Assembly: GCA_964453605.1 (NCBI GenBank)
Contig: CAYVOI010000001.1
Location: 21,182-85,181, forward strand
Length of the DNA stretch: 64,000 bases
Source: an uncultured Gammaproteobacteria bacterium
Lineage (GTDB): Bacteria; Patescibacteriota; Patescibacteriia; Veblenbacterales; UBA10138
Reading direction: 5' to 3'
Within the stretch, counting starts at the first letter, position 1; the number at the start of each line of letters is the position of its first letter. Below are positions 1-64,000 of this stretch, one piece after another. Both the position numbers and the translations under genes were made by a program. Below the pieces are notes generated by a model. That model worked only from the letters and a program-made list of their open reading frames with translations. It searched no databases and was not told the DNA's origin.

Positions 1-1
1 C

Positions 2-637
2 AGTATCGAGGAGTTTCAAAGTTCAACGAGTGAAAAATCGTTCACCGCGAAGGGGAAAATCAAAAAGAAAGACTATGAGGAAGCGGGTATAGAATTTGAA
101 GACCCTTGGCAAGCGGTCGGAAAACCGAGCAACTCTGGCATTACCCTGTGGGGGGTATCGCGCCCGAAAGACGACGGTATCTTTTTCGTAAATACCAAAA
201 CGGGTGAACCAGAATTCACGGCGGCGAGCGATATCAACGAGGCGATAAAGAAATTCATCGCCAAGCACCTGACCGAGTACGAAGGTAAACGTGGCAGGGA
301 GCCTATAGTAATCAAACCGAAAAAGTACAGCGGGGCCCTGCATCGGTATGAAGGGGCGTGCCTCTGTCACCAGCTTATTAATCTTGGTGGCATAACTTTT
401 AACTGGGGAGAACACACCAAAGGAGAGTTTCCCTATAATTGTTTTGAGTGTAGCTGTGGGGAAAAGTGGTACCGCATTTCGCCGAAATACAAACGGTGGA
501 TTAGGGTTGCCGACGAGAACGCCTGGAAAATGCTCCTAGAATACGATGGAATAGCCATCCAGCCTTTGGGCATATACGAGGGGAAGGCGTACCTAGTCCA
601 AACTTTAAGGGATCAGGGGCTCATTCCATTGAGATAA
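2..637 (+). CDS. Hypothetical protein, C-terminal part (5' end lies outside the window). Cys/His-rich segment CHQ..CFECSCGEKW suggests a zinc-binding fold.
   Basis: Open frame from nt 2 to the TAA at 635-637, translated by hand. It is absent from the ORF track only because no start codon lies inside the window. The overlapping antisense ORFs are low-complexity. Confidence 0.5.
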   Translation, partial: SIEEFQSSTSEKSFTAKGKIKKKDYEEAGIEFEDPWQAVGKPSNSGITLWGVSRPKDDGIFFVNTKTGEPEFTAASDINEAIKKFIAKHLTEYEGKRGREPIVIKPKKYSGALHRYEGACLCHQLINLGGITFNWGEHTKGEFPYNCFECSCGEKWYRISPKYKRWIRVADENAWKMLLEYDGIAIQPLGIYEGKAYLVQTLRDQGLIPLR

Positions 638-639
638 GC

Positions 640-705
640 TGAAAGAAGTTTCGAAACAAAGACCGCCGAAGTAGCTTACGCTAAGGTGGTCTTTATTTAT
701 AGCCA
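640..705. terminator. Bidirectional stem-loop between convergent genes
   Basis: Inverted repeat AAGACCGCC...GGTGGTCTT followed by a T-rich tract, sitting between a plus-strand gene end and a minus-strand gene end. Confidence 0.4.
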
Positions 706-711
706 AAACCT

Positions 712-1077
712 CTAACTAATATCCCTATAATGTTTCAGATCGATTAACTCACCGTTGGGGGTCATGACCACCGCGACAACTTCAATCCGTGCCTGCTGCG
801 GCAACTGAGGATGAGCCGTGAGGTAAGCTTGCGTGGCACCACGCAACTTTTCCTGCTTTACCTTATTCACCGCATCCTCCGGATTACCAAAGCCAATGCC
901 GTGCCGGGTTTTCACCTCCACCACCACGAGCGTGCCCTGGTCTTCGGCCACAATATCAATTTCCCCGTACCGGCCAGCGTGCCAGTTGCGGGTAATTATT
1001 TGGTACCCCTTACTCACCAAGTACTGAGCTGCCAACTCTTCACCCGCACCGCCGAGCTGTTGCCGGGCGTGTGCCAT
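712..1077 (-). CDS. yraN: YraN-family (UPF0102) endonuclease
   Basis: 121 aa. Matches the YraN family pattern GEIDIVA...LVVVEVKTR. Confidence 0.8.
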   Translation of the reverse strand: MAHARQQLGGAGEELAAQYLVSKGYQIITRNWHAGRYGEIDIVAEDQGTLVVVEVKTRHGIGFGNPEDAVNKVKQEKLRGATQAYLTAHPQLPQQARIEVVAVVMTPNGELIDLKHYRDIS

Positions 1078-1493
1078 TAACGAGTTTTAGGCAAGTACTT
1101 TAGGTACTCTTGTTGTTTTTGCCGTTCAGCACGCTCCTTAGGCGCTTGCCTTATAGTGTAGCGAACAATTGACCACAGCCAGACTACCGCCACCGCGAAC
1201 CAGAGTAAAAACCAGAACCTACTCCCGAGGAGTGGTGTGTAGGTTTGGGTGAAGAAGAACGTTACCAGACTCAAGAACCCAACCGTAGCGAGCAGCTTCC
1301 CCAAGCGCACCGCCACACGGTGCCAGCCGGTGTCTTTCACTACTCGTGCACTAGCGGCCAGCAGCATACCAACCACAACCGCACCCCCCGACACGCCGAG
1401 CACCACCCAGTAGGCCGTACCTTGGAAGGCACCGGGGTAGTAGTCGAACCAGTAGGCCGGGTCGAGCAGAGGTTGTAGGAGCCCAAGCGACAT
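1077..1493 (-). CDS. Hypothetical membrane protein
   Basis: 138 aa with three or four hydrophobic helices. Start/stop overlap (ATGA) with yraN. Confidence 0.55.
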   Translation of the reverse strand: MSLGLLQPLLDPAYWFDYYPGAFQGTAYWVVLGVSGGAVVVGMLLAASARVVKDTGWHRVAVRLGKLLATVGFLSLVTFFFTQTYTPLLGSRFWFLLWFAVAVVWLWSIVRYTIRQAPKERAERQKQQEYLKYLPKTR

Positions 1494-1501
1494 AGCAGTC
1501 T

Positions 1502-2056
1502 CTACTTTACCAGTACAAACCCGTAGTGGTAGCTGCCAGCCTCAAACTGCTTATCGGCCGTAAGCCCAGCCTTACCAGCCAAGGTGGCGACTGCCTCTGG
1601 TTTGAGGCGCGACTCTAGGGGCGGCCCCAGCGGCGTGGGCTCTACTTTCCAGTCCACTACCAACAGCTTACCGCCAGATTTCAACAGGCGGTGTGCTTCT
1701 CTCAGAATGTTTTCGTTCTGGCGCGATTGGAACATGATATTGATAAGCAGTCCAAAGTCCAACGTCTCGGGTGGAACCTTAGCCGCCCCCACCCGCTCCA
1801 AGTCCGACCACACGGTTTCGATGTTGGTTAAGTTCTCAAGCTTAGCTTTGCTCGTCACACCTTCGAGTGCGGGCTTCAAAATATCTACCGCGTAAACCCT
1901 ACCCTTACTCCCCACCAGCCGCGCCGCGGGCAAAGTAAAGTAGCCAGCGCCGCCACAGCCAAAATCAGCGAGCTGCGCGCCCATGGTAACACCAAGTGTG
2001 TCTTTAAGAAGCACTTGTGGGTCGAGGAGCCTAACGCCCTGGGCTTCACCTTTCAT
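1502..2056 (-). CDS. Class I SAM-dependent methyltransferase
   Basis: Motif I DFGCGGAGY and overall Rossmann-fold methyltransferase organisation. Confidence 0.8.
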   Translation of the reverse strand: MKGEAQGVRLLDPQVLLKDTLGVTMGAQLADFGCGGAGYFTLPAARLVGSKGRVYAVDILKPALEGVTSKAKLENLTNIETVWSDLERVGAAKVPPETLDFGLLINIMFQSRQNENILREAHRLLKSGGKLLVVDWKVEPTPLGPPLESRLKPEAVATLAGKAGLTADKQFEAGSYHYGFVLVK

Positions 2057-2077
2057 ACCCGGTAGTAGAACTTTGAC

Positions 2078-2350
2078 TTAAGAGTTAGCGGTATACAGAT
2101 AATCTTTGATACGACGTTTGAGGAGCCGCCGGCCTTGGTTCGTCTTGAAATAGTGTTCGCGACGTTTAGCATCACTCTCAGACAAACAGGCTTCGTAGTA
2201 TATGAGCTCCCAGGGACGGTAGGGCCTGGTAGAAGTCACTAAACCTTGGTTATGTTCCCTAAGCCGTTTCTTGAGATCGGTAGTCTGCCCATGGTAGAGA
2301 ACTCCTTTGGCCGGGCCTCGAAGTACATATACGTAATGGAACGTAACCTG
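2078..2350 (-). CDS. GIY-YIG nuclease-family small protein (URI domain). No canonical start codon in frame, so it may be a pseudogene or use an unusual initiation.
   Basis: Hand translation of the minus strand gives QVTFHYVYVLRGPAKGVLYHGQTTDLKKRLREHNQGLVTSTRPYRPWELIYYEACLSESDAKRREHYFKTNQGRRLLKRRIKDYLYTANS*. The frame is bounded upstream by a TGA at 2351-2353, and there is no ATG, GTG or TTG in frame before the conserved YVYVLR block. Confidence 0.5.
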   Translation of the reverse strand, partial: QVTFHYVYVLRGPAKGVLYHGQTTDLKKRLREHNQGLVTSTRPYRPWELIYYEACLSESDAKRREHYFKTNQGRRLLKRRIKDYLYTANS

Positions 2351-2378
2351 TCAAAGTTTCACTACCGGGCATGCACAC

Positions 2379-3062
2379 CTAGTATACCAGGGCGTCAGCC
2401 ACTGGTCGATACGTACGCCGGTGAATAGGCGAAACGCCACGGTGCTTGAGGGCTTCGGCGTGACGGGCGGTACCGTAACCTTTGTGCTCCGCGAAAGCGT
2501 AACCACGGTACTTGCCTGCGTATGCCCTCATAAGTTGGTCGCGGTGTACCTTAGCAACTATAGATGCTAGGGCAATAGAAACTGATTTAGTGTCACCATC
2601 AACCAGCACCTCAGCCGGCACCCCAGCTACCACATTACCCAACCTAGCCACGTAATCCGCTAACACGTACCGAGGCCGCACCGTCAGGTTGGAAACTGCC
2701 AAAGCCACCGCCTCCCGATTGGCCGCGGCTATGCCGACCTTATCAATGTGCTTGCTACTCAACACCCCAACTGCCCACGGCACTACGGTTTTCAGTCCAG
2801 CAAAAACCTCCTCGCGAGCACGAGGTGTAAGCAGTTTGGAATCATTAACACACTTAAACCATGACAAGGGTCGAATCTGCTCCACAAGTTTGGCAGTGAG
2901 TACCACGGCACCGGCCACAATAGGCCCAGCCCAGGCACCACGCCCTACCTCATCCACACCTGCCACCATAGTATAAACACTGGCAAAGAGCCCTTGTTCG
3001 CGAGCCAGAGTTGGGCGCCGTGGAAAACTAACTCTTGACTTTTTCGCACGTTTAGCTACCAT
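2379..3062 (-). CDS. rnhB: Ribonuclease HII
   Basis: VAGVDEVGRG...DSKLL...SIALASIVAKVHRD...HKGYGT motifs. Confidence 0.9.
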   Translation of the reverse strand: MVAKRAKKSRVSFPRRPTLAREQGLFASVYTMVAGVDEVGRGAWAGPIVAGAVVLTAKLVEQIRPLSWFKCVNDSKLLTPRAREEVFAGLKTVVPWAVGVLSSKHIDKVGIAAANREAVALAVSNLTVRPRYVLADYVARLGNVVAGVPAEVLVDGDTKSVSIALASIVAKVHRDQLMRAYAGKYRGYAFAEHKGYGTARHAEALKHRGVSPIHRRTYRPVADALVY

Positions 3063-3097
3063 GTCACCGTTAGGTTACGTTCTTTAATAAACAATAG

Positions 3098-3178
3098 CAC
3101 GTGTTTCGGTTTCTGACGTCGGGCCCAGCAAGGTTACTCGCTAGTTCTAAGCTAGAAACCGAACACGCCGGCCTCGTG
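3098..3178. promoter_or_regulatory. Long imperfect stem-loop in the rnhB/3297 divergent intergenic region
   Basis: CACGTGTTTCGGTTTCT...(39 nt)...AGAAACCGAACACG forms a 14-bp stem with one bulge. The loop contains a smaller hairpin, TTCTAAGCTAGAA. Confidence 0.35.
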
Positions 3179-3296
3179 TAACCTACACAGGGATGGGCTA
3201 CAGCGCACCATATCTTCAGGTGCACCGCAGCATTTTGCTATGTTATATGTCTAGTCAACTAAAACACAAACCACTACAACCAATAAGGAGCAAACC

Positions 3297-3728
3297 ATGA
3301 GCACATCACCCGACCGCGTATGGCGGGGCATTAAGCTGGCCCTCTGCCTTATGGGGCTCCCCGTGTTCTACTTCGTTCCCGCGCTCGTGTTTCACTGGCC
3401 CCTCCCCACCTTTGCTGTCAACGTTCTCACTGGCCACCAAGCCGAGTACTGGTTCTTCATGGTGTACAGCACCGACAACATCCGGGGCTCTGCTGTCTTC
3501 ATCAGCTTGTGCCTTACCGCGAGCAGCTGCCTCATCATCTTCACGTACCCCAAGCTCGCCCATGAGCTCAAGAACAACTTCGCCAGCGTTTTCGCGCCAA
3601 AGGAAAAACCCGGGGCGCCCAGCTCCGCACCGCCGGTGGTGACCGCCGAACACCTTAACCCCCAACCCTGGTACCGCCGCACCGCCCGCACCACCGCTTC
3701 ACACCGGGTTCCTGAAACAAGCCCTTAG
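3297..3728 (+). CDS. Hypothetical membrane protein with a Pro/Ala-rich C-terminus
   Basis: AAGGAG Shine-Dalgarno 8 nt upstream of the ATG; three predicted TM helices. Confidence 0.6.
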   Translation: MSTSPDRVWRGIKLALCLMGLPVFYFVPALVFHWPLPTFAVNVLTGHQAEYWFFMVYSTDNIRGSAVFISLCLTASSCLIIFTYPKLAHELKNNFASVFAPKEKPGAPSSAPPVVTAEHLNPQPWYRRTARTTASHRVPETSP

Positions 3729-3782
3729 AGGGCGGATGGTTTCCAACAAACACCCATGCTCGCAACTAGCGTGGGTGTTTTT

Positions 3783-4277
3783 CTATGTCTCTACAACTTT
3801 CACTTCGTACGTTTCGCACGCCGAGGCGTCATCATTAAAGTAAAACTCGGCCTCGAGTTTTTTACCTTGGAGCACCTGTGGCAACCACAGCGGATCGTCC
3901 ACCCACATGTCAGCATAAGGAACATCACCAAGCGCAAACCACTGCGGTTTCATTTCTTCGCTTTCAACTGGCTCACCCTGCCAACGACGTAAGAGATACA
4001 CGTGGACTTCTTGGTTAAAGCTTGCGTCATGTTTAAAGTAGAACTGAAGCACGGCAACTTTTTCTAAGTCTGGTGCGGCTGCCGTAACACCACTTTCCTC
4101 TTGCAGCTCACGAAGCATCGCCTGTTCCAATGTCTCACCCGGCTGTACCTTGCCGCCGTACCCATTCCACTTACCTACCCCAAATCCACGCTTCTTCATA
4201 GCTAAGAGAAGTTCACCGGGGCGCACCAGGAAGCAGAGTGTCACTTGCCTGAGTGCCGCGTTAGCCATGAACCCCAA
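3783..4277 (-). CDS. NUDIX hydrolase (MutT-like)
   Basis: Nudix box GKWNGYGGKVQPGETLEQAMLRELQEESGV. Confidence 0.8.
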   Translation of the reverse strand: MGFMANAALRQVTLCFLVRPGELLLAMKKRGFGVGKWNGYGGKVQPGETLEQAMLRELQEESGVTAAAPDLEKVAVLQFYFKHDASFNQEVHVYLLRRWQGEPVESEEMKPQWFALGDVPYADMWVDDPLWLPQVLQGKKLEAEFYFNDDASACETYEVKVVET

Positions 4278-5513
4278 CTAGAACCTACCTCTGGCCTCGA
4301 TTGCCTGACCAATCCGCTCAATAGCTAGAACAAAAGCTGCAGTACGCAAGGGCACGTGGAGCTGCTCAGCCCGGTGCCACACCTGCTTAAATGAGGTAAC
4401 CATGATTGGTTTAAGTTTGGCCATAACCTCGCCCTCGTCCCAGTAGTACTGGGCTTGGTTCTGTACCAGTTCAAAGTACGACACGGTAACACCGCCAGCA
4501 TTTGCCAACACGTCGGGCACCACGACCACGCCACGTTTGTGGAGCTTGTCATCAGCCTCGGGCGTGGTTGGCCCGTTAGCCATTTCAAATACAATCCTAG
4601 CCTTCACCCGGCCAACGTTGGCTTTGGTAATCTGATTTTCGAGTGCGGCTGGCACTAAGACGGTCACCGGTAACTCTAAAAGTTTAGCGTTCGTAAGTTC
4701 TTTAGCGCCTGGGAAACCCTTGAGGCTGCCATGCTCTTTTTTGTAGTGTTCCACTGCCGAAACGTCTAAGCCCTTGGGGTTATAAATAGCACTCTGCGAG
4801 TCTGACATTGCTACCACCGTCATACCAGCTTGCGAGGCAAGCTGCGCCATGATGCCGCCGACATTCCCCATGCCCTGAACTGCCATAGTCACCTTCTTGG
4901 GTTGAAGTTTGAGCTTAGCCAAAAGCTCTTGGAGCACGTAGAGCCCGCCTTGGGCGGTGGCTGGTGTGCGGCCCTGGCTGCCGCCAGCTGAAAGCGGCTT
5001 GCCAGTGACCACACCTGGAACTTTTTTCCCAACGATGCGGCTGTATTCATCAGCAATCCAGGCCATGATCTCTGGTGTAGTGTTTACGTCTGGCGCGGGC
5101 ACATCTTGTTCAGGACCAATGAATGGCGCGAGCTTGCGCGCTAGTGCGCGTGACAACCGTTCAAGCTCTCCCTTAGAAAGTTTTTTAGGATCCACCGTAA
5201 TACCGCCCTTGCCGCCGCCCAAAGGTATGCCTACAACAGCACACTTAATAGCCATCCAAAACGCCAGCGCCTTCACCTCATCAAGGTTAGTCTTGGGGTG
5301 AAACCTAAGGCCGCCCTTGTAGGGCCCACGAGCTGAGGAGTACTGCACGCGGTAACCCTCAAACACTTTCACTGACCCGTTGTCCATGGTAACGGGCAAC
5401 GAAAACTGCAGCGTGCGCTCCGGCTGTTTTAAACTTTCTAGTACATAGCTCGGAAGTTTCAGATGAACGCTGGCTTTTTTAAGCTGAGCAAGGGCATTAC
5501 TGAATACAGACAT
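4278..5513 (-). CDS. gdhA: NAD(P)-specific glutamate dehydrogenase (Glu/Leu/Phe/Val dehydrogenase family)
   Basis: KGGLRFHP, GGGKGG and the glycine-rich dinucleotide motif GMGNVG. Confidence 0.9.
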   Translation of the reverse strand: MSVFSNALAQLKKASVHLKLPSYVLESLKQPERTLQFSLPVTMDNGSVKVFEGYRVQYSSARGPYKGGLRFHPKTNLDEVKALAFWMAIKCAVVGIPLGGGKGGITVDPKKLSKGELERLSRALARKLAPFIGPEQDVPAPDVNTTPEIMAWIADEYSRIVGKKVPGVVTGKPLSAGGSQGRTPATAQGGLYVLQELLAKLKLQPKKVTMAVQGMGNVGGIMAQLASQAGMTVVAMSDSQSAIYNPKGLDVSAVEHYKKEHGSLKGFPGAKELTNAKLLELPVTVLVPAALENQITKANVGRVKARIVFEMANGPTTPEADDKLHKRGVVVVPDVLANAGGVTVSYFELVQNQAQYYWDEGEVMAKLKPIMVTSFKQVWHRAEQLHVPLRTAAFVLAIERIGQAIEARGRF

Positions 5514-5527
5514 AGGTGTAGGTAAGA

Positions 5528-6553
5528 TTAAATTGGTTGCTTAACTGGCTCTATACGTGTGGCAATGGTAGTTGGTGCCTTAGCCAAACCCCAGTCGATA
5601 GACACGCCACGGAAACCTTTTACTTTTTGCAGGTACTCATAGGTCTTAAGCGCCGCCGTGGCGCCCCAACCAGCGGAAATAACAATCTGCTTGTAGGAGA
5701 TGGTGGTAATGTCACCGGCGGCAAAAATGCCAGGCTGGCTGGTTTCAGCATCAGGCGAAATCTTAATCTGCTTTCGGGCGTCGAGCTCAATAAGGCCCTC
5801 AATAAGCTTCGAGTTCACAATAAACCCCACCTCCACAAACACCCCCTCCACCGCGAGTTCGCGGGTTTTGCTCTGATCAGCGGCATCCATTACCACCAGG
5901 CCCCTAACCCTGGTATCACCCTTAATTTCTTTCACCTCGCTATTCAAAACTAGCTCAATACGCTCCTGCTTAAGCTGCTCCACCAGTACCGCCTCAGCCC
6001 GAAACTCTTCGCGGCGGTGTACCAGGTACACCTTGGGGCAGAGCTTAGCGAGGAGCAGCGCCGCATCAACCGCTGAGTTACCACCGCCGACCACGGCGAC
6101 AGATTTATTCTTAAATAGTGGTGCGTCGCAAGTAGCACAGTAGCTCACCCCTTTGGCGCCAAACTCTTTTTCACCAGGCACGCCTAAGTGTCGGTGCGTT
6201 AAGCCGTAGGCCAGAATAATGCTGTGGCCAGTGTAGGTCTCGGTATTCGTGGACACCGTAAACAAGGGGGTCTGTTTTTCGTCGTCCCCTTTCGTAATTC
6301 CGGTGACCTCAGCGTACACAATGTTGGCACCAAACTTTTCCGCCTGGTCTTTGAACTTATTCATGAGGTCGGGGCCCGTGACAAAATCCACCCCAGGGTA
6401 GTTCTCAATTTCATTGGTGGTCGCAGCTTGCCCGCCGATGTCTTGCGTGATCATGAGCACCCTCATAGCGCGGCGCGAAGCATAGAGCGCCGCGGTGAGT
6501 CCCGCCGCCCCCGCGCCGACAATTATAGTGTCGTAAATATTTTGCTCTGACAT
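5528..6553 (-). CDS. trxB: Thioredoxin-disulfide reductase
   Basis: FAD motif IVGAGAAG, redox-active CATC, NAD(P)H motif VVGGGNSA. Confidence 0.9.
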   Translation of the reverse strand: MSEQNIYDTIIVGAGAAGLTAALYASRRAMRVLMITQDIGGQAATTNEIENYPGVDFVTGPDLMNKFKDQAEKFGANIVYAEVTGITKGDDEKQTPLFTVSTNTETYTGHSIILAYGLTHRHLGVPGEKEFGAKGVSYCATCDAPLFKNKSVAVVGGGNSAVDAALLLAKLCPKVYLVHRREEFRAEAVLVEQLKQERIELVLNSEVKEIKGDTRVRGLVVMDAADQSKTRELAVEGVFVEVGFIVNSKLIEGLIELDARKQIKISPDAETSQPGIFAAGDITTISYKQIVISAGWGATAALKTYEYLQKVKGFRGVSIDWGLAKAPTTIATRIEPVKQPI

Positions 6554-6565
6554 CGCTGTTCCAGG

Positions 6566-6889
6566 CTACGCGTGCTTCTCAATAGCGAGCTTGAGCTTGT
6601 CTTTAGCTTGCACGCCCACAAACTGCTCCACCACCTGGCCGGCCTTAAAAATGAGGAGTGAGGGAATGCTCAACACGTTGTACTGGTTGGTGGTGGTGGG
6701 GTTCTCATCCACATTAAGCTTGGCGATTTTGCCTTTAGAAGCATCCACTTCTTTCGCCAGATCTTCCAGCATAGGCCCCTGCACGCGGCACGGCCCGCAC
6801 CACGGCGCCCAAAAATCAACGAGCACTGGCACATTACTCTTTAACACCTCGGACTCAAAGGTAGCGTCGGTAACAATAACTTCGTTCAT
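6566..6889 (-). CDS. trxA: Thioredoxin
   Basis: WAPWCGPCR active site. Confidence 0.9.
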   Translation of the reverse strand: MNEVIVTDATFESEVLKSNVPVLVDFWAPWCGPCRVQGPMLEDLAKEVDASKGKIAKLNVDENPTTTNQYNVLSIPSLLIFKAGQVVEQFVGVQAKDKLKLAIEKHA

Positions 6890-6901
6890 ACTAAATAAAA
6901 A

Positions 6902-7168
6902 TTAAGTAACTTTAAATAAACCAGAAACAATTTTTTCTAGATCCTTTACCTTGGCCTCGTTACTTCCGCTACCACCAAAGCAACCTTCCGCTTCAGCCTC
7001 CAGCAAAACCGTGGCCAGCTTCTGTAAGGAGGCACGAGCCGCCACAATCTGCTGGAGCACTTCAGAGCAGTCGCGCTTAGCCTCTATCATACGGCCAATG
7101 CCCGCAACCTGCCCCTCGGTTCGTTTTACCTGGTCGCTAATAGCTTGTGGATCACAACGGTCTTTCAT
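6902..7168 (-). CDS. CsoR/RcnR/FrmR-family metal- or formaldehyde-sensing transcriptional repressor
   Basis: 88 aa all-helical protein with a TEGQVxGIxRMIE...C...L...EGC pattern. Cys residues sit at the positions of the family ligand triad. Confidence 0.6.
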   Translation of the reverse strand: MKDRCDPQAISDQVKRTEGQVAGIGRMIEAKRDCSEVLQQIVAARASLQKLATVLLEAEAEGCFGGSGSNEAKVKDLEKIVSGLFKVT

Positions 7169-7199
7169 ATATTTAGTACTAGATACTGGTAGGTAGTAT

Positions 7200-7230
7200 A
7201 GCTGATAGATTAAATTAAGTCAATATCAGG
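7200..7230 (-). promoter_or_regulatory. Sigma70-like promoter for the CsoR-like gene
   Basis: Minus strand reads TTGACT, 17 nt, TATACT, about 35 nt upstream of the ATG at 7168. Confidence 0.45.
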
Positions 7231-7321
7231 CTAAATTAGTATTTTGCGACACTTAGTAAATTTTATAATCTTGTTCCACATGGAACAAAAACATACTACA
7301 TGATTTAATTGTATAGCTCCC

Positions 7322-7597
7322 CTATTGCTCTAAAAACCTATTTCTCAGGACGTCTATTTCATCTGGGGTTAAACGGAAATCATGACAAACTCTTACAAAA
7401 AGGTCATGAAACCATTTATGATTTCTAGGTATTTTTTGTGACACCTCAAAATTAGTCACCAAGGCTATCTCCTCGCTAGAAAATGAGTAGTGCGGGTTGG
7501 TTATCATGTCAGCCAACTCTTCTTTATACTTCTGTAGAAGGCTATTAACAAAAACTTCATCACTTGTTCGCTCGTGATGGTTTTCTCTGTTTTCCAT
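7322..7597 (-). CDS. Hypothetical small protein (92 aa), AT-rich
   Basis: The ORF track extends this to 7651, but that extension overlaps tRNA-Ala. The internal ATG at 7595-7597 (MENRENHH...) is the plausible start. GC is well below the genome background. Confidence 0.45.
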   Translation of the reverse strand: MENRENHHERTSDEVFVNSLLQKYKEELADMITNPHYSFSSEEIALVTNFEVSQKIPRNHKWFHDLFVRVCHDFRLTPDEIDVLRNRFLEQ

Positions 7598-7611
7598 ATG
7601 TAGATAAAAAT

Positions 7612-7687
7612 TGGTGGACCCAAGGAGACTCGAACTCCTGGCCTCTTCCATGCCATGGAAGCGCTCTACCAGCTGAGCTATGGGCCC
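7612..7687 (-). tRNA. tRNA-Ala(GGC), CCA encoded
   Basis: Manual cloverleaf fold: GGGCCCATAGCTCAGCTGGTAGAGCGCTTCCATGGCATGGAAGAGGCCAGGAGTTCGAGTCTCCTTGGGTCCACCA. Carries the G3:U70 Ala identity pair; anticodon GGC. Confidence 0.9.
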
Positions 7688-7756
7688 TGAAGTATGGGCC
7701 TAACCCAACTTCAGGGCAAGCCCAAAACCACTAAAAATCTATTAATAAGCAGAAGG

Positions 7757-7786
7757 TATTATATCGGCCTGAATAGCCTACGTCAA
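7757..7786 (-). promoter_or_regulatory. Near-consensus sigma70 promoter driving tRNA-Ala(GGC)
   Basis: Minus strand reads TTGACG, 17 nt, TATAAT. The predicted TSS is about 60 nt upstream of the tRNA 5' end. Confidence 0.6.
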
Positions 7787-7797
7787 CGCCCTATATT

Positions 7798-8585
7798 TTA
7801 CCTTTGTTCCACATGGAACATTTCTCCCAAAGAGTCCTTAATTAGATAAAAAGGGAAAGCTATGGTTGCAACCAAAATTCTCAAAAACCGCCTTGGCTCA
7901 ACTAATAATCTCCAAACCCATTCCAAACCCATTTTCCTAAATACCACGGGAGCCCTTTTTCTCTTCCCAGCAAAGTAATCAAATGTACCACCAACCCCTA
8001 TACCTACTTTTACCGGAAGTTGCGGCAAGTAGTAGTTAAGCCAAAGCTCTTGTTTGGGGTGGCCAAAACCAACTAAAAGTATGTCGGGTTTTTTTAATAT
8101 GATGTCATTAATTAGTCTCTGATTCTCCTGGCTTGTAAGCGGAAACTGGTCTTTTTCAGAAAAAATAGGACCAGTATCAAATCCAGAAATGTTAATTTTT
8201 GCGTATTTTAAGGTAAAATATTGTGTCGCTTTTTGTAAATCAGTATTACCAATAAAGTACAGGGAATACTCCTTAGCCACTGATTCTTGGACTAAAAGAC
8301 TAACCAAATCCACGCCAGTAACCCTCCCTTTTACGATTGGGGTTTTTGATAGGTAAGAAGCTAGGATCACACCTGTACCGTCCGGAGCCACTAAACTCGC
8401 CCGCTCTAAAATGGCCCGGTACTGAGGGTGCTGGCGGGCGTAAACTAATATCTCCGGGTTTGCGGTAACTACCAATTGCTTTTGGGGTAGACGAAGTGCG
8501 GCCTGAATAAGGTCGGCGGCCCCCCGCAAACCAGGATCGGCTATGGTTACACCAAAAGCTTTGTACATAAGGCGAGGTCTCCAGT
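7798..8585 (-). CDS. WecB/TagA/CpsF-family glycosyltransferase (UDP-N-acetyl-D-mannosaminuronic acid / ManNAc transferase family)
   Basis: Family-typical blocks FIGNTD...LVGFGHPKQELW...GVGGTFDYFAG. The start is ambiguous: ATG at 8583-8585 (MLNW...) or 8559-8561 (MYKAF...). The longer track ORF to 8790 looks like an N-terminal over-extension. Confidence 0.75.
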
Positions 8586-8674
8586 TTAGCATTTTGGATC
8601 CCTTTTGTGCTTCAATACAAGCAATTTTGCGAGTTTTCTTGAATCTGAGCCTCAAAAGAAGATATAATTTCAAT

Positions 8675-9178
8675 ATGGCTACAAAAGATGAACTCGAACA
8701 AAAACCCCTATTCCGTTTTGCAAAAGTTCTTTTTTCCCTGTCAGCCTTTATTGTTGCCACCCTAACAGTGTTTGTCTGGTACGGCGTCAAATCAAAGGAC
8801 TATGATACCAGTCGGTCATATTTCGTCTGCAATTCGTTCACTACACAACATGGGCTGACTGACGACGAAAAAGAGACTCTCAAAGTCTCTCAACCGCCTG
8901 CGTTTAATGCTGGCTCAGCAGCCCAAACACGTATAAACCAGGTGTGCTACCAAGAATATAGCGGTGGAAAGGATGCTGCTACACAGGCCAACATTGATTC
9001 TTTTCGTGCATTTCAGAGTGGCCCAGATGGACGAGTTTATACAATTCAAGGGACAAAAACATCAGATGATTGGCACTGGGACGGGCTGCTGATTGCCCTT
9101 GCTGTTGAGTACCTTGTCTTTTGGTTCCTAAAGCAAGCCGGCTTATACATTGCTGGCGGTAGAGACGCGTTGAAATAA
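8675..9178 (+). CDS. Hypothetical protein with N- and C-terminal TM helices, AT-rich
   Basis: ATG at 8675 (MATKDELEQ...). The upstream part of the track ORF overlaps the tagA-like gene on the opposite strand. Composition is low-GC. Confidence 0.5.
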   Translation: MATKDELEQKPLFRFAKVLFSLSAFIVATLTVFVWYGVKSKDYDTSRSYFVCNSFTTQHGLTDDEKETLKVSQPPAFNAGSAAQTRINQVCYQEYSGGKDAATQANIDSFRAFQSGPDGRVYTIQGTKTSDDWHWDGLLIALAVEYLVFWFLKQAGLYIAGGRDALK

Positions 9179-9245
9179 GCACATTTTATCGCTTCTGCGA
9201 GTAGAGTGATGATTCCCCATTGAGCAGTGGGGTGCTTTGGCCCTG

Positions 9246-9319
9246 TGGTGGACCCAGGGAGAATCGAACTCCCGCCTGCGCAATGCGAATGCGCTGTAAT
9301 ACCACTTTACTATGGGCCC
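9246..9319 (-). tRNA. tRNA-Ala(CGC), CCA encoded
   Basis: GGGCCCATAGTAAAGTGGTATTACAGCGCATTCGCATTGCGCAGGCGGGAGTTCGATTCTCCCTGGGTCCACCA. G3:U70 pair; anticodon CGC. Confidence 0.85.
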
Positions 9320-9497
9320 ACCACAGAGCCAACCTTTAGGCTACCAACTCCGACGAGCCTGCTGTCGGAGCCCCGACTTAGGCGTCGGGGCTGAGCTACT
9401 GGCCCCTGAAGTATGGGCCTCGCCCAACTCCAGGGCGAGCCTTTACTAAACTAGCATGCTCTGGCTGTGCCATAAACTGGCCCGAAGGCCTAAGGCC

Positions 9498-9572
9498 TGG
9501 TGCCCCCGGCAGGAATCGAACCTACATCTATCCCTTAGGACGGGACTGTTCTATCCATTGAACTACAGGGGC
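9498..9572 (-). tRNA. tRNA-Arg(CCT), CCA encoded
   Basis: GCCCCTGTAGTTCAATGGATAGAACAGTCCCGTCCTAAGGGATAGATGTAGGTTCGATTCCTGCCGGGGGCACCA. Acceptor GCCCCTG pairs with CGGGGGC; anticodon loop is GTCCTAA. Confidence 0.85.
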
Positions 9573-9600
9573 CCCTTGTACCACCCGAGTAGCCTAGGGG

Positions 9601-9789
9601 CTACTGGGGTTTGGAGTCAAGCAGGCGGCTGGCAAACTGGCTGAACCTGCCACCATGACTCTCAAGGTAGCCAAGAGCGCCGAGCACTCCCGCGATTATG
9701 ATACCCAAAGCCAGGAGTGTTAGCATATCCTGCTTCAGGTAGGTGTTGCTGTCGTTGGACATAGGCGTTGACGTTAGCACATCTACCAT
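9601..9789 (-). CDS. Possible small membrane protein (62 aa)
   Basis: Single TM helix. The ORF abuts the tRNA-Arg 5' end. There is no other support. Confidence 0.3.
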   Translation of the reverse strand: MVDVLTSTPMSNDSNTYLKQDMLTLLALGIIIAGVLGALGYLESHGGRFSQFASRLLDSKPQ

Positions 9790-9850
9790 ACTACAATAGC
9801 AATGATTTTTCTACCCACCTTCTAACTTCACCACTAACCTACACAACCCT

Positions 9851-10261
9851 ATGTTCAAAGGCGATAGCCACAGCGAAACTGATACCCTTATTGGCCCTTC
9901 GGTAAAAGTGGAAGGTGATTTTTCAAGCCAGGGGAACATACACATTGAGGGCGCGCTAAAGGGCACCATGGAAACCGCCGCGAACCTGACGGTGGGTGAA
10001 CACGCCCACCTGGTGGCTGACGTTAAAGCCCAGAATGCCTACGTGGCAGGCTATGTTAAGGGGAACTTGAACGTGGGTGAACGGCTCGAGCTTGCGCCCA
10101 CGAGCCACATCGAGGGTGATGTATCGGCCAAAGTGCTGGTGGTAACTGAGGGTGCTCGGCTCGACGGTAAGTGTCAGATGACAGCTGCGGCAGTGGCAAC
10201 ACCAGCAGGTACTACTCGCACCACGAGTAAAAAAACGGCCACGGTAGCACAAGTGGGCTAG
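9851..10261 (+). CDS. Bactofilin (polymer-forming cytoskeletal protein, DUF583)
   Basis: Repetitive beta-helical segments IHIEGALKG...AYVAGYVKGNLNVGERLEL...IEGDV, as in CcmA/BacA. Confidence 0.8.
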   Translation: MFKGDSHSETDTLIGPSVKVEGDFSSQGNIHIEGALKGTMETAANLTVGEHAHLVADVKAQNAYVAGYVKGNLNVGERLELAPTSHIEGDVSAKVLVVTEGARLDGKCQMTAAAVATPAGTTRTTSKKTATVAQVG

Positions 10262-10282
10262 TCGCCTGTCTCCCGGGCGCCT

Positions 10283-11056
10283 ATGCCCTACTTTTACCTT
10301 TACGATACCTACCTTGGGGACCGGTCATACGCCAGTCTCCTCATTAAGTTGGAAACAACGCTGACTGACCTGGGGCTCCAAGGGAAGATTGGCCGGTTAA
10401 CCTTGCTCAAGAGTGTCAGGGATTTGGTCACGGCAGCGATTCGCGACGGGGCTGATACAGTAGTAGCAGTAGGGAACGACACTACACTCTCACGGGTAGC
10501 TGAGGTGGTGGCTAAACACCCCAAAGTTAGCGTTGGGTTGATACCACTCGGAGCAGAGAGCCAAACCTGCGCCGAGCTCTTGGGTATACCCGTGGGGCTT
10601 TTGAGCTGCCACGTACTCTCAAGCCGGCTGGTAGAAACGGTAACCTTGGGGCAGGTTAATAACCAATACTTTCTCCAAGCCGTGGGTTGCAGCGGGCAGC
10701 CAGTCTTAGGCTGTGAGTATGGTGGCCGGGTCTACCGGGTAACGCTCGCTACGCCGCACCAGATTAAGGTTTGCAATCTTGACCGCGTACCAGAGCACCA
10801 CGGCCCAGGCAGCACAGGCCAGCTCGAGCATGCCCTAGCCACCGTGCTCGTACCCGCCAGTAAAAAGAACTGGTTTGGCTTTAGTGCTGCCAACAGTGCG
10901 GCTACCGTTATACCAACTGAGGTGGTGACTATAAGCTCACCCGATGATGAGCTGGCACTCACTGTAGATGGCTACCGTACCATAAAAACACCAGCCACGG
11001 TGCGGGTAGCTAAAGAGCGCCTCAAGCTCATTGTAGGCAAGAAACGCCTGTTCTAG
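10283..11056 (+). CDS. Diacylglycerol-kinase catalytic-domain-like lipid kinase (YegS/BmrU family), degenerate glycine motif
   Basis: VVAVGNDTTLSRV (in place of GGDGT) and GLIPLGAESQ, laid out as in the DAGK_cat domain. Confidence 0.55.
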   Translation: MPYFYLYDTYLGDRSYASLLIKLETTLTDLGLQGKIGRLTLLKSVRDLVTAAIRDGADTVVAVGNDTTLSRVAEVVAKHPKVSVGLIPLGAESQTCAELLGIPVGLLSCHVLSSRLVETVTLGQVNNQYFLQAVGCSGQPVLGCEYGGRVYRVTLATPHQIKVCNLDRVPEHHGPGSTGQLEHALATVLVPASKKNWFGFSAANSAATVIPTEVVTISSPDDELALTVDGYRTIKTPATVRVAKERLKLIVGKKRLF

Positions 11057-11075
11057 CTCAACCTAAGCAGCTGTC

Positions 11076-11351
11076 TTAGGATGATTGAGAAACAAGCCCT
11101 GGCGCTACGGGGGTCTCGGGTTTTGGTTTGAGATCCTCAACCACCATTGCGCGCGAGCTTACGCTTACCACCTGCGCGGGAGAAATGAGGAGCACCTTCT
11201 GCCAGAGCTTAAGGAATGAGAAGGGCGGCGCGACGTGGTAGAAGCAGACCTCGCGGGCGGTGGCGTCTACCTCAACATCAACCACGCGGCCTAAGAACAG
11301 CCCGCTCTTGGTGACCACGGGTAGGTTACGACAGGGCAGGCTTGGTCCCAT
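11076..11351 (-). CDS. PRC-barrel / YlmC-YmxH-like small protein
   Basis: 91 aa with a LFLGRVVDVEVD motif typical of PRC-barrel proteins. It overlaps the yidC start by 26 nt. Confidence 0.4.
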   Translation of the reverse strand: MGPSLPCRNLPVVTKSGLFLGRVVDVEVDATAREVCFYHVAPPFSFLKLWQKVLLISPAQVVSVSSRAMVVEDLKPKPETPVAPGLVSQSS

Positions 11352-12051
11352 GGTGCCTGAAGGTTAGGTACTGCTGCACAATGGTGAACACGATGTTTAC
11401 CAACCAGTACACAATGAGACCGCTCGGTAGCCGAAAACCAATGACCGCGGTTATGGCCGGCATAACGTAGAGCATTTGCTTGTTCATCATGGCTGCCTGG
11501 CTCTCGTCCTTAGAGCCGGGCGTGGCCACCGCAGGCTTGGTGGTCACCAGCATCTTGGACTGCCAGAACTGCGCCAGGCCAGCCGCCACAGCTAGGGGCC
11601 AGCTGGGTTTGAGTAAATCCCAAAACCCAAAGGCGACGTGGGACAACACCCCGGGGTTGTGCACGAAGGGGTAGAGGAGGGTAAGGCTGTTGGACGAAGC
11701 TAGCCCGCTGCGGAATACCTGGTACAGGGCGATGAGGAAGGGCAGCTGCACCAGGAGCGGCAAACACGAGGAGAAGGGGCTCACCTTTTCGGCCTGGTAG
11801 AGCTGCATGAGCTCGCGAGCCAGACGGTCTTTCTGGTCCTTAAACTTACCCTTCAGCGCCTCAACTTTTGGTTGCAGCTCTTGCAGCGCACGCTGGGACA
11901 CTACCGACTTGCGTGATAGTGGGTAGAGCACGAACTTGATGATGAGCGTGAGTATGACAATAGCCACACCCATGTCACCCACGGCATTGTAGACTGCCAC
12001 CAGCAGGTTAAACAGCGGCTGGTAGAAAATGGTAGTAAGTACGGCGCCCAC
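11326..12051 (-). CDS. yidC: Membrane protein insertase YidC (short Oxa1-type)
   Basis: Five-TM core with the conserved PLSRKS...MQLYQAEKVSP segment. Confidence 0.85.
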   Translation of the reverse strand: MGAVLTTIFYQPLFNLLVAVYNAVGDMGVAIVILTLIIKFVLYPLSRKSVVSQRALQELQPKVEALKGKFKDQKDRLARELMQLYQAEKVSPFSSCLPLLVQLPFLIALYQVFRSGLASSNSLTLLYPFVHNPGVLSHVAFGFWDLLKPSWPLAVAAGLAQFWQSKMLVTTKPAVATPGSKDESQAAMMNKQMLYVMPAITAVIGFRLPSGLIVYWLVNIVFTIVQQYLTFRHHGTKPALS

Positions 12052-12058
12052 AGGAAGC

Positions 12059-12313
12059 TCAGGTTACGGGATCAAGCCCACCCGACGACCAGGGGTGGCA
12101 GCGGGTCAGGCGCTTGGCCGCACGTACTATACCAAATAGCACCCCGTACCGCTCTAGGCTCTGGTAGGCGTACTCTGAGCAGGAAGGGTAAAAGTGGCAC
12201 CCCGCCCCAGGAAACAACGCCCTCCCCCAGCCGTGGTCGGGGGATATGGTCTTTTGGTAGCCACGTATAGCCAATAGAATTAAGGTTTTTATAAGCGTCG
12301 CACAATAGTTCAT
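12059..12313 (-). CDS. yidD: Membrane protein insertion efficiency factor YidD
   Basis: YQKTISP...CHFYPSCSEYA signature. Confidence 0.85.
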   Translation of the reverse strand: MNYCATLIKTLILLAIRGYQKTISPDHGWGRALFPGAGCHFYPSCSEYAYQSLERYGVLFGIVRAAKRLTRCHPWSSGGLDPVT

Positions 12314-12317
12314 AGAT

Positions 12318-12662
12318 CTAAGGCTTACGGCCTAACTGTTTTTTTATCGTAGTCTCTAGATCAGCTACCACCTGGTGGTAGGTTAAGTCGCGTATACCTG
12401 GAGCTACTATAAAAATGAGGTGGTAGCCGCGTGGTGGAAGGTTAGGTTTTAAGCTACGTAAGGCTGCCCACAACCACCGTCGGTAGTGATTACGCCTAGT
12501 GGCTTTGAGTGAAACTTTTTTGGAAACTACGACTCCAAAACGCGTGGCAGCAGGCTGAGCCACTACCACACAGCTAAAGCCGCGCGTTCGTAGGCGGCGG
12601 CCGTGGCGGTAGGTGGTAGCGTAGTCCTGAGCACTGGTTAACCGAAACTTACGCCTGAGCAT
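12318..12662 (-). CDS. rnpA: Ribonuclease P protein component
   Basis: Basic 114-aa protein with the RNR-like motif KATRRNHYRR, in the conserved position next to rpmH. Confidence 0.85.
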   Translation of the reverse strand: MLRRKFRLTSAQDYATTYRHGRRLRTRGFSCVVVAQPAATRFGVVVSKKVSLKATRRNHYRRWLWAALRSLKPNLPPRGYHLIFIVAPGIRDLTYHQVVADLETTIKKQLGRKP

Positions 12663-12809
12663 TTAGCGGGTTGACACGGTCAGGCGGCGGCGACCTTTCT
12701 GGCGGCGGCGGCTCAGTACCCGGCGGCCGGTGGGGCTAGCTTGGCGTGAGCGAAACCCATGACGGCGGCGGCGGCGAATTTTTTTAGGCTGGTACGTTCG
12801 CTTCGGCAT
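12663..12809 (-). CDS. rpmH: 50S ribosomal protein L34
   Basis: Not in the ORF track because it is shorter than 60 aa. Hand translation gives [48 protein letters not shown]. Confidence 0.9.
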
Positions 12810-12999
12810 AAAGCTAAGCAATAAAAATGCTTACCTACTATACCAAGCTCGGCCATAGTTGGTCAACGTAAGGGTATGGCCTAGCGCTATCCACATAGTA
12901 TCAACAGGTTATAAACACAGCTGGCCAGGTCGGCTATTTTAGTTAGCCCAGATTACCGCTATGATACGTAGGCTAGCCTAAATAGCTAAAACCAGTGCC
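12810..12999. promoter_or_regulatory. Putative oriC / dnaA promoter region with DnaA-box-like sites
   Basis: CTATCCACA at 12886-12894 and TTATAAACA at 12909-12917. A further TTATCCACC lies between dnaA and dnaN at 14438-14446. Confidence 0.45.
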
Positions 13000-14349
13000 A
13001 TGACCAACGAAGAGCTGTGGAGCTCAACCTTGGGCGAGCTTGAGCTCCTAATAAGCAAAGCGAATTTTACGACCTGGTTCAAGAACACCAGCATTGTGTC
13101 GGTGAACGAGGGGCAGGTGGTGGTGGCAGTACCAAACGCCTTTACCAAGGCGTGGTTGGAAAAAAAGTACCACAGCTTCATCGTCAAGGCCCTACAGAAT
13201 ATAGCTGGCAGCGGCATCAAACACATTGACTACCGGGTGGAGTTGGGCCAGGCGGGCACACAAAAACAGGAGCTCGCTGCCCCGCCGGCCCCAGCCACAG
13301 CTGTGCGCGAGGTGGGGGCCAGCTTTGGGCTCAACCCGCGCTACACCCTTGACGCCTTTATTGTGGGCAAGAACAATGAGCTGGCCCGGGCAGCGGCCCT
13401 GGCGGTGGCCCAGAACCCCGGCGGAACCTACAATCCACTCTTCATCTACGGCGGGGTGGGCTTAGGTAAGACCCACCTCATGCAAGCTATTGGGCATGAC
13501 ATTGTGGGGCGCACCCCGGGCAAGCACGTGCTCTACGTGCCGTGTGAAAAGTTTACCACCGAGTTCATCCAGGCCATTGGTAGTGGAAAAATAGAGCGGT
13601 TCAAGTCCACCTATCGATCGGTTGATGTACTCCTGGTTGACGATATCCAGTTCCTGGCCGGCAAAGAAGGGACGCAGGAAGAGTTCTTCCACACCTTTAA
13701 CACCTTACACCAAGCCAACAAGCAAATTGTTTTAACTTCAGACAGGCCCCCCAAAGCTATTCAAACTCTGGAGAATAGGCTTATTTCTCGATTTGAGTGG
13801 GGCATGATAGCTGATATCGCAAGCCCAGATCTTGAAACCAGAACGGCGATTTTAGAAACCAAATGCCGCGAGCGTGGCTACCACCTGGAGCCTGATATCA
13901 TCAACTACCTCGCCACCAACATCCAGCACAACGTCCGCGAGCTCGAGGGGGCCCTCAATCGTATTGTCGCCTACCACCAGCTCAACAACCGTGCCCCCTC
14001 ACTGGAATCGGTTAAAGAGCTCTTACACGGGCTGCAGAGTGGTGGCGGGCACAATAAGAGCCTGACCAGTAAGAAGATACTAGCTACCATTGCCCAGTAC
14101 TACGACGTTGGTGCTGACGACCTGCTGGGGGTTAGCCGCAAGAAGCACCTGGTTGAGCCGCGGCAGGTGGCTATGTACCTGATGCGCGAAGAGCTTAAGG
14201 CCTCGTTCCCTACCATTGGCCAAGAAATGGGTGGCCGGGACCACACCACCGCTATGCACTCGTGCCTCAAGGTGGCCAAAGAGCTTGAGACAAATGAGAA
14301 GGTTCGACAAGATATTCACAACTTACGACAGCAGTTGAGCGCACTCTAA
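13000..14349 (+). CDS. dnaA: Chromosomal replication initiator DnaA
   Basis: Walker A GGVGLGKTHL, the AAA+ core, and the C-terminal DNA-binding helix-turn-helix. Confidence 0.95.
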   Translation: MTNEELWSSTLGELELLISKANFTTWFKNTSIVSVNEGQVVVAVPNAFTKAWLEKKYHSFIVKALQNIAGSGIKHIDYRVELGQAGTQKQELAAPPAPATAVREVGASFGLNPRYTLDAFIVGKNNELARAAALAVAQNPGGTYNPLFIYGGVGLGKTHLMQAIGHDIVGRTPGKHVLYVPCEKFTTEFIQAIGSGKIERFKSTYRSVDVLLVDDIQFLAGKEGTQEEFFHTFNTLHQANKQIVLTSDRPPKAIQTLENRLISRFEWGMIADIASPDLETRTAILETKCRERGYHLEPDIINYLATNIQHNVRELEGALNRIVAYHQLNNRAPSLESVKELLHGLQSGGGHNKSLTSKKILATIAQYYDVGADDLLGVSRKKHLVEPRQVAMYLMREELKASFPTIGQEMGGRDHTTAMHSCLKVAKELETNEKVRQDIHNLRQQLSAL

Positions 14350-14466
14350 GTTTTCCACCGCGTGTCTCGGCCCCTCCCCACAAGTTGCCCCCAACCCCCT
14401 ACTATCATCTAAGCCCAAAAAGCTGGCCCCTAACCATTTATCCACCTTTCCCCACCACCTACTACT

Positions 14467-15576
14467 ATGAAATTCTCATGTACCCAAGAAAATTTTAATA
14501 CAGGGTTAAGCGCTGTGGCTCACGTAGCCAGTCGAAATGCTAACCTACCAATTTTAAGTAATATCTTACTCCGTACCAGCAAAACCGGACTAGAGCTAGT
14601 GGCGACCAACCTGGAGGTGGCGGTAGTAACCGTGGTTCGGGGCAAGGTAGATGGAGAAGGTGCCATAACTGTGAACAGTCGACTCTTAAGCGACGCGGTA
14701 GCGCTACTTCCCAGAGAGCGCATTGACCTTGAGCTCACCGGCACCGACCTTGCCCTACGCTGCGGCAAGCACCGCACCACCATACGGGGCCTGGCGGCGG
14801 ATGACTTTCCTGTTATACCTGAGGTGGTGGGCGCGGGCGGCATAACCTGTAGCGCGGCTGACCTTGAGGCGGCGCTTGGTAGTGTGGTGTTTGCAGTTAA
14901 CCCCGACGAGGGTAGGCCCGAGATAGCCGGCGTCTACTTTGAGCACAGTAGCCGAGGGTTGGTGGTGGCGGGGACCGACAGCTACCGCTTAGCTGAGTAC
15001 GTTATCTCTTCGGTAAAAGGTAAAACCACCCCAGATAAATTTATTTTACCCCTCAGGGCCGCCCAAGAAGTACTTCGCGTGGTAGCGGGGGTGAACGAAG
15101 AAGAAGTTCAGGTGCTTACTAGTGATAGCCAGGCGCTGTGGCAGCTGGGAGAAACAAGGATTATCTCCCGCCTGGTAGCTGGTCAGTACCCTGACTACCA
15201 GCAAATTATCCCCAAGGATTTTGCCACCCGGGCAGTAGCCGCGCGGGACGAGCTCTTGAGGGCGGTGCGCTCAGCCGCCCTGTTTGCTCGCTCTGGCATT
15301 AACGATGTGCGCTTAAGCTTAACCCCCGAGCAAAAAACCATTACCGTATCGTCAGCCAATAGCCAGTTGGGAGAGAATACCATCGAGCTCGCCACGCTAA
15401 GTAGTGAGGGTGAAGCGGCTGAGGTGGTGTTTAATTACCGCTACCTACTGGAGGGGTTGCAGGCTACCCCACAGAGCGAAGTTGTGCTCGAGGTGGTGGG
15501 GCCTAAGAATCCGGGGGTGCTTAAACCACAGGGCGCCTCGAGCTACCTCTACATCATCATGCCGATTCGGCAGTAA
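14467..15576 (+). CDS. dnaN: DNA polymerase III beta sliding clamp
   Basis: Three-domain clamp architecture, directly downstream of dnaA. Confidence 0.9.
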   Translation: MKFSCTQENFNTGLSAVAHVASRNANLPILSNILLRTSKTGLELVATNLEVAVVTVVRGKVDGEGAITVNSRLLSDAVALLPRERIDLELTGTDLALRCGKHRTTIRGLAADDFPVIPEVVGAGGITCSAADLEAALGSVVFAVNPDEGRPEIAGVYFEHSSRGLVVAGTDSYRLAEYVISSVKGKTTPDKFILPLRAAQEVLRVVAGVNEEEVQVLTSDSQALWQLGETRIISRLVAGQYPDYQQIIPKDFATRAVAARDELLRAVRSAALFARSGINDVRLSLTPEQKTITVSSANSQLGENTIELATLSSEGEAAEVVFNYRYLLEGLQATPQSEVVLEVVGPKNPGVLKPQGASSYLYIIMPIRQ

Positions 15577-16471
15577 TCCCCTTACAACAAAGAAGGTTGG
15601 TGTATTGTTTCTCAGTGAGGCGGTGGATTAAATCCGTTACGTTGGTTATGGGGCGAAGTACACCACCAACCTCATCAATTTCGGTTAGAGAGAAACCTAA
15701 ACTTGTTAGTTTTGATAAAAAACCAGCAGGCGAGTACCCGATCGCCTGTAAACCAGCCGGCCAAAACTCAGTAAAGAGTATTAGTTGATCTTGCTGCTTG
15801 ATAGTATCTACCATACCATCAAGTGCTAATCCCTCAGCCCCCTGGATATCCATTTTTATGAGGTTAGGCAACGGTAGGTTATGTGTAAACACTAAGGCGT
15901 CAAGCGAAGTTGCATTGATGTTTATAGATTCTCGATGAGCCCCCGGTAGTGGCGCGAGTCTGTGATCACCCTTATTCGTGGCGGAGAGGAAAAGCTCAGC
16001 TTTTCCCGTTACCCGAGATAGAGCTGTTTGGTAGCAGGAAATGTTGGTGGGGGAGGAGCAGGAGGCAGTCTTTTGTAGTAGGGTAAAATTTTCCGGCTCA
16101 GGCTCAATGGCGATTACACGACCTGTAGGCCCCACCGCACGAGCAGCTAGTGCTGTATAGTAACCAGTATTTGCGCCCACATCAACCACCACCCAGCCAG
16201 GTCGTATGTGGGAAGTAAAAAGTTTAGTTTCTAGTGGCTCATAGACCCCCAAGATAAGCGCCCCACTGATAACAGGATCGCTGGTATTGAGGGCTACGGT
16301 TACACCGTTTATGGTGAGGTAGGGTGGGAGTAGGCTTAATAGGGCCCAGTTTGTTAAGTGATTTAGTCCAGGAACCTTAGCCAAGCTTCTGTAGACAATA
16401 TGTGGGTAGCCGCGTGGCAGTAACTGAGTTAACCAGCGGATAATCTGGGTAATAGGTCGGCGGGGAGACAT
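15557..16471 (-). CDS. FkbM-family methyltransferase
   Basis: VVDVGANTGYYT motif. Convergent 20-nt overlap with the end of dnaN. Confidence 0.75.
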   Translation of the reverse strand: MSPRRPITQIIRWLTQLLPRGYPHIVYRSLAKVPGLNHLTNWALLSLLPPYLTINGVTVALNTSDPVISGALILGVYEPLETKLFTSHIRPGWVVVDVGANTGYYTALAARAVGPTGRVIAIEPEPENFTLLQKTASCSSPTNISCYQTALSRVTGKAELFLSATNKGDHRLAPLPGAHRESININATSLDALVFTHNLPLPNLIKMDIQGAEGLALDGMVDTIKQQDQLILFTEFWPAGLQAIGYSPAGFLSKLTSLGFSLTEIDEVGGVLRPITNVTDLIHRLTEKQYTNLLCCKGITAESA

Positions 16472-16482
16472 GAGGTTGGGTG

Positions 16483-18207
16483 TTAAGGGAGGCGCAGGTA
16501 TGCTGTGAGCTGGTCGTCGGGGTTAGCTGTGGTAGGTGTGGCGAATAAGTGTGGGTGGAAGTAGGCGAGCTCTGGTATGTTGTTGAAGTAGTAGTCAGTA
16601 ATGGGGAAGTGAATGAGCTGGTAGGGAGCTTGTTCGAGGAAGCGCGCAAATATATCACTGACTGGACGCCCAACTGATGTTTGGTACGCTACCTGCCCCC
16701 GCCGCTTGATGATGACATCGGGTGTAAGTTTAGCATCGACTGCTATGTTATTAAACACAAACCCAACAATCACTCGGCTCCGGAGGTAGTACATGTAGGC
16801 CGGCTCCTCGTAGTTCGTAGCAATCGTTAGGCTGGCGGGGTTAGCGTAGTGTTGCTGTAGGTAGGGTATCACAAAATCAAGGGGGCCCTCGTAGCGGTGG
16901 GTCAGTTCATGTAGGTGGCCATACCAAGCTTGAATTTTGGTTGGCAGGAATAAGAGGAGGCTGCCACAAAGTACTATGCTGGTCGCCAATCTGAGCCGTT
17001 GGCCGAGCTCGCCGCTGTAGTGGTTTTGTATCAGCCAGAGGGTAACTACAGCGTCTAAGCTTAGGGTAGTCGCCAAGAGTGGTTGTAGCATGATAACGTA
17101 GCGCTCAAACGTAGGGTAGGGAATAGTTGCTACTAAGAGTAGGTGGATGAGGCACAGGCCCATGAGAAAGCTTGAATACCAGCAGCAGTCTTTGGCCCAG
17201 CCGGTAAGCCGGCCGCGCTGCGACAGCGCGGTCCTGGTAACCCAAGTAGCCAGGGCGGCTGGCAGGAATTCGTAGCGGGTAAAAAATTTTACCGTTGAAC
17301 TGAGGTTGTAGATATAGAGCCCCAAACTAGGGTGGAAGTACAAACGAAAGGCGTAGTTGATGGTTAGGGTTTTAAAGAATACCGCACATGGTATGACGAG
17401 CGCGAGCGCTAGCACCACAGGCCAGAGCTGATACCAGAGCTTAGTGCGCACAGTAGGAGCAATGAGTGCCCACCACCAGCCGCCTAAGGCAGTTCCACGA
17501 CGGCCGGCCCCTACCATAGTGCTGAGTACTAGGCCCACACTGAGGCTTATGTAGCTGGGGTAAAAGGTATTGAAGAGTAGTATTAGCACACCAGCTAGCG
17601 CTAGTCCTGTACCAACGTTTCGCGCAGCGTCTTCAGGTTGACGCTTAACATAGAAGTATAGGGCTAGTGCAGTAAGTAGTATGGTTAAGCTGTAGTACCG
17701 GACCTCGCGGAGGTGAAGTACCAGTGATACCGATAGCAACTCAAGGAGCAAGAACAGGGCAATGAACCAGTACTTAGGTTGCTGCTCGATCTTAAAACTT
17801 AAGGGGATAAGTGTGAGTACTAAAAGGCCAGCAGCACCAGCCAGGGCGAATGGTAGCCGCATCCAAGCTGTTTTGAGGTAGAGGTCGCTGGTGAGGGTGG
17901 CCAAGGCTGCACCTGGAGCTGCAAAGTAGTACTGCACCCAACCCATACCAACAAAAGCATCTAGCTGTGGCCGTACCATGAGGCTCTGGTCGGGGTGGTC
18001 TAGGAGGTACAGTACGTTCTTGCCATCGTGAATTTTGGGGTAACCAAACTCGAGGATGCGGTTACCGAACTCAGCAGTTTCTGCCTCATCGTTCCAGAGT
18101 AGTGGGTAGGAGATGTTTTTGAGTAGGCTAAAACCGAAGAGTAGTGCCAGTAGGCTGATGGCAGCACCGGCCAGTACCTTTGACCAGGTGCCTCTAGAGC
18201 TCGCCAT
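16483..18207 (-). CDS. GT-C fold glycosyltransferase of the ArnT/PMT (GT39/GT83-like) type, 574 aa
   Basis: About 12 TM helices. A DE motif sits in the first extracytoplasmic loop: WNDEAETAEFGNRILEFGYP. Confidence 0.6.
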   Translation of the reverse strand: MASSRGTWSKVLAGAAISLLALLFGFSLLKNISYPLLWNDEAETAEFGNRILEFGYPKIHDGKNVLYLLDHPDQSLMVRPQLDAFVGMGWVQYYFAAPGAALATLTSDLYLKTAWMRLPFALAGAAGLLVLTLIPLSFKIEQQPKYWFIALFLLLELLSVSLVLHLREVRYYSLTILLTALALYFYVKRQPEDAARNVGTGLALAGVLILLFNTFYPSYISLSVGLVLSTMVGAGRRGTALGGWWWALIAPTVRTKLWYQLWPVVLALALVIPCAVFFKTLTINYAFRLYFHPSLGLYIYNLSSTVKFFTRYEFLPAALATWVTRTALSQRGRLTGWAKDCCWYSSFLMGLCLIHLLLVATIPYPTFERYVIMLQPLLATTLSLDAVVTLWLIQNHYSGELGQRLRLATSIVLCGSLLLFLPTKIQAWYGHLHELTHRYEGPLDFVIPYLQQHYANPASLTIATNYEEPAYMYYLRSRVIVGFVFNNIAVDAKLTPDVIIKRRGQVAYQTSVGRPVSDIFARFLEQAPYQLIHFPITDYYFNNIPELAYFHPHLFATPTTANPDDQLTAYLRLP

Positions 18208-18209
18208 AG

Positions 18210-21023
18210 CTAAGGGGTAACCTGTACTGTTACCTTAGGCCCAGGTTGACTACTACCATTTACGTCCGTACTGAGCAGCGAGAGGGTGTAGGTTCCTGGT
18301 GTAGCGGAGGCCCAGGTGAATTCGGCTTCAGGCCCTGGGTTTTGTACCACGCCAAGCCACTGCGATGGGCCATTCTCCGGCTTGAGGTAGAGGTCGAGTT
18401 GTTTAGTGCTGTTTGAGTTCTTCAGTGCCACTGTAATTTGCTTAGGAAATTCAGCCGCGCCGATTTGCTGGCCAGCCGTGAGGTTGCTGAACGACATTTG
18501 GTAGGTTGAAGGTAGTGGCGTGACGAGAAGGTTAAAGGTGGCGCTCGTGCTGCCGCTGTTGCCAATGTCGTCATACGCTACCGCGCGTATGGTGTGGAAG
18601 CCGTTAGCCCAATCCTCAGTTACCGGGAAGTTTAAGCTGAACGGGGCTTCCGAGACTGTGCCCAACTCCTGCTCGTCCATGAAGTAGGTTACCTTATCAA
18701 TCGGGCGCAGGCTCTGTAGGTTGACACTAAGACTGAGAGGGTTTTGGGTTACCGTTTGGTTTGGCAGTGGTGAGGTCAGCGTAACTTGTGGGCGGTTAGC
18801 CTCGGTGTGGATGTTATCGTAATCTTGCGGAAGAGGCTCATCTATCAAGCCGTGCGTTTGTGCCCAAGACCTAACTGCTGCTTCCCAAGTCGCATACTGT
18901 GGGTTAGCCTCGGGGTTTTGTGGCGCAGGTCCTAGCGGGTCGCCCGGCGTAACGTAGCGCAAGATAGTATGGTACTCGTGGAAAATTTTTGGGATGCGGT
19001 ACTCAGGTGGGGTGAGATCGGTGGCGCGTTTGCCCGAGAGTTTATCGAGTACTACCACCTCACCTAAGGTTCCGGCCAGCACTGGTTTGTCAGGTGAGGT
19101 GGCTGTGGGCGGGGTAAAGCTTTGCACCGGTAGGTCTTTGGTGGCAGCTTGCATGAACGCCTGCCAAATCGGCGCTGCCACCACTGAGCCATCAGCACCT
19201 TTCTTCATAGCTTCGTTGGCGCTATTCCCCACCCAAACCCCCGCGGCAATTTGCGGCGTGTAGCCCAAAGTCCAAGCATCATGGTAATCGTTCGTGGTGC
19301 CAGTCTTAGCGGCGACTGGTCGGTCAGGCAGAGTGAGGTGGTTAGCGCTGCCAAAAATGTAACTCCGAGCATCGTTGTCCGAGAGCACGCTGGTCAGGGT
19401 GCGCACTACGTTCGGGTCTACCACTTGGTTGCCTGGCGTGTCTTGGTACTGTTCTAGTGTTGTCCCCTTAGGGTCTTCTACCTTAAGTATACCGATGGTT
19501 GGTTTGGTAATACCCTCGCGCGCGAACGTGGCGTAGGTTGAGGTATGCTCAAGCAAGCTGACCTCGGCACCCCCCAGCACCAGCGATAAGCCGAAGCGGC
19601 TGCGGTCGGAGAGCGTGGTGTAGCCCAAAGCTTGGGCTAGGTCCAGCACCTTGCTAATGCCCGTAAGGTAGAGGAGCTTAACTGCTGGAATGTTGAGTGA
19701 GCCAGCCAGCGCTTGCCGCAGGGAAACGGGTCCGCGTTCTTTGCCATCGTAGTCATGTGGTGCGTAGTCTTTGGTGTCCGTTTTAAAGGTAGTAAAGACG
19801 TCGAAGAGTATGGTCTCGGGGGTAAACCCTTCGCTGAAGGCTTGGGTGTAGACCACAGGTTTGAACGAGGAGCCTGGCTGCCGCGGCTGCACGGCGACGT
19901 TCACCTGACCTTGGATAGCGTCGTCAAAGTAGTCGCGGCTCCCCACCATAGCGAGCACCTGGTTGGTGGGTACGTCGAGTGCGACCAGCGCCGCGTTGTT
20001 GGCGTTGTAGGCTTTGTTTTTCTGAGCACTCGCTGCCACAGCTGCCTCAGCTTGTTTTTGCTTATCAAGGTCGAGCGTGGTTATCACCTTGAGCCCGCCA
20101 CCCTCCGCGGTGCGCTCGCCGTAGGTGTTGGCTAGGAGCTCTTTAATGTAGAAGACAAAGTGAGGCGCGATAATACCCTCTCGTCGCGGCTGGAACTTGA
20201 CTTCTACCTTCTCGGCCGCTTTAGCCTCAGCCAAGGTAATGTACTTTTGGTCGGCCATGCCCTCTAAAATGTAGTGCTGCCGCGCAAACAGTTCGTCGCG
20301 GTGGTTGCCCCAAGGTGAGTAGTGGGTAGGAGCTTGGGCCATGGCTGCCAGAATAGCGCTCTCGGCCAAGGAGAGGTCTTTCACGCTCTTACCAAAGTAG
20401 GTTTGAGAAGCAGCCTCGGCGCCATAGGCATTACTCCCGTAAGGAATTTCATTAAGGTAGAGCTGCAAAATTTCATCTTTGGAAAACTTACGCTCGATTT
20501 CGTAAGCCAGGATAAGCTCCTTTACTTTGCGGAAGATGGATTTCTCATTGCCCAAGATGGCGTTCTTAATAAACTGCTGGGTGATAGTGGAGCCGCCCTG
20601 GGCTCGGCTACCTTTGACCAGGTCCACCAACATCGCGCGCAGTAAAGAGGTTAGCCTAAAACCGTGGTGTTCATAGAACTGCCGGTCTTCGGCGGTAAGC
20701 GTGGCCTCGATTAGTGTCTTGGGCACGTCTTTAAGTTCTACGGCCGTACGGCGCTCGGCGCCGTGGATGTCGTAGAGCACTACCTTGCCCGTGCGGTCGT
20801 AGATTTTGGTACTCTGGGCTACTATGCGGTGGGCTATGCCCTCCGGCGTGGGGAGGTCGCGGCTGGCCCAAGCAAATACTGCCACCAGGAGCAGTGTCCC
20901 GCTCCCCACCACAATGCCGGATAGTTTTAGCCACCACAGCCAGGTGCGTCGTGGCCGCACGCTGCGCTCGCGCCAACGCGTAGGACGGGGTTTGGTGACT
21001 CGGCGAAAATCGCGCAGGGGCAT
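18210..21023 (-). CDS. Class A penicillin-binding protein (PBP1a: transglycosylase plus transpeptidase) with a roughly 300-aa C-terminal beta-rich extension
   Basis: Transglycosylase GGSTITQQ, transpeptidase SSFKP, KTGTT. ATG at 21021-21023 is preferred over the GTG at 21080 because it avoids overlap with tyrS. Confidence 0.9.
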   Translation of the reverse strand: MPLRDFRRVTKPRPTRWRERSVRPRRTWLWWLKLSGIVVGSGTLLLVAVFAWASRDLPTPEGIAHRIVAQSTKIYDRTGKVVLYDIHGAERRTAVELKDVPKTLIEATLTAEDRQFYEHHGFRLTSLLRAMLVDLVKGSRAQGGSTITQQFIKNAILGNEKSIFRKVKELILAYEIERKFSKDEILQLYLNEIPYGSNAYGAEAASQTYFGKSVKDLSLAESAILAAMAQAPTHYSPWGNHRDELFARQHYILEGMADQKYITLAEAKAAEKVEVKFQPRREGIIAPHFVFYIKELLANTYGERTAEGGGLKVITTLDLDKQKQAEAAVAASAQKNKAYNANNAALVALDVPTNQVLAMVGSRDYFDDAIQGQVNVAVQPRQPGSSFKPVVYTQAFSEGFTPETILFDVFTTFKTDTKDYAPHDYDGKERGPVSLRQALAGSLNIPAVKLLYLTGISKVLDLAQALGYTTLSDRSRFGLSLVLGGAEVSLLEHTSTYATFAREGITKPTIGILKVEDPKGTTLEQYQDTPGNQVVDPNVVRTLTSVLSDNDARSYIFGSANHLTLPDRPVAAKTGTTNDYHDAWTLGYTPQIAAGVWVGNSANEAMKKGADGSVVAAPIWQAFMQAATKDLPVQSFTPPTATSPDKPVLAGTLGEVVVLDKLSGKRATDLTPPEYRIPKIFHEYHTILRYVTPGDPLGPAPQNPEANPQYATWEAAVRSWAQTHGLIDEPLPQDYDNIHTEANRPQVTLTSPLPNQTVTQNPLSLSVNLQSLRPIDKVTYFMDEQELGTVSEAPFSLNFPVTEDWANGFHTIRAVAYDDIGNSGSTSATFNLLVTPLPSTYQMSFSNLTAGQQIGAAEFPKQITVALKNSNSTKQLDLYLKPENGPSQWLGVVQNPGPEAEFTWASATPGTYTLSLLSTDVNGSSQPGPKVTVQVTP

Positions 21024-21063
21024 AGGTACTAGTGTAGTATATGGTACAATACAAAAACGAGCT

Positions 21064-22269
21064 ATGCGCAACGTGGCCACAACTCAACTCGAGACTATTG
21101 CTGAACTCCTCACGCGCGGCGTGGAAGAGGTGTTTGTGCGCAAGCACCTAGAAGAGCGACTCTTGAGGGGTGACAAGCTTAGGGTAAAGCTCGGCATAGA
21201 CCCCACTGGCCCCAGGGTTCACCTTGGGCGAGCCATACCTTTGTGGAAGCTTAAGGATTTTCAAACTCTCGGGCACCAGGTGGTTATTATCATCGGCGAC
21301 TTTACCGCTAAAATTGGTGACCCCTCAGATAAGCTTGCCAAGCGGCCGATGCTTAGTGATGCAGAAATAAAACAGAACCTCGCAACTTATAAAGAGCAGC
21401 TGGGGAAGATACTTGATCTGTCGAAAGTTGAGTGGCGCTACAACAGCGAGTGGTTGAGCACACTAACGTTTACCGAAACAGCCCAGTTGGCAGAGAGCTT
21501 TACGGTGCAGCAAATGCTCGCGCGCCGGAACTTTAAAGACCGCGTGAAGGCTGGGCAAGAGATAAGCCTACGCGAGCTTATGTACCCGCTGATGCAGGGG
21601 TATGATTCAGTAGCTGTTAAGGCTGACTTGGAGCTTGGAGGGGTTGACCAACTCTTTAACCTGCAGGCTGGCCGCGTTATTCAGGAGCAGTACGGCCAGA
21701 AACCGCAGGACATTTTAGTTACCGAAATGCTTGAGGGCACCGATGGCCGCAAAATGTCTACCACCTGGGGGAACGTAGTACTTATTACCGACCAGCCAGG
21801 GCAAATGTTTGGTAAGCTTATGTCGGTAAAAGATGAGCTTATAGAAAAGTACCTACTCCTCACAAGCCGGTTGCCGATGGCGCGCGTAAAAGAGCTCCAG
21901 GCCGACCTCAAGCGAGGCAAGAACTACCGTGATGTAAAAGCGGCTATGGCCAAAGCAGTTGTGGCACTCTACCACGGCACGGTAGCCGCCACTCAGGCCG
22001 AAGCTGAGTTTGGCCGGGTGCATAAAGAGGGCAAATTACCAGACGAAGTGCCAGCATTTCCAGTACCCAAGGGCAAAAAAGAAACACCCATTACTGATCT
22101 ACTGGTCTACCTTAAGTTGGCCTTATCTAAGAGTGAAGCCCGCCGTTTGGTAGAGCAAGGAGGAGTTAAGGTCGGTGGTAAGGTAGAAAAGCGGTGGCAG
22201 GCGAGCGTGAAGCTCGTCTCCGGTTTGGTAGTTCAGGTTGGCTCACGCAAGTTTGCAAGGCTCACCTAG
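21064..22269 (+). CDS. tyrS: Tyrosine--tRNA ligase
   Basis: HIGH-region GIDPTG..HLG, KMSKS variant KMSTT, and a C-terminal S4-like domain. The start is ATG at 21064 (MRNVATTQ); the longer track ORF is an upstream over-extension. Confidence 0.9.
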   Translation: MRNVATTQLETIAELLTRGVEEVFVRKHLEERLLRGDKLRVKLGIDPTGPRVHLGRAIPLWKLKDFQTLGHQVVIIIGDFTAKIGDPSDKLAKRPMLSDAEIKQNLATYKEQLGKILDLSKVEWRYNSEWLSTLTFTETAQLAESFTVQQMLARRNFKDRVKAGQEISLRELMYPLMQGYDSVAVKADLELGGVDQLFNLQAGRVIQEQYGQKPQDILVTEMLEGTDGRKMSTTWGNVVLITDQPGQMFGKLMSVKDELIEKYLLLTSRLPMARVKELQADLKRGKNYRDVKAAMAKAVVALYHGTVAATQAEAEFGRVHKEGKLPDEVPAFPVPKGKKETPITDLLVYLKLALSKSEARRLVEQGGVKVGGKVEKRWQASVKLVSGLVVQVGSRKFARLT

Positions 22270-22335
22270 GGTTTTGGGCATAAAAATAGACCCAACATAC
22301 AGGACGTATATTGGGTCAGTACTTTAGGTTGGTTT

Positions 22336-23502
22336 TCAGCGCGCGAATGGCTTGCAGACTTTAGCTTTAAGGTCGAGGTATCGTAGGTAAATAGTTTGCT
22401 TCTCCCGCGGTAGTGCATCGAGCCTTGGCACAACCGGACCATCGCATGCCACTACAGCATAGGATTTTTCCAGTTCCTGCAACCTTGTAGCTTGGGCCAG
22501 CTCCGCCTTGCGCTGTTGCTCAGCTTCTTTCTGCCGCCGCTTCGCGAGTTTTTTCTCGTCAATCGGTTTAGGGACCTTCACTTTTCTTGGCCACCAAACT
22601 CGCTCGAGCAGCGCATCTATCATGGAGACAGCCCAGAACCCGAACTCTACTAGGGCTACAATCCCAGGTGCTACGAAAGGGCTGGCGACAAGTAGGTAGT
22701 ACCACGGCGCGTAAATCTTGAATACGAAATTCAGGAGTTCCAGGACGCCGAATACGATTATGGTAAGAACCGGCACGCAGACCTGAACGATTAGCTGTCT
22801 CTCTTTACCATTTTTGTTTTCAGCAAAGAAGTTGTAAGCACGCTTTGCGTGATCCCAAACATCATCGTTGTCGTACCTGAACGGGTGGATAACAGCTTTC
22901 CAGCCAACTTCACGCTGCGCTAGTATAAAAGTCCATAAGAAAGCAGCGCAGAATCGGACCAGGGTTTTGGCGATCACCCAGAGTAGCACTAGCGGCGGCT
23001 GAATGGTGTATGCCAGGATGCGGCGACGCCGGAACTGGCACTGGTCCCGTGGGTAGGTTTCAAACCACAGGTTGACCCAGAATTTTTCCCAGCCAGCTGT
23101 CTCTTTGGCGAAGAACTCCCTTGCCACCTGAACCGTGATCCCAGTTTGGGCGTAGCCCACGGCCAGCCGATCACCTTCAAGTATATTAGATTCGTAGCCA
23201 CCGTGCCAGGTTTTGGACAGGTACAGTTTTTTTAGCTTCCGTATGCCCGTCGGGCTTGACACAATGCACGCCGCAATCCTCGTCTTGCCGGGTCGCGAGA
23301 ACGTGATGAAGGTGAGCATTTGATTGAGGGGGAGGAGCTGGCGGTCAACGTCCCGCCCGTTGTTGATGATAGCGAGCAGGATATATTGATTTTTTTCTTT
23401 CTCTTGTTTCAAGTGTTGCAGGTCTTCCTGTGTGATGCACCAGCGAACGGGGATGACAGGGCTGCCCGCGTCTTTACTGTTTACTATGAGTTTCATGCTC
23501 AC
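22336..23502 (-). CDS. Hypothetical protein (388 aa): N-terminal soluble domain, central TM helices, C-terminal K/E-rich coiled-coil
   Basis: Long ORF with coding-like composition. No recognisable family. Confidence 0.55.
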   Translation of the reverse strand: MSMKLIVNSKDAGSPVIPVRWCITQEDLQHLKQEKEKNQYILLAIINNGRDVDRQLLPLNQMLTFITFSRPGKTRIAACIVSSPTGIRKLKKLYLSKTWHGGYESNILEGDRLAVGYAQTGITVQVAREFFAKETAGWEKFWVNLWFETYPRDQCQFRRRRILAYTIQPPLVLLWVIAKTLVRFCAAFLWTFILAQREVGWKAVIHPFRYDNDDVWDHAKRAYNFFAENKNGKERQLIVQVCVPVLTIIVFGVLELLNFVFKIYAPWYYLLVASPFVAPGIVALVEFGFWAVSMIDALLERVWWPRKVKVPKPIDEKKLAKRRQKEAEQQRKAELAQATRLQELEKSYAVVACDGPVVPRLDALPREKQTIYLRYLDLKAKVCKPFAR

Positions 23503-23755
23503 TCCTCTTGGTTGTTTTACATAATGATTTATGGTTTACGGTTCTTCGCCAGGCATTCTTTGCATTAAAGTGTGCCCGCTGAAGCAGCGTAAACGTTTGT
23601 TAAATAACAATACACTATAGCTTATGCCCTTGCCGTTGTCAAGGGATAGCTTGTGTAACATTTTTCTTGTTACGCCGTTTTATATACCAGAGGGCGCCGG
23701 GCACGGTCCGCAGGAATGGGTCGTGTTTGGCGCCACTCTGCTATTTTGGCTTAGT

Positions 23756-24274
23756 TTACAAACCCCTTTGCTGGTGGGTTAAGCCGCAGAGCGCCACTGC
23801 TACAGCGTCAGCTGCGTCATCGGGCTTGGGTGCTTCTTTGAGCTTGAACATAAGCTTCAGCATCTTCTGCACCATGAGTTTATCAGCTCGGCCCTGGCCA
23901 GTGGCGGCAAGCTTTACCTCCTGCGGGCTAAACTCGTAGAGTGGACAGCCGAAGTGGGACACCGTGAGGGTAATAACCCCTCGGGCTTCTGCCACTGCCA
24001 TGGCGGTTTTGACGTTGGTAGAAAAGTACAGCCGCTCCAAGGCAACTCCGGTAGGTTGGTGTTGCTTCAAGAGTTTCTCTACTTCGTGTGTTAGCTCTAA
24101 GAGCCGTTCACTGTGGGGAAGTTTTTTGTCTGTTTCAATACAGCCGAAGGTTATAAGCTTCGGGCTGCTACCACTGCCCGTGAGTACAGCGTAGCCGGTG
24201 CGCCCAAGCCCAGGGTCAATACCCAGGATTCTAACATCAGGCCTGGTTGTCGAAGTGCCCCGTGACATCGTCAT
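23756..24274 (-). CDS. ruvC: Crossover junction endodeoxyribonuclease RuvC
   Basis: ILGIDPGLGRTGYAV and DAADAVAVAL catalytic motifs. Start ATG at 24272-24274 or 24266-24268. Overlaps the end of yebC. Confidence 0.85.
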   Translation of the reverse strand: MTMSRGTSTTRPDVRILGIDPGLGRTGYAVLTGSGSSPKLITFGCIETDKKLPHSERLLELTHEVEKLLKQHQPTGVALERLYFSTNVKTAMAVAEARGVITLTVSHFGCPLYEFSPQEVKLAATGQGRADKLMVQKMLKLMFKLKEAPKPDDAADAVAVALCGLTHQQRGL

Positions 24275-24953
24275 CTGCCTCCAAAGCTTCTCGGAGTTCA
24301 TCAAGCTTTGCCACCACCTTTTCATCCGCCACTTCTACCGTAGCTTTTGGAACCATTTCAAGGTCAGCATAGCCTGGAGTTAGGCCGCTTTGGGCTAACG
24401 CCGCCTTAACTGCCTCCAAGGCCTTAGGTTCACTAGTCACAATGAGCTGGCCTTCTTCGTCAGTGATGTCAGAAGCCCCAGCTTCAATGAGCGCTAGCTC
24501 CAACTCATCGCGACCATTTTGTGGAAGAGGCGCCTGCACAACGCCCTTGAGTTCAAACTGCCAAGCTACAGAGCCGGCTTCGGCCAGCCTCCCACCAGAA
24601 GTGTCGAGTAGGTGTTTGAGGTTGGAGTGGGTGCGGTTCTTGTTGTCGGTCAAGGTTTGAATGAGCATGGCCACACTACCTGGGCCGTAGGCTTCGTAGG
24701 TAATTTCTTCCACCTGTGTACCCTCGCCGCCGCCTGCACCACGCTTTACCGCGCGGTCAATGTTGTCTTTGGGCATGTTGACCTCGCGCGCGCGGTCTAT
24801 AGCGAGCCGGAGTTTGAAGTTCATGGAGGAATCGCCCCCACCTTTGGCCGCCACGGTAATAAGCTTGGCCATTTTCGTAAAGACCTGGCTGCGTTTAGCA
24901 TCAGCCACGCCCTTTTGCCGCTTAATTGTTGCCCACTTAGAGTGTCCGGACAT
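24237..24953 (-). CDS. yebC: YebC/PmpR-family DNA-binding regulator
   Basis: N-terminus MSGHSKWATIKRQKG. The track extension to 25037 is upstream read-through. Confidence 0.85.
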   Translation of the reverse strand: MSGHSKWATIKRQKGVADAKRSQVFTKMAKLITVAAKGGGDSSMNFKLRLAIDRAREVNMPKDNIDRAVKRGAGGGEGTQVEEITYEAYGPGSVAMLIQTLTDNKNRTHSNLKHLLDTSGGRLAEAGSVAWQFELKGVVQAPLPQNGRDELELALIEAGASDITDEEGQLIVTSEPKALEAVKAALAQSGLTPGYADLEMVPKATVEVADEKVVAKLDELREALEADDDVTGHFDNQA

Positions 24954-25035
24954 AAGCCCAGGTATTGTAGCAGCCGGCCCTGGTACTGTCAGCCTTGGCT
25001 TGGTTGGCTCCACTGCCCTTGGTATACTACTAACC

Positions 25036-26103
25036 ATGGCACAACCCTCCTACCTCGATACACCAGAAGCCGCGGCCAGCGTTGACTCAGTGGGCTTACA
25101 CAAAATTTTGCGTGAGTTCCCAGACCAGCTCGAGACGGCCACTCGGGAGTTTGCCAAACTCGAACTACCGAAAGCCTGGGCTGGGGTGACTTCAGTAGTC
25201 TTCTGCGGCATGGGCGGCAGCGCGATTGGCGCAGAGCTAGTGCGAACACTGCCTGCTGCCATGGTCCGCAAACCCTTGAGTGTGGTGCGTGACTACGAGT
25301 TGCCGGCGTACGTTGGGCCTGAAACACTTGTGGTGGTAGTAAGCTACTCAGGTGACACCGAAGAGGCGGTAGCGTGTTTTACTGAAGCTAAGAAACGTGG
25401 CTGCCCGCTGATGGTAGTAACCAGTGGAGGTAAGTTAGCCAAGCTGGCTCGTGAGGCGGACACCACCCTGTACCAGTTTACCTATCAAGCCCCGCCGCGC
25501 GACGCTTTGGGGTTTTTGTTTGCACCGCTGCCCCGGGTGCTTGAAGCAGCTGGCGTGCTGAGCCCAGGCGAGGGAGACCTCGCGAGCGCTATAGGGAGCC
25601 TTAAGGGACAGCAAGCCAGCCTGGCCCCCGAGGCGCCGAGTGCCAAGAACCCGGCCAAGCACTTAGCGTACCAGCTGCTTGACCACGTGCCGCTAGTTAT
25701 TGGTACTGAAGTAACCTCAGGCGTGGCGCGTCGGTGGAAGAACCAGTTTAACGAGCACGCCAAGAGCGCAAGCTTTAGCGAGGTGCTGCCCGAGGCAGAT
25801 CACAATATGGTGGAGGGATTCACTTTTCCCGTGCGTTTCCGTGACGATGTGGTGGTCGTTACCCTGCGCACAAGTTTTGACCAGCCTGACGTGGCGCGCC
25901 GGGTGGGGCTGCTCAAAGACTACCTCCATAAGCAGCACGTAGCTTGCGAGGAAATAACGGCGCCCAAAGGTGATGTGTGGGCGGAGAGGCTGTGTTTGGT
26001 AGCGTTAGGAGATTGGGCCAGTTACTACTTGGCACTCCTTAACCACACTGACCCCTCAGCTATTCCCGCCATAACAGAGCTCAAGGCGAAGCTCAGGGCG
26101 TAA
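25036..26103 (+). CDS. Bifunctional phosphoglucose/phosphomannose isomerase (SIS domain, archaeal-type PGI/PMI)
   Basis: SIS motif VVFCGMGGSAIG and a second SIS half. Start ATG at 25036 (MAQPSYLD). Confidence 0.7.
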   Translation: MAQPSYLDTPEAAASVDSVGLHKILREFPDQLETATREFAKLELPKAWAGVTSVVFCGMGGSAIGAELVRTLPAAMVRKPLSVVRDYELPAYVGPETLVVVVSYSGDTEEAVACFTEAKKRGCPLMVVTSGGKLAKLAREADTTLYQFTYQAPPRDALGFLFAPLPRVLEAAGVLSPGEGDLASAIGSLKGQQASLAPEAPSAKNPAKHLAYQLLDHVPLVIGTEVTSGVARRWKNQFNEHAKSASFSEVLPEADHNMVEGFTFPVRFRDDVVVVTLRTSFDQPDVARRVGLLKDYLHKQHVACEEITAPKGDVWAERLCLVALGDWASYYLALLNHTDPSAIPAITELKAKLRA

Positions 26104-26109
26104 GGCGTT

Positions 26110-27672
26110 ATGGGGTTGTTACAGTGGCTCAACGCGAAGCCTGGGCGGTGGCTGGTGGTGGTCGGCGTTTGTGCGCTGGCCGTGTTTGGGTACCTGCAGC
26201 CACCGGGTATATTTACTGATCCCGATTCCTTTTACCACCTGAGGCTTACGACCATGCTGCGGGATGGCGGTTTGGTTAGGGATTTTCCGTGGACCCAAGC
26301 CGCACTCTACAAAAACATTTTTATCGACCACCATTTTGGCTACCACCTCTTGCTCTTACCGTTTGTCAGTGTGCTGCCAGAGTTTGCCGGCATGCAGGTG
26401 GCCACGGTGGTATTTGCAACATTCTCGGTGCTGGTGGTGGCCTGGTGCCTCAAGCGCTGGAAGGTGCCGTACTGGGGTGTTGGGGTACTCGTGCTCCTAA
26501 CTTCGAGCCCGCTCCTGTTTCGCCTGTCACTGGCTAAAGCGCCGTCTATTGGTGTCGGGGTAGCATTTGTAGCGTACTACCTCATTATTGAGCGGCGTCT
26601 GGGGTGGTTGTTCTGGTGGACGTGGTTTTTTACCTGGCTCTACAGCGCCTGGCCCTTAACGATTGTTATGGCCGGCGTGTACCTTACCATTGATGCACTT
26701 AATGTTAATAAAGTAAGCTTTAGCGCGGCGTGGCAGAGGCTCTGGCGAGTGGAAAATGTAAAACTTATGGGCGTAGTGGCGGCAGGGTGTGTGGCTGGGC
26801 TTGTTATCAACCCGTACTTTCCCACCAACTTACTCTACTTAAAACAGCTTTTTACCATGGCGCTGGTAGCTTACCACAAGTTTATTGGCATTGGGGCCGA
26901 GTGGTACCCCTACGACCCGTTTGAGCTGCCGGCGCACGTTTCCTACCCGCTTCTGGTTTGGTTGCTCGCGACCGTAGCTGGCCTGTTTAGCCTCAAGCGC
27001 CAGAGCACTATGGCTCGCACCAGCTGGGCGATGACGCTTATATTTTTAGCTTACACGTTTCGGGCTCGGCGGCAGGTGGAGTACCTGGTGCCCTGGCTGG
27101 TGCTATCGAGCAGCCTGACCCTCAGGGATTGGGTAGGGAGTGACCTTAGAGCTGCCTGGGCTAGCCTTAAAGCCAAGGCCGACAGTTGGCAGCCAGACTG
27201 GCTTAAGCGGCGGGTGGTGCGCGGCGCTATCGGGCTCTACTTGCTTATTTTTATTCCCGTCGGGCTCTGGCATGGTGTGGAATCAACGCAAGAAGCACTA
27301 CGCGATGGGTTTACTTTTGGTACGCTCCGAGGTGCATCCACATGGCTCAAACAGAACACGCCAGCACATTCGATTGTGTTTCAAACTGACTGGGGAACGT
27401 TTCCCATGCTGTTCTACTACAACACCCACAACTATTACTTGACCGGCCTGGACCAGACATTCATGTACGAGCACAACCACGACCTGTACTGGGCCTGGGT
27501 GAACACCACCTCCGGCGACCGATCAGACGCCTACCACGTGGTGCACGACTTATTTGGTGCGTCCTATGTACTGGTGGAGAAGCGCGTCGGCATCATGCTC
27601 CGGGTGCTGCAGCACGACCCCAGGTTTCACAAGGTGTATGAGGACAAGGAGGCGCTGGTCTTTGCGCTCTAA
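26110..27672 (+). CDS. Polytopic membrane protein (520 aa, about 13 TM); putative GT-C glycosyltransferase
   Basis: First extracytoplasmic loop carries FTDPDSFYHLRLT, reminiscent of the DPxFxxR loop motif of STT3/ArnT-type GT-C enzymes. Embedded in the glycosylation cluster. Confidence 0.5.
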   Translation: MGLLQWLNAKPGRWLVVVGVCALAVFGYLQPPGIFTDPDSFYHLRLTTMLRDGGLVRDFPWTQAALYKNIFIDHHFGYHLLLLPFVSVLPEFAGMQVATVVFATFSVLVVAWCLKRWKVPYWGVGVLVLLTSSPLLFRLSLAKAPSIGVGVAFVAYYLIIERRLGWLFWWTWFFTWLYSAWPLTIVMAGVYLTIDALNVNKVSFSAAWQRLWRVENVKLMGVVAAGCVAGLVINPYFPTNLLYLKQLFTMALVAYHKFIGIGAEWYPYDPFELPAHVSYPLLVWLLATVAGLFSLKRQSTMARTSWAMTLIFLAYTFRARRQVEYLVPWLVLSSSLTLRDWVGSDLRAAWASLKAKADSWQPDWLKRRVVRGAIGLYLLIFIPVGLWHGVESTQEALRDGFTFGTLRGASTWLKQNTPAHSIVFQTDWGTFPMLFYYNTHNYYLTGLDQTFMYEHNHDLYWAWVNTTSGDRSDAYHVVHDLFGASYVLVEKRVGIMLRVLQHDPRFHKVYEDKEALVFAL

Positions 27673-27682
27673 ACCGCTAGCT

Positions 27683-28432
27683 ATGTCGGAAAAGTACCCT
27701 GGGGTTAAGGCGGTTGCGGTACTGCCCGCCTACCACGCCGTGCATACACTGGCCCAAACGCTGGCTGATGTACCAGGTGGCTGGATTGATGAAACAATTT
27801 TAGTTGACGACGCAAGTCACGACGGCACCGCTGAGCTCGCCCGGTCTTTGGGGCTCACGGTATTCGAGCACCCTAAGAACTTAGGCTATGGCGGCAATCA
27901 AAAAACCTGCTACCGTGAAGCGCTGAAGCGCGGGGCCGATATTGTCATCATGATTCACCCTGACCACCAGTACGATCCACGCCTTGTGCCCGAGCTGCTG
28001 CTCCCGCTCATTCGCGGCGATGCTGACGCGGTGTTTGGCTCGCGCATGATGCTCCCGGGCGGAGCCCGTAAAGGTGGCATGCCGTTCTGGAAGTATGTCG
28101 CCAACATTGCCCTCACCAAACTTGAGAACTTGGTCTTGGGGCTCCAGCTCACTGAGTACCACTCGGGGTTTCGCGCTTACTCGCGGCGAGCGCTCGAGGG
28201 CGTGAACTTTCAGGCCAATTCCGACGATTTTGTCTTCGACACCGAAATCATCATTGAGCTCAGGCTCAAGGGTTTTCGTATTCAAGAGGTACCCATTACT
28301 ACACGCTACTTCAAGGGCGCTTCTATGATCAGCTTCCGCCGTAGTGTGCAGTATGGGCTTTCTATTCTCCAAAACCTGGGGCAGTACCTGCTCTTTCGCC
28401 TCCACCTTAAGTCTTATGGCAAGTTCTGTTAG
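27683..28432 (+). CDS. GT2 glycosyltransferase, polyprenol-phosphate hexose synthase type (DPM1/GtrB-like)
   Basis: VDDASHDGT and a DxD-type catalytic core. ATG at 27683 (MSEKYPG). Confidence 0.8.
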   Translation: MSEKYPGVKAVAVLPAYHAVHTLAQTLADVPGGWIDETILVDDASHDGTAELARSLGLTVFEHPKNLGYGGNQKTCYREALKRGADIVIMIHPDHQYDPRLVPELLLPLIRGDADAVFGSRMMLPGGARKGGMPFWKYVANIALTKLENLVLGLQLTEYHSGFRAYSRRALEGVNFQANSDDFVFDTEIIIELRLKGFRIQEVPITTRYFKGASMISFRRSVQYGLSILQNLGQYLLFRLHLKSYGKFC

Positions 28433-28455
28433 CGTGCTATAGTGCGCTAAGGTTT

Positions 28456-29724
28456 ATGGCAGCTCTGTTCAGTCTTGTAACTCAGCTCAGGCGTGTGCCG
28501 CTTTCTCCCCGCCGCGCGTTCCTACCGGCTACGTTCGCCGTTCTAGTGTTGGTTATGCTTAGCTTGGCGGCCATGGCCAACTTTACCTTTACCCTGGCGC
28601 AGCACTTTACGTACCTAGCCGAGGCTCTACTCAAGGGTAAGCTCTACTACCTTGAGCTGCCCCTCCCGCGTTGGAATGATATCGCCTGGTACGGCGGCCA
28701 CGCCTACTGGCCCCTGGGACCCTTCCCCGCTGTACTGCTTACACCCTTTGTGTACCTGTTCAGTCTGGTCCACGCTCCGTTCTACCAGGGCTACCTCCAG
28801 TTCCCCCTCGTGCTCGTAACCCTGTACCTTGTGTACCGGCTGGCGCGGTTGGTGGGGTACCACCAAGGTGATGCTTGGTACCTGGGCTGTACATTCTTTT
28901 CCTCCGCGTTTTTCTTCTACGCCTGGGCGCCTACCAGTTACTACATGGCCCACGTGGTGGTCGCCGTCCTCTGGTTCGCTGCCCTCACCGAATACCTTAC
29001 CCGTAGGCGCTACTGGTTTCTAGGGTTACTCTGCGGTCTGGCGCTTACTACTCGCTTGCCAGCGGGTTTGGGCATCGCTTTCTTTGGGCTCGAGCTGTTG
29101 TTTGACAGAACCACCACCACAGGGTTACGCTGGCGCCGCCTAGGTGAACTCGCCACCCCGTTTGTAGTTATGGCCCTCCTCCTCTTGCTCTACAACTACG
29201 CCCGCTTTGGCAGCATCTTGGAGCAGGGGTACTCGTACCAAATCGCCCTAGTCTCGGCAGTTCGGCGTGCCCGTGACTACGGCCTCTTCAGCCTCATTCA
29301 CCTGCCTGGCAACCTCTACTACCTCTTCCTCGCAGCCCCCCAACCCGTATTTCGCGACGGCCTGTCCCATGTGTTGAAGTTCCCCTACCTGAAGCCTGAC
29401 CTCTGGGGTATGAGCATTTTTATCACCTCGCCCTACCTACTCTACCTCTTGGCTCGTCAGACCTGGGACAGAACAGCCACGTGCCTGCTCCTCAGCTGTG
29501 GTATCATCGCCCTCCCCATCCTCCTCTACTACGGCATTGGCTACCAGCAGTTTGGCTACCGCTACGCCCTGGACTTCATGCCCCTACTCTACTTCCTCTT
29601 CCTTAGGCAGTACCGCCTCCAGCACGCCAGGTTGTCGGAGGGGATGAAGGCACTCATGGTAGGGTCGGCCGTGCTCAACCTGTACCTGTTTGTGGGTGTT
29701 TACCTGACCCTGTTCGCGGTTTAG
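28456..29724 (+). CDS. Polytopic membrane protein, GT-C-like mannosyltransferase family, tandem paralogue A (422 aa)
   Basis: Multi-TM protein with the HAYWPLGPFP loop motif. Shares two 100%-identical nucleotide blocks with paralogue B. Confidence 0.6.
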   Translation: MAALFSLVTQLRRVPLSPRRAFLPATFAVLVLVMLSLAAMANFTFTLAQHFTYLAEALLKGKLYYLELPLPRWNDIAWYGGHAYWPLGPFPAVLLTPFVYLFSLVHAPFYQGYLQFPLVLVTLYLVYRLARLVGYHQGDAWYLGCTFFSSAFFFYAWAPTSYYMAHVVVAVLWFAALTEYLTRRRYWFLGLLCGLALTTRLPAGLGIAFFGLELLFDRTTTTGLRWRRLGELATPFVVMALLLLLYNYARFGSILEQGYSYQIALVSAVRRARDYGLFSLIHLPGNLYYLFLAAPQPVFRDGLSHVLKFPYLKPDLWGMSIFITSPYLLYLLARQTWDRTATCLLLSCGIIALPILLYYGIGYQQFGYRYALDFMPLLYFLFLRQYRLQHARLSEGMKALMVGSAVLNLYLFVGVYLTLFAV

Positions 29725-29742
29725 CCCTCTTAGTTTATTTGT

Positions 29743-30993
29743 ATGCAGCGCCTGCAGGATAGGATTCAGCTGGTAGCACAGGTAAGCTTACGCGAGCTTG
29801 CCCCCGTGTTCGTTGGTGGGGTGCTTCTGCTCGTTGTGGGCATACTGAATATGGTTTTGTCTGGGGGTGCACAGCAGTACTCGTACCTAGCCCAAGCTTT
29901 TCTCCGTGGTCAGCTGTATTTTTTGACTGACCCATGGTACCACTGGGTTGATACTGCAGCCTGGGCCGGCCACGCCTACTGGCCCCTGGGACCCTTCCCC
30001 GCTGTACTGCTTACACCCTTTGTGTACCTGTTCAGTCTGGTCCACGCTCCGTTCTACCAGGGCTACCTCCAGTTCCCCCTCGTGCTCGTAACCCTGTACC
30101 TTGTGTACCGGCTGGCGCGGCTCTTGCGGTTCTCTGGTTTAGATGCGCGTTGGCTCGTCCTGGCCTGGTTTACCTCGACCTACTTTTCTATAGCTAGTTT
30201 CCCGATCAGCTACTTTTTTGCCCATGTGGTGGCTGTTACCCTCTTGTTTGCAGCACTCTATGAGTACCTGACCTGGAGACGGCACTGGCTTTTAGGGGTT
30301 TTGTGTGGTTTACTGCTTGCCACGCGTGGGCCAGCTGGTTTAGCAGTCACCTTTTTTATGTTCGATGCCTTGCTCAAGAGTGACAAGTCGTGGCGCGAGT
30401 ATCTTGGACAAACCCTGGAACTGGTAGCACCGTTTGTAGTTATGGCCCTCCTCCTCTTGCTCTACAACTACGCCCGCTTTGGCAGCATCTTGGAGCAGGG
30501 GTACTCGTACCAAATCGCCCTAGTCTCGGCAGTTCGGCGTGCCCGTGACTACGGCCTCTTCAGCCTCATTCACCTGCCTGGCAACCTCTACTACCTCTTC
30601 CTCGCAGCCCCCCAACCCGTATTTCGCGACGGCCTGTCCCATGTGTTGAAGTTCCCCTACCTGAAGCCTGACCTCTGGGGTATGAGCATTTTTATCACCT
30701 CGCCCTACCTACTCTACCTCTTGGCTCGTCAGACCTGGGACAGAACAGCCACGTGCCTGCTCCTCAGCTGTGGTATCATCGCCCTCCCCATCCTCCTCTA
30801 CTACGGCATTGGCTACCAGCAGTTTGGCTACCGCTACGCCCTGGACTTCATGCCCCTACTCTACTTCCTCTTCCTTAGGCAGTACCGCCTCCAGCACGCC
30901 AGGTTGTCGGAGGGGATGAAGCTTTTACTGCTTGGCTCTGGGCTCGTGAACCTTTACCTCTTTGGTACTGTGTACCACATTTTACTCGGTTGA
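29743..30993 (+). CDS. Polytopic membrane protein, GT-C-like, tandem paralogue B (416 aa)
   Basis: Same architecture as paralogue A. The blocks at 29968-30120 and 30430-30921 are identical to 28696-28848 and 29158-29649. Confidence 0.6.
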   Translation: MQRLQDRIQLVAQVSLRELAPVFVGGVLLLVVGILNMVLSGGAQQYSYLAQAFLRGQLYFLTDPWYHWVDTAAWAGHAYWPLGPFPAVLLTPFVYLFSLVHAPFYQGYLQFPLVLVTLYLVYRLARLLRFSGLDARWLVLAWFTSTYFSIASFPISYFFAHVVAVTLLFAALYEYLTWRRHWLLGVLCGLLLATRGPAGLAVTFFMFDALLKSDKSWREYLGQTLELVAPFVVMALLLLLYNYARFGSILEQGYSYQIALVSAVRRARDYGLFSLIHLPGNLYYLFLAAPQPVFRDGLSHVLKFPYLKPDLWGMSIFITSPYLLYLLARQTWDRTATCLLLSCGIIALPILLYYGIGYQQFGYRYALDFMPLLYFLFLRQYRLQHARLSEGMKLLLLGSGLVNLYLFGTVYHILLG

Positions 30994-30999
30994 AATTGT

Positions 31000-32190
31000 A
31001 TGAAGTTGTTACCATACCATAACGTACCGGTTGGAACGCGGGTTGCCTACGTGGCTGTGGCTGGCCTAGTCTTATGGTCTGGCCTGAGCTACCTCTGGCC
31101 TACGGTACCTGCCTGGCACCACAATGCCATTAACGTATTTCGCGAAGATGTTGACTTTACCACCTACTTCTCTAACCTCGGCTGGCTACAACCAGGAGAG
31201 TTTTTGCTCCACCATGGCTATGCTGAGTATCCTGTGCTGGGTTTGCTCTACGTTAACTGGCCACACTACCTAACCCAGAGCTTTGAGGCCTACCACTGGC
31301 TACTGTGGTTCAGTAATGCTGCTCTACTCGTCCTGAGTATGTGGCTGTGGTTCGGTATAGCTAAGCAGCTCGAGCTCTCGCGCGGCGGCTGGTGGTTGTG
31401 GCTCTTGCCGTCGAGCTTGTACTTTAGCTTGAATCGGTTTGATATTTTCCCCGTCGCCTTAGTGCTCCTGAGTTTGTACTTGTTGGCAAAACGTCATGTG
31501 CGCTTGGCGTGGGTGGTGTACGGGTTAAGTATCATGGCTAAGGTGTACCCGGTGTTCTTGTTGCCGTTCATGTGGCAGCTTTCCCGTGAGCGTGGTGGTA
31601 CGTGGGGCGCCATGATTACCTACACCCTAAGCCCTATTGTTGGATTACTTTTTGGTTTGTACGCTGTGGGCGGGTTCGAAGCTGTAGTAGTGCCGTTCAT
31701 GCTCCAGTTCGGGCGGGCGGTAGACTACGGTAGCCTGCGTGGGGTAGCCGTACAGCTGGGGTTAGGGGTTTCACTGTGGTCGCTACTCTGGTCGTTTGGT
31801 CAGGTACTCTTGCCAGTGTGGTGGGGCTTACGCACGGTGTTTAGTCGCACGCCACTGCCATACCTGGCCGCCATCAGCCTGGCTGCGCTTAGCCTGCTGC
31901 TGCTTACTAACCTGTCCCCCTTCTACTCTAACCAGTGGTGGTTATGGGTCCTGCCATTTGTAGCCTGGGTACTGCCCGCGCCAGAACGAGTGCTGGCGCT
32001 GCTCTATGATTTGGTAAACTATGTACAGTTTCCCTTAGCGTTTGAGCTAGCTGGCAAAACAGGTGGGGTATTTGCTCTGGTGGTTGCTATTCGCGGGGCA
32101 CTCCTCGTTTGGTTACTGGTAGCGTTATGGCAACAGCTTCCTAAGGGTTGGTGGCGTATTGAACCTCTATGGGTACGGTTTGGATTGTAG
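31000..32190 (+). CDS. DUF2029/GT87-like polyprenol-phosphate-mannose-dependent mannosyltransferase-family membrane protein
   Basis: Multi-TM protein with a NRFDIFP...AKVYPVFLLP pattern typical of GT87/DUF2029. Confidence 0.5.
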   Translation: MKLLPYHNVPVGTRVAYVAVAGLVLWSGLSYLWPTVPAWHHNAINVFREDVDFTTYFSNLGWLQPGEFLLHHGYAEYPVLGLLYVNWPHYLTQSFEAYHWLLWFSNAALLVLSMWLWFGIAKQLELSRGGWWLWLLPSSLYFSLNRFDIFPVALVLLSLYLLAKRHVRLAWVVYGLSIMAKVYPVFLLPFMWQLSRERGGTWGAMITYTLSPIVGLLFGLYAVGGFEAVVVPFMLQFGRAVDYGSLRGVAVQLGLGVSLWSLLWSFGQVLLPVWWGLRTVFSRTPLPYLAAISLAALSLLLLTNLSPFYSNQWWLWVLPFVAWVLPAPERVLALLYDLVNYVQFPLAFELAGKTGGVFALVVAIRGALLVWLLVALWQQLPKGWWRIEPLWVRFGL

Positions 32191-32879
32191 TACCAACCTA
32201 CAACGAGCGATTGAACATTACTGAGCTTATAGCGCGAACTTTTGCTGCGCTGCCGATGTGTCAGCTCCTCATTGTTGATGATAACTCACCCGATGGCACA
32301 GGTGTGTTGGTTCGAGAGCTTCAGGCACAGCACCACAACTTGCACCTGCTTGAGCGTTCAGGAAAACAGGGCTTGGGTAGCGCCTACCGCGCCGGGTTCC
32401 GCTACGCCCTGGAACACGGGGCCGGGGTGGTTGGGGAGATGGACGCTGATTTGTCCCACAACCCAGCGGATTTACCAAGGTTATTGAATGCTGTTGAGCG
32501 TGGTGCTGATGTGGTCATAGGTTCGCGTCGTGTGCCAGGTGGTCGGGTGGTAGGTTGGAGTTGGCACCGCCACCTGATGAGCTGGGGGGCCATGGCTCTA
32601 GCTCGTGCGGCACTGGGGCTGACCACGCACGACGTTACCTCAGGCTTCCGTCTGTATACAAAAAAAGCCCTGACGGCTATTCCATGGGCAAAGGTGAAGA
32701 GTGATGGCTATGCCTGGCAGGAGGAGTTGCTGTTCTTGTGCGAGCGCGCAGGGCTAGGGGTGGCTGAGGTGCCGGTAGTATTCGTTGACCGTAGTAGTGG
32801 TGTCTCCAAGCTCAATATTGGTAATGTGATTGAATTCTTCGCCACGGTACTTAGACTCAAGCGTTCTCTTCAAAAATAG
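32169..32879 (+). CDS. Polyprenol monophosphomannose synthase (GT2, Ppm1/DPM1-like)
   Basis: VVPTYNE...VDDNSPDGT...GSR motifs. Overlaps the upstream gene by 22 nt. Confidence 0.8.
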   Translation: MGTVWIVVPTYNERLNITELIARTFAALPMCQLLIVDDNSPDGTGVLVRELQAQHHNLHLLERSGKQGLGSAYRAGFRYALEHGAGVVGEMDADLSHNPADLPRLLNAVERGADVVIGSRRVPGGRVVGWSWHRHLMSWGAMALARAALGLTTHDVTSGFRLYTKKALTAIPWAKVKSDGYAWQEELLFLCERAGLGVAEVPVVFVDRSSGVSKLNIGNVIEFFATVLRLKRSLQK

Positions 32880-32903
32880 CGGCGCTCAGTCCGCCATTTA
32901 TTT

Positions 32904-33308
32904 CTACTGGGGTGGCCCGGTGGCGGTGTAGAGGTTAGAGACGATGAAGTACGAAATAGCGTAGGCGGTAAAAATTATCGCCAGACCAATCACCGCGCCA
33001 GCCAACAACTTTTTAGCTTTACTAATTTTTTCTTCGTTACCAGCCGAGGTCATCCACATAGCACCAGCGTAGATAACAAGTACAACCGCCGCCACACCCG
33101 TGACGCTTAAGACTACGTTAATGATGTTGGCAGTGACAGCAGCTGGTGAGGGCTGGCTGGTGGGGAGCCCTGCCAGGTTGGCGGTTTCTGTGAGCCCATA
33201 GTCAGGTGGCAGATCAGCACTACTAGCGGCCAGCGCGAACGAGAACAGGAGCATGGCGCTGGCCGCTAGGAGACTGCCCAACCGCTGTCGGCGGTTTGGG
33301 GTTTGCAT
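32904..33308 (-). CDS. TrbC/VirB2-like pilin-fold small secreted membrane protein (134 aa)
   Basis: Signal peptide, then two hydrophobic helices separated by the SAGNEEKISKAKKLL loop. Confidence 0.6.
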   Translation of the reverse strand: MQTPNRRQRLGSLLAASAMLLFSFALAASSADLPPDYGLTETANLAGLPTSQPSPAAVTANIINVVLSVTGVAAVVLVIYAGAMWMTSAGNEEKISKAKKLLAGAVIGLAIIFTAYAISYFIVSNLYTATGPPQ

Positions 33309-33316
33309 ACGAAGAG

Positions 33317-33709
33317 TTAGCCTCTGGCTGAAGTTGCGTTGGCGAGCTGCGTGACGATGAAGTAGGCCAAAGCGTAGGCGACAAAGATAATAACCAGACC
33401 AACCACCCCAGCGCCCAAGAGCTTCTTGGCTTCGCCAATCTTTTCCTCATTACCCTGGCTTGTCATCCACTTGAAACCACCAATCAGAATAAGCACCACC
33501 GCAATAACACCGAGGAACCCCAGGAGGATGTTGATGATGTTGGCTACGGTCTGCACCACTGGTACGTTGGTACCGAGGTTAGTGGCAGCACCGAAGTTGT
33601 TAAAACCAAAGTTGGCTTCACCCTGGATACCGGCGGCCAAAACCATAGCGGGCACGGCGTACAGAGCAGTGGAGGCTGCTACTGTTAGGAATTTCTTCAT
33701 AACTTTCAC
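33317..33709 (-). CDS. TrbC/VirB2-like pilin-fold protein (130 aa)
   Basis: Signal peptide; loop motif TSQGNEEKIGEAKKLL between two TM helices. Confidence 0.6.
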   Translation of the reverse strand: MKVMKKFLTVAASTALYAVPAMVLAAGIQGEANFGFNNFGAATNLGTNVPVVQTVANIINILLGFLGVIAVVLILIGGFKWMTSQGNEEKIGEAKKLLGAGVVGLVIIFVAYALAYFIVTQLANATSARG

Positions 33710-33861
33710 CTCCTTTCTCTTGCTCCCAGACCTCGTTTGGTTACCTTGCGTAGCCAGATGAAGAATGGGTTAAGATGAACTGTTAAAATTATACTAACTT
33801 GGTATCTAACCGTCAAACAGTTGCCTGGCTCTAGCTATTGCTACCCAACCTGAGGCCTGGT

Positions 33862-34557
33862 TTAGCTTTGGGTGAGGATGTGGTAGAACGGTCCGTAGAC
33901 AAAGCTGATGAAGATGTACGAGCTCATGACCACTACCAGGCCGATGGTAGCGTAGAGCAGGGTCCGTTTGGCTTTGGCCACGCGTTCTTCGTTGCCAGCC
34001 GAGGTCAGCCAGAGCGTACCACCGTAGACGAACATCAGAATGCTTACGCCCGCCAAGCCCGACAGGATGAAGCCCAACAACCGCTGGCCAAAAAAGACAA
34101 AGCCAGCCTGCTTGGTTGGTAGCTGGTTGAGGTTGAGCGGGTCTATGAGCACGGTGTTGGTGCTGAAGGCTGGTGGCCCAGCGGTGCCGGTGAGTACGGT
34201 AATGGTGGTTGCGAGTATGGCGTAGCTGCCCACGGTTAAGATGAGCCCTAAGATGGCGTAGGTTATCATCTGCTTGCCTTTTTGGAAGTGCTCACTATTG
34301 CCGCCAGCGCTCAGAATGCGGTACCCGCCAAGGATAATAAAAAAGAGTGCCAGGGCGCCGGTTATAAAGTTAATGCCACTGGCTACGCGACCAAAAATTT
34401 CCCACACCGTGACCGTGCCCAGGGGGTTCTGGAGTGCTGTGGGTGGCGTGGCGGCATCATCTGCTCGCGCTGCCAGCGGTATGAGCTGTAAGCCCACAGC
34501 AGTTATAGTCGTGAGGGCTGTTCGTAGTAGGTGCTTCAAGTTCGGGTAGCTGAGCAT
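33862..34557 (-). CDS. Duplicated TrbC/VirB2-like protein (231 aa, two pilin modules)
   Basis: Two copies of the helix / AGGNxE..K.K loop / helix unit (SAGGNSEHFQKGKQ and TSAGNEERVAKAKR). Confidence 0.6.
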   Translation of the reverse strand: MLSYPNLKHLLRTALTTITAVGLQLIPLAARADDAATPPTALQNPLGTVTVWEIFGRVASGINFITGALALFFIILGGYRILSAGGNSEHFQKGKQMITYAILGLILTVGSYAILATTITVLTGTAGPPAFSTNTVLIDPLNLNQLPTKQAGFVFFGQRLLGFILSGLAGVSILMFVYGGTLWLTSAGNEERVAKAKRTLLYATIGLVVVMSSYIFISFVYGPFYHILTQS

Positions 34558-34560
34558 ACG

Positions 34561-35253
34561 TTAGTTGGTGTAGCAGCACTTCAGGTTGTTGGTACAGTAG
34601 CCTGCTTTTTCTGTGTAGGTGGTAGTTGGTGTGCAGTCTGGTAGGCAGGTGTAGGGGTGTGTGGGGTCGCTGGTTAGCGAGCTGCAGGCACGCTGGCCAC
34701 AGGTCTCATCAAAACAGACTAAATCTTCGCCGGTGTCGCCACACGGCGTGCCGTCAGCCTTACCGCGGCAGAACTCGGGGTTAGTTGGCGCCACCGTGCA
34801 CTGCGCCTCCCACCAGGAACTACCAAAGAGTTTTTTGCTTAGGGGCTGGCCTTGGGGGGTGATGAGTATGCCCACTACAACGTTTACAATGAAGTAGCCC
34901 CCCAGCACAATGGCCACACCTACGAGCGTGGCAGTAATGATGCCCTTACCCTTACTGACCCGTTCTTGGTTGCCAGCGGCGCGAATGATGCTCTGCCCGC
35001 CCCACACCAGCATGATGAGGGCTAGCCCGCCAAACAGGGACAGGATAACCTTTTGTAGTACCACCATAAGCCCCACGAAGTCGCACCAGGTACAGTTGCC
35101 GTTCTCGCGGCAATCTTTAGCTAAATTACCAACAATGCCGTTAGTGAGGTTGAAGGCTTGGGCCGAGTGGCTGGGGAGCAGTGGTAGGACTACCGCTGCT
35201 AGTATGGCGACACTAATGAGCGTGCCCAAGGTACGGCGGCGAGACGCGGTCAT
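34561..35253 (-). CDS. TrbC/VirB2-like module fused to a C-terminal Cys-rich (14 Cys) domain (230 aa)
   Basis: RAAGNQERVSKGKG loop module, followed by CTVAPTNPEFCRGKADGTPCGDTGEDLVCFDETCGQRACSS...CLPDC...CCYTN. Confidence 0.6.
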   Translation of the reverse strand: MTASRRRTLGTLISVAILAAVVLPLLPSHSAQAFNLTNGIVGNLAKDCRENGNCTWCDFVGLMVVLQKVILSLFGGLALIMLVWGGQSIIRAAGNQERVSKGKGIITATLVGVAIVLGGYFIVNVVVGILITPQGQPLSKKLFGSSWWEAQCTVAPTNPEFCRGKADGTPCGDTGEDLVCFDETCGQRACSSLTSDPTHPYTCLPDCTPTTTYTEKAGYCTNNLKCCYTN

Positions 35254-36626
35254 AGTGTTACCTTGGCTAAGGTTTGGGTAACCTGTTGGGCGGCAAAATC
35301 CAGCGCCTCGGTAAGGCTCGTACCACTGTCAACGCGGCGGATGAGGTCGAGCATGAACCCCTGGGCCGCCCCCGGGTTGTAGCCCCGGTACCAGGCGCGA
35401 GCGCTGAGGAGCTGCTTCGCTGGCACTGACAGGTCGGGGTCTTGCGTTTGCGCCTGGTACAGCTGGCGCTCGGCCGTGGGGAGCTTAGAATCTGCTACGT
35501 ACTTTTGAGCTTCTTCCGGGCGCACGGCAAAGTGCACAAACCCCCAGGCCTCATTTTGGTACTGGCTCTGCCGCGTAACCGCCGCCACGTTGTAGCTCGC
35601 CAGGTAGGCCGGTCGCACCGTGTTGTCAATCTGCGGGAAGTTGGCCACACCTACCGTAACGCGAGGTGAGCTCTGCTGTAAGCTCTGGTAGTCGCGCCAG
35701 TAGCCAAAGGTGAAGCCGACGCGACCCTCGGCAAAGGCCGTCCAGGCGGGGGGCTCGTCTTTGGACCAGCTGTAGGTTTCCTTGCTCGGGTTAGCAAAGT
35801 CGGTGTAGAACCGCACCGCATCTGCTCCTGGTGAGTAGGTTTCGCCGCCCACCGTGACCTGTTGGTTAAAGGTCGCGCGCGTACCACCGCTGTCCACCAT
35901 TGGCGTGTTGTTCTGTAGCATGAGGGCGGCTAGAATGTCAGCGGCGTAGGGTACGTTGTCAGCCTCACCTAAGCTCGTGCCGCTCTGTAAGAGCCGCCCC
36001 TGCTTGTCGATGCGGGTTATCTTCTGCGCCGCGTTTTTGAAGTCGGTCCAGTTTGCGGGCGGGGTGGCGAAGCCGGCGGCGTTGAGGAGGTCATGGTTGT
36101 AGAACATGACTAGACTGTCGAGGCTCAGGGGGAAGCCGTAGACCTTACCGTCTATCACCACGTCAGGCGGCACCGCGTCAACGAACAGGTCTTGCACAGC
36201 TCGGAGGTCCATGGTAGGCACGGTTTTGAGCGTAGCCGTAGGCTCTTTCTTAATCACACCTTTAAGCTCCAGGAACGGCAGCGTCAGGTTTGGCGGCAGG
36301 GGCAGCAGGTAATCTTGCCAGGCCCTTAGGGAAGTATTCGGTAGCGTGATGAGGTCAGGGCCCTGGGATGCCGCCAGGGCCCTGAGCAGGGTTTGCTCAA
36401 ACTCCTCCGGGCGTACCTGACGGTAGTGGATAGAGATGTTGGGGTGAACCGATTGGTAGTCTGCCAGCACGAGTTTTGTCCCAGCGGGCAGCGCCTCAGT
36501 CCCCCACCAGTTGAGCGCTACCGGCGGCGCGTTGAAGGGTTTCTTGCAGCCTAGGCCAGCCAGGCTTAGGGTGGCGAGGAGTAGGCCCAGGGCGTAACGG
36601 TGGGGGTGGCGAGGTTGGAAGCTCAT
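35250..36626 (-). CDS. Extracellular solute-binding lipoprotein (ABC-transporter family-1 substrate-binding protein, sugar type)
   Basis: Lipobox LSLAGLGC; SBP_bac_1-like length and composition. Confidence 0.65.
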   Translation of the reverse strand: MSFQPRHPHRYALGLLLATLSLAGLGCKKPFNAPPVALNWWGTEALPAGTKLVLADYQSVHPNISIHYRQVRPEEFEQTLLRALAASQGPDLITLPNTSLRAWQDYLLPLPPNLTLPFLELKGVIKKEPTATLKTVPTMDLRAVQDLFVDAVPPDVVIDGKVYGFPLSLDSLVMFYNHDLLNAAGFATPPANWTDFKNAAQKITRIDKQGRLLQSGTSLGEADNVPYAADILAALMLQNNTPMVDSGGTRATFNQQVTVGGETYSPGADAVRFYTDFANPSKETYSWSKDEPPAWTAFAEGRVGFTFGYWRDYQSLQQSSPRVTVGVANFPQIDNTVRPAYLASYNVAAVTRQSQYQNEAWGFVHFAVRPEEAQKYVADSKLPTAERQLYQAQTQDPDLSVPAKQLLSARAWYRGYNPGAAQGFMLDLIRRVDSGTSLTEALDFAAQQVTQTLAKVTL

Positions 36627-37489
36627 ACTACTGATTGTAGGTACTTAGCGAAGGCTTCGGCAAGTTCCGGGTGCCCGAGCCCTAAGGCTACATTGGCTTT
36701 GAGCCACCCCAGCTTACTGCCTAGGTCGTAGTAGGTACCTTCTATTTTACAGGCGTAGACTGGCCGCACCCCACTGAGTTTGGCAATAGCATCTACCAGC
36801 CAAACTTCACCGCCGCGGCCAGGGGTAGTGGCCGCTAGGTGGTCAAAGATGTCGGGCGTCAGTACGTAGCCTCCCAAAGACGCTAGCCGCGAGGGCGCCG
36901 CTCCCGGCCCTGGTTTTTCTATGATGCTATCAACCTGGTAGACGTTGTCCTCCAGCTGGTGCGACTTTATGATGCCGTACTTTTGTGTGCCTTCGTCATC
37001 CACCTCGTAGCCCGTGAGCACTGGCCCGTGGTAGCGTTCGTACACGTCAATCAGTTGTTTAAGCCTGGGCGTTGTACTAAAAATAGGCTCGTCACCCCAA
37101 ATAACGGCGAATGGTTCGTCGCCTATGAGGTGCCGCGCGTTCAGGATGGGCGTGCCGTTACCGTAGGGACCTTTCTGTCGGATGAAGATAAAGTTAGCTA
37201 TATCGGCAATCTGCTTTACCTCTTTGAGCGCGCCAGTCTTGCCCTGCTTCTCGAGCCACGCCTCAAGCTCGGTGGAGTGGTCGAAGTGGTCCTCCACTGC
37301 GCGCTTGGTGGCGCTCGTCACCATGATAATGTCCTCAATGCCGCTCGCCACCGCCTCTTCGACAATGTACTGCAGTATAGGCTTATCAACCACTGGTAGC
37401 ATTTCTTTAGGCTGCGCTTTGGTGGCGGGTAAAAAGCGCGTGCCGTAGCCCGCCACTGGGATGATGACTTTGCGAATTGGTTTTGGCAT
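36623..37489 (-). CDS. galU: UTP--glucose-1-phosphate uridylyltransferase
   Basis: IIPVAGYGTRFLPATKAQPKEMLPVVDKPILQY N-terminal signature. Confidence 0.9.
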   Translation of the reverse strand: MPKPIRKVIIPVAGYGTRFLPATKAQPKEMLPVVDKPILQYIVEEAVASGIEDIIMVTSATKRAVEDHFDHSTELEAWLEKQGKTGALKEVKQIADIANFIFIRQKGPYGNGTPILNARHLIGDEPFAVIWGDEPIFSTTPRLKQLIDVYERYHGPVLTGYEVDDEGTQKYGIIKSHQLEDNVYQVDSIIEKPGPGAAPSRLASLGGYVLTPDIFDHLAATTPGRGGEVWLVDAIAKLSGVRPVYACKIEGTYYDLGSKLGWLKANVALGLGHPELAEAFAKYLQSVV

Positions 37490-37594
37490 ACCAAATTACC
37501 TCTACCGTACCACGCTTACGGTAAAAATAAAAGCCAACGTAGCGGCTTCAACCTAAAAATACTAGTGGTGTCTGTTTGAAAATGTCTAAACCAA

Positions 37595-37628
37595 AACGTG
37601 CTCGCTCGCCGGGCGAGGGTCCTCCTCC
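37595..37628 (-). terminator. Rho-independent terminator after the 37670..38908 gene
   Basis: Minus strand reads CTCGCCCGGCGAG hairpin followed by TTTTGGTTT. Confidence 0.45.
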
Positions 37629-37669
37629 TGACCCCCCTTGCCCCTTGGCTGCCAACAGAATTTGTATCG

Positions 37670-38908
37670 TTATTGCAATAGTGACAGCAATGCTCTGAGC
37701 GCGGCTTGCTCGCTCGTTACATTCGGACTTACTGCCCGAAGTTCTCGCAAGACCGTATCAATCTTGCCGTCAATGGTTGTCCACATTGCCGGGTCTTTCG
37801 GCTTCAGCCGCGCCTGCGCGTTGTCCCATTCGTATTCCAAATCGCCAATACGTGTTGTAGCGGCAGCTTGGTTGCCGGCATGCAAGAGGTCAAGCGTATC
37901 TTGGGTAATAGTTCGGAACGCGGACAAGTCACCCAGGGGAGAGTTTTGTGACGACTTTGCCATGCCGTTTGGGTTGTTGGTTTGGCTAGTTGCGGCAGGG
38001 GCTTGCAGTGCTGACTGGCGAACATGGTAGCCAACCAGCCCGGCGATAGCAAGTACTGCCACCACCACGGCTGTTTGCCACAGACCATCTCGGCTCGCAT
38101 CTTCAGCGATTTCTGCCTTGATCTCCGCCTTGGGTTCCTTTTCAATAACGTCGCGCTTGGTTACGGAAAGGTATGCCACTATCGCCAGAATGCCGCCGAC
38201 GAAGATGAAGCTGGTGATAGTTGCGCCGAGCCCCAGGCCGCCGTACTTGTGGGGCTGTGAAAGGTAGTCGCCAATCGAAGCCCCGAGTGGTCTGGTTAAT
38301 ATATAAATCATCCAGAATGACAGAACTGGATTAAGCTTCAACCGCCAGCCAATGGTGAACACCGCAATAAGCCCGGCGATAATAAAGCCAGTTGTGGCGT
38401 AGCCGAGCGCCAGGCCCTCCGCCATGAGGTCGCCGGCAGCTGTGCCGAGTGCGAAAGTAAAGAGAATTGCAAGCCAGTAAAATGCTTCCCGCCGTGATGT
38501 AAAAATCGAGTGGATGGAAAGTGTTTTTTCAAAGTAGTACCAAATGAGGAACGTAGCGGCCAAAAGAATACTGAAAATAATCGTGCTCGTTTCCAGCGGC
38601 ACGCCGATTCTATCGGTCAGGTTGTCGGTTACCAGTGTGCCGAATACGCTAATGAGCATCACCGAAATCCAGTAGGTAGTGGGAATGTACTTTTTGGCTC
38701 GGAATTGGAAAAAGAGGGCCACGGCCAGCAATACTCCGGTTACTATGGACGTCCCCGTTAGCCCGAAGTTCAGGTTGACGTTCAGGAAGTCGGCGGCTGT
38801 TTCCCCGACGGTCGTGCACATAATTTTAATAAACCAAAACCAGAGTGTAATTTCTGGCACTTTGTTGAGCATGTGCCCGCCCAATGAGGCTGAATTTTCT
38901 TTTGTCAT
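37670..38908 (-). CDS. Hypothetical membrane protein with four internal ~50-aa repeats (each W..T.G...D.L...) and a ~150-aa C-terminal soluble domain
   Basis: Repeats contain GETAADFL / TDNLTD / GTAAGDLM / GASIGDYL. No family recognised. Confidence 0.55.
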   Translation of the reverse strand: MTKENSASLGGHMLNKVPEITLWFWFIKIMCTTVGETAADFLNVNLNFGLTGTSIVTGVLLAVALFFQFRAKKYIPTTYWISVMLISVFGTLVTDNLTDRIGVPLETSTIIFSILLAATFLIWYYFEKTLSIHSIFTSRREAFYWLAILFTFALGTAAGDLMAEGLALGYATTGFIIAGLIAVFTIGWRLKLNPVLSFWMIYILTRPLGASIGDYLSQPHKYGGLGLGATITSFIFVGGILAIVAYLSVTKRDVIEKEPKAEIKAEIAEDASRDGLWQTAVVVAVLAIAGLVGYHVRQSALQAPAATSQTNNPNGMAKSSQNSPLGDLSAFRTITQDTLDLLHAGNQAAATTRIGDLEYEWDNAQARLKPKDPAMWTTIDGKIDTVLRELRAVSPNVTSEQAALRALLSLLQ

Positions 38909-39009
38909 AGTATTTATTGTACCAGCTTCTTATTCCGACGTCATTTCCCAAAAGAAAGACCCAACATCGTGTGATGCTGGGTCAGATATGTATCTGCCAG
39001 AACGGTGGC

Positions 39010-39522
39010 TCATTGAGCCAGCAGCTTAGGGCCTGCACACTCGCCCTGGTCGGTGAGCGTGTAGATGCGATTCTGGTCTCCGTCCCACACGGTTGAGTAG
39101 TCGGACATCCAGTTAGTCACGTCGTGCTCGCTGAAAGCGAGGTAGCCCTGGTCGACCAGCTCTTGCACGCATTCGGGATGAGCCACTCGCGTGGCCTCAG
39201 TGTTGAGCCGGCCGTCCCAGTTGAAGGCTGGGCTGGGGATGACATAGAAAGCGCCGTGGCGCTCGCCCAGGCAGGTCTGCTTGCCCCACGGTCGCGTGTT
39301 GAGGTAGCCGAGCAAGATACGAGCATGGTCGGAGAGTGGCCCGGGTTGGCGAATCCACGTAGTCGTGCAGCCGGGTTGGAGGGTATTGCCCGCCGCCCAT
39401 CCAGCCGGACGCCACGTGCCGTCGGTAGATTCGTAGTTGTCATCTTGGCGGATGGTGCTGCCAGGAGGTAGCCGCACCCCCTCGATAGTTGTCCCACTGC
39501 GGGCATGAACATGAGTCTGCAT
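39010..39522 (-). CDS. Hypothetical protein (170 aa)
   Basis: ORF with coding-like composition. No recognisable motifs. Confidence 0.45.
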   Translation of the reverse strand: MQTHVHARSGTTIEGVRLPPGSTIRQDDNYESTDGTWRPAGWAAGNTLQPGCTTTWIRQPGPLSDHARILLGYLNTRPWGKQTCLGERHGAFYVIPSPAFNWDGRLNTEATRVAHPECVQELVDQGYLAFSEHDVTNWMSDYSTVWDGDQNRIYTLTDQGECAGPKLLAQ

Positions 39523-39738
39523 TTGTAGCTCCTTTCTTTGATTTTGGAATGTGCTGTTGGGTTAATAGCCTAGCATCAAGTTTAGCTAGGTGCCAAAGGA
39601 CAGTATAAACTATTTGAAATGCTAGCTAAGCGGCGGCACAGTCGCCGCGAACATTGCGTATTGCTCCGCGTCAAACTCCACTACATCAGAGTTTATGAAA
39701 CGGGCCGATCCAAGTAATAATTTTCTATTTCCCTAAGC

Positions 39739-40134
39739 CTATTTCGATTTATCCTTCATTGCCTTGAGACTGGCTTTAACAAGCTTCTTTACCAATGCCG
39801 CGGGAAGCTTTTTGTCCGCCGGGAAACTGACAGTAGCTATTGTTGTAGGGTAGCCCGCGAGTTCTTTTTTGTGGTTTTTGATAACCGGGGGCCACACATG
39901 CAAACGCACATACGGCTGTTTGAAGCTAAACCATGCGAACATACCGTTATAGACATAATCTCCTTCGTAAAAATAGCCCGGCATTTGAAAATAGCTCACC
40001 GTCTCTACGGCATCGGGCGCAACTTGGCGAATCGCCACGCGCGCGCTCTGCAATGCGCCCCGAGCCTCTTTCGGACACTTGGCGATGTATTCACCCACAC
40101 CGCCGGGTTTTATTTCAGATTTCTTCTTTGCCAT
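39739..40134 (-). CDS. DUF1801 (YdhG-like) domain protein
   Basis: VETVSYFQMPGYFYEG...FAWFSFKQPYVRLHV pattern characteristic of DUF1801. Confidence 0.5.
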   Translation of the reverse strand: MAKKKSEIKPGGVGEYIAKCPKEARGALQSARVAIRQVAPDAVETVSYFQMPGYFYEGDYVYNGMFAWFSFKQPYVRLHVWPPVIKNHKKELAGYPTTIATVSFPADKKLPAALVKKLVKASLKAMKDKSK

Positions 40135-40284
40135 AATTATTTCTCCAATATTTTTCTCTCTTATCTATTATGCAGGCACTCGGGTTATGCCGATAAAAAA
40201 TTGTCTTGGCGGTGTACGCGGATTAGATACTCCAACACTACAATGCGTTGAGAGCTTTTTCAAGGGTCAATCGGTGACGACATT

Positions 40285-40971
40285 TTAAGCACGTGGGTCA
40301 GACAATAGTGATGACGGGGGGATTGAATCACTTTGATTCGTGAGATTTACTTCAGCTACAATTTTACCCGACTGATTTGGTTGAACATCATCTAACCTTA
40401 AAGAAAATTTATTTTGTCTCTTGTATGTATCCCTACATTGAGGACAAATAGTGACAATGTATCTGAGCACACTTTCTAATTGGTTAAAGTCAATTGTAGT
40501 CCATAGGGTATGTATAAATTTATCAAGGAAATTCATGTCTAATACAGCAGTGATGTGTTTAGCTTTATCTTTGTCTTCAAAGTAGTTATCACCAGAACCC
40601 CAAACTATATGAAGTCCCTGGGGCCTACCATCGGGGTATCTCAAGGGATTTGTATCCCAATCATCTAATTGAGCTATAAACACATCAAATTTATTTAGAG
40701 AGAGGGCCGGGAAAGATTCTTTGAATATAGGCCAAAGTTTTGTTAGATCATGTTTGATCTTCCAGAGATCCTTTACAAATGTTGTGTCATATAAACTTGA
40801 AGTCTTCTTTTTAATAATGCCTGCTTTTAGCGCGAACTCGACGGAGTGGTGTAAATTATGAACAGAAACATAGGTCAAGCTCATAAAGTTTCCAGTTCTT
40901 CCGAGTAAATAATACTCGACTGAATAAGTACACCAGCTATTAAAAATTCCATGATTATAAGTGTATTCCAT
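40285..40971 (-). CDS. Hypothetical protein (228 aa), strongly AT-rich and likely horizontally acquired
   Basis: GC is roughly 33-35% against a ~55% background. Contains RPQGLH (Rx4H, HEPN-like spacing). Adjacent to tRNA-Ser and to a tRNA-derived direct repeat. Confidence 0.5.
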   Translation of the reverse strand: MEYTYNHGIFNSWCTYSVEYYLLGRTGNFMSLTYVSVHNLHHSVEFALKAGIIKKKTSSLYDTTFVKDLWKIKHDLTKLWPIFKESFPALSLNKFDVFIAQLDDWDTNPLRYPDGRPQGLHIVWGSGDNYFEDKDKAKHITAVLDMNFLDKFIHTLWTTIDFNQLESVLRYIVTICPQCRDTYKRQNKFSLRLDDVQPNQSGKIVAEVNLTNQSDSIPPSSLLSDPRA

Positions 40972-41225
40972 GATGCTGTCATTTTAGATCTTATTATTTA
41001 CGGAAAGACTCACCTAAGCAGGTGGGGCTTGTCCGATAAAAAGTTTGCCTGGCGGAGAGGGAGGGATTCGGCTTTACCTCTCGTCCGCCCGTCGGCGGAC
41101 TCGGGCTAGCCACCGCCTCGTGGTGCCACCTGGTGGTGGCACATCACTCCGGCGTTCTCACCCCACCGCACCACAAGCAGTTGTGGTGCTCCTCTCCGAA
41201 TGCTGTCCACGTGGTGGACCCCATT

Positions 41226-41312
41226 CGGAGAGGGAGGGATTCGAACCCTCGATAACCTTTCGGCTATACAGGTTTTCGAGACCTGCGCCTTCAACCACTC
41301 GGCCACCTCTCC
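41226..41312 (-). tRNA. tRNA-Ser(CGA), long variable arm, no encoded CCA
   Basis: GGAGAGGTGGCCGAGTGGTTGAAGGCGCAGGTCTCGAAAACCTGTATAGCCGAAAGGTTATCGAGGGTTCGAATCCCTCCCTCTCCG. Confidence 0.85.
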
Positions 41313-41368
41313 GTGAGCTCTACATCGTTTGTAGAGCGTTCACAGTATACGAACGGGGACTAGCTGTG

Positions 41369-42775
41369 TCAATGTAGGTCTGCTAGGACTGCAGTTAGTC
41401 TGTGGGGCACGAGGTTCAGCTTCCAAAGTGCGCCAAGGTACAACACTGCGCCCACTACTAGTTTGCCTACTAAGGGTAGTGGCAGTAGCAGCCCGAGGGC
41501 TAGCACCAGTGTGGCCAGTCCGATCTTCGGCCAACGAGCAGTAGAGAGTTTGAGTCCACGTCGCCAGAGAATGCTGAGCATAGCTAAGTTCACCGCCACC
41601 TCAAGCGCGACCGTGACCCAAGCCGCGCCCCAGTACGAGTAGCGTGGAATAAAGACCAGGTACCCCACTACCCCCCCGAGCGCCCCCCAGGCAAACACCG
41701 GTATGTTGCTCCGCTGGTACCCGAGCGCAAAAATGGCGTAGCCCGCAGCATTGCCGACGAATGAGGCTAGAATGGCGAGGCTGAGGATAGCTAGTATGTC
41801 ACCTGACACGGTAAAGTTAGCCCCAGCTATGGCGCCAATGAGCGAGTGGCCAACCAGCACCGAGCCCACTACCACAGCTAGCCCGGCAGCAAGCAAAGTG
41901 TCAGCTGCACCGATGTAGAGTGCTCGTATGGCGCCATGGTCCTGTTGCGTTTGGGCTTTTGCCAAGAGCGGGAGCAGCAGCCCACCGATAATGGCAGGCA
42001 GAGCCAAGAGCGCTTCGAGCATGCTGTAGGCTACACCGTAGAGCCCAACCTCGGCTGCTGGCCGCACTAGTGACAGCACCACCGTATCTCCCTTGAAGTA
42101 GATAACGTTTAGGGTAGTGGTCAGCGCCACTGGCCAGGTGGCGCGCCAGAGTTCAGCCCAGACCGCGGAGTCAATCCGCCAACCAAAGGGTACTAGGCGG
42201 CGGGCGGCCACCAAGTTCACCGCGGTAATGGTTAGATTGGCCACGATGAGTACAAGGAGGTACGCAGTGGGATTAGCCTTACCACTCCAGGCTACTGCCA
42301 TAGTGCCGCCTAGGAGGAGTGCGCGGCTGCCAAGTTCAAGCCAGGCTAGTGTAGTGCTCCTGAGCTTAGCCTGGTATATGCTGGTGAGCATTTGCCCAAT
42401 GCACGCGGCCCAAAACGCTACGGTGGTGAGCGTGATGCCGGACACTATAACGCTAGGGTACCCTAAGATCACCGCTACCAGTGGTGCCATAGCAAAGGCA
42501 GCGGTGGCTGTGGTTACGCGAAAGCTTAGGGCGTTACTGAGTAGTACCTCGGGCGGCAGTTTGCCGCTCCCCAGTTCCCGCGACACCGTCATGCTAAACC
42601 CTAAGCCCACGAGCAGTGCCACCAGCTGCAGGAACGCTACCACGGTGGTGTACTGGCCATAGCCAGCGGGACCTAAGGTCCTCGTCATCAGTCCCACTAC
42701 CACAATGCCTACAGCGAGGCTGACGGCACGGCTCATGAGCTGAATGCTGGTTTGGCGAGCAAGAACGTTGAACAT
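41369..42775 (-). CDS. Oligosaccharide/lipid-II flippase-family protein (Wzx/MurJ-like MOP superfamily), about 14 TM
   Basis: Polysaccharide-biosynthesis-protein-like polytopic architecture. Start ATG at 42773-42775 (MFNVLARQ). Confidence 0.6.
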   Translation of the reverse strand: MFNVLARQTSIQLMSRAVSLAVGIVVVGLMTRTLGPAGYGQYTTVVAFLQLVALLVGLGFSMTVSRELGSGKLPPEVLLSNALSFRVTTATAAFAMAPLVAVILGYPSVIVSGITLTTVAFWAACIGQMLTSIYQAKLRSTTLAWLELGSRALLLGGTMAVAWSGKANPTAYLLVLIVANLTITAVNLVAARRLVPFGWRIDSAVWAELWRATWPVALTTTLNVIYFKGDTVVLSLVRPAAEVGLYGVAYSMLEALLALPAIIGGLLLPLLAKAQTQQDHGAIRALYIGAADTLLAAGLAVVVGSVLVGHSLIGAIAGANFTVSGDILAILSLAILASFVGNAAGYAIFALGYQRSNIPVFAWGALGGVVGYLVFIPRYSYWGAAWVTVALEVAVNLAMLSILWRRGLKLSTARWPKIGLATLVLALGLLLPLPLVGKLVVGAVLYLGALWKLNLVPHRLTAVLADLH

Positions 42776-42782
42776 AGTGCGG

Positions 42783-43112
42783 TTAGGTTGTGTTGCTGGT
42801 CGGGTGCCAGAGGTAGCGGGTGAGGTCAACCCCAAAATTACCATCGCGTCCGCTGACCTCAACACCTTCGGCCGTAAGCAGTGCGGCTTGCTCCTCTTTT
42901 GTAGCGCGCCTGTTTTCAATCGAGATCATGCCCTCACGGTTGACTACCCGTTGCCAGGGGACATCTGCGGGACAAACGTTCAGGGCCCAGCCCACCAGCC
43001 GCGCCCCGCGTGGTTTGCCTAACAGTGCTGCCACTTGGCCGTAGGTTGCAACTTTGCCTTGTGGAATGGCACGCACCAGCTGGTAGACTGCTTGGTAAAA
43101 ATCATTCCCCAT
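42783..43112 (-). CDS. Alkyltransferase-like protein (ATL; O6-alkylguanine-DNA alkyltransferase DNA-binding-domain homologue without the catalytic Cys)
   Basis: Helix-turn-helix YGQVAALLG, followed by VPWQRVV where Ogt/Ada proteins have PCHRV. Trp replaces the acceptor Cys, as in ATL proteins. Confidence 0.7.
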   Translation of the reverse strand: MGNDFYQAVYQLVRAIPQGKVATYGQVAALLGKPRGARLVGWALNVCPADVPWQRVVNREGMISIENRRATKEEQAALLTAEGVEVSGRDGNFGVDLTRYLWHPTSNTT

Positions 43113-43167
43113 TAACCGTAAGTATAGCAAACCCCCGCCTTTTGAGGCGGAGGCAGCGTGCGTTCAG

Positions 43168-43238
43168 AGCGGGTAGCGGGAGTCGAACCCGCCTCATCAG
43201 CTTGGAAAGCTGAGGTAATACCGCTATACCATACCCGC
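43168..43238 (-). tRNA. tRNA-Gly(TCC), no encoded CCA
   Basis: GCGGGTATGGTATAGCGGTATTACCTCAGCTTTCCAAGCTGATGAGGCGGGTTCGACTCCCGCTACCCGCT. Confidence 0.8.
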
Positions 43239-43240
43239 TC

Positions 43241-43450
43241 TCAGGGCACGCGCTTGCCAGAGGTGGTGCCGTGCAGAGCGTTTTCTTTTTTCGCCAGGTC
43301 TACTCTCAGCGCTTGCCAGAACCCGCCCTGGCTCGGCGGCGTATTAGTAGAGAGCACTTGGTTGTAGAGCCAGAGCCCGTAGATGGTAGCCATGGCCAGT
43401 ACGGTGGCGAGGAGTACAAGTACGGTGTCACGGCCGCGGTGTTCCAGCAT
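43241..43450 (-). CDS. Possible small membrane protein (69 aa)
   Basis: One TM helix, tightly packed between the secreted-protein gene and tRNA-Gly. Weak support. Confidence 0.3.
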   Translation of the reverse strand: MLEHRGRDTVLVLLATVLAMATIYGLWLYNQVLSTNTPPSQGGFWQALRVDLAKKENALHGTTSGKRVP

Positions 43451-43455
43451 AGGCT

Positions 43456-43851
43456 CTAGCGAACTCCCCTAGGCTTGGCTGGGTTCGTGCGCGTGAGGGC
43501 GATGTTTACCCTGCCCGTCAGGATGTCGATGCGTGCAGCGGTGATGATGTCGCCCTCTCTAACCCCCGTTACCTTGAGGTACTGCTTGAGCCTTAAGCTT
43601 TTGGCGCTCACCTGTTTTTTGCCGAGCCAAATTTGGGTTTGGTCATCTACCAACACAGGGTCATCAACTTGTCGCTTCCCCTCGGGGTGGATGATGGTGA
43701 CAATTTGCCCACTAATACCGGTTACCTTGCCGCGCGGTACAACTACCGTGTAGCTGCTTCCCGCCGTGTCAGTAGGTAGCTGGGCATAGGCTGGGCTCAG
43801 GCCCTGCAGCAGTAGCACGGTGCTTAGGGCAAGTGTACTATAGAGTTTCAT
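43456..43851 (-). CDS. Hypothetical secreted protein (131 aa) with an N-terminal signal peptide
   Basis: MKLYSTLALSTVLLLQGLSPAYA signal, then a beta-rich region. Confidence 0.5.
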   Translation of the reverse strand: MKLYSTLALSTVLLLQGLSPAYAQLPTDTAGSSYTVVVPRGKVTGISGQIVTIIHPEGKRQVDDPVLVDDQTQIWLGKKQVSAKSLRLKQYLKVTGVREGDIITAARIDILTGRVNIALTRTNPAKPRGVR

Positions 43852-43947
43852 ACGAACGTTCGTTAGGAGTGACTATGGTGCCGAGGGCCACCCCGAAGTG
43901 GAGCTAAGCTCACTTCGGGGCAGGGAATCGGACACTACTCTACAGTG

Positions 43948-44019
43948 TGCCTGGGGTCAGAATCGAACTGACGACGCCAGCCTCTTCAGGGCTGCGCTCT
44001 ACCACTGAGCTACCCAGGC
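43948..44019 (-). tRNA. tRNA-Phe(GAA), no encoded CCA
   Basis: GCCTGGGTAGCTCAGTGGTAGAGCGCAGCCCTGAAGAGGCTGGCGTCGTCAGTTCGATTCTGACCCCAGGCA. Confidence 0.85.
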
Positions 44020-44113
44020 ACACTGTAGAGTATGATTGTTGTGAAATGTCTACTACTGCGCTAACGCCGTGCTCCTTGCCCCGTAGGGAACGAGCCTAAG
44101 CGAGTTCTCCTTC

Positions 44114-44137
44114 GGGGTACCACTGAGCTACCTCGGC
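44114..44137 (-). other. Truncated tRNA 5' fragment (acceptor plus D-arm only) upstream of tRNA-Phe
   Basis: Minus strand reads GCCGAGGTAGCTCAGTGGTA, then diverges into an unrelated hairpin. Compare the tRNA-Phe 5' end GCCTGGGTAGCTCAGTGGTAGAGC. Confidence 0.5.
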
Positions 44138-44148
44138 CTGTGGAAGTA

Positions 44149-44490
44149 TTAGCGATAAATAACTGAAATGATAAAGGCAATAACAATGAGCGGGAAGGCG
44201 ATGAGTGTACCACGTTCTGGCAGCTCGCGGAAGAACACGTAGTTGAGTATTGGTTCCGCTACGAGGATCGAGGCCATCGAAGCAATGCTGACAATCCAAA
44301 TTTTTTCAAAGCTCCGGTAGCCTAGGCCATACCCCACGAGCAGTAGTACGCCCGATACCAGGAATACACCGAGTAGGGCAGCGAGGTCGCGTGCCGCAAT
44401 GCCGTGCTTACCTTGGCGCGCCTGCATGAGCTCGGCGCTAATAGCTACTGCTTCGCCCACAAAAATGCTAAATACAGCAATGAGTTTCAT
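44149..44490 (-). CDS. Small polytopic membrane protein (113 aa, 4 TM)
   Basis: Start ATG at 44488-44490 (MKLIAVFS). The track's upstream extension overlaps tRNA-Pro. Confidence 0.5.
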   Translation of the reverse strand: MKLIAVFSIFVGEAVAISAELMQARQGKHGIAARDLAALLGVFLVSGVLLLVGYGLGYRSFEKIWIVSIASMASILVAEPILNYVFFRELPERGTLIAFPLIVIAFIISVIYR

Positions 44491-44592
44491 GGTTCGTATT
44501 GTTAATCGTCGGGGTACTGGGGTTTGTCGCCCCTTCGGGAGATCACCCGTAGGGTGAAACCCAGGACCTGCCCGTAGAATTTTGGTCGGGGA

Positions 44593-44668
44593 TGCGAGAC
44601 TCGAACTCGCGACCTCCTGCTCCCAAAGCAGGCGCGCTACCAACTGCGCTAATCCCCGGTAGGGTTTA
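44593..44668 (-). tRNA. tRNA-Pro(TGG), CCA encoded
   Basis: CGGGGATTAGCGCAGTTGGTAGCGCGCCTGCTTTGGGAGCAGGAGGTCGCGAGTTCGAGTCTCGCATCCCCGACCA. Confidence 0.85.
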
Positions 44669-44917
44669 CGGACCGCGCTAGCCAGCTGCGCGCTATACCC
44701 GGGTGGTGTGCCCCTCGACTACGCTCGGGGCATTCGCCTCGTCCATGGTTTACCATGAGCGAGCGGAGCGAGTCGAATGGTGGGTCGGGTGGGACTCTGT
44801 CCTGGGCAGCGCCGAATGTTGCGCTTGCTCACATTCGGCGGATGCTCCCCCGCCCTTCCCGAAGGACGAGGTCGCTCCTGCCCTTCTCGTCCCCCTACCT
44901 ATCACCTTGGTGGGTCG

Positions 44918-44993
44918 GGTGGGACTCGAACCCACGACCAATTGCTTAAGAGGCAACTGCTCTACCAGCTGAGCTACCGACCCATGAAGTATG
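44918..44993 (-). tRNA. tRNA-Lys(CTT), CCA encoded
   Basis: GGGTCGGTAGCTCAGCTGGTAGAGCAGTTGCCTCTTAAGCAATTGGTCGTGGGTTCGAGTCCCACCCGACCCACCA. Confidence 0.85.
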
Positions 44994-45075
44994 AACTCCG
45001 CTCAACTTCAGGGCAAGCCCTGAAGTTTGTGGCTGTGCCATGAACTCAAGCGAGCGTGTAGTTCATGGTGCCCCC

Positions 45076-45150
45076 GGAGGGATTCGAACCCCCAATAGCT
45101 GGTCCGAAGCCAGCCGTGATATCCATTTCACCACGAGGGCCGAAGCTTAC
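45076..45150 (-). tRNA. tRNA-Arg(TCG), CCA encoded
   Basis: GCCCTCGTGGTGAAATGGATATCACGGCTGGCTTCGGACCAGCTATTGGGGGTTCGAATCCCTCCGGGGGCACCA. Confidence 0.8.
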
Positions 45151-45240
45151 CGTAAGCTTGAGGGCTCACAAATTTAGCCCCCTCACCATAGCATAAACCC
45201 GCTCTCGGTTCAAGCCTACCGTGAGGTATGAGCAAAACCC

Positions 45241-46293
45241 TCAGTTTAAGGTTTCGGCTGACGTAACGTGGGAGAGTGCCGCCTCGCGGGTAATGGCACC
45301 TTCTTGGAGCAAGCGCTTGATGTGTTGGTCGATAGTAATCATGCCCTCTTCAGCGCTCGTTTGAATGACAGATTTTATCTGCGCGTGCTTGTTCTCACGG
45401 ATTAAGTTAGCCACCGCCGGGTTGTTGATGAGCAGCTCGCGGGCAGCCACCCGGCCACTGCCATCGGCCCTGGGCAGCAGTCGCTGTGAGATGACGGCTT
45501 TGAGCGAGAACGACAGCTGCAGCCGGACTTGGGTTTGCTGGTAGGGGGGGAAGACGTCGATAATGCGGTCAATGGTTTCCACGGCGTTGTTGGTGTGGAG
45601 GGTGGCGAGCACCAGGTGCCCAGTCTCCGCCAAGGTGAGCGTGGTGCTGATGGTGTCGAGGTCGCGCATTTCGCCAACCATAACTACGTCCGGGTCTTGC
45701 CGCAAGGTGTGCTTTAAACCCTCGGCAAATGAAGTTATGTCGGTCCCGAGTTGGCGCTGTTTGATGATGCTCTTGCCCCCAGGGAAAATAAATTCAATCG
45801 GGTCTTCCAGGGTAATAATGTTCACTGCCCGCTGCTGGTTGATGAGGTTGATCATGGCGGCAAGCGAGGTGGATTTACCAGCACCGGTGGGGCCGGTGAC
45901 CAGCACCAAGCCGTAGTCGAGCTGCGTCAGGCGGTAGACCACCTGGGGCATGGTGATGTCCTCTAGAGAGGGAATGGTGGTAGGAATAACGCGCGCTACC
46001 AGACCAATATTGTCTTTTTCGAAGTGCAGGTTAATACGGAACCGCGTACCGTCTTTTATTTGGTACGAGAGGTCAAGGTCCCGGCGCTCTAAGAACTGGG
46101 CGCGTTGCCCAGGCGCTAGAATCCCCAGCGCCAGGTCCTGGAGTTTTTTAGGAGTGAGCTCGGGGTAGCCCAAGGCCCTGAGGTCGCCGTGGAGCCGTAT
46201 GGTCGGAGGTTTGCCAACGGCCAGGTGTAAATCAGAGGCGCCTTGCTGGCTAGCTTCGTTGAACAGTACTTCGAGTGATGCTAATTCAGGCAT
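45241..46293 (-). CDS. pilT: Type IV pilus retraction ATPase PilT (twitching motility protein)
   Basis: Walker A GPTGAGKST, and the PilT-type N-terminal and His-box regions. Confidence 0.85.
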   Translation of the reverse strand: MPELASLEVLFNEASQQGASDLHLAVGKPPTIRLHGDLRALGYPELTPKKLQDLALGILAPGQRAQFLERRDLDLSYQIKDGTRFRINLHFEKDNIGLVARVIPTTIPSLEDITMPQVVYRLTQLDYGLVLVTGPTGAGKSTSLAAMINLINQQRAVNIITLEDPIEFIFPGGKSIIKQRQLGTDITSFAEGLKHTLRQDPDVVMVGEMRDLDTISTTLTLAETGHLVLATLHTNNAVETIDRIIDVFPPYQQTQVRLQLSFSLKAVISQRLLPRADGSGRVAARELLINNPAVANLIRENKHAQIKSVIQTSAEEGMITIDQHIKRLLQEGAITREAALSHVTSAETLN

Positions 46294-46325
46294 AGGTGTA
46301 CATAGGTAGCGTATGGGAGGCTGGG

Positions 46326-46700
46326 TCAGTTGTCAAAAGCCTCTGCCTCAGCGCCAAAGTACAGTTCGCGCAAACCCTCAATAATGAGTTTGGTCGGTGG
46401 CGCCGAACTAGCCTGCCCAGCGTAGAAGTACGGCCGCCCGCTGCCCAAAGCCCGCCGGCTCACGCGCCGACCTTTAGGGTCTATGTCTATACCATTAACG
46501 TGTATAGTCGGTGAGGCAAAGAACTGGTAGGCATGGGCTTGGTCCAGCGTGTCTATGGTAACAAGTCTCGGCTCTTCAGCCAGCCCAAGTTTTTTAAGCG
46601 CGGCTGCAAGGTTCTTGAGTGCCTCTGGCCAGGCACGGCAATCGCGGGTGTGGAGCAGCTCTATACCCTGGTTGGGTTCGTAGGTAGGTGTTGGTTGCAT
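46326..46700 (-). CDS. Hypothetical small protein, possibly thioredoxin-like fold
   Basis: 124 aa, no clear motif. Function unassigned. Confidence 0.4.
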   Translation of the reverse strand: MQPTPTYEPNQGIELLHTRDCRAWPEALKNLAAALKKLGLAEEPRLVTIDTLDQAHAYQFFASPTIHVNGIDIDPKGRRVSRRALGSGRPYFYAGQASSAPPTKLIIEGLRELYFGAEAEAFDN

Positions 46701-46712
46701 GGCGCGGCCGGC

Positions 46713-47738
46713 TTAAGGTTTGGCTTGGAGCGCCGCGGCAGTGTAGGTATTGTGGGGGTTCCAGAGCATCCAGCCGTTCGCAAAGCCAGCATCGGTTACA
46801 CCCTTGAACTCAGCGTGAACGAGGTCGGCAGTGTAGCGTGCGCCGAGGTTAAAGTCTTGCAGCCATGGCCGCACGATGGTGCGTGGCGTGGCGGCGAGCT
46901 GAGGCTTGCCCTGCTCTAGGGTTTGGCGCACTACCTCGTAGGGGTGCTCGGCTGGGTTGGTAAAGCCGAAGTTACCCGCGCGGTAGTGGGAGGGGTACAC
47001 CATGGGCGCTACCACGTCGAGCGTGGGTGCGAGCAGCCTAAGGTCTTGGCCTATGTTTAGGTGGTTGCGAGGTAAGAAGCTGTAGGCAAACACGTCGGCT
47101 GAGAGCACAGCCCCAGGGTGTGAAGCCTGGAGCTCGCGGTGGAGCCAGCCGACAAAGTCAGCTATGGTTTGCGCTTTGCTGACCTTGGGTTGCCAAATGG
47201 GGTAGTGAATGCTGCTCACCGCACCATCAGTAGGGAAGCGTACGTAGTCGAGGTTTACCTCGTCGAACCCGGCATCGAGTGCCGCCCGGGCCGCTTTAAG
47301 GTTGTACTCCCAGACTTCTCGCGAGCTGGCGTCCACCCACGTTTTGCCACCGCCGTCATGCCACACGCTGCCGTCGGCACGCTTCAGCGCCAGGTCGGGG
47401 CGGTGGCGTGCTAGGTCATCGTCCTGGAACACCACCTGCCGCGCAATGGTCCACATGCCCTGTGCCTTAAGCTCGGCCACCAGGTCTTTCACATGCTGAT
47501 CGAGTTTCACTCCCGAGGGTTCCTTGGTATTAATAACTATAGCGTTGAGCTCGGAGGAGGCAATTAACTGTTCTAAGTCTTTGATGTGTGCCGTGTGCGC
47601 GGTTGATGAAGTAGCGTAGATAGCTTTTACTACTGCCGGCATCGGCCGCCGTATCACGTGGGCCGCGGTGGGAGCTGGCTCGGGCTGAGGTAGCAGTTGG
47701 GTGGCGAGCAGGCTTAGAAGTGACAGCATTTTCAGCAT
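46713..47738 (-). CDS. Putative secreted TIM-barrel glycoside-hydrolase-like protein (DUF4015/GHL-type)
   Basis: Signal peptide and the NLDYVRFP motif typical of the putative glycoside-hydrolase DUF4015 family. Confidence 0.45.
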   Translation of the reverse strand: MLKMLSLLSLLATQLLPQPEPAPTAAHVIRRPMPAVVKAIYATSSTAHTAHIKDLEQLIASSELNAIVINTKEPSGVKLDQHVKDLVAELKAQGMWTIARQVVFQDDDLARHRPDLALKRADGSVWHDGGGKTWVDASSREVWEYNLKAARAALDAGFDEVNLDYVRFPTDGAVSSIHYPIWQPKVSKAQTIADFVGWLHRELQASHPGAVLSADVFAYSFLPRNHLNIGQDLRLLAPTLDVVAPMVYPSHYRAGNFGFTNPAEHPYEVVRQTLEQGKPQLAATPRTIVRPWLQDFNLGARYTADLVHAEFKGVTDAGFANGWMLWNPHNTYTAAALQAKP

Positions 47739-47787
47739 GTCAAAAGTGTACTATGGTTTGACACCCTTAGCTATCGCGTACTAAAAA

Positions 47788-47816
47788 AAGCGGGGCCCTT
47801 AGGCCCCGCTTGGGTA
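47788..47816. terminator. Bidirectional rho-independent terminator
   Basis: AAAAAAAGCGGGGCCCTTAGGCCCCGCTT: a perfect GC hairpin flanked by an A-run on one strand and a T-run on the other. Confidence 0.6.
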
Positions 47817-47821
47817 CTCTT

Positions 47822-48295
47822 CTAGCGTCCTGGGTCGTCGGCCGAGGGGCCGTAGATAGAAGGCACCTTGCCGCCGGCCATCCGGACGTACACCGAGAGC
47901 TGGCCGCGGTGGTGAATGTTGTCCCGGCTCATGCCCCACAGCCCATCCATAATCCTCTTTCCTGGGCCCCAGTCGGCAAAGGGCTGGTTCAGTTGTTCTT
48001 CAGACGTAGCGGCTATGGCAGCGCTGGTTTTAGTAAACGCGTCGTCATAGGCTTTGAGTATAGCGTCGAGCGTTGGCGGTACATCTTTAGGCAGGTTCAT
48101 CCAGTCCACCTTACCCGTTAGCATTTCTTCACTAGCTATTTCCTCTTTGGCAAAGTTGAACGCCAGCTCGCCGGCTGAGCGCGAGCGCTCGTGTGGCTTG
48201 AAGCTCAACTTATCAGCGGGGTACGCTTTCAACACCTTCATCGTAAGTTTGAACTCTTCCTGCCGTGAGGCAAGGAGCATATCTTTTTCTGACAT
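47822..48295 (-). CDS. DinB/YfiT-like (DinB_2) damage-inducible-family protein
   Basis: Four-helix-bundle DinB-superfamily pattern, including the conserved His (DNIHHRGQ). Start ATG at 48293-48295 (MSEKDML). Confidence 0.6.
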   Translation of the reverse strand: MSEKDMLLASRQEEFKLTMKVLKAYPADKLSFKPHERSRSAGELAFNFAKEEIASEEMLTGKVDWMNLPKDVPPTLDAILKAYDDAFTKTSAAIAATSEEQLNQPFADWGPGKRIMDGLWGMSRDNIHHRGQLSVYVRMAGGKVPSIYGPSADDPGR

Positions 48296-48374
48296 AGCTT
48301 TATAGTGCAGAATAGTTAGTGGGGTAAGTATAGCACAGAACACAAAACCCTCGTTTCAAGCGAGGGTTTTGTTA

Positions 48375-48449
48375 TGGGGTGACTAGAGGGAGTCGGACCC
48401 TCACTAAGGGCTCCACAAGCCCCTGTGCTACCGCTACACCATAGTCACC
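48375..48449 (-). tRNA. tRNA-His(GTG) with genome-encoded G-1 and CCA
   Basis: G-GTGACTATGGTGTAGCGGTAGCACAGGGGCTTGTGGAGCCCTTAGTGAGGGTCCGACTCCCTCTAGTCACCCCA. The extra 5' G pairs with C73. The T-loop is non-standard (TCCGACT). Confidence 0.75.
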
Positions 48450-48492
48450 ACGTGCGCACTCTCCTTATGAGAGCTGCCTTACGATAGCACAG

Positions 48493-49716
48493 CTAGTGGC
48501 TTGGTTCAAGCGTGAGTTTGGGCTGCTGGCTTAAGGCTTTTTCGGTAGCGTGATCAATAACCGATATCCAACTGTTGCCCGGGGCAAAGGCCAAGGGGTT
48601 GCCAGCAGCGTCGGTGAAGAGGAGTGGGTCACCGAGCGTGGGTTTAGACCAGCGACCTTCGAAGTGCTGCCCGTTGCGGAGCAGTATCGCCCTACCTGAA
48701 CCCAAGGTGGTAACAGTTACCTTTAGTAGTGGGTCGTTTGGTACAGGTACAATATCGGCTACCATGATAACCACATTTTTAGCCGTGAGCACGTTACCCG
48801 TGGCCCCATCCAGGTGTGGTTTGCCACCTACTGAACGTTCGTAGCTCTGTGAGGTTTGGTTCCAGTCGTAGCGTACGGCGTACTCTTTGGGGTCGTAGGG
48901 AATAGTGAAATTGGTAGCCTCTACTCCTTGAGCTGGCGTGGCGCCAAAGACAAACGGGATAAAGCCTTTAAAGTTTAGCCACTGGTGGGCTGTGATGTAG
49001 TCCCAAAATTTCTGCGCTCCCGTGAACAGGTTGTGGGGCGCTTTCTTACTCGCGTCACGTTCGTAGGCAGCGCCGTTAAAGAACTCGTTCACGTCTTGTA
49101 GGTTGCCGTACGGTTTTTTAAGCTGCTCCAATGCTTCCGTGCTCCCACCTGAGTGGCTGTAGAGCGCGCTAAAGTTAGCAGCCCAGTCGTTAAAGTACGC
49201 CCGGGCACTCCTCACCGGCCCCACGCGTTCTGGTAGCTCTGACTGGTACACAGCCATGAGCCGCGTTATGCCGGCCTCAGCCGGCGCCTCAAACACTACA
49301 TCGGCCTGTCCGAGGCCCACCTGTGGGCGTGAGGCCGCCAAGTTACTAATCATAACCGCCCAGGGACGTCGCGCGGCTAGCTCTGGGCTCACGGCTAGGC
49401 CAGTCAGAGGTGCCGTGGTGACAGGGGGTGTAGGTGTGGAGGGGGCCTCAGTTCTGGTTGTGCCGTACTGTGCCTGCAGTGAGAGTATGACGGCGCTCGA
49501 GCCAATGACCAGTACCCCTAAGGCCACCGCGCTCAGGTGTGCGAGCCACCACCAGTAGCGCCCATGCGCCTGCGGCGGGGTGCGAAAGTGTGCAGTCTTT
49601 GGTGCTAGGAGCTCAGCGTGAACTAGCCCCGTGTGCCGGCTTACCGTAGGACGGCGGGGTGCTCGTGGTTTTCTGGGGGTTGCGGCACGTTTGGTGGGTG
49701 TGTTTTTGGTTGGCAT
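48493..49716 (-). CDS. DUF3048 (YerB-like) secreted/lipoprotein-family protein
   Basis: AVMISNLAASRPQVGLGQADVVFEAPAEAGITRLMAVYQS matches the conserved DUF3048 N-domain. N-terminal basic/Pro-rich region plus a TM anchor. Confidence 0.55.
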   Translation of the reverse strand: MPTKNTPTKRAATPRKPRAPRRPTVSRHTGLVHAELLAPKTAHFRTPPQAHGRYWWWLAHLSAVALGVLVIGSSAVILSLQAQYGTTRTEAPSTPTPPVTTAPLTGLAVSPELAARRPWAVMISNLAASRPQVGLGQADVVFEAPAEAGITRLMAVYQSELPERVGPVRSARAYFNDWAANFSALYSHSGGSTEALEQLKKPYGNLQDVNEFFNGAAYERDASKKAPHNLFTGAQKFWDYITAHQWLNFKGFIPFVFGATPAQGVEATNFTIPYDPKEYAVRYDWNQTSQSYERSVGGKPHLDGATGNVLTAKNVVIMVADIVPVPNDPLLKVTVTTLGSGRAILLRNGQHFEGRWSKPTLGDPLLFTDAAGNPLAFAPGNSWISVIDHATEKALSQQPKLTLEPSH

Positions 49717-49810
49717 AGGTTTAGGTTTTAGAGGTTTTGTAGACGTAGCTTAGTATAGCAGCTCGGGCAAAATTTTTGAACTCTGGCGAACTATGGGCAG
49801 TTCACACCCT

Positions 49811-49882
49811 TGCCCCCGAGAGGAATCGAACCTCTATAACCGGCTTAGAAGTCCGGTGTTCTATCCATTGAACTACAGGGGC
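49811..49882 (-). tRNA. tRNA-Arg(TCT), no encoded CCA
   Basis: GCCCCTGTAGTTCAATGGATAGAACACCGGACTTCTAAGCCGGTTATAGAGGTTCGATTCCTCTCGGGGGCA. Confidence 0.85.
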
Positions 49883-49909
49883 ACGGGTGTGAACTGAGGC
49901 ACCACTAGG

Positions 49910-50830
49910 CTAGGTTGTTTTAGCTTCCTGGTCAACGCCTGCTGACGCTTCCGGACGTAGGTAACGGTAGAGCTTTAACGTGCTCTGGCTTTGGTGCCCA
50001 AGCGTTTGGCTGATGGTAGCAGCTGGTACTCCTTGTTTGAGAAGCCTGGCTGCAAAGGTGTGGCGGAGTGTGCCTGGTGTGAGGCGGCTGGTGATGTTAG
50101 CTGCTTTTCGGTAGTGCTCGAGTATGCGCTGCACGCTGCGCGGGGTGAGTGGTTGGTTGGCGCTACCACGCGCCCGGTCGTGCCGTACAAACAGGGCAGG
50201 GCTACTGTCGTCGCGGGCACTGAGGTACTGTTGCAGGTCGGCCAGACACTCTTTAGGTAGTGTAACAAGTTCGGGTCTTAAGCCTCGTGCTCCTAGGCGC
50301 AGTTCACCTGCGGTACTCAACTGGTCACGCGTGAGCGCGGCAGCCTCTGCCGTTTTCAGTCCAGTAGTAAGAAGGAGTGAGAGTAGGGCGCGGTCTCGGA
50401 GTTGCACCAACTGGGGCTCGCTGCTCTGAAGCGGTGCCTGGACTAGGCGTTCTACCTCTTGGGCTGAGAGTACCGTTACCGTTTCTCTGGTCAGGTGCTT
50501 AAGGTGTACCATGCCGGGCTCGAGTACCTGTTCACCTTGGGCTCTTAGGTACTTCAAGAACGACCGCAGGGCCGAGAGGTGGTAGTTCTGGGCCGCACCA
50601 GAGAGTGCTTTACCGTTCTGTTGGTTGGTTCGGGCGAGCCATCTTGTAAAAGCGCGAACTCGTTCAGTGGTGAGTTGCTCCAAGTTTGGTTCACTAAGGC
50701 TCGTTGCTTGCTTCAGCCAAATTACAAATCGCGCCAGGCTACGGCGGTAGCTTTTGAGCGTGGCTTGTCGGCGCTCTGGTTCCCGGAGCGACCCAAGGTA
50801 GGCTTCGGTGAGTTCGGTTAGATTTGGCAT
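49910..50830 (-). CDS. Tyrosine site-specific recombinase (XerC/XerD/phage-integrase family)
   Basis: Core-binding plus catalytic domain, with R..(H)..LRHTFA..LGHQSQSTLKLY (R-H-R-Y residues). It lies immediately beside tRNA-Arg(TCT). Confidence 0.8.
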   Translation of the reverse strand: MPNLTELTEAYLGSLREPERRQATLKSYRRSLARFVIWLKQATSLSEPNLEQLTTERVRAFTRWLARTNQQNGKALSGAAQNYHLSALRSFLKYLRAQGEQVLEPGMVHLKHLTRETVTVLSAQEVERLVQAPLQSSEPQLVQLRDRALLSLLLTTGLKTAEAAALTRDQLSTAGELRLGARGLRPELVTLPKECLADLQQYLSARDDSSPALFVRHDRARGSANQPLTPRSVQRILEHYRKAANITSRLTPGTLRHTFAARLLKQGVPAATISQTLGHQSQSTLKLYRYLRPEASAGVDQEAKTT

Positions 50831-50883
50831 AAGACAGGGCCAAGCTATTTTACGACACTTGTTGCGCTTAGGCCAATAGCCCT

Positions 50884-50912
50884 TGACAAATTTTAGTTAA
50901 TGGTATATGATA
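50884..50912 (+). promoter_or_regulatory. Consensus-like sigma70 promoter for the SPFH gene
   Basis: TTGACA, 17 nt, TATGAT. Confidence 0.55.
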
Positions 50913-50930
50913 GATTGTTCTTTAAAATAT

Positions 50931-50993
50931 AATTTACAGCTTCTCTTGGGCGCAGTTGTCTGTAATAGCTGTGCTGAAGAGAAGCTGTAAATT
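50931..50993 (+). promoter_or_regulatory. 17-bp perfect inverted repeat (hairpin with a 29-nt loop) in the 5' leader of the SPFH gene
   Basis: AATTTACAGCTTCTCTT...AAGAGAAGCTGTAAATT. Confidence 0.5.
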
Positions 50994-51204
50994 TATATAA
51001 CTAAATACCAAATCAACCAAACAACCACTATATAGGAGATACTCCCATATCGGATGGGGCGTGTTCAACTTCGGTTTGCAACTGATGAGCACCCCGAGTG
51101 ATGGGGCAGTCTACGCCGGCATCGGTATCATGATCTTGTACGTCGTTCTGGCGTTTTACATCGTTCGGTACGTGTTTCGTCGCGCGAAAGCCAAGGTAAA
51201 AGAA

Positions 51205-52092
51205 ATGCATACGAATCATATGCATACCATTGCTTTGGTGCTTGTATTAGGGGCCGCTTCATTGCTTACCACTGGCTGCTATACTGTTGTTCCTCCGGGC
51301 CACGTCGGTATTCTGGTCGAACAAACCGGTACAGATCGGGGAGTGCAAGACATTCCCGTTAAAACAGGGCGTGTATTCTACAATCCCTGGAATGAAAATG
51401 TACTTAGCTATCCGACTAGCGTGCAGCGCGTCATCTGGACTGTCAATAAAAGCGAAGGCAAAGAAATCAACGAAGAAATCAACTACAATTCAAAGGACCA
51501 GTTGGTTTTTACCGGCGATTTTACCGTCGCATACGAGCTCGTTGCAGAAAAGGTGCCGCACTTCTATGTCAAGTTTCGGAACGATGATATCGACGCCTTC
51601 ACGCACGGATTTTTCCGCGACCAAGTTCGTGATGCACTGAACGAGGCGGCTGTTCAGTATACAGCCGACGATTTGTATGGATCGAAGAAAGAAGAATTTC
51701 GTGACAAGGCGCTGGAAAGAGTAAGATCCAAGGTATTACCGTTCGGTGTTAACGTAATTTCGCTTGGCTACGCGAGTTCTCCGCGGCCACCGCAACAGGT
51801 AGCCGATGCCATCAACAGCAAAATTGCCGCGATTCAGAAGGCAACACAAACTGAGAATGAGATCCGGCAGACAGAAGCTGAGGCCAGAAAGAAAGTCGCA
51901 GATGCTGAGGGTACTGCCAAATCGAATGACATTGTCACTAAGTCTATCAGTCCCCAGATGATGGCCTGGCAGCAATTAAAAGTGCAGCAGTCGGCAATCG
52001 AAAAATGGGACGGGCACATGCCCCAGTATAGCGGCGGCGGTGCACTACCATTCATTCAGATTCCGATGAAACAGCAACAACAGCAACAGTGA
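51205..52092 (+). CDS. SPFH/Band-7 (stomatin/prohibitin-like) membrane-associated protein with a poly-Gln tail. The alternative upstream GTG start at 51061 would add an extra TM segment.
   Basis: Band-7 core with a coiled-coil region. ATG at 51205 is preceded by AAGGT and gives a lipoprotein-like signal ending LLTTGC. Confidence 0.7.
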   Translation: MHTNHMHTIALVLVLGAASLLTTGCYTVVPPGHVGILVEQTGTDRGVQDIPVKTGRVFYNPWNENVLSYPTSVQRVIWTVNKSEGKEINEEINYNSKDQLVFTGDFTVAYELVAEKVPHFYVKFRNDDIDAFTHGFFRDQVRDALNEAAVQYTADDLYGSKKEEFRDKALERVRSKVLPFGVNVISLGYASSPRPPQQVADAINSKIAAIQKATQTENEIRQTEAEARKKVADAEGTAKSNDIVTKSISPQMMAWQQLKVQQSAIEKWDGHMPQYSGGGALPFIQIPMKQQQQQQ

Positions 52093-52099
52093 AATAGAT

Positions 52100-52160
52100 A
52101 GTTCATCAACAAGCCGTTGAAACAATATATTGATCAAGCCCTGCTCCTTTTGAGTGGGGC
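52100..52160 (+). terminator. Rho-independent terminator after the SPFH gene
   Basis: AAGCCCTGCTCCTTTTGAGTGGGGCTTGTTTATT. Confidence 0.45.
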
Positions 52161-52298
52161 TTGTTTATTGTAACTTAAGCTCTTGCCAAGGCCAGTTACC
52201 TGTGGTAGAGTAGGTTCGCTTATTATTTGGCGCAGCCTTGGGTCTCGGGGATCTATCCGCCCTTCACTCGACCTGCCGCTTAAAGGAAAGGACATTGT

Positions 52299-52637
52299 AT
52301 GCTCGATAAAGAGAGCAAGGATAAGATAATCAAGAAGTTCAAAACTCACGAGGCCGACACGGGCAGCGCGGAGGTGCAGATAGCTATCCTCTCCGAGGAG
52401 ATTAAGCGCCTCACCGAGCACCTTGAGGGTCATAAGAAAGACTTTTCCTCGCGCCGCGGGCTTATCCGCAAGGTGAACCAGCGCCGCAGGCTTTTGAAGT
52501 TTCTGCAGCGCGAGAACCAAGTGGCATTTGAGGGCTTAACCCACAAACTTAAGCTCAAGATTAAAATTTCAGCCGTACCCCAGAGCCTGCCGGAGATAAT
52601 CGAAGAGGCCGCAGGTGAGGAGCGCGCGGCCGCCTAA
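52299..52637 (+). CDS. rpsO: 30S ribosomal protein S15 with a C-terminal extension
   Basis: [30 protein letters not shown]...[18 protein letters not shown]. Confidence 0.9.
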
Positions 52638-52643
52638 GCTTTC

Positions 52644-53183
52644 ATGCTCAAGCACCAGGACCAACGCATCGGCCTGTTTGTCGACGTACAGAACATGTAC
52701 TACTCGGCCCGTAACCTGTACGGTGCCCGAGCGAACTTTGGTAAGATTTTGGAGCAAGCTGTTGGTGACCGTAAGCTCATTCGCGCCGTGGCGTACGTTA
52801 TTAAAGCCGAGGCGCCAGAGGAGGCTAAGTTCTTTGAGGCGCTTGAGAGCCAGGGGTTTGAGCTCAAAATGAAAGACCTGCAGGTGTTCGCGGGTGGGGC
52901 GAAGAAGGGCGACTGGGACGTCGGGCTTGCTATCGACGCCATTTCCATGGCCCCTAAGCTCGACGTGGTGGTGCTTGCCACGGGGGATGGTGATTTTGTA
53001 CCGCTGGTGCAGTTCCTGCAGCTCCAGGGCGTCAGGGTAGAGGTGATAGCATTTGCCGAAACTGCTTCAGCAAAACTCAGGGAGCAGGCCGATGACTTCT
53101 TTGACCTGTCGACCGAGCGCGCTAAGTTCTTAATTCGTTCCAAAGTGCTCTCTGGTCGGCCGCCGCGTCGGTCAGAGCGCTAG
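52644..53183 (+). CDS. NYN-domain (LabA-like) protein
   Basis: IGLFVDVQNMYYSA...DVVVLATGDGDFVPLV, the NYN/PIN-like nuclease fold signature. Confidence 0.7.
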   Translation: MLKHQDQRIGLFVDVQNMYYSARNLYGARANFGKILEQAVGDRKLIRAVAYVIKAEAPEEAKFFEALESQGFELKMKDLQVFAGGAKKGDWDVGLAIDAISMAPKLDVVVLATGDGDFVPLVQFLQLQGVRVEVIAFAETASAKLREQADDFFDLSTERAKFLIRSKVLSGRPPRRSER

Positions 53184-53326
53184 GTAGTACTTATTTATTT
53201 AAGGTAGACGTTAGCGCACGGGCACGTTATTTGAAGCGAGGTTCAGCCCCGCCACGGCGGGCCGGAAGCTCCGTTCAAATAACCCCTACGCCTTGAGCTC
53301 GCCTACCCCAGAAGGAGTAGCCAGGT

Positions 53327-55552
53327 ATGGTAGAGGTAAAACGGTTTGAGACAGAGGTTGCCGGCCGCAAGCTGATGGTCGAAGTCGGCAAGCTTGCCGG
53401 CCAGGCCCATGGCGCGTGTACTGTGCAGTACGGTGACACGGTTATTTTAGCTACAGCCGTGCAGGCTGAAGCCCCTCGGGAAGGCATAGACTACTTTCCC
53501 CTCATGGTGGACTACGAAGAGCGGCTCTACGCCGCTGGCAAAATAAAAGGCTCGCGCTTCATTAAGCGCGAGGGCAGGCCTTCGGATGAAGCCATTCTGA
53601 CCGCGCGTGTTATTGACCGCTCCATTAGGCCGCTATTCAAAGACACTGAACGCCGGGACGTGCAGGTGATAGTGACGGTGCTCTCTTGGGACCAAGAGAA
53701 CGACCCCGACGTACCAGCGCTCATTGGGGCCTCGTTGGCTTTGGGCATGTCGCCTATCCCCTGGGGTGGGCCACTGGCTGCTGCTCGCGTGGGGCGCATC
53801 AACGGAGAGTGGGTGTTAAATCCCAGTTACGAAGCACGTGGCAAGAGCGACCTCGAAATCTACGTCAGTGGTACTGCCGAGCAGGTAGTTATGATAGAGG
53901 CAGCTGCCAAGCAAATTCCCGAAGAGGTGATGGCCGAGGCCATTAGCTTCGGGCACAAGCACCTGGGGAAGCTGCTGCCGTTTATTGAGAAGGTTATTGC
54001 TGATTGTGGCCACCCGAAGCGCGCTGCGTTTGAAATTGACTCTGAGACTCAAGCAGCCGAGGGTGCCCTACGTACTAAGGTGGCCGCTTATCTCGACGGC
54101 AAATTTGAGCCTGTCTTCAGCGCCAAGGGTAAAGTTGCCCGCCGCGATGCCATTGCCAAGGTAAAGGCCGAGCTCGACGAGGCTTTGAAGGCCGACAACG
54201 ACGTTTCCAAAGAAGCCAGGGCTCAAGGCCTTACCTTTATGGATGAAATGCTCGACCTTGCCGCTCGTCGCTTAGTGCTCGACCAAGGTACCCGCATCGA
54301 TGGCCGGAAGGTTGATGAAGTCCGCTCACTCTCGTGCGAAGTCGGGGTGCTGCCGCGCACGCACGGGTCGGGCCTGTTCCAGCGCGGCGAAACGCAGGTG
54401 CTCTCTGTGGTCACCTTGGGTAGCCCAGGCGCCGAGCAGACACTCGACGGTATGGAAGAGGAGGGCAAGAAGCGCTTCATGCACCACTACAATTTCCCCG
54501 GCTTTTCCGTGGGTGAAGCTAAACCAGTGCGCTCGCCTGGGCGTCGTGAAATTGGCCACGGTGCACTGGCCGAGAAAGCGCTCGAGCCGGTGATTCCTCA
54601 GGACAAAGAAAAGTTCCCCTACACCATTCGCATTGTGTCTGAGGTGTTAGGCTCCAACGGTTCGTCATCACAAGCTTCAACCTGCGGCTCATCCCTGGCG
54701 CTCATGGACGCTGGTGTGCCCATTCTGGCGCCGGTGGCAGGGGTTGCTATGGGTATTGTTTGCGACCCTAAAGACAAGTCGCGCTATAGCATTATCACCG
54801 ATGTGCAAGACATTGAGGACCACGCCGACAGCATGGACTTTAAAGTGGCGGGCACGCGCACCGGCGTTACCGCTATTCAGCTCGACATAAAACTTCCAGG
54901 GATAAGCCAGGAGATAGTGCGGAAGACCTTGCAGCAGGCGCGTACTGCTCGCCTAAAGATTCTGGACGCCATGGACGCCGTGCTGCCCGCGCCTCGGCCT
55001 GAGCTCAGCCAGTACGCCCCACGGATTGTCTCCTTCTACATTCCCGTGGACCGGATTCGCGATGTCATTGGCCCTGGCGGCAAGATCATCAACGAGATCA
55101 TCGACGCTACCGGCGTTACTATCGACATTGAGGACGACGGCTTAGTCATGGTGACCTCGGTGTCAGCGGAAGCCAGCGCTAAGGCCGTGGACTGGATCAA
55201 GAACCTGACCCGCGAGGTGGTAGTTGGCGAAACGTTCCAAGGCAAGGTGACTCGGCTCATGAACTTTGGCGCCTTTGTGGAAATTCTCCCCAAGCAAGAG
55301 GGCTTGGTACACATTTCTGAGCTCGCTTGGCACCACGTGCCGAGTGTGCAAGACGCGGTTAAGGTAGGTGACACCCTGAACGTGAAGGTGATAGAGATTG
55401 ACGAGATGGGTCGCATCAACCTTTCCCACCGACAAACCTTGCCTCGGCCGGACGGCTACGTAGAGCGCCCACCTATGCCGCGAGGGAACGGTGGCGGGCA
55501 CCACGGTAACGGGGGCCCTAGGCACAATGGGCGCAACGGCTTTAGGCACTAG
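53327..55552 (+). CDS. pnp: Polyribonucleotide nucleotidyltransferase (PNPase) with a Gly-rich C-terminal tail
   Basis: Two RNase PH domains, a KH domain and an S1 domain; FMHHYNFPGFSVGE motif. Confidence 0.95.
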   Translation: MVEVKRFETEVAGRKLMVEVGKLAGQAHGACTVQYGDTVILATAVQAEAPREGIDYFPLMVDYEERLYAAGKIKGSRFIKREGRPSDEAILTARVIDRSIRPLFKDTERRDVQVIVTVLSWDQENDPDVPALIGASLALGMSPIPWGGPLAAARVGRINGEWVLNPSYEARGKSDLEIYVSGTAEQVVMIEAAAKQIPEEVMAEAISFGHKHLGKLLPFIEKVIADCGHPKRAAFEIDSETQAAEGALRTKVAAYLDGKFEPVFSAKGKVARRDAIAKVKAELDEALKADNDVSKEARAQGLTFMDEMLDLAARRLVLDQGTRIDGRKVDEVRSLSCEVGVLPRTHGSGLFQRGETQVLSVVTLGSPGAEQTLDGMEEEGKKRFMHHYNFPGFSVGEAKPVRSPGRREIGHGALAEKALEPVIPQDKEKFPYTIRIVSEVLGSNGSSSQASTCGSSLALMDAGVPILAPVAGVAMGIVCDPKDKSRYSIITDVQDIEDHADSMDFKVAGTRTGVTAIQLDIKLPGISQEIVRKTLQQARTARLKILDAMDAVLPAPRPELSQYAPRIVSFYIPVDRIRDVIGPGGKIINEIIDATGVTIDIEDDGLVMVTSVSAEASAKAVDWIKNLTREVVVGETFQGKVTRLMNFGAFVEILPKQEGLVHISELAWHHVPSVQDAVKVGDTLNVKVIEIDEMGRINLSHRQTLPRPDGYVERPPMPRGNGGGHHGNGGPRHNGRNGFRH

Positions 55553-55577
55553 AATACAGCACTCGTTTGGTATAAAA

Positions 55578-55607
55578 AAGGATGAGCAAGCTCATCCTTT
55601 TTTGTTT
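55578..55607. terminator. Bidirectional terminator between pnp and the convergent gene
   Basis: AAAAAAGGATGAGCAAGCTCATCCTTTTTTG. Confidence 0.6.
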
Positions 55608-55625
55608 GTGAAACTTCACCATATC

Positions 55626-56117
55626 TCAGCGTGCAGCAGCTACTGCATTCTCACACGTGTCCACCAGCGTACTGTGTATGACGATATCTGAGCATTCCTG
55701 TGCGAGCCGGTGTCGAATGTAACGCTCCCCGCTGAAACCAGGTTCAATACCTAGCACGAGTTGTGCCGCACTGCGACGGTGTCGCTCTTTCCATTCAGCG
55801 AGCTCGAACCTCGAGGTCTGGGCATAGGCCCTGTCGGGATGGTGTAGCTGCTCCTTGGCCAACCAAAACAGTATCACTCCTTGTGCTGCGGCTCGGTTCA
55901 GGTAGCGCGTTTCCCAGTCGACCTGTTTGGTATAGGTCCAGCCGGGTATATCTTTATTCAGGCTACGTGGGGAGGCAATGTACAAGGAACTGTCTAAGCT
56001 GCGTAGTATAGTAATGGCCTCTTCCTGCCACGGCGCTGCTCCCTGGATTGGTCCAGCTAGAAATAGTAATGGACTGCCCACCTGAGTTTCTTCAATTGCT
56101 CGTATGACGTTGTTCAT
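55626..56117 (-). CDS. Nucleoside 2-deoxyribosyltransferase-like Rossmann-fold protein
   Basis: LFLAGPIQGA near the N-terminus, as in the Nuc_deoxyrib_tr / YtoQ-type families. Confidence 0.4.
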   Translation of the reverse strand: MNNVIRAIEETQVGSPLLFLAGPIQGAAPWQEEAITILRSLDSSLYIASPRSLNKDIPGWTYTKQVDWETRYLNRAAAQGVILFWLAKEQLHHPDRAYAQTSRFELAEWKERHRRSAAQLVLGIEPGFSGERYIRHRLAQECSDIVIHSTLVDTCENAVAAAR

Positions 56118-56307
56118 TTTTTCCTCTCGTCTTTAGGTTTGGTTTGCGTGTAGCGACCTTAGTATTAAAGGCTTAGGAAGTCAAACTTTGCCTGTTGTTA
56201 TTTTGATTAGTATTTGTGGATAAGTTGTTAATCTTGTGGATAATGAGCACTTAAAGTGCTCAGGGGTACAACAGATTTTTTAGCTTAATGTAGCAAAATA
56301 AGTACTA

Positions 56308-56336
56308 TTGACCAATTCAAAAAAGTATGCTATATT
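56308..56336 (+). promoter_or_regulatory. Sigma70-like promoter for the candidate ncRNA
   Basis: TTGACC, 17 nt, TATATT. Confidence 0.5.
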
Positions 56337-56342
56337 GTACTT

Positions 56343-56722
56343 GTTGATAGTTCGTTGTAAGCTTTAGGCAGAGGGTAGAGGAGGTTTGGACACCCAACTA
56401 CAGCGTCTAAGCCCTCTCTACTGTCCGGAGTCTGCTCGCAAGCTTTCGGGCGGGCCACAAAAATAACTTTTGAAATAAATACAAAACAGGCCGTGTACCC
56501 TTTCGGGGGTGCTCAGGACCATGAGGATGGTAGAGATAACTTGGCGTAACTTTACACCGTTAGCAGTTACGCGCCTAAGGCGCTTGTTGATACATCTTGT
56601 GATGTGCTACCTGCATCGTCAGGTAGTCGCTCAAGTAGTACAAGCGTCGCACGGGGCGCCGTTTACGCCAATAATTCAATTTTCCTAATTGGAAAGGGCG
56701 CCTAAACGGCGCCTTTTCTTTT
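56343..56722 (+). ncRNA. Candidate structured ncRNA (~380 nt) of unknown class
   Basis: A 670-bp stretch with no ORF of at least 60 aa. It is bounded by a consensus promoter and a strong GGCGCC-TAAAC-GGCGCC + T-run terminator at 56695-56725. No tmRNA, RNase P or SRP signature motifs were recognised. Confidence 0.4.
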
Positions 56723-56791
56723 TACCAACATTTGATTTGGCCAATGTGATAACCCCTTCGTTATCCGGTAGGCTTACGGTATGCTGACCAT

Positions 56792-57355
56792 ATGTATAGC
56801 ATATATATTGTACGTCATGGGCAGGACGAGGATAACGCGCAGGGTATTTTGAATGGCCACCGCGATCAAAGCCTCACAGCTTTGGGTAGGTCGCAGGCAA
56901 TACAGCTCGCTAAGAAGTTACAAGGTAAAGCTATTGGTGCAGTCTACTGCGGTCCTCTGCGGCGGCACCGAGAAACTGCCAACATTATTCTTGAAGTGCT
57001 GGGTACAATACCAGTTACTATAAACGAAAGCCTTATTGAGAGAGACTTTGGCGTCTTAACTGGTAAGCCCGTAGATGATATTCCTAAGTACGCCAAGGAG
57101 ATTCTGGCAGGTGACCGCGTAAACTATTTTCTTAGTGTTGAGGGTTCGGAGAGTTTCCCGGCAGTGTATGAGCGAGCCAGCACCTTTTTGCGAAACCTTA
57201 GGTCTCAGGCTCAAGATAAGAACGTGCTGGTAGTGACTTCGAGTGATACTGGTAAGATGATTCGCGCAGCCTTCATGGGTTGGCCGTGGCAAGAAGGTTT
57301 GATGACGTCATACTTTGATAATGCTGATAGTATTGAACTAGTGGTGCCTGACTAA
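56792..57355 (+). CDS. Histidine-phosphatase-family protein (phosphoglycerate-mutase-like)
   Basis: N-terminal IVRHGQ (RHG catalytic motif). Confidence 0.8.
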   Translation: MYSIYIVRHGQDEDNAQGILNGHRDQSLTALGRSQAIQLAKKLQGKAIGAVYCGPLRRHRETANIILEVLGTIPVTINESLIERDFGVLTGKPVDDIPKYAKEILAGDRVNYFLSVEGSESFPAVYERASTFLRNLRSQAQDKNVLVVTSSDTGKMIRAAFMGWPWQEGLMTSYFDNADSIELVVPD

Positions 57356-57412
57356 CCTAGCTTGCCGTAAGCCTTGATTGGTCTTGGACCTCGTGCTATA
57401 CTGCCCTCCGCT

Positions 57413-57784
57413 ATGGAAAAAGCATTCATTGCTGAAATGAAGCAGGCGCTTGAGCAAGAGCGCGAGCGGCTGGAGGCTGAGCTCAAGGGCTTTGCGCACC
57501 GCGACAGCCACACCGGCGCTACCTACAACGCTGACTTCCCGAGCTACGGCGACAAGGAAGAGGACAACGCTACCGAAGTTGCCACCTACACCGACAACCT
57601 CTCCCTCAGCCGTACCCTAGAGGCTAAGCTTGAGGATGTGATAAGCGCGTTGGAGCGTATGGCTAAGCGCACCTACGGTACGTGTAAGTACTGCGGTAAA
57701 GAAATTGACGAGCGCCGGCTCCGCGCTCGGCCTGAGTCAGCCAGTTGCGTAAAGTGCAAACAAGAACGCCTCCAGCGCATATAG
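57413..57784 (+). CDS. dksA: DksA/TraR-family C4 zinc-finger regulator
   Basis: Coiled-coil region followed by CKYCGKEIDERRLRARPESASCVKCK. ATG at 57413 (MEKAFIAEM). Confidence 0.75.
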   Translation: MEKAFIAEMKQALEQERERLEAELKGFAHRDSHTGATYNADFPSYGDKEEDNATEVATYTDNLSLSRTLEAKLEDVISALERMAKRTYGTCKYCGKEIDERRLRARPESASCVKCKQERLQRI

Positions 57785-58194
57785 GGCTCGCGCACAGTGC
57801 GCTACTTGCTGCTGGCACGCTGGCGCTGTTTGTAGTTGATAGGGTAGTAAAATTTTCGGCCGCGCAGGCACACCCGAGCCAAGGTGCGTTACTTTCGTTT
57901 GGTTATGTTCCGAATTCCGGCGGCGTATTCAGCGTGCCGCTACCGCACTGGCTCTTGCTGACTGCTTCCACTGTCGCGCTCACCTGTTTGGCAGTTGCGG
58001 CTAGAGGTGCTCGGCGCAAGGGGCGACTCGTGAGGCTGGTGGGGCTGGCGTTTATGCTTATAGGTGGAGCCAGTAACGTGCTGGACCGGCTCCAACTTGG
58101 TAGCGTCACCGATGTATTTACCACCATCGGCGGTTTGTCGTTCAACCTCAGTGACCTGTACCTGGTGTCTGGTTTAGTGCTCCTTTTGCTCTAG
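57745..58194 (+). CDS. lspA: Lipoprotein signal peptidase II
   Basis: GGASNVLDR, GSVTDVF and FNLSD motifs. Start uncertain: TTG at 57745 or GTG at 57754, either overlapping the dksA 3' end. Confidence 0.8.
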   Translation: MRKVQTRTPPAHIGLAHSALLAAGTLALFVVDRVVKFSAAQAHPSQGALLSFGYVPNSGGVFSVPLPHWLLLTASTVALTCLAVAARGARRKGRLVRLVGLAFMLIGGASNVLDRLQLGSVTDVFTTIGGLSFNLSDLYLVSGLVLLLL

Positions 58195-58254
58195 AGCTGC
58201 TCTAGGAGGTTGACGTTTTGTGGGTACCCCGCTAAGGTAGGGGCGTATAAAACT

Positions 58255-59781
58255 ATGTCAGCCAAAGTCTTTACCTGCGGCGTGTTTGGCCTAACCGCTC
58301 TCCCGATTGAGGTCGAGGCGGACGTTTCTTCGCAACTACCTGGGATTTTTATCGTAGGCTTGCCTGACAAGGCCGTGGAGGAAGCGAGGGAGCGGGTGCG
58401 GGCAGCGCTTAAAAATTCGGGCTGCGAATTTCCGCGCACCAAGGTGACGGTGAACCTGGCCCCGGCCGATGTAAAGAAAGAAGGTTCAAGCTACGACTTG
58501 CCGTTGGCACTTGCCGTGCTGGTAGCCTCACGCCAGCTCGAACCAGCCATGCCGCCTGATCGCACACTCTTTTTAGGCGAGCTTAGCTTGGAGGGCAAGC
58601 TCCGCGCTGTACCTGGAGTTTTGGTGGTAGCGCGGGCGGCCAAGCGATTAGGGTTCAGTACACTCTTTGTGCCGCCGGCCAATGCCGCCGAGGCTGCACT
58701 GGTGCCTGGGGTAGAGGTGTTTGCGCCACAAACACTGAGCGAGCTCTTGGCACACCTCAGTGGTCGTGCTGCACTTTCTGCACAACCTGCCACGCAGCTT
58801 GGCGAGCTTATGGCTAGTGGCGCAACTGAGGACGATTTGCAGCATGTCAGGGGCCAAGAGCAGGCCAAGCGCGCATTGGAAATCGCCGCGGCTGGCGGGC
58901 ACAACTTGCTTATGTCTGGTCCGCCAGGGAGCGGCAAGACGTTGCTGGCACGCGCACTGGCTGGTGTGTTGCCGCCATTGACACACGACGAGGTGTTGGA
59001 GGTAACCGAGCTCTACAGTGTGGCTGGGCTATTAACTTCCGCTCACCCGCTGGTGCGTGAGCGGCCGTTCCGCAGTCCACACCACACTGCCTCAGAAGTC
59101 TCACTGGTGGGCGGTGGCACAACCGTGCGCCCGGGTGAAATTTCCCTAGCCCACCGTGGTGTGTTGTTCCTGGACGAGCTGCCTGAGTTTCCGCGTGGCG
59201 TGTTGGAAAGTCTTCGGCAGCCGCTGGAGGACGGTACTATCACCGTCTCACGTGCAGCGGGCACCACCATTTTCCCTGCGCGGTTCATTCTAGTTAGCGC
59301 TATGAACCCATGCCCCTGTGGTTTCGCTGGCGACCCCGTGAAGCCATGTACGTGTACACCGGGACAAATCTACCGCTACCAACGTAAGCTGTCGGGCCCA
59401 CTCCTCGACAGGTTTGACCTGCACGTGGAAGTGCCCAGACTGCCGTTTGAGAAACTGGAACTGCCAGTAGGCGAGCCCTCGACTGCAGTGCAGGTGCGCG
59501 TGAGCGCGGCTAGGGAACAACAGCGCCGGCGCTTCCCCGGCAACGTACCGAAGCTCAACGCTGCTATGCGGGTGCCAGACCTAAAACACCACGTGGCGCT
59601 GCCACCTGAAGCGGTGGAGCTTCTGCGTTCAGCGGTAGACAGGTTCCACCTCTCGGGCAGGGTGTACCACCGCGTGCTCAAAGTTGCCCGCACCATTGCT
59701 GACCTGGCGGGTGAAGCAAACGTTCAGACAGCCCACGTGGCTGAGGCGCTGCAGTACCGCCCGCGGGCCAACGAGCGGTAG
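58255..59781 (+). CDS. comM: YifB/ComM-family Mg-chelatase-like AAA+ ATPase
   Basis: N-terminal Lon-like domain, Walker A GPPGSGKT, and a C-terminal Mg-chelatase ChlI-like domain. ATG at 58255. Confidence 0.85.
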   Translation: MSAKVFTCGVFGLTALPIEVEADVSSQLPGIFIVGLPDKAVEEARERVRAALKNSGCEFPRTKVTVNLAPADVKKEGSSYDLPLALAVLVASRQLEPAMPPDRTLFLGELSLEGKLRAVPGVLVVARAAKRLGFSTLFVPPANAAEAALVPGVEVFAPQTLSELLAHLSGRAALSAQPATQLGELMASGATEDDLQHVRGQEQAKRALEIAAAGGHNLLMSGPPGSGKTLLARALAGVLPPLTHDEVLEVTELYSVAGLLTSAHPLVRERPFRSPHHTASEVSLVGGGTTVRPGEISLAHRGVLFLDELPEFPRGVLESLRQPLEDGTITVSRAAGTTIFPARFILVSAMNPCPCGFAGDPVKPCTCTPGQIYRYQRKLSGPLLDRFDLHVEVPRLPFEKLELPVGEPSTAVQVRVSAAREQQRRRFPGNVPKLNAAMRVPDLKHHVALPPEAVELLRSAVDRFHLSGRVYHRVLKVARTIADLAGEANVQTAHVAEALQYRPRANER

Positions 59782-59909
59782 TATTAACTTTTTTTAGCGC
59801 AGTTCTCTGGTGCGGCTGTTTTAGTGTTGGAACTTGACTAGTATAGTTGGGCATGATAGAGATTAGTTAAATAAAAATAGTATCAAAAACTAAAATATAA
59901 GAGGTAGTT

Positions 59910-60323
59910 ATGAATAACATTGTACATGTATTTGCAGCGTTCGCTTTGGCTGTTTTAGCTGGATTTGTAGGCTATACTATCAGCCACGAACCATTGTTCC
60001 CGCTGGCTTGTATTGGCGGTATTACCTTTATCGCCATGATGGCTGTGCTCTATCAAAGTCAAAAAACGTCAGGAGAAGAAGCAAAAAAAGTTCTACCACG
60101 AGAACTCATCGCTTATAGTATAGTTGAATTGTTAGTTGTGGCTGGGTGGTTTTTAGGAGTATTTGCGGGCCTGATTAAGCCACCCCATAAACCGCCGGGG
60201 CTTGAGACCCCCTTGACTTTCTTAGTTTTGTTTTTTTGCTTCGGATTAGCACTCGGGATTACGTTCTTTGTTTCCAGGTCCTGGAAATCCAAAAACGGCA
60301 GAGCATGCCCAAGTGGGAGCTAG
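59910..60323 (+). CDS. Hypothetical membrane protein (137 aa, 4 TM)
   Basis: Good GAGG Shine-Dalgarno. AT-rich upstream region. Confidence 0.55.
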   Translation: MNNIVHVFAAFALAVLAGFVGYTISHEPLFPLACIGGITFIAMMAVLYQSQKTSGEEAKKVLPRELIAYSIVELLVVAGWFLGVFAGLIKPPHKPPGLETPLTFLVLFFCFGLALGITFFVSRSWKSKNGRACPSGS

Positions 60324-60391
60324 AAGTTTTCACGGTATAGTACAAGGTAAGTTTAGATATAGCGCCCGGCTAGCAGACACTAAGCCGGGCA

Positions 60392-61621
60392 TTACCTTAT
60401 ATAGATGAGCGGATTAGTACGGCGGCCGTTAACTCTTACTTCAAAGTGTACGTGCGGTCCGGTAGAGTGGCCAGTGGAGCCCATCTCGGCAATTTGCTGA
60501 CCCCTCACCACGTGGTCGCCGGCTTTAACGTACATTTTGCTGGTGTGGCCGTAGAGTGTCTGCAGCCCTTGGCCGTGGTCAATAATAATGTAAAAGCCGT
60601 AGCCGCCGCGGTTCCAGCCGGCGGTTACCACTACGCCCTCTTCAGCGGCGTAGATGGGGGTGCCGATGGAGTCGGCAATGTCTACGCCGGTGTGGCGCCA
60701 GCTAAAGTACTGGGTGATGCGGCGGTGCACCGTGGGCCAGAGCAACCTGGAGCTGCTGCCAGAGCTTACTATGGTGGGTTGCTGCACCGCAACGTACGGT
60801 GTGGTGGGTTGGGGTTTGGGTACTACCGGTGGCGCTACGTAGAGCGGCCGCCCGCCGGGTACCATGATAGTTTGCCCGGGCTGGAAGTTGCCACTAGGGT
60901 TAAACGCTAGCACATCGTCAACGTCAACGTGGAACGCGCGGGCTACCTTAGCTGGTGTGTCGCCCCTCCTAACCTTGTAGGTTACGCCGTCAGTAGGGAG
61001 AATGGTGAGCTTTTGCCCTAGGCGCAAGATGCTCCGAGCGGTGAGGTTGTTCTCCCATAGCACGGTCGTCATTTGCAGGTTGAAGCGGTTGGCAATGCTA
61101 GAGATGCTATCGCCGGGCTGTACCTCGTAGTACTCGGTGCGGTCACGGCCCACCACACCCGGCGCGGTAGTAACTAAGAGCGGTTCCAGCAGCGCGCCGT
61201 CCTCATCGCTCAGGCTCATGGGCCCGGTACTGCGAACTAGCGGTCCGCTCTCCGTTTCGGTGGTGCCAAGGTCGTTGGTGGCGTTCTGCTGGATGAATGG
61301 AAACAGCAGGTTGTGCTGGCCAAAGTCCTCGGTGGTAGCGTTGGCTATTTTGAGGCTGTTTACGGTTATGGCTACCGCCGAGAGCACCACCAGGTAGAGC
61401 ACGGTGTGGTGCCGCCGGAGTAGGTCGAGCAAGTCTGAACTCTCGAACAGCCGGTAGAAGCGTCGTTTGAGCCGGAGCGCTGTAGCGTAAGGTTTAAGCA
61501 CCAGCCACCTCAGAGCCACCCGCCCCACTGGCTCAGCCACTCCCGCTATAACCAAAATCAGAGACCGCACTGGTCTCCACATGGCTCTGCCGAGGCGCAA
61601 GAGCCCGAGCAGTAGGCGCAA
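60392..61621 (-). CDS. LysM-domain M23-family metallopeptidase (peptidoglycan endopeptidase)
   Basis: Two LysM repeats (YEVQPGDSISSIA, YKVRRGDTPAKVA) and M23 catalytic motifs HTGVD...GSTGHSTGPHVHFE. Confidence 0.85.
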   Translation of the reverse strand: MRLLLGLLRLGRAMWRPVRSLILVIAGVAEPVGRVALRWLVLKPYATALRLKRRFYRLFESSDLLDLLRRHHTVLYLVVLSAVAITVNSLKIANATTEDFGQHNLLFPFIQQNATNDLGTTETESGPLVRSTGPMSLSDEDGALLEPLLVTTAPGVVGRDRTEYYEVQPGDSISSIANRFNLQMTTVLWENNLTARSILRLGQKLTILPTDGVTYKVRRGDTPAKVARAFHVDVDDVLAFNPSGNFQPGQTIMVPGGRPLYVAPPVVPKPQPTTPYVAVQQPTIVSSGSSSRLLWPTVHRRITQYFSWRHTGVDIADSIGTPIYAAEEGVVVTAGWNRGGYGFYIIIDHGQGLQTLYGHTSKMYVKAGDHVVRGQQIAEMGSTGHSTGPHVHFEVRVNGRRTNPLIYIR

Positions 61622-62154
61622 ACCTAAAATTTTAAGCTTCTTGGGAATAAGTGGTAGTTCCGTGCTCAGGGTGAGGGCGTGTGCGCTATAGCGTACCGGT
61701 GGTGGTCAGCGTACCTGCTCTGCACTCTGCTTAACGTATATACGAGCGTTTGTTAGGCTACCATGTTTAGCACACTACGGTCAACGCGTTTACATGGTTC
61801 TGCCGAGCGCAAAATGCGTTTGAATTTGGGTTCCCGAGGTGCTAGCATACCCCAAGGGCATTACCCCATTTTTTCTTGACCTAAACAAGCTGAGCTATGC
61901 CCGGATATACAACTTCGCTAGCGCCCGCCCCGCACCAGAGCGGAGCACGGTACGGGGCTTCGCCTCGTACTACTACCGTGGTATTGGTGCAAGAGGGAGC
62001 AACGGCAGTACCCAATAAGTCCGGGCTCTTGGTGCGTGGGCTCGTTCCGACCACTATATTCACAAGTTTATGTTTTTCCTAAGGTACTTTAATCGTAAGC
62101 AGGCTCCCGTCCATCCTCGCGCTGAGGTGGGTACGCCTCGTTGATATACCGGGT

Positions 62155-64000
62155 ATGGCGCGGTACGACCACAAGGGAGTAGAGCAGAAGTGGCAAAAAT
62201 TTTGGCACGACGGTGCAACGTGGCAGGCTGCGGAAAAACCAGGCGCAAAAAAGTCCTACGTGCTCGACATGTTCCCGTACCCTTCGGCGGCCGGTCTCCA
62301 TGTTGGCCACCCCGAGGGCTACACTGCTACCGACATCTACTGCCGCTACTTGCGCATGAAGGGTGTGAACGTTTTACATCCTATGGGCTGGGACGCGTTT
62401 GGTTTGCCAGCCGAAAACTATGCTATCAAAACCGGCCGGCACCCCAAGGAGGTCACGTGGGAGAACATTGCAAACTTTAGGCGGCAGATACAGTCACTTG
62501 GCTTTTCCTACGACTGGAGCCGCGAGGTGAACACGGCCGACCCTTCCTATTATAAGTGGACGCAGTGGTTGTTCCTGAAGCTCTACGAGAAGGGCTTGGC
62601 CTACCGCAAAGAAGCGCCGGCGAACTGGTGCCCCAACGATCAAACTGTGCTGGCCAATGAGCAAGTGGTAGAAGGTTGCTGCGAGCGCTGCGGCGCTAAA
62701 GTGGAACAGCGCAACATGCAACAGTGGTTTTTTAAGACCACAGCTTACGCCGATGCCCTCCTCAATGATTTGGAAGGTTTGGATTGGCCAGTGCCGATTG
62801 TGGAAATGCAGAAGAACTGGATAGGGAAGAGTGAGGGGGCAGAGGTGGAATTCGTTTTACATTTTAAGAAGCACTCGGCAGATAATGATCGACGTGGTCC
62901 TGATGGTAAGCCGGCGCATTTGACTGTGTTTACCACCCGGCTCGACACTATTTTTGGTGCGACGTATTTGGTTTTAGCACCTGAACATCCGTGGGTGAGG
63001 TTAGCGACAGATGATAATCATGATGTCCTGTTAAATAAAGAAGAGGTCAGGGCATACATCGAGCTGACAAAAAAGAAATCAGAACTGCAGCGCGCGCAAT
63101 TGCAAAAAGAAAAGACCGGCGTTGAGTTAAGGGGTGTTAAGGCCGTAAACCCAGCAACTAAAGAAGAAATCCCGGTGTGGGTGGCGGACTACGTGCTCGG
63201 CAGCTACGGTACGGGTGCCATTATGGCCGTACCCGCGCACGATGAGCGGGATTTAGAATTTGCATTCGCACATAATCTACCGGCCAAAACAGTTGTTGTG
63301 CCAAAGAATGCAAATTGTGTAGTTGTGCATGGCTGTCCTAACTACGCTGAAGATAACCCCGACAAGAGTACATACGACAAGCACTGGATGAAGTGGCTGG
63401 GCAGAGAATTGTCTAAATTAGGAATAGTGGGAAGTTTCCCTGTCATGCCCACGCCCTGGGAGCCGAACTATGAGGCTTGGAAGAAGGAGTTTGAGAAGAA
63501 TAAAATTGACGAAAACAGTATTCTCATTGGCCACAGCTGTGGCTGCGCTTTTTTGGCGCGGTGGTTGGCGGAGACTAAAGAGGTAGTTAAACATTTAATT
63601 TTCGTAGCGCCCTGGAAAGTTGCTGATGCCAGCATGAGCCAACAAAAGGTTGATTGGTATAGTCATGATATTGATAAGTCGATAAGGTTTCGCGCCAAGT
63701 ATATGACTATTTTTACTTCAGATGACGAAGAGCTAGGCGGGAAACAAAGTGCCGCTCTCTTTGAAGAAGCGTGGGGCATTGAACCTATACTATTACACAA
63801 GCACGGCCATTATACTTTGAATGATATGGGAACTGAGGAGTTCCCCGAGCTTCTTTCTGCTATATTAAATACTTTTGTTGGCAGTATCGAAGAAGGTGTA
63901 CTAGTGCAATCAGCTGATTTTAATTGGTTAACTTCTGTTGAGGCGAAGGTACGGATCGCAAAAAAAATCGGCGCTGAGCTTAAAACACAATATCGCCTCA
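62155..64000 (+). CDS. leuS: Leucine--tRNA ligase, 5' partial. The CDS continues past the window end and carries an in-frame alpha/beta-hydrolase-like domain insertion.
   Basis: Translated by hand from ATG 62155 to the window end with no stop codons. HIGH region HVGHPEGY; editing-domain motifs TVFTTRLDT and [15 protein letters not shown]. An inserted segment with GHSCG follows, then LeuS sequence resumes at KTQYRL (compare E. coli KVNYRLRDWG). Confidence 0.85.

Follow-up and report, generated by a model that had tools for sequence, protein, structure and literature searches.

On the reverse strand of the 64,000-nucleotide stretch of DNA analysed here (the window), a tRNA-Ser(CGA) gene with a promoter-like site upstream is followed by a 155-nt non-coding insert (41071-41225) and then by a second copy of its own 3' end (Table 1). 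The repeated sequence, CGAATCCCTCCCTCTCCG as read on the tRNA strand, is present at exactly two places in the window without a mismatch, against a chance expectation of 0.04. The first copy comprises the 3' part of the T-loop, the 3' strands of the T-stem and acceptor stem, and the discriminator; the second, perfect over 18 of 18 nt, lies 155 nt after the tRNA gene and runs directly into CCA, in place of which the gene itself has AAT. Both the duplication and a CCA encoded on the second copy only had been called in the original prediction and are borne out here, although the range given for that copy (41051-41070) takes in two of the CCA bases. The hairpins and the 5' GGAGAGG that were described in the insert are likewise present; its predicted fold has a free energy of -85.3 kcal/mol (z = -5.4), and none of 200 shuffled sequences did as well. 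Since the sequence is identical in an independent Logan assembly (SRR12313480), the suspicion that repeat and insert are an assembly artefact can be rejected.

Table 1. Positions in the window of the features at the tRNA-Ser(CGA) and tRNA-Lys(CTT) loci.
Feature	Position	Strand	Remark
Promoter-like site TTGACA-17-TATACT, upstream of tRNA-Ser	41344-41372	-	11/12 consensus matches
tRNA-Ser(CGA) gene, without encoded CCA	41226-41312	-	63.1 bits
Direct repeat copy 1 (tRNA positions ~56-73)	41226-41243	-	3' end of tRNA-Ser(CGA)
Long spacer hairpin	41191-41233	-	20-nt arms, 90% complementary
E-Ser, element proper, acceptor 5' strand to CCA	41050-41198	-	covariance-model match 41049-41207
Acc5 CGGAGAGG, complement of 3' arm acceptor strand and discriminator	41191-41198	-	8-bp helix
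H0 hairpin: 9-bp stem, CUGC tetraloop, family motif AACUGCUU	41168-41189	-	
X' (GGGG) + UGAGAAC, 5' strand of helix P1	41154-41164	-	
P2 domain: invariant CGCC/GGCG base, GGA/GA internal loop	41114-41154	-	
P3 domain: GGCUAGCCCGAG, hairpin UCCGCC-GACG-GGCGGA, CGAGAGGUAAAGC	41071-41113	-	
3' arm of E-Ser: direct repeat copy 2 (41053-41070) and encoded CCA (41050-41052)	41050-41070	-	
Islet-flanking repeat, left copy, imperfect, 23 nt	41033-41055	-	83% identity
228-aa ORF in AT-rich islet, weak HEPN-like candidate	40285-40971	-	public call: 199 aa from M30
Islet-flanking repeat, right copy	40190-40212	-	
E-Lys, second element of same class, behind tRNA-Lys(CTT) (44908-44983)	44778-44907	-	

The element proper, here called E-Ser, follows a tRNA encoded on the same strand, and its 3' arm is identical to that tRNA from T-loop to discriminator. 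The 5' arm (CGGAGAGG and GGGG-UGAGAAC) is complementary to the 3' arm, with H0 between them; the GAGAAC within the P1 5' strand is a variant of UCGAAC that recurs, and the variable hairpin of the P2 domain reads GUGCCACC-ACCA-GGUGGCAC in E-Ser. Upstream, the acceptor 3' strand of the tRNA together with its flank (CCTCTCCGAATGGGGTCCAC) pairs with GTGGACAGCATTCGGAGAGG in a long spacer hairpin, whose inverted copy matches the AAT of the gene flank and not CCA. The proposed architecture, an acceptor/T-arm frame with the body of the tRNA replaced by helices, holds. A tmRNA check of the insert with ARAGORN and Rfam gave no match.

The window contains a second such locus. Behind tRNA-Lys(CTT), a 110-nt structured insert (z -5.5) precedes a perfect 20-nt copy of the tRNA from T-loop to CCA (44778-44797), for which the chance expectation is 0. 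E-Lys is not scored by the covariance model described below and therefore belongs to another subfamily.

The AT-rich islet reported beside E-Ser is confirmed, with a GC content of 0.35-0.39 where the flanks have about 0.58, and has a flanking repeat of its own, the left copy of which (CCGCCAGGCAAACTTTTTATCGG) begins in the acceptor end and CCA of E-Ser; a degenerate stretch resembling a tRNA 3' end (TCTAATCCGCGTACA) stands before the right copy (CCGCCAAGACAATTTTTTATCGG). The 228-aa ORF inside the islet also exists as described. Its suggested HEPN fold receives some support from a structure model computed with an alignment (pLDDT 81, against 39 for single-sequence AlphaFold), which has as best matches the HEPN structures 4nqf (probability 0.99, E 0.34), 1wol, 1ufb and 3o10, but the Rx4H motif (R116x4H121) is not conserved in the ORF family, where H41, E45, H74 and R111 are the invariant residues, and the ORF scores 12.1 bits with Pfam PF05168 (three of ten homologs 16.7-18.8 bits), below the cut-off of 22. 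A PDB profile search and PADLOC returned nothing for the ORF, no exact record was found, and a word-indexed protein search returned the ORF itself only. We treat the protein as a weak HEPN-like candidate.

A family of elements downstream of tRNA genes

A covariance model (R1) was constructed from 31 metagenome members, excluding the window. It matches E-Ser over its full length (model positions 1-159 of 159) with 119.5 bits and an E-value of 6.5e-28, which places the element within the family. In alignment A1, 90.3% of cells at paired positions form pairs, against about 40% with the partners slid, and compensatory changes on both sides occur in 25 of 33 pairs, a number matched by 0 of 500 shuffles; in the H0 stem (helix 1) they affect 9 of 9 pairs. 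Covariation is strong in both subfamilies, the one from CPR and the one from Desulfuromonadales. It extends to the arms: X', a variable stretch inside the element with conserved blocks on either side, covaries with both T-loop and T-stem of the host tRNA (column 69/178: UA9 AU8 CG6 GC3). Of the family members tested, about a quarter had a detectable acceptor 5' strand, forming an Acc5-like helix, and those from Desulfuromonadales had none, so that a complete acceptor stem is not universal. Partners for the single-stranded 3' tail, sought inside and upstream of the elements, did not rise above shuffled controls.

Scanning genomes for repeat pairs gave more than 120 loci, made up of 36 tandem tRNA-Ser genes and 85 structured inserts, and the 5' motif GGATTCGAA or GGTGAGAA is present in 78 of the latter. 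The layout associated with tRNA-Ser spans many phyla (CPR, Desulfuromonadales, Actinomycetota, Gammaproteobacteria, Spirochaetes and others) and all four tRNA-Ser isoacceptors serve as hosts. A metagenome scan with the core only gave 106 elements, whose host tRNAs belong to 16 amino-acid types. The arms follow the host: among the 73 elements having an upstream tRNA, the 3' arm is identical to that tRNA over at least 14 nt in 45 and matches it over 10-13 nt in 12 more, and in a syntenic relative (L125), where the tRNA-Ser has a different 3' end, the 3' end of the element is altered to match. In the loci sampled, about one-fifth of the other tRNAs have their own 3' arm copied downstream. Cores of different subfamilies show no sequence relation. 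No clean pair of filled and empty sites was found among close relatives; those recovered (L122, L125 and L128) are too diverged or rearranged.

The 155-nt insert and the second copy of the repeat are together one discrete genetic module of a large family located directly behind tRNA genes and in the same orientation as these. The family is widespread, with elements of about 150 nt, was previously uncurated and is apparently undescribed; literature searches found no account of it beyond the partial one represented by sX4 (see below). Of the two origins offered in the original prediction, this agrees with the second, a small tRNA-derived mobile or ncRNA element.

The same observations bear on two other origins. 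A decayed tandem duplicate of tRNA-Ser, that is, a pseudogene with accumulated insertions, would account for the acceptor and T-stem strands kept in the element, and 36 of the 121 repeat pairs in the genome scan are indeed genuine tandem tRNA-Ser genes. This reading is contradicted by the tRNA callers, since ARAGORN and Rfam report a tRNA only at the gene and not in the element; by the orientation of the 5' arm, which reverse-complements positions 59-65, the unpaired 59-60 among them, with no copy of the 5' T-stem/loop of the tRNA; and by the recurrence of the same core behind 16 tRNA types. We consider it extremely unlikely. An origin from mature tRNA is unsupported, CCA being no commoner in the elements than in their tRNA genes; the CCA state of the element follows that of its gene in 77 of 84 and in 35 of 39 cases. 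Two features suggest an origin at the level of DNA: whether or not CCA is present, the copied arm tracks the gene and the sequence flanking it, and the 5' arm directly adjoins this flanking sequence in inverted form.

The other origin offered in the original prediction was the classic scar of integration at a tRNA 3' end, here an inert attL/attR pair enclosing a remnant left by integration and excision of a tRNA-targeting island or prophage. Among the known sublocation classes, T-loop-crossing integrases reportedly give a repeat running from the T-loop to the tRNA 3' end, which is the extent of the repeat at this locus, and islands and prophages resemble the present family also in forming arrays behind one tRNA. 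The case for an island drew further on the adjoining islet, which does have its own flanking repeat, and on a tyrosine recombinase about 9 kb away, which is present (49910-50830) but distant from the element and of XerC/D-type architecture, leaving the argument weak. When the proteins encoded near the 85 and the 106 loci were clustered, no recombinase, integrase, transposase, reverse transcriptase or nuclease was enriched; the neighbours represent housekeeping synteny (serS, dnaX-ybaB-recR), as in the order serS-tRNA-E-ffs-dnaX. Repeat-pair and core scans of 2.9 M viral contigs yielded no true match, three pattern matches having neither a model match nor a tRNA, and BLAST searches of phage and plasmid collections with the insert found nothing meaningful. 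Unlike an attL/attR pair, the repeats here enclose only about 110-150 nt of non-coding, conserved and covarying sequence, which contains the tRNA segment a second time in inverted orientation, and one scaffold serves all 16 tRNA types with both arms matched. Given a full-length covarying family with this host range, no integrase, no viral members and, in Desulfuromonadales, tRNA-like conservation that reflects purifying selection (see below), the scar reading is unsupported and has next to no chance of being correct.

Conservation, strand signal and transcription

Selection could be assessed in the Desulfuromonadales, across 21 species with the element. The core is under purifying selection in this order, with a mean pairwise identity of 76% for the core and 80% for the tRNA against 35% and 25% for the two spacers. 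Pairing is retained in 99.2% of cells, and the cells that are not Watson-Crick comprise 13 G-U against 1 A-C, which favours the tRNA strand. The window copy belongs to the CPR subfamily, in which the stems are about 98% Watson-Crick and the consensus pairs hold 36 G-U against 29 A-C; a naive hairpin scan of this subfamily (20 against 18 and 27 against 13) proved uninformative, and the consensus-pair counts were used instead. Because there is no G-U excess in the CPR subfamily, DNA-level hairpins or very young copies fit there as well as RNA.

The elements could, on this showing, be selfish, miniature and non-autonomous DNA insertions that home to the 3' side of tRNA genes, their RNA being incidental. 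The target would be duplicated from the T-loop to the end of the gene or terminator, and the hairpins would represent single-stranded-DNA or cruciform recombination structures comparable to those of attC and CTX attP. Besides the near-perfect Watson-Crick stems of the CPR subfamily, much in the distribution of the family is consistent with this: three to four copies occur on single contigs, each matched to its own, different host tRNA; cores behind different tRNA types are 85-90% identical; tandem arrays exist, including arrays of mixed subfamilies (L020, L131, L222); gain and loss of elements differ between related tRNA clusters (L133 versus L155); the direct repeats vary in length from 18 to about 97 nt, extending up to 79 nt into the flank or across the whole terminator; and what the arms reproduce is the flank of the gene, not the mature CCA. 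Such insertions would not, however, be expected to show a core conserved like tRNA between randomised spacers, or the 13:1 wobble signal for the tRNA strand, both seen in Desulfuromonadales, nor do they sit well with the internal position of X', which is not a terminal repeat, with terminal "inverted repeats" that vary by target, unlike those of known MITEs, or with neighbourhoods in which no transposase, integrase or reverse transcriptase is enriched. We regard this explanation as unlikely.

In the window, no promoter-like or terminator-like site was found between tRNA-Ser and E-Ser, and the module would most likely be transcribed with tRNA-Ser from the tRNA promoter and act as RNA. Many other loci have a hairpin resembling an intrinsic terminator between tRNA and element, so that expression of such elements may depend on read-through. 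Part of one such pair of tRNA and element has in effect been curated already: the Rfam model RF02223 (sX4) consists of tRNA-Ser and about 70 nt downstream, ending in GGGGGGUGAGA, which corresponds to the hairpin and the X'-GAGA start of such an element. On the window sX4 scores 30.5 bits, below its gathering threshold of 70, and covers the tRNA and the first third of the element; Rfam searches of the locus at gathering and E-value thresholds gave the tRNA, the sub-threshold sX4 and chance matches only. In Xanthomonas, sX4 appeared on Northern blots as a band of 280-300 nt where 156 nt was expected (Schmidtke et al., 2012; PMC3300014), and the larger size fits a tRNA plus element. The sX4 entry differs from the family described here: its definition is that of a proteobacterial sRNA, it ends partway through the element, and it omits the core, the repeat and the matching to the tRNA.

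Co-transcription would also allow regulation in cis. The 5' arm is complementary both to tRNA positions 53-73 and to its own 3' arm, and an RNA switch can be envisaged in which it either traps the 3' half of the tRNA or is neutralised by the mimic arm, the P2/P3 core being a sensor that stabilises helix P1. Judged from the sequences, the 5' arm (X' and UCGAAC) pairs better with the tRNA, through 13 contiguous bp at positions 53-65, than with its own 3' arm; the minimum-energy fold of the window co-transcript pairs the acceptor 3' strand of the tRNA with Acc5; there are minimal forms in which H0 and X' directly follow the tRNA end (L140, L162, L222); and the core combines junctions conserved in a riboswitch-like manner with covarying stems. 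Yet the putative sensor is located downstream of the tRNA that it would regulate, which folds first, terminator-like hairpins often separate the two, and no ligand or protein candidate was found. With subfamily cores that are unrelated in sequence, a single sensed signal is hard to reconcile, and we judge a switch quite improbable.

Interpretation and relation to known systems

The explanation that we favour, with a confidence only a little above even, is that the element acts as an RNA that mimics the "top half" of its tRNA and is transcribed together with it, and that the family spreads among tRNA genes by copying. The H0 hairpin and the P2/P3 core form a conserved scaffold carrying arms of variable sequence, tailored to the neighbouring tRNA. 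The 3' arm directly copies the tRNA from the T-loop (about position 56/57) as far as the discriminator, in many cases together with CCA and flank; complementary to this arm is the 5' segment (X' and, in certain members, Acc5). Folded together, the arms are predicted to rebuild an acceptor stem stacked on an extended T-stem, the "top half" of a tRNA, in which H0 substitutes for the D and anticodon arms and the T-loop accommodates the core. An acceptor/T-arm mimic of this kind would be end-processed by the tRNA maturation machinery and could compete for, or switch with, the 3' half of the tRNA; the family would spread by a process that copies the 3' end of the target gene into both arms. No partner protein for the elements emerged from the clustering of neighbours at the 85 and 106 loci.

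It is also conceivable, if on the whole doubtful, that the elements are a tRNA-dependent parasite or symbiont with both arms templated from the target tRNA gene, a programmable homing guided by nucleic acid that operates without an adjacent protein gene and in which the RNA serves as a bespoke top-half mimic. The unit would be a rod or dumbbell-like structure of about 170-220 nt, consisting of tRNA 3' end, hairpin, inverted arm, core and direct arm. RNAs with a full acceptor stem and CCA, such as that of E-Ser, might be recognised by the cognate aminoacyl-tRNA synthetase.

Several tRNA-like RNAs are known, among them the tRNA-like domain of tmRNA, YrlA, viral tRNA-like structures, mascRNA and the t-elements of plant mitochondria; in mascRNA and the t-elements the structure is a processing signal for tRNA-end enzymes. 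The mimicry of the acceptor/T-arm "top half" is shared with these RNAs, but their sequences are fixed, whereas the arms described here are rewritten to the neighbouring tRNA gene. Rfam and ARAGORN gave no match of E-Ser to tmRNA or Y RNA, and it has no G3:U70 pair and no tag ORF.

Among DNA elements, integron attC sites and the single-stranded attP hairpin of CTX phage have short conserved inverted ends around a variable, sometimes branched centre, keep structure rather than sequence and form arrays, as the present elements do. Unlike those systems, the elements have no integron integrase or cassette ORFs, their ends are copies of the adjacent tRNA in place of a fixed consensus, and the Desulfuromonadales subfamily carries an RNA-type wobble signal. 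REP, Correia and RPE elements are similarly small, multicopy, highly structured and non-coding; they have terminal repeats constant within a family and short fixed target duplications, and are not known to be tied to tRNA 3' ends. Neither the constant terminal repeats nor the short fixed duplication of miniature inverted-repeat elements was found here, the arms differing with each host tRNA. The primer-binding sites of retroviruses and LTR elements are complementary to the 3'-terminal 18-21 nt of a tRNA and can be re-templated from it; the copies in the present family differ in matching the gene together with its flanking sequence, not the mature CCA end, and no reverse transcriptase is found nearby. 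We know of no curated RNA family or class of mobile element that joins a conserved scaffold with arms rewritten to the host tRNA.

If this interpretation is correct, a common feature has been overlooked, which may be due to its likeness to a tRNA fragment or an att scar. It raises the questions of how the arms are templated, whether the element is a mimic, a trap or a decoy of the tRNA, and whether tRNA-end enzymes or synthetases act on it. Recognition of the family would be of practical value too: tRNA loci in the genomes of CPR and other organisms could be annotated better, and false genomic-island calls would be prevented.

The duplicated tRNA-Ser end and its neighbourhood

The final 18 nt of the tRNA-Ser(CGA) gene (CGAATCCCTCCCTCTCCG), spanning the 3' part of the T-loop to the discriminator, recur without a mismatch behind a 155-nt insert, and no further copy with up to three mismatches is found in the window (chance expectation 0.04 matches). 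AAT directly follows the gene and CCA directly follows the second copy; an encoded CCA is present in 7 of the 11 tRNA genes of the window. Repeat search and folding of the 155 nt (-85.3 kcal/mol, z = -5.4) bore out the duplicated tRNA end and the hairpins listed in the original prediction, a 2-nt offset in the start of the repeat being the sole correction needed. The suspicion of an assembly artefact was dispelled by an identical sequence in a separate Logan assembly of SRR12313480.

The tRNA-Lys(CTT) gene carries a second element of the same class as E-Ser (the element 3' of tRNA-Ser(CGA)): a 110-nt structured insert (z = -5.5) precedes 20 nt that repeat the tRNA's T-loop-to-CCA end perfectly. 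R1, a covariance model built from 31 metagenome members with the window excluded, gives this element no score, which places it in another subfamily.

Features of the tRNA-associated elements and their surroundings (window positions)
Feature	Position	Strand	Remark
tRNA-Ser(CGA) gene	41226-41312	-	
E-Ser	41050-41198	-	
Second copy of tRNA-Ser 18-mer	41053-41070	-	0 mismatches
CCA after second copy	41050-41052		
R1 match	41049-41207	-	end to end
sX4 model alignment	41156-41329		
Islet-flanking 23-nt direct repeat	41033-41055 and 40190-40212		imperfect, 83% identical
tRNA-Lys(CTT)	44908-44983	-	
Copy of tRNA-Lys end	44778-44797	-	perfect, 20 nt
tRNA-Lys with second element	44778-44983	-	
tRNA-Arg(tct)	49810-49883		
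Tyrosine recombinase	49910-50830	-	PF02899 + PF00589
T4SS-pilin-like gene pair	33862-35253	-	two genes, ~230 aa each

Next to E-Ser lies an AT-rich islet (843 bp, GC 0.35-0.39), whose flanking repeat starts in the element's acceptor end and CCA; the islet therefore looks like a separate small insertion. A degenerate stretch resembling a tRNA 3' end (TCTAATCCGCGTACACCGCCA) comes before the distal repeat copy, and the sequence arrangement suggests that the insertion may have used the tRNA-like end of the element as its target. The ORF within the islet had been taken for an orphan, yet 199 remote representatives of ~185 aa came out of an exhaustive search. All Pfam HEPN matches of the ORF family fall below cut-off, and the best matches of an alignment-based model (pLDDT 81) are weak ones to the HEPN structures 4nqf (probability 0.99, E 0.34), 1wol, 1ufb and 3o10, in that order; the ORF is a weak HEPN-like candidate. 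The RPQGLH motif lacks conservation; invariant in the family are Y21, H41, E45, H74, W80, R111 and Y112.

Nested tRNA-Ser halves are seen at the tRNA-Ser locus of relatives (L128:6390-6875, Logan SRR22387906, and L122/L123:6380-7150), in the order 5'A, 5'B, full tRNA-Ser(cga), 3'B, 3'A; a conserved extension helix (CCCCGTACAAGAGC / GCTCTGTTACGGGG) encloses the inner tRNA, which occupies the place of the outer gene's anticodon loop. L122/L123 also have a GIY-YIG ORF between flippase and tRNA, with a degenerate short element after. Elsewhere in the window, two adjacent genes with T4SS-pilin-like Pfam matches lie 3' of those for a sugar-nucleotidyltransferase and a solute-binding protein, a block kept in L001, L122 and L125.

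Distribution of the elements and matching of their arms

The window repeat is not a one-off. A genome scan for an identical 18-mer occurring twice at a spacing of 135-165 nt, with one genome per species, returned more than 120 loci; the matches listed (121 repeat pairs) divide into 36 ordinary tandem tRNA-Ser genes and 85 non-tRNA inserts, counts that are not genome-wide frequency estimates, since this locus set and the metagenome set were both picked via sequence patterns. The 5' start is GGATTCGAA or GGTGAGAA, the complement of CGAATCC in the repeat, in 78 of the 85 listed inserts, all of which terminate in the repeat, mostly followed by CCA. Among the matches listed, hosts include Saccharibacteria and other CPR, Desulfuromonadales, Actinomycetota, Gammaproteobacteria, Spirochaetes, Planctomycetes and Omnitrophota. 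Each of the four tRNA-Ser isoacceptors is represented among them, and the inserts split into taxon-linked subfamilies with different cores and a common logic.

Two other arrangements were met behind tRNA-Ser. Four Acidobacteriaceae loci (L006, L008, L040, L047) have a different conserved repeat of ~145 nt, with GGATTTCGCCTCAAGGCTCCC, between two copies of the tRNA-Ser end; it is without the 5' complement motif, its repeats reach up to 40 nt into the flank, and it may be an unrelated repeat family. In an Anaerolineales locus (L019:200-560) there is a tandem array with a period of 86-87 nt, each unit comprising a terminator-like hairpin and a short tRNA 3' fragment.

Metagenome contigs were scanned with a pattern drawn only from the core of the window's subfamily (GAACGCCGSAG, a gap of 20-50 nt, GAGGCGGTGSC) and including no tRNA sequence. 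This recovered at least 106 true elements, and those listed lie 3' of, and on the same strand as, tRNAs for 16 amino acids (Ser 13, Arg 11, Leu 8, Gly 7, Val 6, Glu 5, Gln 4, Asn 4, Pro 3, Asp 3, Tyr 2, Ile 2, Thr 2, Phe 1, Cys 1, Lys 1). The 3' arm is identical to the upstream tRNA's 3' end over at least 14 nt in 45 of the 73 listed elements with a tRNA in reach, and over 10-13 nt in a further 12. Elements on different tRNA types are 85-90% identical from the 5' hairpin H0 through the core and differ in their arms. Where several copies share a contig, each matches its own tRNA (Leu, Gly and Pro in L155; Arg, Gly and Pro in L133), and L131 has three tandem copies behind Ser and one behind Glu. 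In L125, a syntenic relative (flippase 57% identical), the tRNA-Ser 3' end reads GAATCCCACTCTCTCCGCCA and the element terminates in exactly this sequence. In a less biased sample, 120 other tRNAs in the genome loci, a 14-nt copy of the tRNA's own 3' arm was found 30-400 nt away and outside any tRNA for 25 downstream, versus 5 upstream.

An integration scar had been offered as one explanation of the duplicated tRNA end. The surroundings of the 85 and 106 listed loci show no enrichment of integrase, transposase or reverse transcriptase genes, members of the family occur neither in 2.9 million viral contigs nor in phage and plasmid collections, and the sole tyrosine recombinase of the window, 9 kb away, has an XerC/D-type domain pair and is most simply the chromosomal Xer rather than an island integrase; a scar is accordingly very improbable. 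The recombinase gene adjoins tRNA-Arg(tct). Ends that vary from target to target likewise rule out a conventional miniature inverted-repeat element.

Architecture and known RNA families

On the tRNA strand the order is tRNA, spacer hairpin, Acc5, AG, H0, CGU, X', UCGAAC/GAGAAC, P2, P3 and 3' arm. Acc5, the complement of the acceptor 3' strand, is present in a subset of elements only (CGGAGAGG in the window); L184 and L243 have a perfect complement, and in L143, L168 and L141 the pairing amounts to helices of 8-10 bp. H0 has 9 bp and usually a CUGC loop. X' is a 7-8-nt segment, the reverse complement of tRNA positions 59-65, between conserved blocks UYGCGU (5') and UCGAAC or GAGAAC (3'). The core domain P2 has an invariant CGCC/GGCG base, a GGA/GA internal loop and a variable hairpin, and the 3' arm runs from about T-loop position 56/57 through the 3' strands of T-stem and acceptor to the discriminator, with or without CCA. 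A CPR sub-lineage (L143, L214, L225, L236, L240, L247) has an additional AAGCGUACUCGCGG-like mini-hairpin in the 3' arm, where it separates the conserved GA from the 3' strand of the T-stem.

The 31-member alignment has 33 consensus pairs, with 90.3% of cells paired as against ~40% after a shift of the partners by 1-3 columns, and both-side changes in 25 of the 33, matched by none of 500 shuffles. R1 scores E-Ser at 119.5 bits (E = 6.5e-28), its only match in the window, and recovers ~110 members among the loci and, at lower scores, the Actinomycetota subfamily. The modelled arms would stack a tRNA acceptor stem onto a T-stem that continues into the T-loop, giving the top half of a tRNA in which H0 stands in for the D and anticodon arms and the T-loop accommodates the core; the acceptor/T-arm frame with its body replaced by helices had been predicted correctly. 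The element was ruled out as a tRNA, as the tmRNA that had been suggested for checking, and as a tRNA pseudogene, a reading to which we attach hardly any probability.

In Rfam 15 the element is not represented by a family of its own, and full-text and motif-discovery literature, in incomplete coverage that leaves room for an earlier description, yielded nothing beyond sX4, a Xanthomonas sRNA. The Rfam sX4 model covers tRNA-Ser and the first part of such an element; curated RF02223 seems to fuse a tRNA-Ser gene with the initial third of an element of this class lying downstream, which would explain the spurious sX4 matches on tRNA-Ser genes in other genomes (PMC11124144). The RNA was detected at 280-300 nt against 156 nt expected (PMC3300014), a size that fits tRNA plus element and favours an RNA.

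RNA-level and DNA-level contributions

Selection, like structure and matching, is shown by the data. In 21 Desulfuromonadales species the element has a housekeeping context (serS, tRNA-Ser, element, SRP RNA, dnaX, ybaB, recR), mean pairwise identity is 76% in the core and 80% in the tRNA against 35% and 25% in the adjacent spacers, and the consensus structure is 99.2% paired, with 13 G-U versus 1 A-C among non-Watson-Crick cells, pointing to RNA of the tRNA strand. The window likewise has a strong promoter-like site 5' of tRNA-Ser, and no terminator-like site was found between this gene and E-Ser.

Other features argue for a DNA-level component. Stems of the CPR subfamily, which includes the window copy, are ~98% Watson-Crick without clear wobble bias (36 G-U vs 29 A-C), and the gap between tRNA and element often holds a terminator-like hairpin. 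The copied arm tracks gene and flank, with CCA only where the gene has CCA (77/84 and 35/39); the direct repeat can take in a whole terminator or the beginning of another unit (up to ~97 nt in L016); and an inverted copy of the flank adjoins the 5' arm without a gap, a copy which in the window has ATT, matching the gene's AAT and not CCA. A purely DNA-level selfish element would suit these features, but with the RNA-level evidence set against it we consider it unlikely. The stem of the spacer hairpin can reach into the tRNA acceptor 3' strand and Acc5; that the element is a cis-acting switch on tRNA maturation is somewhat less likely still.

We read the element as an RNA-encoding module whose arms are made by a DNA-level copying process. 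The acceptor/T-arm is the part of a tRNA recognised by RNase P, 3'-trimming enzymes, the CCA-adding enzyme and several synthetases, and the mimic is therefore probably a stable, end-matured tRNA-like RNA. For its processing, function and copying machinery we infer the following: in this organism, a Kerfeldbacteria-like member of the Patescibacteria, the module would be co-transcribed with the tRNA, its transcript would fold as a bespoke mimic of that tRNA's own acceptor/T-arm, and the matured RNA would probably compete with, or toggle against, the tRNA's own 3' half, while new tRNA genes would be colonised by placing two copies of the target's 3' end, one direct and one inverted, around a portable scaffold.

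Follow-up and report, generated by a model that had tools for sequence, protein, structure and literature searches.

Why does a tRNA gene have its own 3′ end repeated a short distance downstream, and what is the DNA lying between the two copies? The question is raised by tRNA-Lys(CTT) in the window, i.e., the whole stretch of 64,000 nucleotides analysed here. The 3′-terminal 20-mer of this gene (GAGTCCCACCCGACCCACCA on the minus strand, the orientation given by ARAGORN for every tRNA of the array) spans the T-loop (G57) through the CCA and is found in two exact copies, at 44908-44927 and 44778-44797; no third copy exists in the window even at up to 3 mismatches, and 100 shuffles gave no match. 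A sequence-only reading had described this duplication, at a spacing of 130 nt, with a 110-bp insert containing a perfect 10-bp hairpin. Duplication, insert (44798-44907) and hairpin (CGCCGAATGT...ACATTCGGCG, 44810-44840) are all confirmed, with one correction: the distal copy had been placed at 44787-44806, a shift of 9 nt. The same architecture recurs in orthologous copies from independent ENA, NCBI and JGI assemblies (L200, L201 and L183), so the repeat is not an assembly artefact. The coordinates of the features are given in Table 1.

Table 1. Features of the tRNA-Lys locus and of related loci in the window.
Feature	Positions	Strand	Basis or remark
tRNA-Lys(CTT), CCA encoded	44908-44983	-	ARAGORN; Rfam tRNA, 75.4 bits; last 20 nt (44908-44927) are repeat copy 1
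Whole module: inverted arm, three-way-junction core, direct tRNA-tail copy	44778-44907	-	Model R1 and fold
IR-L GGTGATAGGTAGGGGGACGAGAA, degenerate inverted copy of tRNA-Lys positions 54-76	44884-44906	-	Sequence comparison
IR-L core part GGGGGACGAGAA, pairing with the start of the distal copy (helix P0)	44884-44895	-	Sequence comparison
P1 5′ strand GGGCAG	44878-44883	-	Invariant in 9 seed sequences; partner 44804-44809
Junction GAGCGAC (consensus nAGCGAC)	44871-44877	-	Invariant alignment columns
Hairpin hp1	44848-44870	-	Pairing kept; sequence and length differ among members
Junction GAGCATC (consensus GGGAGCG/GGGAGCA)	44841-44847	-	Invariant GGAGC columns
Hairpin hp2, perfect 10-bp hairpin with 11-nt loop GAGCAAGCGCA	44810-44840	-	Covariation and recurring loop pattern
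P1 3′ strand CTGCCC	44804-44809	-	Pairs with P1 5′ strand
Junction AGGACA (consensus AGGRC + 1-2 nt)	44798-44803	-	Can instead form a T-arm-like hairpin by pairing with the 3′ strand of the copied T-stem
Repeat copy 2, tRNA-Lys positions 57-76 including CCA	44778-44797	-	Exact repeat
Trailer TTCGACTCGCTCCGCTCGCTCATGGTAAACCATGG, 3′ of the distal copy	44743-44777	-	Resembles, by eye (unscored), the trailer directly behind tRNA-Lys in module-less L203
Divergent second module, downstream of tRNA-Ser(CGA): CGAATCCCTCCCTCTCCGCCA (41050-41070), preceded by a structured insert of 154 nt	41050-41224	-	Fold z = -5.5
5′ pseudo-copy of tRNA-Phe (L197/L200-type gene, positions 1-20), continued by a GC-rich hairpin of 39 nt inserted in the D-loop	44079-44137	-	Sequence comparison
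Remnant of ancestral tRNA-Pro, 5′ part GGGTATAGCGCGCAGCTGGCTAGCGCG	44674-44700	-	Sequence comparison
Remnant of ancestral tRNA-Pro, 3′ end CCCAGTACCCCGACGA; preceded by the replacement tRNA-Pro and a degenerate module	44506-44521	-	Sequence comparison
5′ pseudo-copy of a tRNA-Ala (GGGGCCAGTAGCTCAG), located upstream of tRNA-Ala(CGC), its D-loop holding two inserted hairpins	9348-9406	-	Sequence comparison

Together, the insert and the distal repeat belong to a conserved family of strongly folded modules without ORFs, about 105-130 nt long, more with spacers (inserts of about 110-190 bp), located directly downstream of tRNA genes and co-oriented with them in Paceibacteria-like Patescibacteria, i.e., in ultra-small bacteria of the CPR. 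Each module is made of an inverted copy of the T-loop/T-stem 3′ side of the neighbour tRNA (IR-L), a three-way-junction core and a direct copy of the neighbour tRNA from position 56/57 to its 3′ end, CCA usually included. Our covariance model, R1, matches 44778-44898 with 107.5 bits (E = 5e-28); in independent Patescibacteria assemblies, searches with it recovered the core downstream of tRNA-Lys, Val (as a tandem pair), Met, Asp, Leu, Glu and Arg, and wherever the contig includes the upstream flank of a strong match (at least 52 bits), a tRNA in the same orientation closely precedes that match. The model gave no match in 1.09 Mb of control DNA (other-phylum and viral loci). In Rfam 15 (including tmRNA, YrlA, ribozymes and HEARO), only tRNAs were returned at gathering score, the module being unmatched even at E <= 10. 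The related copies examined hold 25-80-nt spacers and the core only, with no ORF or integrase between the repeats, and in the present sample the module occupies roughly one in six to ten tRNA genes. The family is apparently undescribed: modules of this kind were not found in the literature, where the nearest paper deals with group I introns in the anticodon loops of Patescibacteria tRNAs (PMC13011429).

The family extends beyond the reach of the model. The divergent module behind tRNA-Ser(CGA) in the window is not matched by R1, and at the tRNA-Lys site itself the lineages carry either what we call subfamily 1 (window, L200, L183), subfamily 2 (L204, L018) or no module at all (L197, L203, L206, L208). 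Subfamily 2 is found behind tRNA-Pro and tRNA-Lys (L018, L183, L200, L203, L204); its six sequences align too poorly (54% column identity) for a covariance model to be built.

The insert with its distal copy folds far beyond shuffled sequences, with -68.2 kcal/mol (z = -5.5) as RNA and z = -4.8 (sense strand) or -4.1 (antisense strand) as DNA. The consensus core reads GAAGGGCAG-nAGCGAC-hairpin-GGGAGCG-hairpin-CTGCCC-AGGAC, of which nAGCGAC...GGGAGCR resembles, by inspection, a D-arm. In the family alignment, 87% of cells are paired versus about 40% when the partners are slid, ten pairs show two-sided changes, and neither the observed percentage paired nor the covariation score was reached in any of 500 shuffles. 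Six of the ten pairs of hp2 change on both sides across the family while the loop pattern GAnC...A recurs in most members, and hp1 has other sequences but the same pairing in the orthologues L200 and L183. Helices are nearly pure Watson-Crick (280 pairs, with 10 G-U and 15 A-C); in an asymmetry test for strand-specific (RNA) pairing, these G-U and A-C counts, 10 versus 15, do not tell the two strands apart. The terminal GAA of IR-L is the complement of the T-loop TTC, and in other family members 7-10 contiguous nt of IR-L match the reverse complement of tRNA positions 54 to 63, the match being 19/19 in L018. A closing helix resembling an acceptor stem, with a 3′ (N)CCA overhang, is predicted for L018_Lys and for the tRNA-Ser copy of the window.

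How is the module maintained? At the tRNA-Lys site it has been kept, with compensatory changes, across lineages whose PilT proteins are 73-87% identical. Module orthologues (window, L200, L183) are 70-75% identical, i.e., comparable to pilT DNA (69-79%), and the spacers adjoining them are only 31-51% identical, where chance gives 48%. In each lineage, the distal copy agrees with the local tRNA-Lys at 20/20 nt, though 3 of the 20 positions distinguish the two tRNA types; the L183 copy, for example, matches the tRNA-Lys variant of L183. Among 10 strains of one species, the module is invariant except for 1 SNP, with no presence/absence polymorphism.

Two traits of the sequence suggest that the original chromosomal 3′ end survives in the distal copy: a CCA that the tRNA-Ser gene has lost is still present there, and a trailer that is L203-like by eye comes next. 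Indeed, the tRNA-Ser gene of the window lacks an encoded CCA, which is present in its distal copy and in the tRNA-Ser gene of L197; tRNA-Leu of L182 shows the same pattern, a gene without CCA and a copy with it. The module thus appears to have arisen by duplicative insertion at the T-loop/3′ end, regenerating the tRNA.

We tentatively favour a reading in which the module, having arisen by such a duplicative insertion, is a structured RNA co-transcribed with the tRNA and mimicking its tail. In the window, it would be transcribed together with tRNA-Lys, the transcript would fold into P0, P1, hp1 and hp2, and it may be matured by the activities that mature tRNA ends. The product would be a stable small RNA, a three-way-junction scaffold displaying the single-stranded acceptor 3′ strand and NCCA tail of the neighbour tRNA, and could thereby imitate that tRNA end, as decoy, competitor or spare tail, towards a putative factor that recognises it; the family would have spread among tRNA genes by duplication. 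Purifying selection on an RNA would explain the conservation of the junctions, the compensated helix changes and the way in which the copy tracks lineage-specific changes of the tRNA. A scan of 43900-45300 detected no promoter-like or terminator-like site, including between tRNA-Lys and the module, and in the subfamily-1 copies the interval from tRNA to module has no terminator.

Several observations speak against an RNA. Sense and antisense strands fold equally well, which does not distinguish sense RNA from DNA as the folded species. Some divergent members (two in L018, and degenerate copies in L011 and L176) are cut off from their tRNA by a hairpin followed by a T-rich run, which to the eye looks like a terminator, and the interval is too short for a promoter. 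In one young copy the inverted arm is perfect over 19 nt and contains GAA, which complements a TTC absent from the direct copy; such an arm points to templating by DNA more than to selection for pairing in RNA. Mobile DNA is also suggested by tandem copies, by degenerate copies and by differing subfamilies at one site. Finally, canonical members are a poor mimic of a folded tRNA, because their closing helix has only 5-7 bp and leaves the acceptor strand unpaired.

A close rival, to which we grant a real but minority chance, is a non-autonomous mobile module acting at the DNA level, in which P0, folded from a single strand, would copy the target duplex (about positions 54-72 of the tRNA gene). 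An enzyme from another locus, either a recombinase or an HUH nuclease, would exchange a single strand within the T-loop, at position 56/57, in the manner of integron attC sites or of the attP hairpin of CTXphi, and replication would then fix the order tRNA(1-56) plus element-borne 57-76, spacer, IR-L, core, chromosomal 57-76. The core hairpins would serve as a protein-recognised scaffold, and the circular form would run ...CTGCCCAGGACA, one repeat copy, spacer. In our derivation, single-strand exchange reproduces the observed order of the parts exactly. This mechanism also accommodates the inverted arm of L018_Lys, perfect with the complement of TTC included, the near-exclusive Watson-Crick pairing with equal folding of both strands, the tandem pair in L017 and the degenerate copies, as well as the occupancy of one tRNA-Lys site by either subfamily or by nothing, according to lineage. 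Between L183 (filled) and L203 (empty), the difference looks, by eye, repeat-bounded; at 72% identity, L204_Lys and L204_Pro resemble each other as much as orthologues do; spacer and core of L178 and L194 are 98.5% identical despite 84% for the neighbouring gene; and small GC-rich palindromes sit in tRNA-like pseudo-copies of the same genomes.

Against mobility, no candidate enzyme gene adjoins any of more than 12 modules, and Pfam and NCBIfam scans of the window ORFs gave housekeeping genes, unknowns and a single recombinase, a generic Xer-like protein 5 kb from the module that scores 57.7 bits against the integron-integrase model, whose cut-off is 265. Neither an excised form nor a viral or plasmid carrier was found, the canonical P0 of 5-7 bp is below the length of a recombinase half-site, and a move to a new tRNA would require two arms to change. 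In addition, the persistence of structured orthologues with lineage-specific features, over the range of PilT identities given above, needs purifying selection in place, and the 10 strains of one species show no polymorphism in presence.

An improbable reading makes the module the guide RNA of a TnpB/Cas12-like or other RNA-guided protein, with the ~100-nt core as scaffold, the 3′-terminal 17-20 nt as guide, the universally conserved T-loop TTC just 5′ of the matching DNA as TAM/PAM, and the 3′ end of the cognate tRNA gene as target. The geometry is suggestive: the conserved scaffold is followed by a 17-20-nt target-identical 3′ segment starting right after the TTC of the tRNA, TnpB omega-RNAs and type V crRNAs have 3′ guides of 16-20 nt and T-rich 5′ TAM/PAMs, and type V systems occur in CPR bacteria. 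However, TnpB, IscB, Cas and OrfB_IS605 are absent from the 20 window ORFs scanned with Pfam, and none is evident beside the other modules examined; no omega-RNA/HEARO-type Rfam match was obtained. Moreover, the seed of the supposed guide, i.e., its initial 5-7 nt, is base-paired to IR-L in P0, and the intact tRNA gene next door holds the full TAM and target, so that an active nuclease would self-target.

A direct repeat from T-loop to tRNA 3′ end is the classical signature of tRNA-targeting tyrosine integrases, and the sequence-only reading had suggested repeated integration and excision, or tRNA-fragment generation, at the array. On the att-scar explanation, which we regard as very improbable, the repeats would be what is left, as attL and attR, of a phage, plasmid or island that entered tRNA-Lys by way of a conventional integrase and was later mostly deleted. 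Our search with the 20-mer did retrieve one viral contig, L210, in which an integrase abuts a 45-nt tRNA-Lys(UUU)-like attP containing the same 20-mer, and partial tRNA copies from anticodon loop to 3′ end exist in relatives (L007, L203 Ser, L208 Pro). Yet L210 lacks the core, and the repeat expected from an attP of its type would be 34 nt or longer, which leaves the insert unexplained. A deletion remnant would be arbitrary DNA, whereas the insert is a conserved, covarying module shared by at least 8 tRNA species in many genomes, always short and never with ORF remnants inside. The core was not found in viral contigs either: a two-part core pattern gave 0 hits in IMG/VR, and the 15-mer GAAGGGCAGNAGCGAC gave 90 stretches there, none beside a matching CTGCCC in the right context, which we read as chance; the filter was passed by only three near-identical unrelated sequences. 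The family evidence largely refutes the conventional att-scar reading, and the excision scar is not supported, given the conserved core behind several tRNAs, the lack of ORFs and the absence of the core from the viral contigs searched.

A chance repeat, an inconsequential local slippage duplication or a metagenome assembly artefact has a negligible probability and is refuted for practical purposes by independent orthologues: although the only other contig on record for the organism (Logan contig L001) stops within tRNA-Lys and cannot confirm the repeat, and exact-protein look-ups of two small genes beside the array found nothing on record, two matches never arose in the 100 shuffles, the architecture is repeated in independent assemblies, and covariation and gene-level conservation are observed.

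Two known RNA types were tried as identities and rejected. A tmRNA-like reading, suggested by GGAUUCGA-GGG at the 5′ side and GGAC before the T region, has no tmRNA model match, tag ORF or complete T-arm. Self-cleaving ribozymes (hammerhead, twister, pistol, hatchet, HDV) gave no Rfam hit, and their junction sequences are presumably unlike those of the module.

The surroundings of the module bear on how such an array evolves. In the closest relative, L197 (PilT 93% identical), whose tRNA-Lys is identical to that of the window, the order Arg-31 nt-Lys-48 nt-Pro-18 nt-Phe fits within 400 bp, free of fragments and modules; the same four tRNAs span 1194 bp in the window. Orphan tRNA 5′ fragments had been reported upstream of tRNA-Phe and of tRNA-Ala(CGC), and they are real: GCCGAGGTAGCTCAGTGGTA, at 44118-44137, is 18/20 identical to the tRNA-Phe that it precedes, and GGGGCCAGTAGCTCAG(C) lies at 9390-9406. 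The Phe and Pro 5′ fragments of the window match the intact tRNA-Phe and tRNA-Pro of L197/L200 and are therefore remnants or pseudo-copies of earlier genes, now beside replacement copies. They are not halves of split or intron-containing tRNAs, as complete tRNA-Lys, Phe, Pro, Ala and Ser genes adjoin them. Strains of one related species differ by a 34-nt insertion creating a tRNA-Phe 5′ fragment. The view of the array as a hotspot of repeated integration and excision thus survives for insertion and gene replacement, for which the compact L197 array, the fragments and the 34-nt strain insertion speak, but not for the insert as a phage or plasmid leftover. Related genomes also show GC-rich palindromes inserted in tRNA-like pseudo-copies, and L007, L203 (Ser) and L208 (Pro) have the other partial copies mentioned above. 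A "chimeric" tRNA-Pro copy in L204, considered as a sign of T-stem recombination, was dropped, as it rests on a single nucleotide.

tRNA genes are classic landing sites of mobile DNA, and tRNA mimicry is recurrent in RNA biology. We lean, modestly, towards an unrecognised class of tRNA-linked elements of Patescibacteria, which would be either new tail-mimicking small RNAs or a target-templated mobile element inserting via a folded copy of its target. No known system joins a conserved folded core, direct and inverted copies of the target tail, genelessness and gene-like conservation. As RNA, the family would represent a new tRNA-end mimic in minimal-genome organisms, where any retained element is informative, and each copy would point to a factor reading the acceptor end of one tRNA. 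As mobile DNA, it would reveal a new, very small insertion mechanism with target recognition encoded in its own arms. On either reading, partial tRNA copies in CPR genomes are not automatically prophage scars, and such loci will mislead tRNA annotation and att-site predictors.

Which known systems come closest? Tyrosine-integrase elements in tRNA genes share the T-loop-to-3′-end repeat, the regeneration of the tRNA by an element-borne copy, the downstream displacement of the original end and the possibility of tandem occupancy; unlike them, the module is geneless, conserved as a housekeeping gene would be at orthologous sites, and has an extra inverted copy of the target. Casposons likewise enter tRNA genes at the 3′ end and duplicate a long stretch of target (14-15 bp), but the module has no Cas1, polymerase or family-specific terminal inverted repeats and is ~100-fold smaller. 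Like MITEs, REP/BIME and Rickettsia palindromic elements, it is small, ORF-less, hairpin-rich, multi-copy, and present or absent between relatives. However, MITEs have family-specific inverted repeats and a short target duplication, and small palindromic repeats are not, as the module is, strictly behind tRNA genes in a fixed orientation. Ends that are the same at every insertion, as in IS200/IS605 or MITE types, were not observed, since the arms of the module change with the tRNA, being target-derived, and its interior is conserved.

The structured scaffold, the 17-20-nt target-identical 3′ segment and the T-rich TTC 5′ of the target recall TnpB omega-RNAs and type V crRNAs, although the "guide" of the module is partly base-paired and has an intact target next door. 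A target-complementary internal sequence at the 5′ foot of a hairpin is likewise reminiscent of IS608 guide sequences; in contrast to IS200/IS605 elements (PATE-type), the module is devoid of tnpA/tnpB, and IS200/IS605 insertion makes no target repeat. With the tRNA-like domain of tmRNA, YrlA, mascRNA and the P1/P7 C4 RNA, it has in common a 3′ NCCA, an acceptor-like helix (in some members), a D-arm-like motif and a location within tRNA operons, and dependence on tRNA-processing enzymes is plausible; it differs from these RNAs in having no Rfam match, no complete T-arm, an unpaired acceptor strand in canonical members and a tail that is that of whichever tRNA is its neighbour.

As for the integron attC and CTXphi attP(+) hairpins, the differences are these: the outer stem of the module copies the target, there is no conserved R box, the boxes are not integron ones (no GTTRRRY/RYYYAAC core in the module alignment), no IntI gene, attI site or cassette array is present, and integron exchange takes place at G|TT against the 56/57 point inferred here. 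In outline, the predicted architecture nevertheless recalls theirs, with an outer stem (P0), an unpaired bubble (GAA / AGGRCnn), a conserved inner stem (P1) and variable hp1 and hp2 paralleling the R box, unpaired central spacer, L box and variable terminal structure of attC, and an attC-like exchange of one strand at the bubble-proximal end of P0 would yield the junctions that we observe.

All eleven tRNA genes of the window lie on the minus strand, in concordance with Rfam, and the sequence-only reading had singled out tRNA-Lys(CTT) as having its 3′ end repeated downstream. The repeat is exact: the final 20 nt of the gene, GAGTCCCACCCGACCCACCA, running from T-loop position 57 to the encoded CCA, recur 130 nt downstream (start to start), with no further match in the 64 kb, even allowing 3 mismatches, and none in 100 shuffles. 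The distal copy had been placed 9 nt too far right, while the 110-bp insert between the copies and its perfect 10-bp hairpin were both found as described; insert and distal copy together fold as RNA at −68.2 kcal/mol (z = −5.5). The idea of a hotspot is right for the array as a whole, as one of insertion and gene replacement, with its replaced tRNA-Phe and tRNA-Pro genes and pseudo-copies and, in a related species, a strain-level 34-nt insertion, but not for the Lys insert, which is a conserved structured module and for which a classical integration scar is essentially excluded.

Coordinates of the features discussed (window positions unless a relative is named)
Feature	Position	Strand	Remark
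tRNA-Lys(CTT)	44908-44983	minus
Distal copy of GAGTCCCACCCGACCCACCA	44778-44797	minus
Insert between copies	44798-44907	minus
Hairpin in insert	44810-44840
tRNA-Ser(CGA)	41225-41313	minus
Divergent tail-copy module	41050-41224	minus	behind tRNA-Ser(CGA); 154-nt structured insert
tRNA-Phe	43947-44019	minus
tRNA-Phe flanks	43936-43948 and 44020-44033		perfect 13-bp leader/trailer complementarity, extending acceptor stem to 20 bp
tRNA-Phe 5′ fragment; pseudo-copy	44118-44137; 44079-44137
tRNA-Ala 5′ fragment; pseudo-copy	9390-9406; 9348-9406
tRNA-Pro remains	44674-44700 (5′), 44506-44521 (3′)		type intact in L197, L200, L203, L183
tRNA-Gly flanks	43156-43175 / 43232-43251		85% complementary
tRNA-Arg(TCG) trailer	45030-45065
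tRNA-Arg(CCT)	9498-9572	minus
tRNA-Arg(TCT)	49810-49883	minus
Xer-like tyrosine recombinase	49810-50830
dnaA/dnaN and cumulative GC-skew minimum	13000-15576 and about 8000-10000
L178/L194 comparison	L178 133-2358; L194 229-398
GIY-YIG ORF	L014 13052-13338
Palindrome	L200 about 7860-7880
Decayed tRNA-Arg pieces	L200 7252-7429; L183 6315-6389
Third-class partial copies	L203 10700-11000; L007 9537-9617, 12284-12355; L208		in L208, behind tRNA-Pro
355-aa ORF with abutting attP	L210 6949-8066

The insert belongs to a conserved, structured, tRNA-linked family that is apparently undescribed: Rfam gives no match on the module, and our literature search found no description of such modules. Each tRNA in the loci analysed was checked for further copies of its 18 terminal nucleotides at either end. 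In several relatives, tRNA-Arg, Lys, Val and Ser are followed at 60–300 nt by a 3′-end copy on the same strand; 5′-end copies precede tRNA-Arg, Lys, Leu, Ala and Phe. A 3′-end copy lies within 450 nt for 18 of 105 tRNAs in the Patescibacteria loci, a sample partly selected by pattern, and for about one in eight to ten in its unselected part; the non-CPR loci hold too few tRNAs to be a control for this count. The pair GAAGGGCAGnAGCGAC ... GCTGCCC is common to the window insert and both tandem inserts behind the tRNA-Val of locus L017, and a metagenome scan with this two-part pattern returned 25 stretches, 10 of which have the module architecture (duplicates included: L196 is L017, and several others are repeated too). 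Nine of these ten are directly behind a tRNA, namely Met (L176), Asp (L194), Leu (L182, L185/L192), Lys (L183), Glu (L189) and Val (L196); the contig of the tenth, L178, begins 39 nt upstream of the core, leaving the tRNA off the contig. The other stretches were chance matches within ORFs. R1, our covariance model of the module, scores the window copy at 107.5 bits and also matches tRNA-Arg copies in L005 (52 bits) and L206/L207 (61 bits) and the tRNA-Lys copy in L200 (96 bits). Loci from other phyla and viruses, 1.09 Mb in all, gave it no match at E ≤ 0.01, although most of the viral ones contain the 15-mer of the viral scan.

On the tRNA strand, the order is tRNA, a spacer of 1–80 nt that orthologues conserve poorly, an inverted arm (IR-L), the core, and a direct copy of the tRNA from position 56/57 to its 3′ end. 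The core reads GGGCAG, nAGCGAC, hairpin hp1, GGGAGCG/A, hairpin hp2, CTGCCC and AGGRC plus 1–2 nt, GGGCAG and CTGCCC forming helix P1. In an alignment of nine members, the junctions are invariant and the helices variable: across P0 (IR-L with the start of the distal copy), P1, hp1 and hp2, 87% of cells are paired, against 38–44% with slid partners, ten pairs (six within hp2) have changed on both sides, and none of 500 shuffles equalled the alignment in percentage paired or in covariation score. Read from T54 on, the tRNA gives IR-L as its reverse complement; the arm has GAA at its end in every case, complementary to the universal TTC (Val AGTCGAA, Asp AATCGAA, Met AATTGAA, Leu ACTTGAA); its contiguous match is 7–10 nt in most members and 19/19 in the tRNA-Lys module of L018. 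The window arm, GGGGGAC-GA-GAA instead of the perfect GTGGGAC-TC-GAA, shares its TC-to-GA deviation with L200 and L183, which marks the three as one lineage. The direct copy matches its own tRNA at 20/20 positions in the window, L183, L200 and L017, shows no difference on inspection in L176 and L194, and is decayed in L185, L189 and L206. More divergent relatives, the window tRNA-Ser copy among them, keep a common outline (IR-L...GAA, GGG-helix-CCC, (A/C)GG..., copy) around different interiors; one such group, subfamily 2, lies behind tRNA-Pro in L200, L203, L183 and L204 and behind tRNA-Lys in L204 and L018.

The product of pilT, the gene neighbouring the array, has its nearest relatives in Patescibacteria/Parcubacteria-type MAGs (61–65% identity among species representatives and as much as 93% among metagenome sequences), and many of these genomes keep the order PilT, tRNA-Arg(TCG), tRNA-Lys(CTT). 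PilT identity to the window is 93% in L197, 87% in L200, 81% in L203, 75% in L204, 74% in L206 and 73% in L183, and behind tRNA-Lys we found the window-type module (subfamily 1) in the window, L200 and L183, subfamily 2 in L204 and L018, and none in L197, L203, L206 and L208; L206 has subfamily 1 behind tRNA-Arg instead. The Lys and Pro modules of L204 are 72% identical, and its Pro module is 74% identical to the L203 orthologue. These site states and this likeness imply gain and loss of the family and its copying from one tRNA gene to another. The module is not fast-moving: in ten strains of the L206 species it is fixed apart from one SNP. The window, L200 and L183 orthologues are 70–75% identical, on a par with pilT DNA (69–79%), and the Arg-Lys spacer and trailer are at random level (31–51%; shuffled sequences 48%). 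The direct copy tracks lineage-specific tRNA changes (CCCAC-CCGACCC versus CCCGG-ACGACCC), and the L183 arm has changed along with its tRNA (CCGGGAC).

The tRNA-Ser module (175 nt with its copy, z = −5.5) has a predicted acceptor-like closing helix. The window tRNA-Ser has lost its encoded CCA, being followed by AAT, and the distal copy carries it, a pattern shared by the tRNA-Leu of L182; in L197, the closest relative, tRNA-Ser is a plain gene with encoded CCA, then a hairpin and T-rich stretch that we read as a terminator. After the distal Lys copy, the window, L200 and L183 have TTCGACTCGCTCC..CATGG.AAACCA, which by eye (unscored) resembles the trailer hairpin of the module-less L203 tRNA-Lys. 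The retained CCA and this trailer point to the distal copy as the older, chromosomal 3′ end, and L203 and L183 resemble an empty and a filled site with the repeat as boundary; the present tRNA tail would have arrived with the insertion or, equivalently, the unit would have inserted right after the tRNA end.

Both orphan 5′ fragments of the earlier reading are in place. The Phe fragment, GCCGAGGTAGCTCAGTGGTA, exactly matches the start of tRNA-Phe in L197 and L200, where the gene is intact (GCCGAGG...CCTCGGCACCA), and the working window gene (GCCTGGG...CCCAGGC), which lacks CCA, is of the L203/L204/L206/L208 type; likewise, the tRNA-Pro remains flank a different, working tRNA-Pro. Pseudo-copies in the window (Phe, Ala), L012, L013, L014, L023, L183 and L204 share one design: about the first 20 positions, a GC-rich hairpin inserted in the D-loop, a few further tRNA nucleotides, then unrelated DNA. 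In these and L208, 5′ pseudo-copies end near the anticodon stem, upstream of the working copy. Among ten strains of the L206 species, two have a 34-nt insertion making a tRNA-Phe 5′ fragment; the fragment-making process is thus ongoing. These strains, L214 and L219, compared with L211–L218 of identical PilT, carry GGTAGCTC|TTTAATACACGATTGTTTAGTGCCTG|GGTAGCTC, with a 13-nt fragment; the insertion also supplies the gene with the 5′ end GCCTGGG, which has two mismatches to the 3′ strand. In L014, a tRNA-Leu 5′ pseudo-copy is separated from the working gene by an ORF whose translation reads, by eye, as a GIY-YIG nuclease, which suggests homing-endonuclease-driven tRNA gene replacement. Within tRNA-like pseudo-copies, the small palindrome CCTGCC(n)GGCAGG recurs either in the D-loop or right behind the CCC of the T-stem (L012, L014, L183 at the locus end, L200, L203, L204); it has the look of a very small insertion element. 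Partial tRNA copies of a third class, from anticodon loop or D-stem to 3′ end and nested in the L203 tRNA-Ser, has the pattern expected of anticodon-loop-type integrase sites. In L200 and L183, decayed pieces of a second tRNA-Arg (GGATATCACGG, CTATTGGGGG; for L200, GGTTCGATTCCCTCCGGGGGCACC too) separate the working tRNA-Arg from tRNA-Lys. On viral contig L210 (IMGVR_UViG_3300026097_001242), an ORF that is by eye a tyrosine integrase abuts a 45-nt tRNA-Lys(UUU)-like attP containing the window 20-mer without the structured core; it is a conventional integrase/att pair.

The tRNA-Phe flanks (...CAGTGT|tRNA|ACACTG...) recur in L204, L206 and L208, and tRNA-Gly has a similar pair; they could be a processing helix or tRNA-cassette ends. 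In the trailer hairpin of tRNA-Arg(TCG), a TGG further downstream pairs with the encoded CCA (ACCA-TGAACT...AGTTCA-TGG), a motif conserved between relatives and also found behind tRNA-Arg and tRNA-Lys in L203. tRNA-Arg(CCT) and tRNA-Arg(TCT) share their first 18 nt (GCCCCTGTAGTTCAATGG). Directly beside the latter, as also in L001, is the only recombinase near the array, probably a housekeeping Xer. The window contains dnaA and dnaN; these and the GC skew place a replication origin inside it, and transcription of the array at 41–50 kb opposes the inferred fork direction.

How the module acts is not settled. We tentatively rank first a function at the RNA level: orientation with the tRNA is fixed, nothing resembling a promoter or terminator was found from tRNA-Lys to the module, the unpaired junctions and hp2 loop are conserved, compensatory evolution has continued in place over the long term, and CCA is retained. 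A DNA-level module, ranked a close second, would account for helices that are nearly all Watson–Crick (280, with 10 G-U and 15 A-C), for two strands that fold equally well, for a perfect inverted arm whose GAA the direct copy cannot pair, and for tandem and degenerate copies; by eye, terminator-like hairpins separate the tRNA from some divergent modules. The DNA-level reading also has in its favour that L178 and L194, from one metagenome, are 98.5% identical in spacer and core despite 84% in the neighbouring gene. They diverge right after the module, at a 2.2-kb segment with a 662-aa ORF (PEP-utilising-enzyme-like by eye), and the L178 tail copy is split by a 32-nt hairpin. Against the DNA-level reading, we looked for an enzyme, an excised form and a carrier and found none. 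A guide RNA, with a scaffold and a 20-nt 3′ guide beside the TTC motif, has an attractive geometry but no protein and a paired seed, and is very improbable. The RNA and DNA readings are compatible: spread can take place at the DNA level and the RNA can be what an element is retained for.

Both readings have counterparts among known systems. On the RNA side, nAGCGAC..GGGAGCR of the core is D-arm-like, AGGRC may pair with the T-stem 3′ strand in a T-arm-like manner, and the L018 tRNA-Lys and window tRNA-Ser copies are predicted to close acceptor-like with a 3′ overhang. On the DNA side, if one strand were exchanged at 56/57 between the tRNA gene and P0 as a folded stem, in the manner of attC or CTXphi, exactly the observed junctions would result.

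Follow-up and report, generated by a model that had tools for sequence, protein, structure and literature searches.

The locus described here, in a 64 kb window (the whole stretch of DNA that was analysed), raises the question of what is made from about 380 nt that lie between a promoter and a terminator and contain no ORF of appreciable length. We propose that positions 56343-56725 on the plus strand are very likely an independently transcribed gene for a structured ncRNA, the transcript itself being inferred from the sequence, and that this RNA likely belongs to a previously uncatalogued family of conserved structured RNAs.

The transcription unit

The predicted sigma-70 promoter at 56308..56336 (+) consists of a -35 element TTGACC, a 17-nt spacer ending in TGc and a -10 element TATATT; in the promoter scan it reached 10/12 with a TG extended -10, the top of four promoter-like sites in 55500-57500. 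A TTGAC(A/C)-17-TGnTATAnT promoter is common to the homologous loci L002, L007, L008, L010, L014 and L020, which were found by synteny, and the promoter of L032 has the identical layout except that CGc replaces TGn ahead of the -10. With the transcription start site (TSS) placed 7 nt past the -10 (±2 nt), the predicted transcript runs from 56343 to 56725 (+), a length of about 383 nt, with its 3' end in a U-run. The TSS and the 3' end, like the abundance of the RNA, which is probably high, are inferred from sequence alone, with no transcriptome or other expression data.

The extended terminator (56653..56725, +) is built of an outer stem GGGGCGCCGUUUA:UAAACGGCGCCUU, an inner stem CGCC:GGCG and an AU-rich apical region, followed by the tail UUCUUUUU. 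Its local hairpin, GGGCGCC-UAAAC-GGCGCC with the U-run, has a folding energy of -21 kcal/mol (z = -6.4), and the extended hairpin at 56653-56715 one of -31.6 kcal/mol (z = -5.6). A 70-nt run in this element is invariant between the window and L002, and the same three-part terminator is found in other members of the family. It was not listed by a simple terminator scanner; partial Rfam matches to sRNA terminators fall exactly on it. Between the predicted ends no ORF of at least 60 aa exists, and the longest internal ORF (59 aa, GTG start, 56509-56688) is not conserved. For 56343-56725 the plus strand has a folding energy of -139.2 kcal/mol (z = -4.78), which none of 100 shuffles equalled, and the z of the minus strand is -2.59. 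The claim of the first-pass annotation that a promoter and a terminator bracket about 380 ORF-free nt held in the promoter scan, the folding and the ORF list, and the hairpin GGGCGCCGTTTACGCC that it had pointed out forms the 5' side of the stem of the extended terminator.

Homologues in Patescibacteria

About 40 homologues of 346-417 nt were found in Patescibacteria genomes and metagenomes, nearly always with pnp on one side and a DksA/TraR zinc-finger gene on the other, and the family spans several Patescibacteria (CPR) lineages. The ncRNA region of the window is 85-90% identical to that of the syntenic locus L002 (85% for ncRNA plus promoter), and the flanks of the two loci are less alike, with 80% DNA identity in the pnp region, 71% DNA identity in the downstream genes and 62% protein identity in His_Phos; the conservation of the ncRNA is considered more than chance because its identity exceeds that of the flanking genes.

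Loci L002, L007, L008, L010, L014, L020 and L032 were found independently of the RNA sequence, by pnp synteny or a structural scan, and some 30 further homologues come from a context-free pattern scan of metagenomes. The pattern imposed the promoter and the core of the long-range helix HX, and these two features are therefore not independent evidence in the members derived from it. The same members also show features that the pattern did not demand, namely the A-rich tract (A4-5Y)n, the terminator and the DnaA boxes, as well as a gene context of NYN-pnp upstream and DksA-zf with yifB downstream. When viral contigs were scanned with this pattern, none of the 16 matches had the A-tract, terminator, DnaA-box or gene-context features; a phage or viral origin was rejected on this ground and on the lack of any blastn match in phages. 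An exact 25-mer from the invariant A-rich run gave 0 matches in metagenome contigs. The pnp-based GTDB scan returned 80 loci, mostly from Bacilli and without a representative of the source lineage (best identity 62%), and its few CPR loci yielded the distant homologues. No convincing homologue was seen near pnp in the Saccharibacteria, Uhrbacteria and Nealsonbacteria loci L009, L022, L026, L030, L044, L050, L062 and L071.

A referee may ask whether the window RNA itself belongs to this family. Covariance model (CM) R1, built from the L010 subfamily, matches neither the window nor L002 at E up to 1-10, and the best match of the sequence-only nhmmer family profile in the 64 kb window, at 56455-56536, is weak (E = 0.025). 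The case for membership is therefore carried by L202 as a link, together with shared synteny, motifs and architecture: R1 matches L202 at E = 6e-6, and L202 aligns to the window with a BLAST E of 9e-6 and is also included in the alifold with it.

Shared fold and covariation

The members share an architecture that begins with the 5' hairpin H1, proceeds to HX and the three-way junction with H2 and H3, and continues with H4, H5 and the extended terminator. HX is a long-range helix of 10-12 bp (CUCUACU:GGUAGAG) that closes the three-way junction; it has covaried in L007, L008, L014 and L020, fully so in L014 (UUUUCCG:CGGAAAG) and L020 (CUUCCCCA:UGGGGAG), and its extension covaries in alignment A9. 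A single-stranded (A4-5Y)n tract serves as the junction strand of this fold; each RNA carries one or two such tracts, which occur in all members with a length of 14-26 nt and are nearly free of G (7 G in 658 nt). The loops of H2 and H4 are complementary in many lineages, with at least eight different sequence pairs; a kissing contact of this kind is not evident in the window or L002.

A MAFFT alignment of all divergent members was too poor for RNAalifold, giving 4 pairs with 7 sequences and only HX with 14 cores, and therefore a subfamily alignment and a CM-guided alignment were used. The sequence-only alignment of 11 L010-type members gave an alifold structure of 86 pairs (94.7% paired), with double changes in 38 of the 86, as against 16.8±2.5 in shuffles (0/500) and 3-14 in slid controls. 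When 28 members from several subfamilies were aligned to R1, double changes were seen in 41 of 48 pairs, as against 22.2±2.6. Pair counts from this second alignment, A8, are inflated by its being fitted to the model. With sequence-only covariation supported statistically and no conserved ORF, the generic criterion for a structured ncRNA is met.

The helices can be placed on the plus strand of the window as follows. Hairpin H1 (56383..56413; GGUUUGGAC...GUCUAAGCC) shows compensatory changes in the alifold of the window, L002 and L202, and its equivalent, helix 1 of A8, has double changes in 14 of 15 pairs. The 5' strand of HX (56415..56426; UCUCUACUGUCC) forms 12 bp with the 3' strand (56525..56536; GGAUGGUAGAGA), closing the three-way junction. 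Hairpin H2 (56430..56455) bears the loop CAAGCUUU, which contains the palindrome AAGCUU and, as read from the sequences, is complementary to the leader in both the window (AAGCUU:AAGCUU) and L002 (AAGCUG:CGGCUU). It is followed by the A-rich single-stranded junction strand (56456..56488; CACAAAAAUAACUUUUGAAAUAAAUACAAAACA), in which the family-wide (A4-5Y)n tract makes up the distal 14 nt and which sits inside a 46-nt run invariant between the window and L002. Hairpin H3 (56489..56520), with GG:CC as its closing pairs and an invariant A after it ('ACCA'), is based on the invariant C177, C178 and A179 of the alignment, on the alifold and on helices 4 and 5 of A8. The alifold further gives H4 (56544..56572; GCGUAACU...AGUUACGC) and the long irregular hairpin H5 (56579..56648), whose equivalent in the L010 subfamily, helix 7, has double changes in 15 of 22 pairs. 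Folded alone, the core of the window RNA adopts the three-way junction of the family (z = -4.2). A long-range pairing between the leader AAGCUUUAGGC and GCCUAAGGCGCUU, present in the minimum free energy (MFE) structure of the window, was rejected because the leader changes in L002 are uncompensated.

Known RNA families and coding potential

The RNA could in principle be a highly divergent RNase P RNA, tmRNA, 6S RNA or SRP RNA. Its length of 346-417 nt suits RNase P RNA or tmRNA, its strong promoter is typical of stable RNAs, and the neighbouring gene for a DksA-like, RNAP-binding protein would suit a 6S-like RNA. A negative search for RNase P also carries a caveat, as the RNase P RNAs of CPR bacteria have been reported to be diverged and to score below the Rfam noise cut-offs (PMC8172020). 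Against this possibility, Rfam 15, run at the gathering threshold on the window and 13 member loci and at E up to 10 on four divergent members, returned nothing beyond tRNAs, miRNA-like hairpins judged spurious and sequences resembling terminators; the scans at E up to 10 gave no match to RF00010/RF00011, tmRNA, 6S, SRP or RF00230 (T-box). With ARAGORN, neither a tmRNA nor a tRNA turned up in this region of the window or in 37 members. The P4/CR-I (GGAAAGUCC; GAGGAAAGUCC) and CR-V (ACAGAA...GGCUUA) motifs of RNase P are missing from the consensus of the 36-member alignment, and no P1-type helix closing the 5' and 3' ends exists in the consensus structures, in which the ends are unpaired and the 3' end is the terminator hairpin. 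Of the tmRNA features, neither a T-arm nor CCA was found, and indels between the window and L002 disrupt the frames that could run through the A-rich region. A rod with a central bubble, as in 6S RNA, was not seen; the RNA instead has a three-way junction followed by a 3' domain. A divergent housekeeping RNA is thus all but ruled out. Gathering-threshold and E-value scans with Rfam 15 likewise gave no covariance-model match to OLE, ROOL, GOLLD, raiA or HEARO.

A second alternative is that the transcript is the mRNA of a small protein, with an ORF starting, for example, from AUG-GUA-GAG (56528) behind an A-rich translation enhancer. Points in its favour are the 59-aa ORF at 56509-56688, the AUG or GUG directly ahead of GUAGAG in several members, and the similar N-terminal peptides of L007 and L008, which, as read from the sequences, differ by a 3-nt indel. 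However, 1-nt and 2-nt indels right after the start lead to unrelated peptides in the window and L002, the ORFs of the 11-member L010 subfamily differ in frame, start and end with none positionally conserved, substitutions within the helices are compensatory, and the 59-aa ORF has no Pfam match. The small-ORF reading was rejected because of the indels and the inconsistent frames, and next to nothing remains of its likelihood.

The first-pass annotation had read the region as a candidate for a novel structured ncRNA unlike RNase P RNA or tmRNA, had named an Rfam scan and a covariation analysis as checks, and had taken a conserved small ORF as a finding that would refute it. The novel-ncRNA reading is supported by conservation above that of the flanking genes, by about 40 covarying homologues, and by the lack of a conserved ORF and of any Rfam or ARAGORN match. 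The exclusion of RNase P and tmRNA held, both searches being without a match and the hallmarks missing; the Rfam scan matched no RNaseP, tmRNA, 6S or SRP model, covariation among the homologues is strong, and no conserved small ORF was found. Its suggestion of a lineage-specific ncRNA needs refinement, as the family occurs in several Patescibacteria lineages and is not narrow.

Gene context and the leader alternative

A DksA/TraR zinc-finger gene lies immediately downstream in about 27 of 36 loci; a possible analogy for this gene is ylyA of B. subtilis. The histidine phosphatase gene (His_Phos) follows only in the window and L002, and elsewhere the next gene is the DksA-like gene, rnhB (L007) or yraN (L014). 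The downstream gene usually has its own TTGACA-17-TATAAT promoter past the terminator.

This context bears on the possibility that the RNA is a cis-regulatory leader, a riboswitch or attenuator in which the sensing of a signal would lead to terminator read-through into the downstream gene. The targets of such a leader would be His_Phos in the window and the DksA-like gene with lspA elsewhere. In support, the DksA/TraR zinc-finger gene almost always follows the RNA directly, the window and L002 show no good promoter or SD in the stretch from the terminator to the ATG of His_Phos, and in several lineages a 5' copy of GUAGAG is able to compete with the 3' copy for CUCUAC, so that the two pairings are mutually exclusive. 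Large riboswitches, moreover, typically have three-way junctions with kissing loops. Against it, the downstream gene is not constant, a separate near-consensus promoter lies between the terminator and the next gene in most members, and for a leader the RNA has an unusually strong promoter. The terminator combines great stability (the -31.6 kcal/mol given above) with invariance, no conserved anti-terminator was seen in the MFE and alifold structures in a non-exhaustive search, and at least 150 nt separate the terminator from the alternative helices upstream. The pairing of the 5' GUAGAG copy is, in addition, broken in L002 and absent from the L010 and L032 types. Because the gene that follows differs between loci and in most cases is served by a promoter of its own, we regard a leader function as very improbable, and the earlier suggestion of a leader for the histidine phosphatase gene failed. 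It remains possible that the GUAGAG competition means a switch, that is, regulation and not a static scaffold.

DnaA boxes upstream of the promoter

A perfect DnaA box at 56215..56223 on the minus strand (TTATCCACA on the minus and TGTGGATAA on the plus strand) lies 128 bp upstream of the predicted TSS, and a second one, in the same orientation at 56235..56243, is 20 bp from the first and 108 bp upstream of the TSS. No other perfect TTATNCACA site exists in the 64 kb window, and L002 carries both boxes too. About 30 of 33 homologous loci have perfect boxes at 100-170 bp upstream; in 300 kb, 45 boxes are close to the TSS and 6 are elsewhere; the conserved upstream element is exactly the 9-mer DnaA box, flanked by weaker phased boxes. 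The dnaA-dnaN genes and the GC-skew minimum are at 8-15 kb, dnaA and oriC being 43 kb from the boxes of the ncRNA, and a reading of these boxes as oriC was rejected on the position of the GC-skew switch and of dnaA-dnaN.

The boxes also raise the possibility that the locus is a DNA-level DnaA-binding site, similar to datA/DARS or a secondary origin, to which transcription and RNA structure would be incidental. This would fit the presence of the sole two perfect boxes of 64 kb here, away from dnaA-dnaN and the GC-skew minimum, and the fixed distance of the boxes in most loci with weaker phased boxes alongside. However, compensatory pair changes throughout the 346-417 nt point to selection on RNA structure, the boxes are outside the transcribed part (one clade, with a position of +18, is the exception), boxes are missing beside RNAs of the L014 and L020 types, and no GC-skew switch exists at 56 kb. 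We regard the DNA-element hypothesis as very unlikely; titration of DnaA by the upstream boxes could coexist with the RNA gene.

Proposed role and relation to known RNAs

For the ncRNA gene, we propose that the product acts in trans as a stable scaffold, in which the displayed A-rich strand would be the functional site. This site may bind or sequester a protein that recognises single-stranded A-rich RNA, whether one with S1/KH domains, for example PNPase or ribosomal protein S1, or one resembling Hfq; alternatively, it may nucleate an RNP or an RNA-RNA assembly. DnaA may modulate transcription of the gene, which would tie the level of the RNA to replication and growth state. This specific sponge or scaffold mechanism is a best guess that we hold clearly more likely to be wrong than right, the binding partner having no direct support. 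A bolder reading, towards which we lean by a narrow margin, is that the RNA is the first representative of a class of large structured RNAs that spans the Patescibacteria, is linked to DnaA boxes and highly expressed, and has not been described before. Its scaffold of a three-way junction and kissing loops would present the G-free A-rich strand, and it may serve as a housekeeping RNP, an RNA-only assembly or a global regulator tied to replication status. The genomes concerned are minimal and keep little non-coding sequence.

Structural selection across CPR lineages, the near-consensus promoter and the best DnaA boxes of the region together make a central role likely. In the literature searched, no ncRNA of this kind has been described from CPR/Patescibacteria, nor any CPR RNA biology beyond rRNA, tRNA, RNase P and tmRNA. 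If confirmed, the family would be a new entry among the few large bacterial ncRNAs of unknown function, would supply a covariance model with which an 'empty' intergenic region that recurs in CPR MAGs could be annotated, and would establish a concrete and testable link between DnaA and an RNA gene. Hardly any Patescibacteria have been cultivated, and their genomes are tiny and streamlined.

Several known systems resemble the RNA in part. RNase P RNA and tmRNA are of a similar size class and share its phylum-wide conservation and housekeeping-style expression signals, but the ncRNA lacks their defining motifs and domains and any CM or ARAGORN match. 6S RNA and Ms1 have a comparable stable-RNA-type promoter, and the neighbour of the ncRNA belongs to a family (DksA/TraR) of RNAP secondary-channel-type factors; in contrast to the 6S rod of about 180 nt, the ncRNA is twice as large, has unpaired ends, no rod with a central bubble and no Rfam match. 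The protein-sponge sRNAs (CrcZ/CrcY with A-rich 'CA' motifs for Hfq/Crc, CsrB/RsmZ for CsrA) are, like the ncRNA, about 400 nt long, terminator-ended and strongly expressed, although expression is only inferred for the latter. An A-rich single-stranded motif with AAN/ARN-like triplets could fill the RNA-binding surface of a protein, as in CrcZ/CrcY. Unlike these sponges, the ncRNA has one or two A-tracts instead of five to six repeated motifs, sets them in an elaborate and conserved tertiary scaffold, and shows no sequence or CM similarity to them.

OLE, ROOL, GOLLD and the raiA motif RNA, finally, are like the ncRNA several hundred nt long, with a conserved multi-helix architecture, abundant covariation, long-range helices and loop-loop contacts, and are stand-alone, phylum-restricted genes. 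The ncRNA differs from them in its smaller size (346-417 nt), its host phylum and its context of pnp followed by the dksA-like gene, and to our knowledge neither a long, G-free and A-rich strand at a junction nor DnaA boxes upstream of the gene are features of any of the four. The complexity of the fold, with its three-way junction and covarying loop-loop contact, makes the ncRNA a good target for structural work. In ROOL and GOLLD, kissing loops mediate homo-oligomers (PMC12286853); the H2-H4 complementarity of the ncRNA may be intra- or intermolecular, and the palindromic AAGCUU loop of the window RNA could possibly support dimerisation.

A probable structured RNA gene between pnp and a dksA-like gene

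The interval 56343-56725 (+ strand) forms an independent transcription unit with a predicted transcription start site (TSS); no expression data are available. Its promoter, TTGACC-17-TATATT (56308-56336), agrees with the consensus at 10 of 12 positions and carries a TG extended -10; at the 3' end, UUUUCUUUUU follows a very stable hairpin. The local terminator hairpin GGGCGCC/GGCGCC has a folding energy of -21 kcal/mol (z = -6.4), and the extended hairpin at 56653-56715 one of -31.6 kcal/mol (z = -5.6). The whole unit folded against shuffles gave z = -4.78 on the + strand and a weaker z = -2.59 on the - strand. No ORF of at least 60 aa lies within 56343-56725; the longest, a 59-aa frame with a GTG start (56509-56688), had no match in a Pfam search. 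The promoter, the strong terminator near 56725 and the absence of an ORF of at least 60 aa, all proposed in the first-pass annotation, are therefore upheld.

The syntenic contig L002, whose His_Phos homologue is 62% identical, has a 585-bp ORF-free gap between pnp and His_Phos that aligns with window 56213-56723 at 85% identity, including invariant runs of 46 nt and 70 nt; the pnp region is 80% identical between the two and the downstream genes 71%. Some of the differences are compensatory and fall in stems; others are indels of 1 nt and 2 nt within the sole sizeable ORF. A coding function was rejected on these indels together with the inconsistent ORFs among family members; a conserved small ORF, which would have refuted the ncRNA reading, was looked for and none was found.

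Family membership

The source lineage was missing from the results of a pnp-based scan across species-representative genomes, in which the best identity was 62%. A few Patescibacteria loci from it (L007, L008, L010, L014 and L032, with L020 added later) have a comparable unit 0.7-2 kb past the pnp gene: a TGTGGATAA box and a TTGAC(A/C)-17-TGnTATAnT promoter, then 357-417 nt without an ORF, and last a GC hairpin and its U-run. In all of these loci the elements follow one order. Hairpin H1 comes first, then (Y)UCUYUACU, at least one H2 hairpin, a single strand rich in A, and the H3 hairpin, which has GG:CC as its closing pairs and an A directly after it; GGURRRG, the pairing partner of the CUCUAC motif, precedes the further hairpins and the terminator.

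A context-free pattern (promoter, CUCUAC-type motif, GGUAGAG-type motif and spacings) run on metagenome contigs returned 120 stretches. About 45 loci passed a filter on the A-tract and on HX, the long-range helix closing a three-way junction, and 30 non-redundant ones, the members ranging from 346 to 417 nt, were kept as true. The criteria for keeping them, none demanded by the pattern, were the A-tract (at least 13 A in 20 nt), extension of HX to 9-12 bp, the terminator, BLAST similarity to known members, DnaA boxes and synteny. The same pattern gave 16 matches on viral contigs, none with the extra family features; these serve as the false-positive baseline, and a phage-borne RNA was rejected on them together with the lack of any blastn match in phages.

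The taxonomic breadth of the family is inferred from MAG labels. Those of L007 and L008 ('uncultured Gammaproteobacteria') and L020 ('uncultured Bdellovibrionales') are probably wrong, because these contigs carry the RNA as well as NYN-pnp-RNA synteny of the Patescibacteria type. Loci of Saccharibacteria, Uhrbacteria and Nealsonbacteria showed no such RNA in the neighbourhood of pnp. A Saccharibacteria MAG gave one weak profile match (L030:9595-9685, nhmmer E = 0.019), 3.4 kb downstream of pnp, where a terminator-like hairpin follows an A-rich stretch; this may be a relative, very divergent or reduced, or a chance match. A recurrent, near-identical false positive of the pattern, with the same spacings 68/192/267, a 7-bp helix and no A-tract, is not a family member; it comes mostly from human-gut metagenomes (L093, L096, L097, L098, L107, L112, L113, L132, L134, L140, L145, L146 and others), once on the 878-kb contig SCPN01000143.1.

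Conserved fold and covariation

The family has a conserved complex fold with an invariant exposed A-rich strand. For the 11 members of the L010 subfamily, RNAalifold predicted 86 pairs from a sequence-only MAFFT alignment, with standard pairs in 94.7% of cells. Double (compensatory) changes occur in 38 of the 86, against 16.8±2.5 in column shuffles (0/500 reach 38) and 3-14 pairs in slid controls, in which partners were moved by 1-3 columns. R1, the covariance model of the core built from this subfamily, recovers members of other subfamilies at E = 1e-12 to 3e-4; in the resulting 28-sequence R1-guided alignment, which is model-fitted and hence somewhat favourable to pair counts, 41 of 48 pairs show double changes against 22.2±2.6.

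HX is nearly invariant in most lineages, which is partly forced by the search pattern. In the pattern-independent members it is swapped for other complementary sequences, namely CUUUAC:GUAAGG (L007), CUCUAC:GUGGAG (L008), UUUUCCG:CGGAAAG (L014) and CUUCCCCA:UGGGGAG (L020), and its inner extension also covaries (UA to CG). H4, the first hairpin after HX, has at a fixed position a loop complementary to that of H2. The H2:H4 loop pairs by lineage are CUGACU:AGUCAG (CCGACU:AGUCGG in L094), CCUCAC:GUGAGG, GUUGG:CCAAC, AUUGG:CCAAU, GCCGAC:GUCGGC, GCUCAC:GUGAGC, CCCUAAC:GUUAGGG and CCAAC:GUUGG. On our reading of the sequences this is likely a covarying kissing-loop contact, either intramolecular or intermolecular. 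The A-rich junction strand, (A4-5Y)n, is 14-26 nt long, contains 7 G in 658 nt and always lies immediately 5' of H3.

A second GUAGAG copy at the base of H1 can compete with the 3' GGUAGAG for CUCUAC, giving mutually exclusive helices (window 56374-56381 versus 56529-56535; likewise L007, L008 and L108). In L002 a U-U mismatch interrupts the 5' pairing, which the L010 and L032 types lack; a conformational switch in some lineages is conceivable, as is an accident.

In the window, the elements are the leader (56343-56382), H1 (56383-56413), the 12-bp HX (56415-56426 with 56525-56536), H2 (56430-56455), the A-rich strand (56456-56488), H3 (56489-56520), H4 (56544-56572), H5 (56579-56648) and the extended terminator (56653-56725). 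The formal link of this RNA to the family is indirect, as R1 matched neither the window nor L002. R1 does match L202 (E = 6e-6). Apart from L002, this is the closest relative of the window, with shared synteny and a pnp that is 69% identical, and its BLAST match to the window has E = 9e-6. The top match of a sequence-only profile of 28 members in the whole 64 kb is 56455-56536, in register (E = 0.025). Alifold of the window, L002 and L202 gives the family architecture with 26 covarying pairs, from three sequences only, and 56413-56538 folded in isolation again forms the three-way junction (z = -4.2). No H2-H4 contact is apparent in the window or L002. There the H2 loop (AAGCUU and CGGCUU, respectively) is complementary to the 5' leader (AAGCUU and AAGCUG), with a compensated change between the two; AAGCUU is also a palindrome, and the significance is unexplained.

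Known RNA classes and possible function

Four divergent members searched against Rfam 15 with E up to 10 had no relevant match (RNase P, tmRNA, 6S, SRP, T-box and others), 13 member loci at the gathering threshold yielded tRNAs only, and ARAGORN detected no tRNA-like domain. RNase P RNAs of the CPR are known to be diverged (PMC8172020); a divergent RNase P RNA was rejected, the universal P4 motifs and the 5'-3' closing helix both being absent. The first-pass annotation had noted a lack of RNase P and tmRNA features and proposed a novel structured ncRNA, to be checked by an Rfam scan and covariation analysis. Both were run, with no known family and clear covariation as the outcome, and both readings held; a structured ncRNA at 56343-56725 is very likely, in the absence of expression data. 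Its alternative, a leader of the histidine-phosphatase gene, failed: His_Phos lies 3' of the RNA in the window and L002 only, the next gene is DksA-like in L202 and most others, rnhB in L007 and yraN in L014, and the DksA-like gene usually has its own TTGACA-17-TATAAT promoter 3' of the RNA terminator.

We infer a stable trans-acting RNA whose scaffold would present the A-rich strand to a partner, most plausibly a protein with affinity for A-rich single strands of RNA (an Hfq-like protein, or PNPase or S1 through their KH/S1 domains), with which the RNA would act as a sponge or RNP core. Alternatively, it may form an RNA-RNA assembly held by kissing loops, as do ROOL and GOLLD (PMC12286853). 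The A-rich-strand scaffold or sponge remains no more than a possibility. The RNA is alike in kind to the 'large ncRNAs of unknown function' but belongs to none of the families in that category, and no description of such an RNA was found in the full-text literature searched, within limited literature and database reach.

DnaA boxes upstream of the RNA

About 30 of the 33 loci with enough upstream sequence for the search have a perfect TGTGGATAA box 100-170 bp ahead of the predicted TSS; a weaker TGTTnATAA follows 11 bp downstream, and often a third box lies about 20 bp upstream. DnaA boxes number 45 near the TSS versus 6 elsewhere in 300 kb, and those at 56215 and 56235 are the sole perfect consensus boxes in the 64 kb. 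The L014 and L020 types have no such boxes upstream of the RNA. The RNA-locus boxes are not oriC, because dnaA (13000-14349), dnaN (14467-15576) and the cumulative GC-skew minimum (about 8-12 kb) lie elsewhere in the same window; oriC is likely just upstream of dnaA. From sequence alone, the boxes suggest either that DnaA controls the RNA promoter or that the site titrates DnaA. The presumed oriC region has only boxes with one mismatch (12887, 12909, 14438).

A conserved UUGA(C/U)A near the transcript 5' end (+10 to +27 in L007, L008, L170, L092, L108 and L127; for example L008:6904-6922; in the window, 56344-56350) resembles a second -35 hexamer. The L007-type clade has an extra consensus DnaA box, TTATNCACA, straight after it at +18; the arrangement might be a tandem promoter, or else a roadblock site for DnaA. 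A small hairpin with a T-run separates the DnaA box from the RNA promoter (for example L008:6795-6835, L010:7725-7765, window 56245-56285). It looks like the terminator of the upstream gene; if so, the DnaA box falls after the stop codon of that gene but ahead of its terminator. The upstream gene of the window is divergent, and there a GAGCACUUAAAGUGCUC hairpin is found at the corresponding position.

Gene neighbourhood

In the window, a Band-7 gene, NYN (52644-53183) and PNPase (pnp, 53327-55552) precede a Nuc_deoxyribosyltransferase-like gene (55626-56117, - strand; 26.6 bits, below the Pfam cut-off of 30). The RNA lies within the 674-bp gap between the latter and His_Phos (56792-57355, + strand), whose homologues bear Patescibacteria/Parcubacteria-like names, in keeping with a window from a genome of that kind; a DksA/TraR zinc-finger gene (57413-57784), LspA and YifB/ComM follow. 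The Nuc_deoxyribosyltransferase-like gene adjoins the RNA in the window lineage only, and His_Phos also in L002; both look like insertions into a conserved pnp - RNA - dksA-like order, because L202 and most other members lack them. The stretch from the RNA terminator to the His_Phos ATG (56726-56791; only about 28 nt in L002) shows no convincing -35/-10 pair or Shine-Dalgarno to our eye, and TATGCT lies 5 nt before the ATG; the His_Phos mRNA might be leaderless or arise from terminator read-through. The window also carries 11 tRNA genes (7612-49883), all on the - strand, with Gly, Phe, Pro, Lys and Arg among those clustered at 43-45 kb.
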